Source: Escherichia coli (lineage in GTDB: Bacteria; Pseudomonadota; Gammaproteobacteria; Enterobacterales; Enterobacteriaceae). From it: a stretch of 64,000 bases of DNA. Location of the stretch: the NCBI RefSeq assembly GCF_003334785.1, contig NZ_QOWV01000003.1. One strand, written 5' to 3'. A model generated the notes under the pieces. That model made no database searches, had not been told where the DNA came from, and was given only the letters and a program-made list of their open reading frames with translations. The position numbers and the translations under genes were made by a program. Positions 1 to 64,000 of this stretch are shown here, piece by piece (within the stretch, counting starts at the first letter, position 1; each line of letters begins with the position of its first letter).

Positions 1-16294: not shown

Positions 16295-16670
16295 AGGGCT
16301 TCTCACGCTACTGCTGTTATTTACCTGTTTTGCGCACGCTCAGGTCGTAGACACCTGGCAATTCGCCAATCCGCAACAACAGCAACAGGCGTTAAATATT
16401 GCCAGCCAGTTACGTTGTCCGCAGTGCCAGAATCAAAACTTACTGGAATCCAACGCGCCGGTGGCTGTCAGTATGCGCCATCAGGTTTACAGCATGGTGG
16501 CGGAGGGGAAGAACGAAGTCGAAATCATTGGCTGGATGACCGAACGCTACGGAGATTTTGTTCGCTATAACCCACCGTTAACGGGTCAGACGCTGGTGTT
16601 ATGGGCGCTGCCAGTGGTGTTGTTACTGCTGATGGCACTGATCCTCTGGCGAGTGAGGGCGAAGCGATGA
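16287..16670 (+). CDS. nrfF: Haem lyase subunit NrfF (CcmH-like)
   Basis: 127-aa ORF with signal peptide and LRCPQCQNQ motif; overlaps nrfE and nrfG. Confidence 0.93.
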
Positions 16671-17263
16671 AACAGCCCAAAATACCGGTGAAAATGCTGA
16701 CAACACTCACGATATTGATGGTATTTCTCTGTGTCGGCAGTTATCTGTTAAGCCCAAAATGGCAGGCGGTACGTGCGGAGTATCAGCGTCAGCGCGATCC
16801 GCTACATCAGTTTGCCAGCCAGCAAACCCCGGAAGCGCAGCTTCAGGCATTGCAGGATAAAATCCGCGCTAATCCACAAAACAGCGAACAGTGGGCGTTA
16901 CTGGGCGAGTACTATCTGTGGCAAAACGATTACAGCAATTCGTTGCTGGCGTACCGTCAGGCGTTGCAACTACGTGGTGAGAACGCTGAACTGTATGCGG
17001 CGCTGGCGACGGTGCTTTATTACCAGGCCAGCCAGCATATGACCGCCCAGACTCGCGCAATGATCGACAAAGCCCTCGCGCTGGACAGTAATGAAATCAC
17101 CGCCCTGATGCTGCTGGCTTCCGATGCGTTTATGCAGGCGAACTACGCGCAAGCCATCGAACTATGGCAAAAAGTGATGGATCTCAACTCACCGCGAGTT
17201 AACCGAACACAGCTGGTTGAGTCGATTAATATGGCGAAATTGTTGCAGCGGAGATTGGATTAA
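16667..17263 (+). CDS. nrfG: TPR-repeat haem lyase accessory protein NrfG
   Basis: Start at [10 protein letters not shown] (198 aa), ATGA overlap with the nrfF stop; TPR-like repeats. Confidence 0.9.
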
Positions 17264-17604
17264 TCATCTGGTGATGAAGATTATGTCATTGAGCTGCATA
17301 AAAAATAATCGAATGAACATATGCCAAAAATAATCACTAATCAGTATTATTGCAGATTAAACAAATAAAAATCTTTCCATAACAAATGGTTATTCATTAA
17401 TCCTGCCATAAACTCGCGTTATTATGCATTAATGCAGCGAAAAGCTCTGTTGTTAAAGGGTTGCGCAACATACCGCGCAAATGATACTGATCATAAGCGT
17501 TAAAAAAATCTACAAACCAACGCAACACAATTCATGCCCTGGCAGTATGTCACGTTCTCGCGTTTCTGAACGGGGAACGGCGCTCCATTGAGGAAGTCAT
17601 TCAT

Positions 17605-18918
17605 ATGAAAAATATAAAATTCAGCCTGGCCTGGCAGATTCTGTTTGCTATGGTGCTGGGCATTCTCCTGGGAAGCTACCTGCACTACCATAGCGACAGC
17701 CGCGACTGGCTGGTCGTCAATTTGCTCTCTCCGGCGGGTGATATCTTCATCCATCTGATTAAAATGATTGTTGTGCCGATTGTGATCTCCACGCTGGTGG
17801 TGGGTATCGCGGGTGTTGGTGATGCCAAACAGCTCGGGCGTATTGGCGCGAAAACCATTATCTACTTCGAGGTGATCACCACCGTCGCCATCATTTTGGG
17901 GATCACTCTGGCGAACGTCTTCCAGCCCGGTGCCGGGGTGGATATGTCGCAGTTGGCGACCGTCGATATCTCGAAATATCAGAGCACTACGGAAGCGGTA
18001 CAAAGCAGTTCCCACGGCATTATGGGCACGATTTTGTCGCTGGTGCCGACGAACATTGTGGCGTCGATGGCGAAAGGCGAAATGCTGCCGATCATCTTTT
18101 TCTCGGTGCTGTTTGGTCTGGGGCTTTCTTCCCTGCCCGCGACGCATCGTGAACCGCTGGTGACCGTGTTCCGCTCCATCTCTGAAACCATGTTTAAAGT
18201 GACTCACATGGTGATGCGTTATGCACCGGTGGGTGTGTTTGCGCTGATTGCGGTGACGGTGGCTAACTTTGGTTTCTCGTCTCTGTGGCCACTGGCGAAA
18301 CTGGTGCTGCTGGTGCATTTCGCCATTCTGTTCTTCGCGCTGGTAGTGCTGGGAATTGTGGCGCGCCTGTGCGGGTTAAGCGTCTGGATCCTGATTCGTA
18401 TTCTGAAAGATGAGCTGATTCTGGCGTACTCCACTGCCAGCTCTGAAAGCGTGCTGCCGCGAATTATTGAGAAGATGGAAGCCTACGGAGCACCGGCGTC
18501 GATCACCAGTTTCGTGGTGCCGACCGGTTACTCTTTTAACCTTGATGGTTCGACGCTGTATCAAAGTATTGCCGCTATCTTCATCGCGCAGTTGTATGGC
18601 ATTGACCTGTCCATCTGGCAGGAAATCATTCTGGTGCTGACGCTGATGGTGACCTCGAAAGGGATTGCTGGCGTGCCTGGCGTGTCGTTTGTGGTGTTGC
18701 TGGCAACGCTGGGTAGCGTAGGTATTCCGCTGGAAGGTCTGGCGTTTATTGCTGGTGTTGACCGTATCCTCGACATGGCGCGTACTGCGCTGAACGTGGT
18801 GGGTAATGCGCTGGCGGTGCTGGTGATTGCCAAGTGGGAACACAAATTTGACCGTAAGAAAGCGCTGGCTTATGAGCGTGAAGTGCTGGGCAAATTTGAT
18901 AAAACTGCGGATCAATAA
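17605..18918 (+). CDS. gltP: Glutamate/aspartate:proton symporter (DAACS family)
   Basis: 437-aa membrane ORF MKNIKFSLAWQILFAMVLGILLG... Confidence 0.95.
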   Translation: MKNIKFSLAWQILFAMVLGILLGSYLHYHSDSRDWLVVNLLSPAGDIFIHLIKMIVVPIVISTLVVGIAGVGDAKQLGRIGAKTIIYFEVITTVAIILGITLANVFQPGAGVDMSQLATVDISKYQSTTEAVQSSSHGIMGTILSLVPTNIVASMAKGEMLPIIFFSVLFGLGLSSLPATHREPLVTVFRSISETMFKVTHMVMRYAPVGVFALIAVTVANFGFSSLWPLAKLVLLVHFAILFFALVVLGIVARLCGLSVWILIRILKDELILAYSTASSESVLPRIIEKMEAYGAPASITSFVVPTGYSFNLDGSTLYQSIAAIFIAQLYGIDLSIWQEIILVLTLMVTSKGIAGVPGVSFVVLLATLGSVGIPLEGLAFIAGVDRILDMARTALNVVGNALAVLVIAKWEHKFDRKKALAYEREVLGKFDKTADQ

Positions 18919-18958
18919 TTGAAGATTGCCGGGGATATCCACCCGGCAATGTGTGAAT

Positions 18959-19220
18959 GCCTGATGCGACGCTTGCCGCGTCTTATCAGGCCTACGCCAG
19001 ACAGCGCAATAGCCTGATTTAGCGTGATTTTGTAGGTCGGATAAGGCGTTTATGCCGCATCCGACATCAACGCCTGATGCGACGCTTAACGCGTCTTATC
19101 AGGCCTACGCCAGACAGCGCAATAGCCTGATTTAGCGTGATTTTGTAGGTCGGATAAGGCGTTTACGCCGCATCCGACATCAATGCCTGATGCGACGCTT
19201 GCCGCGTCTTATCAGGCCTA
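18959..19220. repeat. BIME: tandem array of REP-containing units (period about 113 bp, about 2.3 copies)
   Basis: Unit GCCTGATGCGACGCTT..CGCGTCTTATCAGGCCTAC...GTAGGTCGGATAAGGCGTTTA.GCCGCATCCGACATCAA repeats at 18959, 19072 and 19185. Confidence 0.9.
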
Positions 19221-19222
19221 TC

Positions 19223-19912
19223 TTAACCGTTGGTTAATTTTTCAAACTCTTCACACCCGGTATCAAACCCTTCCATACAGCTCAGGTTCAACCAGTGCAG
19301 CGCCTTTTGCTTGTTCTTCTCGATAAAACCTTCTTCACCGTTTAAGAACATCATTCCCGCCCAGTACTCGGAATAACCGGTTCGGGAAATTGCAGAGCTG
19401 CGTTTGAAATACCAGGTTGCCTTGTCATCGTCGGCCTTAATGCCCACGCCGTTGGCGTAAATCAAACCAAGCAGCATTTGGGCATCGACGGCAGAGTCGT
19501 TCTCCAGATCTTCCGAGGCGTTTTCTAACAGCGAAATTGCCTTTGGATAATCCGGTTTACCCGCTTGAGTATTTACCAGAATATGCGCCAGCGTTACTTC
19601 ACCTTCTTTACTGCCCGCTTGCGCCGCTTTCTCTGCAAGAACTTTTGCTTGTGGATAGTCCAGACTGACCGGATTGGTGATTTTGATCTGCGCCAGCAGC
19701 GCGCAGGCATCAGCATCACCGCTGTCGGCGGCTTTCTGTGCCCAATATTCGGCTTTGCTCAAATCGCCGGAGCTAAACCAGCTGTCGGCAAGAAAATATT
19801 GTGCGCGTCGGTCCCCGGCCTCTGCTGCCTTTAAATACTGGCTGCCAGGCTCGGAGTCGTTGGCGTGGGCAAAGAATGTCAAAAACAACATCAATGCGAT
19901 AATTTTTTTCAT
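19223..19912 (-). CDS. yjcO: Sel1-like (TPR-related) repeat protein with signal peptide
   Basis: 229-aa ORF MKKIIALMLFLTFFAHA...; repeated A-x-YxLA/G Sel1-type motifs. Confidence 0.85.
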   Translation of the reverse strand: MKKIIALMLFLTFFAHANDSEPGSQYLKAAEAGDRRAQYFLADSWFSSGDLSKAEYWAQKAADSGDADACALLAQIKITNPVSLDYPQAKVLAEKAAQAGSKEGEVTLAHILVNTQAGKPDYPKAISLLENASEDLENDSAVDAQMLLGLIYANGVGIKADDDKATWYFKRSSAISRTGYSEYWAGMMFLNGEEGFIEKNKQKALHWLNLSCMEGFDTGCEEFEKLTNG

Positions 19913-19963
19913 TTTGATAATACGATTGGGTAGGGAGTAACCAGTATAAAGAGTTCGAATGGA

Positions 19964-19992
19964 TAAAAAAACAGCCTCCGAAAGGAGGCTGT
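19964..19992 (-). terminator. Rho-independent terminator of fdhF
   Basis: On the minus strand: ACAGCCTCC-TTTC-GGAGGCTGT hairpin followed by a T7 run. Confidence 0.8.
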
Positions 19993-20005
19993 AGAAAGGA
20001 CGGTA

Positions 20006-22153
20006 TTACGCCAGTGCCGCTTCGCGCAGGCGAGTTTTCAACTTGTTGTACTCGTCAATCACGTACTGCTCGGCGGCGCGCTGATCGGCGATCGGCTCGA
20101 CGCGAACGGCGCAGTATTTGTACTCCGGCGTTTTCGTAATCGGGCTTAAGTTTTCAGTAACCAGCTCGTTACAGGCACCAATCCACCACTGGTAGGTCAT
20201 GTAAATCGCCCCTTTGTTCGGACGATCGCTGACCTGCGCACGGGTGATAATTTTGCCTTTACGCGAGTGCACCCAAACCAATGCCTCATCTTCAATACCC
20301 AGACGTTTGGCGTCTTCGGTATTGATTTGTGCGTAGCCAGGTTCATCAGCCAGCGCCGCCAGTGCCGCACAGTTACCGGTCATCGAACGGCAAGAGTAGT
20401 GACCAACTTCACGCACCGTTGACAGTACCATCGGGTACTCGTCGGTGAGTTTGTCGATTGGCGCTACCCAGTCGCAGGTGAAGAACTGCGCCAGACCGTT
20501 CGGGGTATCAAACTTCTCTTTAAACAGATAAGAAGTCCCCTGATCGGCATCTGAAGTATCGCGGCAAGGCCACTGAATGAAGCCCAGTTCGCCCATTTTC
20601 TCGTAAGTCGCACCGTAGAAATCCGGGCACAGATGACGCAACTCATCCCAGATCTCCTGGGTGTTGTTGTAGTGCATCGGATAACCCATACGGGTGGCGA
20701 TTTCACTGATGATTTGCCAGTCCGTTTTCAGATCCCATTTCGGTTCAACCGCCTTGAAGAAACGCTGGAAGCCACGGTCAGCCGCAGTAAACACGCCTTC
20801 ATGCTCGCCCCACGACGTTGACGGTAAAATAACATCCGCCGCCGACGCGGTTTTGGTCATAAAGATGTCCTGAACGATAACCAGTTCCAGATCTTCAAAG
20901 GCTTTACGTACTGCCGACAGCTCCGCGTCAGTTTGTAGCGGATCTTCGCCCATAATGTACGCGGCACGCACTTCGCCATGCGCTGCGCGGTGCGGCAGCT
21001 CGCTGATGCGATAGCCGGTATGCGCTGGCAGGCTTTCCACGCCCCAGGCTTTGGCGAATTTCTCGCGGTTAGCCGGATCTTTCACGTACTGGTATCCCGG
21101 ATACGTATCCGGCAGCGCGCCCATATCGCAGGCACCCTGAACGTTGTTCTGACCACGAACCGGGTTAACACCCGCATGCGGCTTACCGAGGTTACCGGTC
21201 AGCATCGCGAGGCTGGTCAGAGAACGCACGGTTTCCACGCCCTGGTAGAACTGGGTTACACCCATGCCCCACAGGATGGCGGCGCTTTTCGCCTGGGCAT
21301 ACATCCGTGCCGCCTGACGAATCTCACTGGCGCTGACGCCGGTGATATCTTCAACCGACTCCGGCGTGTAGCCTTCAACGATTTTACGATACTCTTCAAA
21401 GCCTTCTGTACGTGAAGCGACGAACGCTTTGTCGTACAGATTTTCTTCAATAATGACATGGCCCATCGCATTCAACAGCGCGATGTTCGAGCCGTTTTTC
21501 AGTGCAATGTGCATGTCAGCAATGCGCGCGGTTTCAATTTTGCGCGGATCGCAGACGATAATTTTCGCCCCGTTACGTTTAGCGTTAATTACGTGATTCG
21601 CCACGATTGGGTGGGAATCCGCCGGGTTGTACCCGAAAACGAACACTAAATCGGTATTATCAATTTCGTTAATAGCATTGCTCATTGCGCCATTACCGAC
21701 CGATTGGTGCAGACCTGCAACCGATGGGCCGTGTCAGACACGAGCGCAGCAGTCAACGTTATTGGTACCAATAACGGCGCGCGCAAATTTTTGCATTACA
21801 TAGTTGGTTTCGTTACCCGTACCACGCGAGGAGCCGGTCGTCTGGATGGCATCCGGACCGTACTTCTCTTTGATGGCGCTCAGGCGCTCGGCAACGTAAT
21901 TCAGTGCCTCATCCCAGGAAACAGGTTCGAGTTTGCCGCCACGCTGGCGACGGATCATGGGGGTTTTCAGGCGCGGGGTCAGGATCTGGGTATCGTTAAT
22001 GAAGTCCCAGCCATAATAACCCTTCAGACACAGGGTACCCTGGTTGGTTTTCCCCTGCGCTGCCTCCGCCCGGACGATTTTGCCGTTATCGACGACCAGG
22101 TTGATTTTGCAACCTGATGCGCAATAGGGGCAAACCGTGACGACTTTTTTCAT
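20006..22153 (-). CDS. fdhF: Formate dehydrogenase H, selenocysteine-containing molybdoenzyme (in-frame UGA = Sec140)
   Basis: Track ORFs 21734-22153 and 20006-21685 are in the same frame, separated by one in-frame TGA (plus-strand TCA at 21734-21736); combined 715 codons; N-terminal CPYCASGC Fe-S motif. Confidence 0.95.
21690..21736 (-). other. SECIS stem-loop directing selenocysteine insertion at the fdhF UGA
   Basis: mRNA reads UGACACGGCCCAUCGGUUGCAGGUCUGCACCAAUCGGUCGGUAAUGG directly 3' of the UGA, matching the fdhF SECIS as I recall it. Confidence 0.85.
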
Positions 22154-22202
22154 CGGTCTCGCTCCAGTTAATCAAATCACGCATACGCGCTCTCGACTAC
22201 AG

Positions 22203-22222
22203 TATGCATCTTTTATGCCACA
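22203..22222 (-). promoter_or_regulatory. Sigma-54 (-24/-12) promoter of fdhF
   Basis: Minus strand TGGCATAAAAGATGCA (TGGCA-N7-TGCA) upstream of the fdhF start; FhlA upstream activating sequences expected further upstream, near 22270-22345. Confidence 0.7.
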
Positions 22223-22350
22223 TTTTATGTGGGGTCATTCCCTGATATTACGGGCACTATTTATTCAAAACTCTGACGAAAAACAGGCTGTCGTCAGTTT
22301 TGACGTGACGAAACGAAATACCGCGTGACAGCCATCACGCGGCAGACATT

Positions 22351-23817
22351 TTATTTTTTCTCGACGACGGGACCTGCCTGATACCCGCCGCCCAGCGATT
22401 TCATCAACTGAATGCTTTGGATCACCCGGCGGCTGTCCAGCATCAGTAATGACATCTCTTCGGCAAGCACTGGCAACCGGGCTTCGGTGGCCTGTAAGCG
22501 GCTGGTTAAGCCGCGCTGATAGGCGGCCTCGGCAGCGCGCTGGGTAAAGCGCGTGGCTTCCACGCGTTCAGCCTGCATTTCTCGCTCGTCGTTGAGCGTT
22601 TGCAGACGCGTGCCGTTGACGGCAACGTCACGCACCGCGTTCAGTACTGACTGGTTGTAACGTTCAATCATCATGTTGCTGGCGGCGCGCGTGCCTTCGA
22701 GATTGGCATTCAACCGTCCACCGTCAAACAGCGGCAATTTCAGACCCGGGATGAAGTTGAACTGGCGACTGGTTTTTTTGAATAAGGTATGCAGATGGAT
22801 GGAGTCCAGACCGAAAAACGCTTTGATATCAAAGCTCGGATAGAACAACGCCCGCGCGGAATCCACCTGATCTAATGACGCCTGAACATACCAGCGCATG
22901 GCTTGCAGATCCGGGCGTCTGGCGAGCAACTCATAAGAGAGTGTCGCCGGAATGCCGGTCTGGACTTGCGGTAATGCCACCGGTCTGATCTCCGGCATAT
23001 CGCTGGCTCCCGCGCCAATCAATGCACGCAGAGATTCTCGCGTTTCGGTGATTTGCCCTTTGACGGCAACAATTTGTTTATCGACCGCCAGAATCTGTGC
23101 CCGCGCGCCGTGGAAAGGCACTTGCGCTTCCAGACCGTGCGCCACTTTACTCTGGTGCGCTTTCACCGCGTAATCAATCACATCGTGAGTTTGTTCTAAC
23201 AGATCGAGCATCTGATAGCTGGCCTGCATACTGTAATAAAGCTGCGCTACGCCCGTGGCCAGCGATAGCTCTACTGCTGCGGTTTCTGCCAGCGCGGCAT
23301 TATGCGCGCCAATGGCGGCGGCAACCGCTGAGCGATGCACACCCCACAAATCAAGATCCAGTCCGGCAAACAAACCTACTGTGGCTTCCGTATAGTACGG
23401 CCCGTCCATACCCAGTGCTGGCGCATCCATTGAATAAGGGCTTAAAAAGCCGTTCGCCGAGACACGTTGGCGGTTGAGCATCCCTAACGCTGCGACCTGT
23501 AATTGTGAACCGGCATCTAACAAATCGGCCTGGGACTGCGCTTTTTCTTCCCGCAGTTTCGCTTCGGCGAGGGTGTGTGAACCACTTAGCGTCCGTTGGA
23601 TCAGCGCATCCAGCTGCGGGTCATTGAGTTGTTTCCACCACTGCGCCTGCGGCCAGCCGGAGCTGGCAAGATGAATATCGTCGGCCAGTTTGATTTGTTC
23701 CGGTTTGAGCTGTTGATGAGGTGCAGAATCCTTACGTACCAGGGCACAGCCGGAAATCAGCGTCGTGCTGCCGAGAATGCTGCACAACAGCAGACGTGAA
23801 AGTTGACGATTGATCAT
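22351..23817 (-). CDS. mdtP: Outer-membrane efflux factor (OMF) lipoprotein
   Basis: 488-aa ORF with lipoprotein signal (LISGCA); last gene of the ytcA-mdtNOP cluster. Confidence 0.9.
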   Translation of the reverse strand: MINRQLSRLLLCSILGSTTLISGCALVRKDSAPHQQLKPEQIKLADDIHLASSGWPQAQWWKQLNDPQLDALIQRTLSGSHTLAEAKLREEKAQSQADLLDAGSQLQVAALGMLNRQRVSANGFLSPYSMDAPALGMDGPYYTEATVGLFAGLDLDLWGVHRSAVAAAIGAHNAALAETAAVELSLATGVAQLYYSMQASYQMLDLLEQTHDVIDYAVKAHQSKVAHGLEAQVPFHGARAQILAVDKQIVAVKGQITETRESLRALIGAGASDMPEIRPVALPQVQTGIPATLSYELLARRPDLQAMRWYVQASLDQVDSARALFYPSFDIKAFFGLDSIHLHTLFKKTSRQFNFIPGLKLPLFDGGRLNANLEGTRAASNMMIERYNQSVLNAVRDVAVNGTRLQTLNDEREMQAERVEATRFTQRAAEAAYQRGLTSRLQATEARLPVLAEEMSLLMLDSRRVIQSIQLMKSLGGGYQAGPVVEKK

Positions 23818-25865
23818 TGCGTGGCTCCTTGTGCCTGTTCCGTGGCGGGCGTTAATGCCGGGGCTGTCCAGTCTGGCAAGCGGGCGAAAAGCTGGCAGAC
23901 GTGTTGCTCCTGTTTTAATAAGGTGGGCAGGATGGCCTGAGAGGCGGGTGTCTCTTCAAGCGTTATTTGAGGAGAACGGCTGAGTGCGGTTGCCAGACCG
24001 GCAGCGTATTTCTCCAGGGCGTCGGCAAACTGACCTGCTCTGTCCGGCTGTAGTGCGTTATCCAGCGCCTGCGCCGAGTTCCAGGTGGCATCCCAGGCGT
24101 GAAGAAGATCGCGGCCCTGACGAATAACCGTTTGCGAACGTTCAATCAGTAATGCGCGTTCTTCGCTGTCCAGTTGACGCTCCAGCGCCACGCGTTGGCA
24201 CATCTCTTCACAGGCATTAAACGCCGCATGCAGACCGATACGAATTTGCAGATAAGTGCGCAGAGCCGTGACTTCCTGCTGGCGTGGGATCCGCATTACT
24301 TTACTTAACATACCCAGCGTGCCAGCCAGTTTTTGCGGCAGTGTGCGCGCTTCACTTTCAGGCCAGACAAAGGTGTAAATCACCGCGGACACCACGGTAC
24401 CAATGATGATACCCAGGGCGCGATCGCGAATTTCCACCAGGTCGTACACTGGGCCAAAAACGTTTTCGAGCGTGGCGAGCGCGAAGGTGACCACCATCTG
24501 TGTGCCGATATAAGAAGAGCGTTCAGAGCTGGTGGCAATCCATGCGCCCAACAGGAAAATCGGTGCCAGCACAAACAGCAATTCGACAATATTGTCCAGC
24601 CAGGGCATGACCAGTAGCGTGAATAACAGCGCCAGAATCGCGCCGCAAAAGGCCCCGCCAAAACGCAGCACCATCTTCTGGTACGACGAACCGACATTTG
24701 GGTTAGCGACGATCACGCATGTCAGCATACAGGTGTGAATGCCTTCCCAGTCCACGCCGCTGTAAAAGGTGTAACAGATCAAACAGGCGAGCAGCGTTTT
24801 TACCGCGTAGCGCATATAGTCTGGATTGGTAAAAGCATCGGCGGCCATTGATGGCGGTTTGGCTGCGGGCGTTGGCGGCGTATTCGGGTCCATCTGACCC
24901 AGTTGTAACAACGTCTGGCAGATATTCTCCAGGTTACATTCCCGTGCCGCCATCGCTTCACTTTCACTGATCCGCCAGTCGCTTTGCCAGCACTGACCTT
25001 CAGCAACGGCATGCTGCAGCTTGTTGATTTCTGAAGCTAATTTTTGTCGGAATTCAATAATTGCCTGAGAATCAGCAAAAGAGGTGGGATCGTAGCGATT
25101 CAGCGTCGAGTAAATGTAGGTTACCGTTGCCACGCAGCTTTGCCACCATGCGTTTTGAGTTCGCCAGTTGGCATCGTCCGCGAGGCAAAAGACATTGAGT
25201 TTTTGTAGCGCCAGCGCCTCTCTTTCAATCCGCGTTTCGGGTAGCGGTGCGAGGCTGTCTGTCAGGTGACTAATGGCATCATCAAGCCGATCATTAAGCG
25301 CCTGATGCATTTGCGAAATGGCACGACTGGGAAACCACAGCACGCCGATTAACGTCATCAGCAAGGTTGGATAGAGGCCAACAACGATACACCACAGCGT
25401 TAAGCGCACGACCACTTCCGGATAGTCGAGCATGGCGGGGAAGGTTTGCCCGTAAATAGCGACAATGGCGACGGCGAAAAAGACCAGCCCCAAGCGATGG
25501 GTGCGCATCAAAAACATGCAGCCCATCAGGATCGGTCCGGCGATGATCAATCGGATCAACGGTTCGCCGTATGACCATTTGTAGATCAAAAACAGGCTGC
25601 CGATCTCCAGCACCGTGGCAACCACAAACAAGATCGCGACAAATTTGGTGTAAAACGCGTTCGACTGAATACCGTAAAACAGCACTGCCAGCGATAACGC
25701 CACAAAAGGGATCTCAAAGGTCATCGAGATCAGAATCACCAGCAGGCAGCCTACCCAGAGTTGCACGGTCTGCGGCACGCGACCTGGTCGCCGCTCGCTT
25801 AACTCTTCATGAAAGAACGCCAGCAGCCTGACCACCGGTAATGGCAGGGAGTTGAGCGCGCTCAT
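23814..25865 (-). CDS. mdtO: Inner-membrane efflux protein (AaeB/PET-type)
   Basis: 683-aa membrane ORF overlapping mdtP and mdtN. Confidence 0.9.
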   Translation of the reverse strand: MSALNSLPLPVVRLLAFFHEELSERRPGRVPQTVQLWVGCLLVILISMTFEIPFVALSLAVLFYGIQSNAFYTKFVAILFVVATVLEIGSLFLIYKWSYGEPLIRLIIAGPILMGCMFLMRTHRLGLVFFAVAIVAIYGQTFPAMLDYPEVVVRLTLWCIVVGLYPTLLMTLIGVLWFPSRAISQMHQALNDRLDDAISHLTDSLAPLPETRIEREALALQKLNVFCLADDANWRTQNAWWQSCVATVTYIYSTLNRYDPTSFADSQAIIEFRQKLASEINKLQHAVAEGQCWQSDWRISESEAMAARECNLENICQTLLQLGQMDPNTPPTPAAKPPSMAADAFTNPDYMRYAVKTLLACLICYTFYSGVDWEGIHTCMLTCVIVANPNVGSSYQKMVLRFGGAFCGAILALLFTLLVMPWLDNIVELLFVLAPIFLLGAWIATSSERSSYIGTQMVVTFALATLENVFGPVYDLVEIRDRALGIIIGTVVSAVIYTFVWPESEARTLPQKLAGTLGMLSKVMRIPRQQEVTALRTYLQIRIGLHAAFNACEEMCQRVALERQLDSEERALLIERSQTVIRQGRDLLHAWDATWNSAQALDNALQPDRAGQFADALEKYAAGLATALSRSPQITLEETPASQAILPTLLKQEQHVCQLFARLPDWTAPALTPATEQAQGATQ

Positions 25866-26896
25866 TATTGCGGCTCAAGATTAGCGACTGCCGAAGCGCC
25901 GATGCGGAACATTTCCGGGTCAGGTTTATCGACCATGATTTTGACCGGAAAACGCTGGGCAACGCGGACCCAGTTAATAGAACGAGACACTTTCGGCAGG
26001 CCGCCCAGCACCAGGCCGCCGTCATCCGGTAGCACGCCGTAGCCAATCGAATCCACTTTACCCTCGAAGGTTTTGCCGCTGTCACTCATCAGGCGAATCG
26101 TTGCGGGTGTACCTGAGCGAATATTTTTCAGATCGGTTTCGCGGAAGTTGGCGATCACATACCAGTGACGAGTGTCGATTAGGGTAAAAATAGGGCGCAT
26201 GGCAGAAGCAAATTGCCCGACGGAGGTTTTGAGGGAAATGACCCGGCCATCAAACGGCGCGCGAACGGTCGCCATTTCCAGATGCAGTTTGGTCAGGGCA
26301 ATATCCGCTTCGACCGCCGCACGCTGGGCAACTAATGCATCCACGCCGCTGACGGCGCTGGCGGCTGACTGCGCCTGTAACAATACGGCATTAAGATCCG
26401 CTTCTGCGGCGCGCTGCGCCGTTCTTGCACGGTCAACATCTTCCGCTGAGACAAAACCTTCTTTCAGTAATGGCTCGGTGCGGCGTAATGTATCTGTGGC
26501 CTGTTTCGCGGCGGCACGGGCTTTTTCTACCGTGGCATTAACCGAGTCGGCACCAAACTGTTGCGCGTCAACGCTACGCTGGGTGAGCATAATTTGCTTA
26601 TCCAGCGCCGCGAGGGAGGCTTCAGCTTTCGCCAGATTGGCTTCGTACGGGCGCGGGTCGATGCGGAACAGCAAATCGCCCTGTTTGACTGCCTGGTTGT
26701 CGGTGACCGCCAGTTCTACAATGCGGCCGCTGACTTCCGGTACCACATCAATGGTATCTGCTGACGCGTAAGCGTCATTAGTTGATGGCGCACTGTCTAC
26801 GCGCCAGATAACGAAAACAAGGGCAACCAGCGCCAACGCAACCACTAACAGAGCAGGGAATTTACTGCGAGGAGCTTTTTTCGGCGTACTTTCCAT
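25865..26896 (-). CDS. mdtN: Membrane-fusion (periplasmic adaptor) protein
   Basis: 343-aa ORF with N-terminal TM anchor and HlyD-like coiled-coil region. Confidence 0.9.
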   Translation of the reverse strand: MESTPKKAPRSKFPALLVVALALVALVFVIWRVDSAPSTNDAYASADTIDVVPEVSGRIVELAVTDNQAVKQGDLLFRIDPRPYEANLAKAEASLAALDKQIMLTQRSVDAQQFGADSVNATVEKARAAAKQATDTLRRTEPLLKEGFVSAEDVDRARTAQRAAEADLNAVLLQAQSAASAVSGVDALVAQRAAVEADIALTKLHLEMATVRAPFDGRVISLKTSVGQFASAMRPIFTLIDTRHWYVIANFRETDLKNIRSGTPATIRLMSDSGKTFEGKVDSIGYGVLPDDGGLVLGGLPKVSRSINWVRVAQRFPVKIMVDKPDPEMFRIGASAVANLEPQ

Positions 26897-26914
26897 GAGC
26901 GCGTCTCAAATAGA

Positions 26915-27190
26915 TTAGAAAAATGCCAGCCAGAACAGCATGGCGTAGAGAGCAAAAAGGGCGGTATAAATAATTCCGACAAATGCCAGATTGATATTTG
27001 CCCGCTGAATAACTCGCCTCGTGATGAGCGTCAAAATAAGGCTGGCAATGGCGCAGAAAAACCAGCTGGGATAATAAGCGCCGATCACCGGGATTGCCGG
27101 AGATAATGAGCATCCCGAAACCATGAAGACGGGAATTATCCAGGCTGTTTTTTTGAGTTGCATCGCCATGCGAGAGAGAACTGTTGGCAT
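26915..27190 (-). CDS. ytcA: Small lipoprotein preceding the mdtNOP efflux genes
   Basis: 91-aa ORF from MPTVLSRMAMQLKKTAWIIPVFMVSGC (lipobox VSGC) plus two TM segments. Confidence 0.75.
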   Translation of the reverse strand: MPTVLSRMAMQLKKTAWIIPVFMVSGCSLSPAIPVIGAYYPSWFFCAIASLILTLITRRVIQRANINLAFVGIIYTALFALYAMLFWLAFF

Positions 27191-38869: not shown

Positions 38870-40005
38870 CAGAACACCCTTTTACCCTGACGCCAGACGT
38901 GGTCGATATGAATATGATTGTCCTTGCGATGCGCCAGCACCAGGTCGGCGCGTTTGCCCTCGCCAATCACCCCGCGATCCTGGAGATTAAGCGCCTGCGC
39001 TGGATTTTTAGTCACCAGCTTCACCGCCTGCGGCAGCGTAAAGCGGTTGCTCTGGTCATCGGCGACGCGAAATGCCGCATCGAGCAGGCTGGCGGGGTAG
39101 TAGTCGGAAGAGAGGATATCCAGCAGGCCAAGCTGCGCCAGTTCACTGGCCGCCACGTTGCCGGAGTGCGAGCCGCCGCGCACAATATTCGGCGCGCCCA
39201 TCAGCACGTTCATGCCATGCTTGCGCGAGGCTTCCGCCGCTTCGAACGTGGTGGGAAATTCGGCGATCACGCTGCCAAGCTGGTGAGATTCAGCAACGTG
39301 GGCGTGGGTGGCGTCATCGTGGCTGGCAAGCGCAATTTTTCGCGCGCGGCACAGGGCGGCGATGGATTCGCGATTCGGCTGCGACCAGCGTGCGGCGAGC
39401 GCCAGTTGCTCTTCTTCGTACTGCTGCATCTGCGCATCAGTGAGGGAGTATTTGCCCTGATAATATTCGCGATACTTCTTGCGGTTGGCGAACTGGCGCT
39501 GGCCCGGCGAGTGGTCCATCAGCGACACCAGCGTCACCGGCTCGCGCTGCACCAGTTTTTCAAACAGCGGCAGCGTGGTGTGATGCGGCAGTTCGCAGCG
39601 CAGATGCAGACGGTGCTCGGCGCGGTTGACGCCGCGTTTCTGCGTCTCTTCGATGGCGTTGATCATCTTCTCCAGATTCTCCAGCCGATCGCCGCCGTCG
39701 CGCACGTCGCCAATTGCCACGGCATCCAGTACGGTGGTGATGCCGCTCGCCACCATCAGCGCGTCGTGGCTGCTCATCGCCGAGTGGGCAGGCCAGTCAA
39801 CTTTCGGGCGCGGGGTGAAGAATTTATCCAGATTATCGGTATGCAGCTCAATCAGCCCCGGCAGCAGCCAGCCGCCTTCGCCGTCCATCGCCTCCGGCAG
39901 GCGGCTCTGGCTTTCGGCAAAGGCGCGGATTTCGCCGTTCTGCACCTCCAGCGAACCGCTTACCACCTCGTTTTCCAGCACCAGCTTAACGTTATTGATA
40001 ATCAT
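38869..40005 (-). CDS. phnM: RPnTP diphosphatase PhnM (amidohydrolase superfamily)
   Basis: 378-aa [11 protein letters not shown] metal-binding motif. Confidence 0.93.
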
Positions 40006-40682
40006 GAAGAGGCTCCCATTGGGTGCAGGCGGTCGGCGACGTCATTACGTACAGCTTCGTCATGGAAGATGCCTACGATGGCTGCGCCACGGGTTTTGGC
40101 TTCGCGAATCAGTTCCACCACCGCGGCGCTGTTTTTGGCGTCCAGCGAGGCGGTAGGTTCGTCAAGCAGCAGAATGGGGTAGTCGACGATAAAGCCGCGG
40201 GCGATGTTGACGCGCTGCTGTTCGCCACCGGAAAATGTCGATGGTGCCAGGTGCCACAGGCGTTCCGGCACGTTCAGGCGGGTGAGAAGACGCGCGGCTT
40301 TAGCGGCGCAGGCTTCACGCGGAACGCCGGTATCGAGCAGCGGCTGCATCACCACTTCCAGTGCTGAGATACGCGGGATGACGCGCAGAAACTGGCTCAC
40401 CCAGCCGACGGTGGTTTTGCGGATTTCCACCACTTTGCGCGCTGGCGCGGTGACCAGGTCTACCCACTCGTCACCGTGTTTGATCTGGATTTGACCTTCG
40501 TCGGGCAGATAGTTGGCGTACAGCGAGCGTAGCAGAGTTGATTTGCCGCTGCCGGAATGGCCGTGGAGCACCACGCATTCGCCCGCGTTGACGGTGAGCG
40601 AGGCGCGATTGAGGACGGGCAGGCGCACGCCGTTTTGCTGGTGCAGGATGAAGGTTTTACTGACGTTTTGTACGTTAATCAT
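40002..40682 (-). CDS. phnL: C-P lyase system ATP-binding protein PhnL
   Basis: Start at [11 protein letters not shown] (226 aa); Walker [10 protein letters not shown]. The longer track ORF runs into the REP element. Confidence 0.9.
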
Positions 40683-40703
40683 TTTTCGCCTCGTGGTTCG
40701 GGT

Positions 40704-40788
<85 letters not shown>

Positions 40789-40792
40789 CGGC

Positions 40793-41551
40793 TCAATTCT
40801 GCAAAACCGATGACACCAGCAGCTGTGTATACGGATGATGCGGGTCGTCGAGCACGCGGTCGGTTAACCCACTCTCCACCACTTGCCCCTGCTTCATCAC
40901 CAGCAAACGGTCCGCCAGCAGGCGGGCGACGCCTAAATCATGGGTGACAATCACCACCGCGAGGTTCAGCTCCACCACCAGGCCGCGCAGCAGGTCGAGC
41001 AGGCGGGCCTGCACCGACACATCCAGCCCGCCGGTCGGTTCATCCATAAACACCAGCTTCGGATGCGTCACCAGGTTGCGGGCAATCTGCAAACGCTGCT
41101 GCATACCGCCGGAAAAGGTGGTCGGCAGGTCGTCGATCCGGTTGGCGGGAATCTCCACCTCTTCCAGCCACTTCTGCGCGGTGGCACGAATATCGCCGTA
41201 ATGACGTGCCCCGGTCGCCATCAGCCGCTCGCCGATATTGCCGCCCGCCGACACCTGGCGGCGCAGGCCGTCGAGTGGATGCTGATGCACCACGCCCCAT
41301 TCGGTACGCAGCAGGCGACGGCGGTCGGCCTCGCTCATTGCATACAGCGAACGGTTCTCGTAGTGAATTTCCCCCTGCTGCGGCGTCAGGCGCGCGGAGA
41401 TCGACTTCAGCAGCGTGGTCTTCCCGGAGCCGGATTCCCCGACAATGCCCAGCACTTCCCCCGGCCATAAATCAAAAGAGACATCGCTAAAGCCTTTGCC
41501 CGGCGCGTAAAGGTGGGTCAGGTTATTGACCGAAAGTAACGGTTGATTCAT
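40793..41551 (-). CDS. phnK: C-P lyase system ATP-binding protein PhnK
   Basis: Start at [15 protein letters not shown] (252 aa); Walker [10 protein letters not shown]. Confidence 0.9.
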
Positions 41552-42393
41552 TGGTTTTTTGCCTCGCTCTGTTGGCGGCAATAATCGGTATCGGAGCAGA
41601 CAAACATGCGGTTTCCGGCGTCATCCAGCACCACTTCATCAAGATAGCTGTGGGTCGATCCGCAGATGGCGCATGGCTCATCCCACTGCTGAACGGTGAA
41701 CGGGTGATCGTCGAAATCGAGACTTTCCACGCGGGTAAACGGCGGCACCGCATAGATGCGCTTCTCGCGCCCCGCGCCGAACAGTTGCAGGGCGGGCATC
41801 ATGTCCATTTTTGGGTTATCGAATTTCGGGATCGGCGACGGGTCCATCACGTAGCGCCCATTTACCTTCACCGGATAGGCGTAGGTGGTGGCGATATGAC
41901 CGAAGCGGGCGATATCTTCATACAGTTTCACCTGCATCACGCCGTACTCTTCCAGCGCGTGCATGGTGCGGGTTTCCGTTTCGCGCGGCTCGATAAAGCG
42001 CAGCGGCTCGGGGATTGGCACCTGGAAGATAATTATCTGATCTTCGGTCAGCGGCGTTTCGGGGATGCGGTGACGCGTCTGGATAACCGTCGCATCGTCC
42101 GTACGTTCCGTGGTGTTTACCCCGGTCACGCGCTTGAAGAAGTTGCGAATCGACACGGCGTTGGTGGTGTCATCCGCGCCCTGGTCAATCACCTTCAGCA
42201 CGTCGCTTTCGCCAATCACGCTGGCGGTAAGCTGAATGCCGCCGGTTCCCCAGCCGTACGGCATCGGCATCTCGCGCCCGCCAAACGGCACCTGATAACC
42301 GGGGATCGCCACCGCTTTTAAGATGGCGCGGCGGATCATGCGTTTGGTCTGCTCGTCGAGGTAGGCAAAGTTGTAGCCGCTCAGATTAGCCAT
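41548..42393 (-). CDS. phnJ: C-P lyase catalytic subunit PhnJ (radical SAM-like, 4Fe-4S)
   Basis: Start at MANLSGYNFAYLDEQTKRMIRR (281 aa); C-terminal CxxCx..C cysteine cluster (CAICGS...CSDTDYC). Confidence 0.9.
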   Translation of the reverse strand: MANLSGYNFAYLDEQTKRMIRRAILKAVAIPGYQVPFGGREMPMPYGWGTGGIQLTASVIGESDVLKVIDQGADDTTNAVSIRNFFKRVTGVNTTERTDDATVIQTRHRIPETPLTEDQIIIFQVPIPEPLRFIEPRETETRTMHALEEYGVMQVKLYEDIARFGHIATTYAYPVKVNGRYVMDPSPIPKFDNPKMDMMPALQLFGAGREKRIYAVPPFTRVESLDFDDHPFTVQQWDEPCAICGSTHSYLDEVVLDDAGNRMFVCSDTDYCRQQSEAKNQ

Positions 42394-43450
42394 GGTTCTG
42401 CTCCTGTTGCAGACGTTTGAGTAGCTCCAGTTCGGCCTGGAAATCGACGTAGTGGGGGAGTTTGAGGTGTGAGACAAAGCCTGCGGCTTCGACGTTGTCG
42501 GCATGTGCCAGCACGAACTCTTCATCCTGCGCCGGGCCTGTCGCGTGCTCGCCGTACTCCGGGGCTTGCAGAGCGCGGTCGACCAGCGCCATCGCCATCG
42601 CTTTGCGCTCGCTCATGCCGAACACCAGCCCGTAGCCGCGCGTGAAGTGCGGCGGCTCACCCGGCGGGTCGATAAAACCGTTAACCATTTCACACTCAGT
42701 CATCAGCAGTTCGCCGACGTTCACCGCAAATCCCAGCTCTTCCGGCACAATCGACACGTCGATATAGCCGCTGCGGATCTCGCCTGCGAACGGGTGATTG
42801 CGCCCGTAACCGCGTTGGGTGGAGTAGGCCAGCGCCAGCAAATAGCCTTCGTCGCCGCGCATCAACTGCTGCAAACGGGAGGAGCGTGAGCAGGGGTAAA
42901 CCGGCGGCGTGCGGGTGATGTCATCCGGCTGTGCGCCGCTATCCTCTTCAAACTTCGCCAGCCCCTGACGCGCCAGCAGGCTGAAAACGTGCGGCGACGG
43001 CTGCTGTTCGCTGTCGGCGGTGGTCAGCGTCGGCGCTTCGCCGTTTGCCAGCAGGGTAAAATCGAGCAGGCGATGGGTGTAGTCGTAGGTTGGGCCAAGC
43101 AGCTGGCCGCCGGGAATGTCTTTATAAACGGCGGAGATACGGCGTTCGAGACGCATCCCGGTGGTGTCGAGCGGCTCGCTTACCGCCAGCTTCGCCAACG
43201 TGGTGCGGTAGGCGCGCAGCAGGAAAATCGCTTCAACGTTATCGCCGCTGGCCTGTTTCAGCGCCAGCGCCGCCAGTTCGCGGTCGGCAATGCCGCCTTC
43301 GGTCATCACGCGATCTACCGCGAGGTTAAGCTGCTGTTCAATCTGGGCGACGCTCAGTTCGGGCAAATCGGTATCGCCTCGGCGTCGGCTCTCTTGCAGG
43401 GCGTGGGCGGCGTCGATCGCCTTCTCGCCCCCTTTCACGGCAACGTACAT
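42386..43450 (-). CDS. phnI: C-P lyase core complex subunit PhnI
   Basis: Start at [18 protein letters not shown] (354 aa). Confidence 0.9.
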   Translation of the reverse strand: MYVAVKGGEKAIDAAHALQESRRRGDTDLPELSVAQIEQQLNLAVDRVMTEGGIADRELAALALKQASGDNVEAIFLLRAYRTTLAKLAVSEPLDTTGMRLERRISAVYKDIPGGQLLGPTYDYTHRLLDFTLLANGEAPTLTTADSEQQPSPHVFSLLARQGLAKFEEDSGAQPDDITRTPPVYPCSRSSRLQQLMRGDEGYLLALAYSTQRGYGRNHPFAGEIRSGYIDVSIVPEELGFAVNVGELLMTECEMVNGFIDPPGEPPHFTRGYGLVFGMSERKAMAMALVDRALQAPEYGEHATGPAQDEEFVLAHADNVEAAGFVSHLKLPHYVDFQAELELLKRLQQEQNHG

Positions 43451-44034
43451 CAGCACACCTCCACATGAGTGGTTCGCGGAATAGCCAGCAGGCGCTCGCC
43501 ACAGGTCAGGATCAGGTCGATGCCGAGCGGGAACGGATGCGGGCGCTCGGTGAGTTCGTGCAGAATGCACTCCGGCAGCTGCGGAGCGATCATTCGTTCT
43601 TCGGCAATACCCGCACCAGTAAGGCGCAACATGCGTCCGCCGCTCAGGCTGGCGACCTGTAAAATCAGCGTCGCACCCGCTTCCGGCGCAACGGCGGTGC
43701 CGGTGGAAAGGGCGTTGAGCTGTTCGCTGGAAATCGCCTCATCCGTCACCGCGAAGGTCGCCTGTTCCGGCTGGCTGACCAGCGGCGCGTTGGTATGAAA
43801 ACGCAGGCTCTGGTTGACGATATCGTTATTTAATGGGGTAGAAAGCCACACCGGCGTGTCGTTATCGGCCAGCGTCAGCAGCACGCTGGTGGTGGCGATA
43901 TTCAGCGGTTGCCAGCCGCGTTTGAGCTGATGCAGGGCGACAATCACGCCCGGCTCGCTCATGGCCTTTAACAGGCGACGAAAACTGTGCTGGGCATCCT
44001 GCACGGGAAGCATAAAAGCGGTTTCCAGGGTCAT
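43450..44034 (-). CDS. phnH: C-P lyase core complex subunit PhnH
   Basis: 194-aa ORF, start overlaps phnI. Confidence 0.92.
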
Positions 44035-44483
44035 GCGTTGTCTCCGCGAACCATCGTAAAGAAGTCGACCCGGCTGGCGTTCACTTCGGCCTGGCGTGCG
44101 GCAATGCGTGCCATACGGTCAGCGTCCAGCGGGGCAATAAGGGTTTCTGATAAGTTTTGAAAGTGGCGAGATTGCTGCATCAGCGCGTCAATCAGCGCGC
44201 AGCGTTCGGCGTGCTGTTTATCACGCCCCTGCACCCAGCTGTAGCCGAGCGTGCCGTCAGTCAGGCGCACGGCGGCGCGGGTCAGCGTGGCGTCGCCGGC
44301 AAAAAAACGTTCGCCGGTGCCGCCCATCCGCGCCTGAATCTGTACCAGGCCAGTTTCAGCGGCGCGGATCACCTCATAGTCGGCGGTGATGTTTAGCGCG
44401 TTCAGGCGTGCTGCCAGTTCAGCCGGTTGGCTGTGCGCCAGCACGGACATCCAGTGCTGGCGGGTCGCGGTATCTGCGTGCAT
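44031..44483 (-). CDS. phnG: C-P lyase core complex subunit PhnG
   Basis: 150-aa ORF overlapping phnH. Confidence 0.92.
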
Positions 44484-45209
44484 TCAGTGCTCCATAGTGA
44501 ATTCAATCATGTCGGCGCGCGTCAGGCTGACGGAGTACTCCGCCGGGCTGCTTTCACCGTCACGGTGGTTAAGGGTGCGCACGCACAGCAGCGGCGACAT
44601 ATTCGGGATTTCAAGACGCTGGCACTCTTTGGCCTGGGCGCGGCGGGCGCTGATCCGCGTCTGGCTGCGGCGCAGCGCAATTCCGGTTTGCTCGCGCAGA
44701 AAATCGTGCAGCGAGCCGCTGTCGAAGCGTTGCAGCGTCGGCCAGAGGGTGAGGTCCGCGAAGTAGTGGTCGATTAAACAGAGCGCGACGCCGTTGACAC
44801 GACGCAGGGTGCGCAGGTGGATGACGTTCTCCCCCTCGGTAATCCCCAGTGCGTCAGCGACGTGGCCGGACGCGGGGCGCAATACCGAAAGCAGTTTTTC
44901 GCTGGTGGGATGGCTGCCCTGATCCAGCAGATTCTGGCTAAAACGCGCCTGGGCGTTGAGCGGGTAATCGAACGGGCGCATCAGCACCAGCACGCCGACG
45001 CCCTGACGGCGCTGTACCCAGCCTTTTTCCACCAGTTGGTCGATGGCGCGGCGCAGGGTGTGGCGATTCACCTCAAAGCGCGCTGCCAGTTGCTGCTCGG
45101 CGGGAAGATAGTCGCCGCAGCGGTAGTGTTGACGAAGCTCCTGCTCAAGTTTTGCGGCTATCTCTTGATAGCGTGTTGGGTAGCTGGTCGGATGTGTAGA
45201 CAAGTGCAT
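44484..45209 (-). CDS. phnF: GntR-family transcriptional regulator of the phn operon
   Basis: Start at MHLSTHPTSYPTRYQEIAAKLEQEL (241 aa); GntR-type HTH with UTRA-like effector domain. Confidence 0.88.
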   Translation of the reverse strand: MHLSTHPTSYPTRYQEIAAKLEQELRQHYRCGDYLPAEQQLAARFEVNRHTLRRAIDQLVEKGWVQRRQGVGVLVLMRPFDYPLNAQARFSQNLLDQGSHPTSEKLLSVLRPASGHVADALGITEGENVIHLRTLRRVNGVALCLIDHYFADLTLWPTLQRFDSGSLHDFLREQTGIALRRSQTRISARRAQAKECQRLEIPNMSPLLCVRTLNHRDGESSPAEYSVSLTRADMIEFTMEH

Positions 45210-45229
45210 AGATATCAATGCCTCGCTTA

Positions 45230-46017
45230 TCAGATAAAGTGCTTACGCAACCGTTGAGAGAGGAAATCCAGCAGGCTGACCGTGACGATGATAAGCACCA
45301 TCAGGGCGCAGGTTTGTTGGAACTGGAAACCGCGAATCGCTTCCCACAGGGTGACGCCGATCCCGCCTGCGCCGACCATGCCGACGACGGTCGCCGAGCG
45401 GACGTTGGATTCGAAGCGATAGAGGGAGTAGGAGATCAGCAGTGGCATCACCTGTGGCAGCACGCCGTAGAGGATCTCTTCGAGCTTGTTGGCACCGGTG
45501 GCGCGAATGCCTTCCACCGGGCCGGGTTCAATCGCTTCCACCGCTTCGGAAAGCAGCTTGGAGAGCACGCCGGTGGTGTGGATAAACAGCGCCAGCACGC
45601 CAGCACGCCAGCGAACGGGCCGAGGCCGACGGCGACCACGAACAGCATGGCGAAGACCATTTCGTTAATGGCGCGGCAGGCGTCCATCAGGCGGCGAACG
45701 GGCTGGTAAACCCACCACGGCACCAGGTTTTCGGCGCTCATCAGGCCAAAGGGGATGGAGAGAACCACCGCCAGCGCGGTGCCCCAGACGGCGATTTGCA
45801 GCGTGACGGCCATTTCGGTGAGGTAATCCTGCCACTGGCTGAAATCGGGCGGGAAGAAGTCGGCGGCGAACGTCGCCATGTTGCCGCCGTCTTTGATCAG
45901 CGTAAGCGGGGCCATTTCCGCGCCCTGCCACGAGACGACCAACACGGCGAGTACAACGGCCCAGCTCAGAAGCGAGAACCAGCTGCGCTTGGGTGGGGCG
46001 ATGGTGATGGTTTGCAT
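45230..46017 (-). pseudogene. phnE: Phosphonate ABC transporter permease PhnE, frameshifted by an 8-bp tandem duplication
   Basis: N-terminal ([23 protein letters not shown]...) and C-terminal halves lie in different frames; GCCAGCAC GCCAGCAC tandem copy at 45591-45606; span 788 nt = 780 + 8. Confidence 0.9.
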
Positions 46018-46030
46018 GTTTGGCTCCGGT

Positions 46031-46120
46031 CTGTAGGCCGGATAAGGTGCTTGCACCGCATCCGGCATCAACGCCTGCACATTGTCGGATGCGACGCCGG
46101 GGCGTCTTATCCGACCTACG
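46031..46120. repeat. REP element pair between phnD and phnE
   Basis: GTAGGCCGGATAAGGTGCTTGCACCGCATCCGGCA and GTCGGATGCGACGCCGGGGCGTCTTATCCGACCTAC. Confidence 0.85.
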
Positions 46121-46122
46121 AT

Positions 46123-47139
46123 TTACTGCACCGCTTTACTCACCGAACTCATCGCGCTTAGCGCGTTGTTCAGGCGGTCCAGGTCATCCAGCTGCGCCTG
46201 AATCTCGGTGGTTTTTGCCAGCTTGTCCTGCTCATTCAGTCCTTTATTGCTTTTCACGCCCTGCATCTCTTTAAACAGCGCGAGCTGGCGAATCGGCACC
46301 AGTTGCAGGTCGCTGGAAGCGCGGAATGGCGCCCAGCCCAGGCGTTCCAGCACCGCTTTTTCTTCCGGCGTTTTGCCGTAGTTCATAAAGAAGTCGTAGA
46401 TCTTGTCTTTGGTGGTTTCGGAAAGATTCTTGCGCCAGACGATCGGATCGCCTGGGATCAGCGGCGACTTCCAGATCACCTTCAGTTCTTTCAGCTTCTC
46501 TGGCGCGGAGGTTTTCAGCTTGTCGAGGTTTTCGGTGTTGTTGGTGGCAACATCCACCTGCTTGTTGGCGACGGCCAGCGCGTTGGTTTCATGCCCGGCG
46601 TTGACGGTGCGCTTGAAGTCGCTGGCGGAGATATTGTTTTTGGCGAAGACGTAGTAGCCGGGGACGAGGAAGCCAGAGGTGGAGTTAGGATCGCCATTGC
46701 CAAAGGTGAGATCTTTCCGCTTCGCCAGCAGATCGTTCAGGTTGTTGATCGGACTGTCTTTGTTGACGATCAACACGCTCCAGTAACCCGGCGATCCATC
46801 CGCCGCGACCGTCTGGGCGAAGACCTGGCCATTGGCGCGATCCACCGCTTCCATCGCCGACAGATTGCCGTACCAGGCGATATCCACTTTATTGAAGCGC
46901 ATCCCCTGGATAATGCCCGCGTAGTCCGGGGCAAAGAAGGCGTTGACCTTCACGCCCAGCTTCTTCTCCATATCCTGCAAGAACGGCGTCCATTGCGGTT
47001 TCAGGTTTTGCTGTGATTCCGTTGAAATAATGCCGAAATTCAACGCCTTTTCCTGCTCTTCGGCGTGCGCCGGGCTTAACAGGGTGCTGAGGCTGAACAT
47101 GCTGGTGAAGGCCAGCGAGGCAATTATCTTAGCGTTCAT
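46123..47139 (-). CDS. phnD: Phosphonate ABC transporter periplasmic binding protein
   Basis: 338-aa ORF with signal peptide MNAKIIASLAFTSMFSLSTLLSPAHA. Confidence 0.95.
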   Translation of the reverse strand: MNAKIIASLAFTSMFSLSTLLSPAHAEEQEKALNFGIISTESQQNLKPQWTPFLQDMEKKLGVKVNAFFAPDYAGIIQGMRFNKVDIAWYGNLSAMEAVDRANGQVFAQTVAADGSPGYWSVLIVNKDSPINNLNDLLAKRKDLTFGNGDPNSTSGFLVPGYYVFAKNNISASDFKRTVNAGHETNALAVANKQVDVATNNTENLDKLKTSAPEKLKELKVIWKSPLIPGDPIVWRKNLSETTKDKIYDFFMNYGKTPEEKAVLERLGWAPFRASSDLQLVPIRQLALFKEMQGVKSNKGLNEQDKLAKTTEIQAQLDDLDRLNNALSAMSSVSKAVQ

Positions 47140-47163
47140 TCGTTTTCCTCAATGATGGGGATG

Positions 47164-47952
47164 TCAGGCAGCTTTCGCGTTCTCTTCGACGCGGTTAATG
47201 CTGCGGTAGAGATGGTCAAAACGTTCGTTATCAAACTGTTGGCTGCTGCCGTCGTAGAAGACGTGCCCCTGGCGCAGGGCGACGATGCGTTCGCAGTAGC
47301 GCAGGGCGTAATCCACCTGATGCAGCGTGACGACCACGGTGATGCCGTCGTTCTGGTTGATGTCGCGCAGGGTGTCCATCACGATGCGCGCTGATTCTGG
47401 GTCCAGCGAGGCGATGGGTTCATCGGCCAGAATCACTTTCGCCTGCTGCATCAGCGCACGGGCAATCGCCACACGTTGCTGCTGGCCGCCGGAGAGGGTG
47501 GAAACGCGCTGATGGGCAAAATGCACCATGCCAACGCGGGTCAGCGCCTGTAACGCGCGCTGTTTCTGCTCGCCGGTGAACCAGCTAAAACAGGTGCGCC
47601 AGAACGGCGTGCTGCCGAGCGCGCCAATCAGCACGTTCTCCAGTACGCTCAGGCGGTTCACCAGGTTGAATTGTTGGAATATGTAGCCGGTATGGGCGCG
47701 GCTTTTGCGGATATCGCGGGCCAGGCGGCCTTCGCGCTGGACTGTGCGGCCCAGCAGCTCGATATGGCTACCGACAGATTTATCGCCGGTAATCAAACCG
47801 CTTAAGTGACGTAAAAGGGTGGATTTTCCGGAACCCGACGGCCCAAGCAGAGCCACCATTTCACCGTGATGAATGTTCAGATCAACCGCATGCAGCGCCT
47901 GATGCTGATTGAAGGTTTTGGCGAGCTTCTCGACACGGATAATCGTTTGCAT
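47164..47952 (-). CDS. phnC: Phosphonate ABC transporter ATP-binding protein
   Basis: 262-aa ORF; Walker [10 protein letters not shown]; first gene of the phn operon. Confidence 0.95.
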
Positions 47953-47974
47953 GATGCAGCCTCCCTAAAAAAGT

Positions 47975-48030
47975 GGCTCCATCGTGGCGGATTATTGTGA
48001 CGATTTGGTTAATTAAAAGTGACTAACAGA
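47975..48030 (-). promoter_or_regulatory. Pho box (PhoB binding region) of the phnC promoter
   Basis: Minus strand CTGTTAGTCACTTTTAATTAACCAAATCGTCACAATAATCC upstream of phnC: direct CTGT(C/T)A-type repeats typical of Pho boxes. Confidence 0.65.
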
Positions 48031-48084
48031 TGAAGAGTTAACGGGAATTCGATGACAGTGCGGGAGGGCGGGCCTCCCGGCGGG

Positions 48085-48528
48085 TTATTGCGTTGGTTGT
48101 TGTTTGACGACATTAATCATCCACGGTACGCCAAATTTATCGGTGACTTTGCCAAAGCCATGCGCCCAGAAAGTTTCCTGCCAGGCCATTTCGATTTTTC
48201 CGTTAGCGGCAAGATTGTCAAACCAGCGTTTTCCTTCTTCGACCTGTTGCGAATCGAGCACCAGCGTAAAGCCGGAGTAGCTGGCTTTTCCTGACGGCAT
48301 GGCATCGCTCATCATGATGTCGCTTCCGGCAATGCGCACATTGGCGTGGGCGATGGCGGTATCGGGAAATTGCATTCCGGAAGGGCAGTTCTCGGCGCTG
48401 TCCTGCGCTGATTTTGGCATTTCGCCGAAGCTGATTTTATAGAGCAGTTCCGCGCCCAACGTACGTTGATAATAGGCAATCGCGTCGGAACAGTTACCGG
48501 CAAAAGAGAGGTAGGGACTTAACGGCAT
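48085..48528 (-). CDS. yjdN: VOC/glyoxalase-family protein (PhnB-like)
   Basis: 147-aa ORF MPLSPYLSFAGNCSDAIAYYQRTLGAELL... Confidence 0.88.
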   Translation of the reverse strand: MPLSPYLSFAGNCSDAIAYYQRTLGAELLYKISFGEMPKSAQDSAENCPSGMQFPDTAIAHANVRIAGSDIMMSDAMPSGKASYSGFTLVLDSQQVEEGKRWFDNLAANGKIEMAWQETFWAHGFGKVTDKFGVPWMINVVKQQPTQ

Positions 48529-48592
48529 GATGGTGACCTCAGTTAAGAGAAGCCAGTTAAGTGTAGTTCGAAATTTATACAGATGAGAGGCG

Positions 48593-48972
<380 letters not shown>

Positions 48973-48985
48973 GATCACAATACAA

Positions 48986-49321
48986 TCAGTTCTTTTTCAC
49001 AAACTCAGATTTCAGTTTCATCGGACCAAAACCGTCGATTTTGCAATCGATGTTATGGTCGCCTTCAACCAGGCGGATGTTTTTCACTTTGGTGCCAATT
49101 TTCAGCATCGAAGAGCTACCTTTCACCTTCAGATCTTTAATGATGGTAACGCTGTCGCCGTCAGCCAGCAGATTGCCGTTAGCATCTTTAACGATCAGCT
49201 CGTCGCTTTCCTGTGCAGGTTCTGCGTCGTTCCATTCGTAGGCACATTCCGGGCAGATGTACATGCCGTTATCTTCGTAGGTGTATTCGGAGTTGCATTT
49301 TGGGCAGTGTGGTAATGACAT
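48986..49321 (-). CDS. yjdM: Zinc-ribbon protein PhnA/YjdM
   Basis: Start at [30 protein letters not shown] (111 aa); two CxxC pairs. The longer track ORF extends into the intergenic region. Confidence 0.88.
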
Positions 49322-49721
49322 GTGGATTTCCTCAAAAGTCAGCAGGGCAAAAGCGCCAAAAAACGGCAGATTGCCGAAAAAGGCCGCAATTATACACAAA
49401 ATCCCTGAGTTTGTCGGGGGTACTGCTGATTTTAGACGACGATCGTTTTCATTTGAAAGGAAACGCAAAAAGAAAATAATCTTTTTGCCTCTATTTATTA
49501 TTTAAGATAATGTTAATGCTCTACTTGTTCTTTTTTTAATTCACATGATATTTTTATCTTTCTGACGTTTTAAACGTATCAGAAGACGTTATTTATTCTG
49601 ATAAAAAACAACACACTAAATATAAAATTATTTCTTGCAGTAATTATAAAAGCCGAAAACAGAACTCAAAAACAATCTGGCTAAATAAAATAACAAAATT
49701 TGCTTTAAGGAAGAATTTTCT

Positions 49722-64000: not shown

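Follow-up and report, generated by a model that had tools for sequence, protein, structure and literature searches.

What is the repeated DNA that occupies most of the space between the convergent genes gltP and yjcO of Escherichia coli, how does it change from strain to strain, and does it matter to the two genes whose transcripts run into it? We addressed this question in a 64,000-nt stretch of E. coli DNA (hereafter, the window), in which the gap between the two genes is 304 bp long and the repeat takes up 265 of the 304 bp. The gltP stop codon lies at 18918 and the yjcO stop codon at 19223 on the minus strand, and the gene names come from RefSeq records that are identical (100%) to the window. 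An earlier reading of the letters alone (the sequence-only reading) had proposed at this place a tandem array of BIMEs containing REPs, after gltP, with a period of 113 bp and about 2.3 copies. The setting is confirmed by the flanking ORFs and their RefSeq annotation, and the array itself by two programs. In particular, Tandem Repeats Finder delimits it at 18959–19220, with a period of 113, 2.3 copies, 95% matches, no indels and a score of 496, and a gapless repeat finder returns two 113-nt copies (18956–19068 and 19069–19181) that are 96% identical, together with a 39-nt REP block occurring three times at a spacing of 113 nt. Tandem periodicity, on which the reading depended, is therefore found with the same period by both methods, and a 262-nt repeat at 95% identity far exceeds what chance could originate. 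The remainder of the gap, on the gltP side, holds a separate hairpin that is not a REP; it has no U-tract after it and was not called as an intrinsic terminator, and it is kept, with small variations, in all of the alleles examined.

Within the array an inverted-repeat search with a 6-nt seed detects five imperfect palindromes, two per unit, and the breakdown into modules gives the order Z2-REP followed twice by a 36-nt linker, an inverted Y-REP, a 6-nt linker and a further Z2-REP (Table 1). A CRISPR array, already dismissed by the sequence-only reading, is rejected here as well, because the sequences between the palindromes repeat (both 36-nt linkers have one and the same sequence, so that no unique spacers are present) and because the orientation of the palindromes alternates. 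Small ORFs that can be drawn over the array, such as one of 47 aa on the plus strand at 19183–19326, were likewise discarded as chance ORFs within REPs, antisense to yjcO. Both long linkers contain 2.1 copies of a 10-nt sub-repeat, TAGCCTGATT (19010–19030 and 19123–19143), which overlaps the IHF-like core discussed below.

Table 1. Coordinates of the features of the gltP–yjcO gap and of its flanking genes, as positions in the 64,000-nt window.
Feature	Position	Strand	Basis and remarks
gltP CDS (glutamate/aspartate:proton symporter)	17605–18918	+	ORF and RefSeq annotation; 3' UTR enters the array
Non-REP hairpin, TTGCCGGG / CCCGGCAA, 8-nt loop	18926–18949	+	Starts 7 nt past the gltP stop; 9-pair stem, both strands
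Z2-type REP no. 1, ends CTAC	18959–18995	+	Palindrome search, module breakdown; type of the Z2 half of naRNA4/REP325
Long linker no. 1, 36 nt, L-like	18996–19031		Contains the 10-nt sub-repeat, 2.1 copies
IHF-like core of linker no. 1, AATCAGGCTATTG	19007–19019	-	Matches WATCARNNNNTTR; 1 mismatch to WATCAANNNNTTR
Y-type REP no. 1, inverted, plus strand begins GTAG	19032–19065	-	Palindrome search, module breakdown
naRNA4 (RF02564) match, Y–short linker–Z2	19035–19105	+	71.4 bits (gathering score 59.5)
Short linker ATCAAC, Y to Z2	19066–19071		Module breakdown
Z2-type REP no. 2, loop variant TTAACG	19072–19108	+	Palindrome search, module breakdown
Long linker no. 2, 36 nt, L-like, identical to no. 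1	19109–19144		IHF-like core at 19120–19132 (minus strand)
Y-type REP no. 2, inverted	19145–19178	-	Palindrome search, module breakdown
Second naRNA4-like Y–Z2 pair	19148–19218	+	79.0 bits (gathering score 59.5)
Short linker ATCAAT	19179–19184		Module breakdown
Z2-type REP no. 3, terminal copy	19185–19220	+	Stem onset 5 nt past the stop in the yjcO mRNA
yjcO CDS (Sel1-repeat protein)	19223–19912	-	ORF and RefSeq annotation; stop codon 2 nt from the array end

REPs are recognized as imperfect extragenic palindromes of about 35 nt with GTAG or CTAC at the foot and a mismatch in the stem. The five palindromes of the array, all located in the gltP–yjcO gap, have 14-nt arms with 83–86% complementarity and begin with GTAG or end with CTAC, except for the last one, which reads CTAT. 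As for the higher-order elements that they form, BIME-1 is a single-copy combination of Z1 and Y whose long linker, of the L type, frequently includes an IHF site, BIME-2 consists of tandem copies of Z2 and Y, with short or variable linkers and in numbers that differ between strains, and multi-copy chimeras of the two are termed atypical BIMEs (PMC3333891). Full-length alignment to the two halves of naRNA4/REP325 places Y and Z2 in alternating inverted orientation, and the tandem number, 2.3 copies here and 0 to about 7 elsewhere, is variable, as is typical of BIME-2. Having Z2 in place of Z1 and being tandem, the array is not a BIME-1; the Z1 form GCCTGATGCGCTACGCTTATCAGGC, found at cueO–gcd in MG1655, differs from the Z2 of this locus. 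The linkers of BIME-2 are of the S, s, l or r types and not of the L type: the 6-nt short linker of the array fits this description, and the long one resembles three L linkers of MG1655. These features make it most fitting to call the locus a hybrid, with palindromes and tandem arrangement of the BIME-2 type and an L-like linker of the BIME-1 type, and under the published scheme (PMC3333891) it would be an 'atypical' (chimeric) BIME.

The BIME identity claimed by the sequence-only reading is further upheld by Rfam, in which naRNA4 (RF02564) is a 77-nt model of one Y–linker–Z2 unit of REP325, with a gathering score of 59.5 bits. Both units of the array score above this threshold (Table 1) and are aligned over the full length of the model (positions 1–77), the short linker being the sole gap; the Y stem shows a compensatory GTCGG/CCGAC variant. 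REP325 itself, the BIME-2 of yjdM–yjdN and type locus of naRNA4, is also in the window (48592–48968, minus strand), with four full naRNA4 matches of 95–111 bits and a 100-nt period. The two loci share alternating inverted Y and Z2 palindromes, tandem arrangement, variable copy number and naRNA4 matches; however, REP325 differs in its period (100 vs. 113 nt), in its short linker (12–13 vs. 6 nt), in having an unrelated 23-nt spacer in place of the 36-nt L-like linker, and in the Y stem, where the GTCGG/CCGAC variant is found at gltP–yjcO. Single Y–Z2 pairs above the gathering score are present elsewhere in the window, at 8429–8499 (plus strand, 84.1 bits) and 46036–46116 (plus strand, 69.1 bits), and another REP pair lies at 40702–40790.

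These matches could be taken to mean that the array is a cluster of genes for small nucleoid-associated RNAs, similar to naRNA4, that bind HU and condense the chromosome, as was proposed for the Y–Z2 units of REP325 with the suggestion that homologous REPs may act likewise (Qian et al., 2015; PMC4550694). The model, however, is in effect a Y–Z2 REP pair that any such BIME unit matches, and therefore a match to it informs on the type of sequence and not on its function. Moreover, a 2026 preprint, with the senior author of the 2015 work among its authors, reported neither a compaction effect of REP325/naRNA4 nor contacts between REPs, and re-assigned REP325 to local termination and stabilization. 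At the gltP–yjcO locus about 40% of the 58 genomes sampled (see below) have no Y–Z2 pair at all, and we regard a nucleoid RNA function of the array as extremely improbable.

The long linker is the part of the unit that deserves closer attention. No match to the strict IHF consensus WATCAANNNNTTR was found within the array, which by itself would speak against IHF. On the minus strand, each long linker nevertheless contains AATCAGGCTATTG, which has a single mismatch to the strict consensus, with G and not A at position 6 of the core, and perfectly matches WATCARNNNNTTR, the looser WATCAR form of the consensus that is in use in the literature; this match and the homology to L linkers described here alter that view. 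Since no BIME-1 is present in the 64,000-nt window, 250 kb of MG1655 were scanned as a comparator, and three REP pairs with linkers of 33–35 nt were obtained, including the canonical Z1–L–Y BIME-1 of cueO–gcd. Ungapped matches of the array linker to the three MG1655 L linkers total 55, vs. 39.9 +/- 3.0 for shuffled sequences, and none of 10000 shuffles reaches 55. Position 13, numbered from the Y end, is where the IHF core begins both in the linker of the array and in the MG1655 L linkers, with the exception of mutT–yacG (position 12). Because of this significant similarity and of the homologous position of the core, the long linker appears, as judged from its sequence, to belong to the L family, and it is plausible that IHF binds it, given that the linker is L-like and its core near to the consensus. 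The closest comparison is with the BIME-1 (RIP-RIB) of cueO–gcd (MG1655 138728–138762): both have a head-to-head linker of 35–36 nt in which the core has the same offset, and the ungapped identity of the two linkers is 60%, but BIME-1 is single-copy and contains Z1, whereas the gltP–yjcO array is tandem, contains Z2 and has G for A at position 6 of the core. In MG1655, two single-copy BIMEs, at 5563–5673 (yaaX–yaaA) and 111475–111583 (mutT–yacG), combine an L-type linker with a Z2-like REP, so the pairing of L with Z1 is not strict in K-12.

The Y REPs offer a second candidate protein site. Cleavage by gyrase shows an enrichment in BIME-2 elements, with a preference for Y REPs, and continues under a block of transcription (PMC6379681); by analogy, it is plausible that those of the array are gyrase sites. 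In stating that such arrays bind IHF and gyrase, the sequence-only reading describes the family and not a result for gltP–yjcO. If both proteins bound, the array might be chiefly an architectural element at the DNA level, with repeated IHF sites in the linkers and repeated gyrase sites in the Y REPs building a topological barrier between the converging units. Such a role would be in keeping with the fact that each unit has an L-like linker whose IHF-like core occupies the homologous position, with the preference and transcription independence of gyrase, and with the positive supercoils that would be expected to gather between convergent genes. Against it, the core departs from the strict consensus and is not preserved in nature: it is deleted in the allele of O157:H7, it carries a change of W to C in the alleles of ST1193, DA61218 and MS1494, and in many strains the whole array is absent. 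The deletion and mutation of the core speak against strong selection for binding by IHF. The literature supplements searched gave no ChIP or Topo-seq evidence for the locus, and neither gltP nor yjcO is mentioned in the supplement text of three papers in which gyrase or IHF data were sought (PMC6379681, PMC13036160 and PMC12306157). On balance, a primarily architectural role appears unlikely.

The variability of the locus is best appreciated across genomes. A query made of both flanks, without the insert, found its target in 5422 of the 5426 complete E. coli genomes, and the length of the insert between the flanks was measured in 58 records evenly spaced down the ranking. The sequence-only reading had anticipated that copy number varies between strains, and the sample spans 0 to about 7 units. 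The most common state (23 genomes) is an insert of 38–41 bp consisting of a single Z2 REP alone, and from this proportion, about 40%, it follows that the array itself is dispensable. About one unit is found in eight genomes (108, 138 or 151–152 bp), and another eight have the two units of the window (263–268 bp), with one further genome at 284 bp in which two units are accompanied by an expansion of the linker. Larger inserts measure 377 bp in one genome (three units; BL21), 449 bp in five (about 3.6 units by length, with differing ends), 490–491 bp in seven (four units), 602–604 bp in two (five units, MG1655 type) and 674 or 788–789 bp in three (about 5.6 and 6.6 units by length, with six and seven Y REPs). 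The splitting of 14 alleles into their modules shows in-register gain and loss of complete 113-bp units. The more divergent alleles of MS1494, NQ3, ST1193 and DA61218 have a truncated Z2 REP at either end of the array and between 1 and 7 Y REPs. One element is constant: in every allele examined, including those of E. whittamii and Escherichia sp. E1V33, a Z2 REP, or its truncated derivative in alleles of the ST1193/DA61218 type, abuts the yjcO stop codon.

Differences of the same kind are found among K-12 laboratory strains that have identical GltP and YjcO proteins. MG1655 has a gap of 641 bp with five units, W3110 and C3026 have gaps of 530 bp with four, NEB10-beta has four as estimated from the insert length, and MC1061 has a 304-bp gap with two units, identical to that of the window. 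The variants of the unit alternate along the array, so that removal of one 226-bp double unit from the 4-unit allele yields the 2-unit allele, and the MG1655 allele corresponds to that of W3110 plus one unit and with a 2-nt deletion in the last Y loop; some of the differences in unit number between assemblies could be errors of assembly in repeats. Within the linker, strain GF31 has about four copies of the TAGCCTGATT sub-repeat and a length of 55 nt, whereas O157:H7 has lost 12 nt and is left with a linker of 23 nt, and this change is a second, smaller layer of slippage polymorphism.

As regards its distribution, a 52-nt probe centered on the long linker was found in 2591 of the 5426 genomes, at one to six places in each, which is a lower bound because the probe needs an exact word of 28 nt and misses divergent linkers. 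The linker appears specific to gltP–yjcO, since its five places in the MG1655 record are the five units of the locus. It also matches three plasmid-sized records, for example NZ_CP048307.1 (94 kb, E. coli strain 9) at 24858–24909, which may reflect either the capture of a chromosomal gltP–yjcO segment by a plasmid or a mis-assigned contig. In NZ_CM192145.1 (E. coli Ec-U18), the flank query matches by its first 83 nt only (2555342–2555424) and gltP stands beside a molybdopterin-dependent oxidoreductase, which suggests that a deletion or rearrangement removed the array together with yjcO. Beyond E. coli, one genome per species was scanned for the exact pattern, and, leaving aside one probable contaminant (see below), the linker was present only in Escherichia sp. 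E1V33 (four matches) and E. whittamii (two), in both cases between gltP and yjcO. As the same locus is occupied in these relatives, the presence of the array predates the diversification of E. coli, and the single-REP state is probably a derived collapse. A further match of the same scan, to a 240-bp contig (NZ_JAAIYA010000177.1; 0.53x coverage, 98% identical to the array) in the assembly of Pyxidicoccus caerfyrddinensis, is almost certainly E. coli contamination of a myxobacterial assembly.

With such variation, the array might be a purely selfish or neutral repeat that has no effect on its neighbors and whose copy number drifts by slippage and recombination. This explanation accounts well for the presence or absence of 0 to about 7 units between near-identical flanks, for the differences between laboratory strains and for the additional slippage of the 10-nt sub-repeat in the linker, as well as for the use of the array as a landing pad by IS1397: in E. 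coli SCU-316 (NZ_CP054371.1) an IS3-like element of the IS1397 family has inserted into the first Z2 REP of the gltP–yjcO gap, within its loop (1466–2814 of the extracted locus), in agreement with the known targeting of REPs by IS1397 (PMC1525189). What it leaves unexplained is that at least one Z2 REP or truncated derivative is found beside the yjcO stop in all of the alleles examined, and the 3'-end REPs described in the literature measurably alter termination, stability and translation. We therefore hold complete neutrality to be a possible but somewhat improbable explanation.

The route by which units are gained and lost would be either unequal homologous exchange or replication slippage between the identical 113- or 226-bp repeats, to which cleavage and strand transfer by the transposase TnpA_REP (RayT) might be an alternative or an addition. 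The exact locus is already in the experimental literature on this enzyme, since Ton-Hoang et al. (2012; PMC3333891) exposed a partial BIME "located at gltP-yjcO" of MG1655 (oligonucleotide B319) to TnpA_REP in vitro and observed cleavage at four sites in the linkers and at GACC|TACA. The BIME of MG1655 and that of the window share the locus, flanks that are 100% identical, the unit sequence and GACC|TACA, and differ in the number of units (five there and two in the window; four in W3110). The reported cleavage site GACCTACA is present in both units of the window's array, and on the minus strand of Y REP no. 1 GACC|TACA is the sequence reported as the TnpA_REP cleavage site B319(1) (PMC3333891). 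The array furthermore has the sequence features of a substrate of the enzyme, namely a complete REP, a 5' GTAG, a stem mismatch and an adjoining iREP/linker with C|T cleavage sites, and rayT is annotated in K-12. In EcoCyc numbering the gltP–yjcO BIME is probably REP321a-k, because the 11 palindromes of MG1655 agree with the letters a to k, a stop codon is no more than 15 nt away from the REP and the count of REP loci along the window reaches REP325 in order. A mobilome preprint includes REP321a-k in its list of REP regions that are shielded from exonuclease during stress; it detected no circular BIME junctions, which does not favor transposase models based on excision.

The position of the array between the ends of two converging genes makes its effects on RNA the natural place to look for a function. 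Both strands fold into consecutive REP hairpins, with z scores of –9.8 and –10.7 in comparison with shuffled sequences, and a consensus scan called no intrinsic terminator in the gltP–yjcO gap. For other loci it is reported that REP325 works as a terminator, with attenuation partly via Rho, and as a stabilizer of the mRNA, and that convergent gene pairs with a REP between them have higher expression (bioRxiv 10.64898/2026.03.23.713779). Furthermore, in the work of Liang, Rudd and Deutscher (2015), as cited in PMC12306157, a REP no more than 15 nt downstream of a stop codon stalls terminating ribosomes and lowers translation. At this locus the distance is short enough for yjcO, where the stem of the Z2 REP starts 5 nt after UAA, and too long for gltP, where the first REP is 40 nt past the stop. 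Both converging transcripts would thus end in the array or cross it, and each mRNA would acquire several stable hairpins in a row at its 3' end. Judging from REP325 and other REPs, these hairpins may attenuate, partly via Rho, the read-through into the opposite gene and may shield the upstream mRNA from 3'-to-5' exonucleases, and the terminal Z2 REP may in addition lower the translation of yjcO owing to its closeness to the stop codon. The array is thus most likely, by this analogy, a structured 3' end common to both converging genes, and the view that fits it best is that of a semi-selfish repeat, with modest regulatory side-effects on its surroundings, and not of a dedicated device.

As a whole, the best explanation is very probably that the locus is a chromosomal BIME made of head-to-tail 113-bp units (Z2 and inverted Y, with linkers of 36 and 6 nt) closed by an extra Z2, together with the gain and loss of units and the 3'-end role that are proposed above. 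A stronger version of the hybrid description would make each 113-bp unit a BIME-1-type IHF site joined to a Y REP preferred by gyrase, and the series from 0 to about 7 units a heritable and quickly mutable rheostat of local topology, protein occupancy and 3'-end processing of gltP and yjcO. If so, K-12 sublines with five, four or two units would differ in the expression of gltP and yjcO; this version strikes us as very unlikely.

Arrays of REPs and BIMEs have been described since the 1980s–90s, and that of gltP–yjcO is real, ordinary and already known; what our analysis adds is the kinship of its linker to the IHF-binding L linker of BIME-1 and an explicit allelic series. The latter is a natural resource, handy for studying the dependence of termination, mRNA stability and translation on the number of REPs between a pair of converging genes, and the locus, a clean and fast-changing minisatellite of 113 bp, could be used in strain typing and in checking the quality of assemblies. 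Among the other Rfam matches of the window are the SECIS_2 of fdhF (21687–21741, minus strand, 87.1 bits), the sRNA sraL (1051–1191, minus strand, 153 bits) and STnc630 (54634–54799, plus strand, 182 bits), all of which are expected for this region of E. coli.

Follow-up and report, generated by a model that had tools for sequence, protein, structure and literature searches.

The fdhF gene of Escherichia coli is the founding bacterial example of UGA-encoded selenocysteine (Sec), known since 1986, and other elements of this kind are compared with its SECIS as the reference. For strain K-12, synthesis of full-length FdhF that depends on selenium and on selB has been published, and the primary paper on the minimal SECIS is reportedly that of Liu et al. 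1998. Because fdhF is the founding and fully characterised bacterial case, its recoding is already known, and the initial annotation of the locus described here, which called it well known biology, had before it the textbook fdhF case.

In the fdhF mRNA, with the U of the UGA counted as nt 1, the SECIS comprises nt 15-31 and lies 11 nt from the UGA, with U17, G23 and U24 being essential for SelB binding (PMC8659212). A general bSECIS consensus, which comes from Zhang and Gladyshev and is summarised in PMC13188914, asks for an apical loop of 3-9 nt that has G within its first two positions, for no fewer than 4 bp in the upper stem and for a distance from UGA to loop of 16-37 nt. A complex of Sec-tRNA(Sec), SelB and GTP attaches to the apical hairpin before the ribosome reaches the UGA, and Sec thus has priority over RF2; with an fdhF fragment of residues 130-156, Sec insertion was about 30-40%, both in vivo and in vitro, with RF2 terminating the ribosomes that failed (PMC4513850). 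In the FHL complex containing FdhF, as resolved by cryo-EM, the Sec coordinates the molybdenum of Mo(MGD)2 (PMC9474812).

The fdhF reading frame and its product

The window, by which we mean the whole 64-kb stretch of E. coli DNA that was analysed, contains a complete fdhF CDS (formate dehydrogenase H) on the minus strand at 20006..22153, as identified by translation, by identity to PDB chains, by TIGR01591 and by RefSeq annotation. Translation of its 716 codons gave a single frame of 715 codons plus a stop, in which the sole internal stop was a TGA at codon 140 (21734..21736, minus strand). This TGA is read from 21736 to 21734 on the minus strand and appears as TCA at 21734-21736 on the plus strand, exactly where the initial annotation had placed it. 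Its minus-strand context is GCT CGT GTC TGA CAC GGC CCA TCG GTT GCA GGT CTG CAC CAA TCG GTC GGT AAT GGC GCA ATG, and the peptide studied in PMC4513850, ...NNVDCCARV-Sec, agrees with the window.

A mechanical ORF list gave two minus-strand ORFs for this region, at 21734..22153 (139 aa) and 20006..21685 (559 aa). The two share a frame, since 22153-21685 = 468 = 156 x 3, and the proposal that they are one 715-codon frame was borne out by the translation with its single internal stop. The N-terminal piece covers codons 1-139 (21737..22153, minus strand) and is the 139-aa ORF of a naive caller, ending at the TGA, and the C-terminal piece is the 559-aa ORF of such a caller, starting from Met157 (20006..21685, minus strand). 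As Met157 is the next in-frame start, calling two ORFs drops codons 140-156 (U-HGPSVAGLHQSVGNGA; 21686..21736, minus strand), which are absent from both.

When position 140 was entered as X, the product was 100% identical over residues 1-715 to PDB entries 1AA6, 1FDI, 1FDO, 2IV2 and 7Z0T, and these identical FDH-H chains carry a non-standard residue, X, at position 140. It matched the NCBIfam equivalog TIGR01591 (FdhF-type alpha subunit) over residues 6-685 with 1089 bits, against a cut-off of 666.25. Residues Cys8, Cys11, Cys15, Cys42, U140, His141 and Arg333 were all found at the expected positions; from the FDH-H structure, we take Cys8, 11, 15 and 42 to be the [4Fe-4S] ligands and His141 and Arg333 to be catalytic. 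The sequence, residue X140 of the PDB chains and the published complex (PMC9474812) together identify codon 140 as a UGA read as selenocysteine, the Mo ligand.

The flanking genes were arranged as in K-12: mdtP lies upstream, and downstream follow yjcO, gltP and nrf. At 22205..22220 on the minus strand, some 50 nt before the fdhF start, reading of the sequence revealed a sigma-54-type -24/-12 promoter-like element, TGGCAT-N5-ATGCA, which is separate from the recoding signal and is presumably the known sigma-54/FhlA-dependent fdhF promoter. The gene was present in 5420 of 5426 complete E. coli genomes, and its DNA was 100% identical to the annotated fdhF in many of the RefSeq genomes.

A search for sel genes elsewhere in the genome had also been proposed, and was answered for related genomes only: the 64-kb window itself held no tRNA gene and no selAB, selC or selD, and virtually every complete E. 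coli genome was found to carry them (selAB in 5426/5426, selC in 5425/5426 and selD in 5426/5426, with K-12 queries). Among the genomes with sel genes was that of strain 300709, which shares with the window a 100% identical fdhF.

The hairpin 3' of the TGA and its selection

A full extended SECIS hairpin lies inside the CDS at 21687..21741 (minus strand), supported by a covariance model and by a minimum free energy (MFE) structure of the same topology. With cmscan, the Rfam SECIS_2 model (RF01988) was matched from end to end (model 1-55/55) at 87.1 bits, where the gathering score is 70, with E = 1.4e-18. The initial annotation had recognised a stem-loop directly 3' of the TGA as the fdhF SECIS and had proposed folding as a check; the hairpin is present in the fold and, scoring above the SECIS_2 gathering score, is confirmed as that element.

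By direct reading and folding, the apical part was seen to be a 17-nt mini-helix, GGUUGCAGGUCUGCACC (nt 15-31; 21706..21722, minus strand), separated from the UGA by an 11-nt spacer (nt 4-14). Its stem consists of nt 15-21 paired with nt 26-31, giving 6 bp and one bulged U, which is U17 (21720, minus strand) by the same reading, the U17 and U18 bulges being thermodynamically equivalent. Its loop is GGUC (nt 22-25; 21712-21715, minus strand), in which G23 occupies 21714 and U24 occupies 21713. The hairpin in the window therefore shows every feature described in PMC8659212, and it also conforms to the bSECIS consensus, with a 4-nt loop GGUC, a 6-bp upper stem and a UGA-to-loop distance of 18 nt.

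The MFE of this hairpin was -17.5 kcal/mol for the 55 nt and -14.2 kcal/mol for nt 1-41. Compared with dinucleotide shuffles, the hairpin MFE gave z = -0.63, with 44 of 200 shuffles equally stable, and the folding energy of the 41-nt segment starting at the UGA ranked 59th among the 703 such segments in the gene. As neither the shuffle z nor the rank within the gene was remarkable, folding energy was dropped as evidence; what supports the hairpin beyond chance is that it matches the covariance model, that it is identical to an experimentally studied element and that covariation is seen across phyla, as given below.

Conservation within the species does not discriminate either. Of 5421 E. coli records, 5408 had a perfect copy (100% identity) of a 61-mer spanning the SECIS and containing the TGA, and a control 61-mer just upstream was conserved about equally (5406/5421 at 100% identity), with a downstream control identical in 4351 of 5420. 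Strain 14EC007, which has the most divergent E. coli SECIS variant sampled, differs by two synonymous changes, both outside the apical hairpin.

Homologous sites in other bacteria were collected by scanning one genome per species with the pattern NNVDxCARx-TGA-His, in which nothing is specified 3' of the His codon. At least 120 TGA stretches were obtained, every one of which had a frame that stayed open and homologous past the TGA; their sources included Thermodesulfobacteriota, Chloroflexota, Nitrospirota, Bacillota, Actinomycetota and Enterobacterales. Among the matches listed were 118 distinct TGA sequences, 103 of them non-enteric and 15 enteric-type. Eighteen loci were re-scanned against Rfam at gathering thresholds, and SECIS_2 was matched in the close enteric loci L033 and L037 only; the other sixteen, 14 of them non-enteric and two (L109 and L120) divergent enteric-type, gave no match. 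Since Rfam was thus unable to classify the wider set, pairs were counted directly.

In the 103 distinct non-enteric sequences, 89% of the cells in a stem of nt 15-21 and 27-33 around a loop GGUCU were paired, and when the 3' partner of this stem was slid by 1-3 columns pairing was only 23-60%. Double-change cells in the stem numbered 82, compared with 27.5 in shuffles (0/500 shuffles reaching the observed value), and the covariation score was 0.421, compared with 0.186 in shuffles (0/500 as high). For the pairs formed by third codon positions, pairing was seen in 96% (18-30) and 94% (21-27) of sequences, compared with 57-60% when shuffled (0/5000); the Sec sequences from the various phyla are mutually related and not phylogenetically independent. 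Among the 15 distinct enteric-type sequences, nt 15-31 were invariant in 14, and the synonymous positions nt 12, 33, 42, 45, 51 and 57 varied. The remaining, divergent enteric-type sequence, L120, carries two changes in the hairpin, G15-C31 to U-A and U18-A29 to A-U, both of which are compensatory. The hairpin is under selection across phyla, as is evident from covariation and from constraint at synonymous sites.

Homologues with Cys in place of Sec had been named as a further check on the aligned position, and such homologues exist. Cys occupies the column of Sec140 in PDB chains 7qv7_S, 7bkb_D and 9wxb_B, with X in 1aa6 and 9t1s_L, and TGY stands in the context NNVDxCARx[C]H in 118 distinct sequences from metagenomes. 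These metagenomic sequences came from running the TGY version of the scan pattern on metagenomes, and they serve as a natural negative control. The third base of the Gly147 codon is loop nucleotide U24, and this codon was GGT in 106 of 115 Sec genes (92%) compared with 8 of 28 Cys genes (29%; Fisher p = 1.3e-11), the 28 Cys genes being those that share the V-x-G-L context and the Sec and Cys sets having been drawn from different collections (genomes and metagenomes, respectively). A second invariant Gly codon, 18 nt downstream in the Sec genes, showed no GGT bias (40/28/39/8). Pairing at 18-30 and 21-27 was 46% and 43% in the Cys genes, and, with GC equal in the two sets, the mean MFE of nt 13-36 was -10.5 kcal/mol for Sec genes versus -6.0 kcal/mol for Cys genes (Mann-Whitney p = 2.7e-7).

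Reading of the UGA and consequences for gene calling

These data make it almost certain that in the fdhF gene of the window the UGA at codon 140, together with the SECIS hairpin downstream, specifies SelB-dependent selenocysteine within one 715-codon CDS, and no evidence contradicting UGA/SECIS recoding of fdhF was found. For the source strain, SelB binding, the ribosomal mechanism and Sec insertion are drawn from the literature, and would proceed as follows. As a ribosome nears UGA140, the mRNA just downstream would be folded as the SECIS hairpin, and domain 4 of SelB, carrying Sec-tRNA(Sec) and GTP, would bind the apical mini-helix (nt 15-31) with its bulged U17 and loop nucleotides G23 and U24. 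The 11-nt spacer would set the Sec-tRNA over the UGA in the A site; with the tRNA placed by this fixed spacer, Sec would therefore be inserted in preference to termination by RF2. The resulting Sec140 would ligate the molybdenum of the bis-MGD cofactor in FdhF, the subunit of the formate hydrogenlyase complex that oxidises formate.

Were the TGA instead a true stop, the locus would be a nonsense pseudogene or two genes of 139 aa and 559 aa; the mechanical ORF list and several deposited annotations do show two ORFs. We consider this very improbable, as 5408 of the 5421 E. coli records share an identical (100%) 61-mer with the TGA in it, the homologous frame is open past the TGA in all of the at least 120 stretches from various phyla (where the scan pattern itself required a TGA at that position), and conserved residues, His141 among them, are encoded by the 16 codons that separate the TGA from the next ATG. 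Moreover, the solved protein is one chain of 715 residues, and a separate 559-aa piece would be without the [4Fe-4S] domain and the Mo ligand. That the TGA arose by an error of sequencing or assembly is vanishingly improbable, given that the identical sequence is found in thousands of independently sequenced genomes.

It is similarly hard to credit that the UGA is read without the Sec machinery, by near-cognate tRNA-Trp or tRNA-Cys, to give an enzyme with Trp140 or Cys140 for which the hairpin is incidental. Low-level misreading of UGA independent of a SECIS does exist and many homologues of the enzyme, from widely differing sources, have Cys, but such misreading is low without selenium (PMC4513850), E. 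coli universally possesses the sel genes and residue 140 is non-standard in the solved structures. Compensatory covariation at synonymous sites and the 92% use of GGT at U24, both of which are absent from the Cys homologues, weigh further against it, because an RNA without a role would not show such selection on a hairpin.

ORF callers that treat UGA as a stop only will split fdhF into pieces of 139 aa and 559 aa, because the recoding signal lies inside the ORF, and automated tools are described in a 2026 review as misidentifying selenoprotein genes as truncated (PMC13188914). The initial annotation had warned of such a trap in this gene, and the public databases justify the warning. Exact 139-aa and 559-aa fragments have been deposited as proteins, each on at least 1000 contigs; 'Formate dehydrogenase H' is one of the UniRef/GenBank names given to them, and the 90% cluster of the 559-aa fragment has 11,377 members, including sequences from Raoultella, Citrobacter, Klebsiella and Enterobacter. 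On two related contigs the TGA divides or shortens the gene call: for a metagenome contig of Citrobacter koseri the caller gives a 139-aa and a 559-aa gene, and in a Raoultella assembly only the 559-aa piece is called. Look-up by exact sequence of the Klebsiella and Enterobacter fragments returned no contig. RefSeq PGAP nonetheless annotates one fdhF CDS of 2148 nt. The gene can be used as a positive control, and as a warning, for scans based on ORFs, in which ORFs split at a UGA need to be merged; with the UGA taken as a stop, two fragments result and 17 codons are lost, including those of Sec and the adjacent His141.

Comparison with related systems

The SECIS of enteric fdhF genes has a 4-nt loop and a bulged U17, unlike the hairpins of the 103 non-enteric homologues, which mostly have an unbulged stem of 6-7 bp and a 5-nt loop GGUCU. 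The residues encoded by the 3' arm are His149-Gln150 in E. coli and Ala-Ala or Ala-Thr elsewhere, with Val or Leu where the 5' arm encodes Thr or Ser. The exact string of the majority-type hairpin gave no match in the literature, and the hairpin in the SelB-SECIS structure from Moorella thermoacetica is said to be of this majority, unbulged GGUCU type. Existing bSECIS work, together with the SelB-SECIS structures of other bacteria, probably already implies much of this difference between the hairpin types. A more speculative idea, which we think unlikely, is that the enterobacterial SECIS with its GGUC tetraloop and bulged U17 is a lineage-specific derivative of the unbulged GGUCU hairpin found across phyla, and that the residues of the 3' arm are dictated by RNA pairing and not by enzyme function.

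Cys-type formate dehydrogenases, such as FdsA-type NAD-dependent enzymes and the FdhF of the T. kivui HDCR (7QV7), have the same fold as the fdhF product and share the motif CAR-x-[C/U]-H. Their genes differ in having TGY and not TGA at the Sec codon, in showing neither the GGT bias nor conserved pairing of nt 16-32, and in their weaker local structure.

The other two selenoprotein genes of E. coli, fdnG and fdoG (FDH-N and FDH-O), encode enzymes of the same superfamily in which Sec is likewise the Mo ligand and is encoded by a UGA with a SECIS, and PDB 1KQF was among the structure matches of the fdhF product. Unlike that product, the proteins from fdnG and fdoG are periplasmic, Tat-exported, about 1015 residues long and members of another NCBIfam family; the fdhF product scored just 247.8 bits against TIGR01553, where the cut-off is 814. 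Neither fdnG nor fdoG lies within the 64-kb window.

The closest described system is fdhF of K-12 MG1655 (b4079). Over the whole window, identity to MG1655 (position 4,276,876, approximately, and onward in that genome) is 99.94-99.96%, so the DNA belongs to a near relative of K-12 and not to MG1655; copy numbers of REP arrays differ elsewhere in the window, and the gene itself is without differences, encoding the same protein at the same relative coordinates and between the same neighbours.

SECIS elements and a selenocysteine tRNA gene beside formate dehydrogenase

In L109, one of two divergent enteric-type loci recovered by the cross-phylum scan for formate dehydrogenase homologues with an in-frame TGA, the lower stem of the SECIS was found to be broken (encoding His-Arg-Ser-Val, with CGC UCA GUG) while the apical hairpin was intact, a pattern that would fit a dispensable lower stem. 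The SECIS of the other locus, L120, carried two changes in the apical stem, both of which were compensatory. The elements of L109 and L120 both scored below the Rfam gathering score for SECIS_2. In the Acetobacterium fimetarium locus (L078), a tRNA-Sec gene was identified on the plus strand at 847-939 (Rfam RF01852, 68 bits), approximately 1.4 kb 5' of the in-frame TGA at 2305 in the formate dehydrogenase gene, and this proximity indicates that selC is linked to a client gene in this acetogen.

The fdhF upstream region and fdhF records

Approximately 50 nt 5' of the fdhF ATG, the window contains a sigma-54-type -24/-12 sequence, TGGCAT-N5-ATGCA (22205-22220, minus strand). Farther 5', at 22250-22350, there are TCGTCA/TGACGA-like repeated motifs and a hairpin that follows mdtP, an arrangement that would fit the known sigma-54/FhlA-dependent fdhF promoter. 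Product names for fdhF were inconsistent among RefSeq records, including NZ_AP043637.1 (H36) and NZ_CP048307.1 (H33), with one record labelling the gene 'formate dehydrogenase N subunit alpha, selenocysteine-containing'. Plasmid-typed records (one, for example, of 94 kb) accounted for four of the fdhF copies, and these records may be mis-assigned chromosomal pieces.

Small RNAs, repeats and comparison with K-12

Two known sRNA families were present in the window: sraL/RyjA, adjoining soxR (1051-1191, minus strand; 153 bits), and STnc630 (54634-54799, plus strand; 182 bits). In E. coli strain 300709, which carries an fdhF identical to that of the window, nrfE (L001 12086-13803) is annotated as a frameshifted pseudogene.

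REP/BIME-type repeats, detected as Rfam naRNA4 matches, were found at 18956-19220 and 48592-48968, the latter being an array of four copies of a 100-nt unit between yjdN and yjdM. Repeats aside, the window was 99.94-99.96% identical to K-12 MG1655, but REP/BIME-type copy number differed between the two: the gltP-yjcO spacer is approximately 340 nt longer in MG1655, and its yjdN-yjdM tandem array has two extra 100-nt units. The phnE gene of the window (45230-46080, minus strand) is divided between an ORF at 45230..45598 and another at 45448..46080, which overlap but are not in the same frame, a split that agrees with the phnE1 pseudogene annotated in K-12.

Follow-up and report, generated by a model that had tools for sequence, protein, structure and literature searches.

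The window analysed here, a stretch of 64,000 nucleotides, carries the phn operon on its minus strand in the order phnC-phnD-phnE-phnF...phnP, according to both its open reading frames (ORFs) and the RefSeq annotation of collinear records (Table 1). Within this operon, phnE is divided between two minus-strand ORFs (45448-46080 and 45230-45598), both of which were found as the sequence-only reading had listed them, and the RefSeq annotations of MG1655 and of natural isolates alike label it "frameshifted". We took the ATG at 46017 as the start of phnE, following the NCBI annotation. The MG1655 reference gene model is longer, with a start at 46068 that extends the ORF into the phnD-phnE spacer (46020-46120), inside which REP-like palindromic sequence is found. 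Beyond the other end of the operon, yjdP, annotated as a DDRRRQL repeat protein, contains a 21-bp in-frame tandem repeat at 36838-36920.

Table 1. Position, strand and main characteristics of phnE, its fragments, the tandem array and the neighbouring phn genes (window coordinates)
Feature	Position	Strand	Remarks
phnC, ATPase of PhnCDE transporter	47164-47952	-	Intact, upstream of phnE
phnD, binding protein of PhnCDE transporter	46123-47139	-	Intact, upstream of phnE
phnE, phosphonate ABC transporter permease, frameshifted	45230..46017	-	788 nt; minus one unit 780 nt, 259 aa
N-terminal product of the three-copy allele	45448..46017	-	189 aa: about 141 PhnE residues plus out-of-frame tail; stop codon 45448-45450
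8-bp tandem array	45590..45613	- (gene)	Coding strand CGCTGGCG TGCTGGCG TGCTGGCG, CDS nt 405-428
C-terminal ORF	45230..45598	-	122 residues in correct PhnE frame; first possible start is a GTG within the array
phnF to phnP (regulator, C-P lyase, accessory genes)	37131..45209	-	All intact, downstream of phnE

A short tandem array lies at codons 135-143 of PhnE. On the plus strand, positions 45585-45620 read AACAG CGCCAGCA CGCCAGCA CGCCAGCG AACGGGC, and in the register CGCCAGCA the array consists of two perfect units followed by CGCCAGCG. Shifted by one position, GCCAGCAC is present at 45591-45598 and again at 45599-45606, followed by the near-copy GCCAGCGA, which is the tandem duplication that the sequence-only reading had claimed. 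Tandem Repeats Finder placed the repeat at 45590-45612 with a period of 8, 2.9 copies and 100% matches. No period between 4 and 15 gave a longer run anywhere in the window than these 15 consecutive lag-8 matches, and none of 40 block shuffles came up to it (maximum 13). The coding strand of the intact gene already contains 1.9 copies of this unit. By frame arithmetic, the in-frame copy numbers are 2, 5, 8, and 11, and all others are out of frame. The array is thus an intragenic tandem repeat with a unit of 8 bp, a length that cannot be divided by three, as is typical of contingency loci.

Removing one unit in silico, whichever of the units was taken, yielded the single 780-nt ORF of 259 codons that had been anticipated. 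The restored protein matched the PhnE profile TIGR01097 in one stretch (profile positions 8-251 of 252) with 311.5 bits against a curated cutoff of 216.7, and the two fragments as they stand scored 127.7 and 176.5 bits (profile positions 8-133 and 131-251, respectively), both below this cutoff. The restored protein also contains one complete BPD_transp_1 domain (PF00528; residues 88-258, E = 5.6e-26), and given the position of the array within these residues, the frameshift cuts the gene in the middle of the permease domain. In addition, two-copy strains encode exactly this 259-aa protein, annotated as intact PhnE (WP_001193500.1). The homology to intact PhnE permeases on which the earlier interpretation depended is therefore borne out by both the profile and the identical protein. 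Translation of the C-terminal ORF at 45230-45598 is hypothetical.

The array was further supposed to match the cryptic phn allele of K-12, and it is indeed identical to that of MG1655, with three units at the same phnE site; gene, site and units are all those of phn(EcoK0). Within phnE, the window differs from MG1655 by one synonymous SNP at 45527 (T in the window and C in MG1655; GAA vs GAG, Glu161). Relative to phn(EcoB) or phn(EcoK+), the functional two-copy allele of E. coli B, most isolates, and K-12 revertants, the window has one more unit and hence is out of frame, and after removal of a unit its 259-aa product is identical. The window is not identical to MG1655 4,277,214-4,341,213: compared with the K-12 genome NC_000913.3, two REP arrays and several SNPs differ across the window, which is otherwise collinear with MG1655. 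Because of these differences, we consider the allele to be of K-12 type without the genome being K-12 itself; judged by its sequence, the strain is not MG1655 but a very close relative, carrying an allele that is already known. One of the two arrays, with a 113-bp REP unit repeated in tandem, lies between gltP and yjcO (18959-19220); the window has 2.3 copies of this unit, and MG1655 has three units (339 bp) more. The other, a 100-bp REP-like array between yjdN and yjdM (48592-48971), has 3.8 copies, with two more units (200 bp) in MG1655. The position of yjdM shifts in steps of about 100 bp among the compared strains, indicating that the latter array is another variable-number repeat.

Previous reports connect the three-copy allele with a phenotype. 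Stasi et al. 2019 (PMC6469041) describe the phosphonate system of K-12 as cryptic through an 8-bp insertion in phnE, and phnE revertants as arising by spontaneous slippage and being easy to select, either with phosphonate or by limiting phosphate. In the revertant sequenced in that study, GCTGGCGT was lost through the indel GCGCCAGCA->G, at position 4,322,802 of MG1655. Since window and MG1655 coordinates coincide across 19230-48590, this indel can be placed at 45589-45597 of the window, exactly at the array. Similarly, in Moreau and Loiseau 2016 (PMC4759930), the phnE+ change is called frequent and ascribed to slippage between direct repeats, and evolved strains with the 8-bp deletion are described. 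The allele names used here follow Hove-Jensen et al. 2012 (PMC3463581), and in work citing Makino 1991 and Iqbal 2004 the 8-bp tandem repeat of the K-12 allele is counted as three copies instead of two. With respect to the sequence-only wording of "two copies plus a near-copy", the repeat is real, but the literature counts the same array as three copies versus two. Restoration of the gene by loss of 8 bp is documented in silico and by a sequenced revertant found in both RefSeq and the literature. Together, the data support the earlier reading as correct and the allele as a textbook one.

We are highly confident that phnE is turned off by one extra 8-bp unit gained through slippage, and that unit loss turns it on. 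In the mechanism we propose, slipped-strand mispairing during replication would add one 8-bp unit, which puts the gene out of frame midway through the permease domain and leaves a truncated product of 189 aa. In the PhnCDE phosphonate/phosphate ABC importer, PhnE is the membrane permease, so that with PhnE truncated there would be no transporter and phosphonates would not be taken up (OFF, three copies). Loss of any one unit, again via slippage, would yield the 259-aa protein (ON). Replication slippage is the probable molecular mechanism, and the early stop might possibly be polar on phnF-P as well. For switching rates, for the phenotypes Phn- and Phn+ and for how 8-bp-deletion revertants are selected, we rely on the published literature. 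The proposal of a reversible switch for phosphonate uptake therefore draws on the repaired frame, the site of the revertant and natural two-copy alleles, with the phenotypes taken from published work.

To place this allele among E. coli genomes, its relatives and the copy number of the tract were surveyed. Over 50 kb, the chicken isolate Z1323CEC0003 aligns to the window without gaps and with 9 mismatches, and is closer to it than MG1655 is; perfect matches over 25 kb came from chicken and donkey isolates. Three or more copies were found in 1,012 of 5,426 complete E. coli genomes (18.7%), using a 40-nt query without any 28-mer common to two-copy genomes. Longer queries of 127-151 nt were set aside for the final count because their identity bands mix partial matches and divergent haplotypes. 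The 40-nt query hit 1,027 places, of which 3 were on plasmid-labelled records, and a few genomes had up to 3 places. Among 58 evenly sampled carriers, at least 42 (roughly 70%) had a natural host or environmental source, including humans, dog, cat, pigs, cattle, poultry, pigeon, deer, oil palm, seawater, sediment, and wastewater, with genome sizes of 4.46-5.4 Mb, and about 13 to 16 were laboratory K-12 derivatives. A perfect four-copy allele was detected in 12 genomes, seven copies in one (bovine isolate OkiPb01713), and ten copies in one (human isolate 2013C-4974); the latter two have the same flanks, which diverge from the window by 2.4%. All alleles with more than two copies (3, 4, 7, and 10) were out of frame, with no in-frame five- or eight-copy allele seen among them, and neither one-copy nor in-frame five-copy alleles were seen on the haplotype of the window in the E. 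coli genomes searched. In this census, about 99.5% of the K-12-like lineage was OFF. The literature searched contained no report on the natural distribution of the allele or on tract variation in wild E. coli, which does not prove that such a report is absent.

A search with the restored gene recovered two copies on the K-12-like phnE haplotype in five records only, namely ETEC1732 and ETEC1734 from pigs, the hospital isolates Z217-2 and Z217-4, and a Sao Paulo MG1655 that is very probably the revertant described by Stasi et al. The next-closest two-copy alleles show 6 differences across 843 nt of the gene. In ECONIH4, the nearest other two-copy allele compared, all six substitutions are silent and the protein is the same, and the flanks are about 2% different. 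To compare haplotypes, variable sites were taken over 11,250 bp at 12 loci. ETEC1732 (two copies) and MG1655 (three copies) share the derived SNPs 39480C and 41246T, and the window and Z1323CEC0003, each with three copies, have other bases at these two positions. Over the same 11,250 bp, TB4019 (four copies) is identical to Z1323CEC0003 (three copies). The four-copy state occurred on at least four backgrounds, represented by TB4019, by VR50 with SW071611, by EF7-18-51 with YZ22PE244, and by 200112. Among the 12 local haplotypes, which belong to a group differing at <0.1% of non-recombined sites, at least six changes in copy number took place. These repeated changes, together with the existence of alleles with 2, 3, 4, 7, and 10 copies, indicate that the tract varies in wild E. 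coli too, with OFF predominant in that lineage. Sister isolates keep one state (ETEC1732/1734, Z217-2/-4, three SW0716xx isolates, and TB4019/TB4328), which suggests that natural switching is slow enough for stable inheritance.

Other changes near the array were also seen in the compared genomes. EF7-18-51 and YZ22PE244 are K-12-like through phnE and have a divergent haplotype from phnD rightward (window 46645 onward), a pattern that resembles a recombination breakpoint immediately upstream of phnE. In YZ22PE244, with four copies, phnJ and rdcB (locus 4419-5264 and 14928-15806) are also annotated as containing internal stops, which suggests that the phn operon may have decayed further in that one lineage. 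In at least two genomes, an 83-bp deletion adjoining the array has occurred between the 10-bp direct repeats GCGAACGGGC (window 45611-45620 and 45694-45703). In SCPM-O-B-9504, this deletion is combined with a three-copy array (+8 -83 = -75 nt) and the frame is restored, giving a 234-aa product without 25 residues that is annotated as an intact CDS (WP_152952806.1). The same 83-bp deletion in 2014C-3011, which has two copies, causes a frameshift.

Several other explanations for the array were weighed against these data. Short repeats are in principle open to miscalling, and the extra unit might then be a sequencing or assembly artefact. We found nothing specific in support of this, and with the array recurring in 1,012 independently assembled complete genomes and repeatedly confirmed by sequencing in the literature, its probability is vanishingly small. 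It is also very improbable that phnE is a decaying, irreversibly dead pseudogene and not a switch. The RefSeq flag of a frameshifted pseudogene and the internal stop in phnJ of the four-copy YZ22PE244 would fit such decay, but the restored protein equals intact PhnE, none of the six substitutions separating it from the nearest other two-copy allele changes an amino acid, the remaining phn genes in the window are all intact, and both laboratory and natural two-copy derivatives exist on the same haplotype. Finally, the allele could be a laboratory-domestication mutation peculiar to K-12, since the abstract of Iqbal 2004 reportedly has the phnE inactivation as apparently unique to that strain. 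The window itself is not MG1655, however, its best 25-kb matches are the chicken and donkey isolates, and most of the sampled carriers come from animals, humans or the environment; genome sizes and SNPs likewise argue against these isolates being contaminating K-12. We therefore regard an origin by domestication as most unlikely.

A more difficult question is why OFF prevails. It may be actively selected in the lineage, for example if PhnCDE is costly or imports harmful compounds, and not just inherited from a founder. The near-complete OFF state of K-12-like genomes and the out-of-frame length of every allele other than two copies would be expected under such selection, and the OFF form reportedly re-accumulates by re-insertion once selection is removed. 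The same pattern, however, is predicted if the change occurred once, in the founder of a young and successful clade, and slippage is rare, and the alleles other than three copies that could be sampled are few, so we consider active selection for OFF possible but rather doubtful. Likewise, the OFF frequency of about 99.5% is explained equally well by an adaptive switch and by a frameshift that is for the most part fixed, with slippage now and then.

Returning to a switch by gain and loss of one unit, phnE can be compared with the contingency loci of Neisseria, Haemophilus, and Campylobacter. These likewise have an intragenic repeat with a unit that is not a multiple of three, in which gain or loss toggles the frame, and their copy number is polymorphic among close relatives, as in the phnE array, where it changed among otherwise near-identical genomes. 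Unlike in those loci, the phnE unit is long (8 bp) and its copy number very low (2-3). Moreover, phnE is a metabolic transporter gene, whereas the loci in those genera are surface or restriction-modification genes, and its states are stable among sister isolates, suggesting lower switching rates. As a tentative reading, the array in phnE may be a contingency locus that operates in nature and not a K-12 laboratory curiosity, OFF in about 19% of complete genomes, which are mostly wild isolates belonging to one widespread lineage, with the OFF state maybe selected there against PhnCDE activity.

For the biology of E. coli, the allele accounts for the failure of K-12-type strains to grow on phosphonates and for the sweeps of phnE+ revertants in phosphate-starved or transporter-deleted cultures, and it has a bearing on experiments with phosphonate, phosphate, fosfomycin or glyphosate uptake. 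As a by-product of this work, the "K-12" OFF allele emerges as common in wild E. coli and the tract as a natural variable-number repeat. About one fifth of complete E. coli genomes, the majority of them from clinical, animal or environmental isolates, are predicted to be Phn- by the three-copy phnE frameshift, and in genomes of this kind automated annotation consequently calls phnE a pseudogene, though one slippage event can reactivate it.
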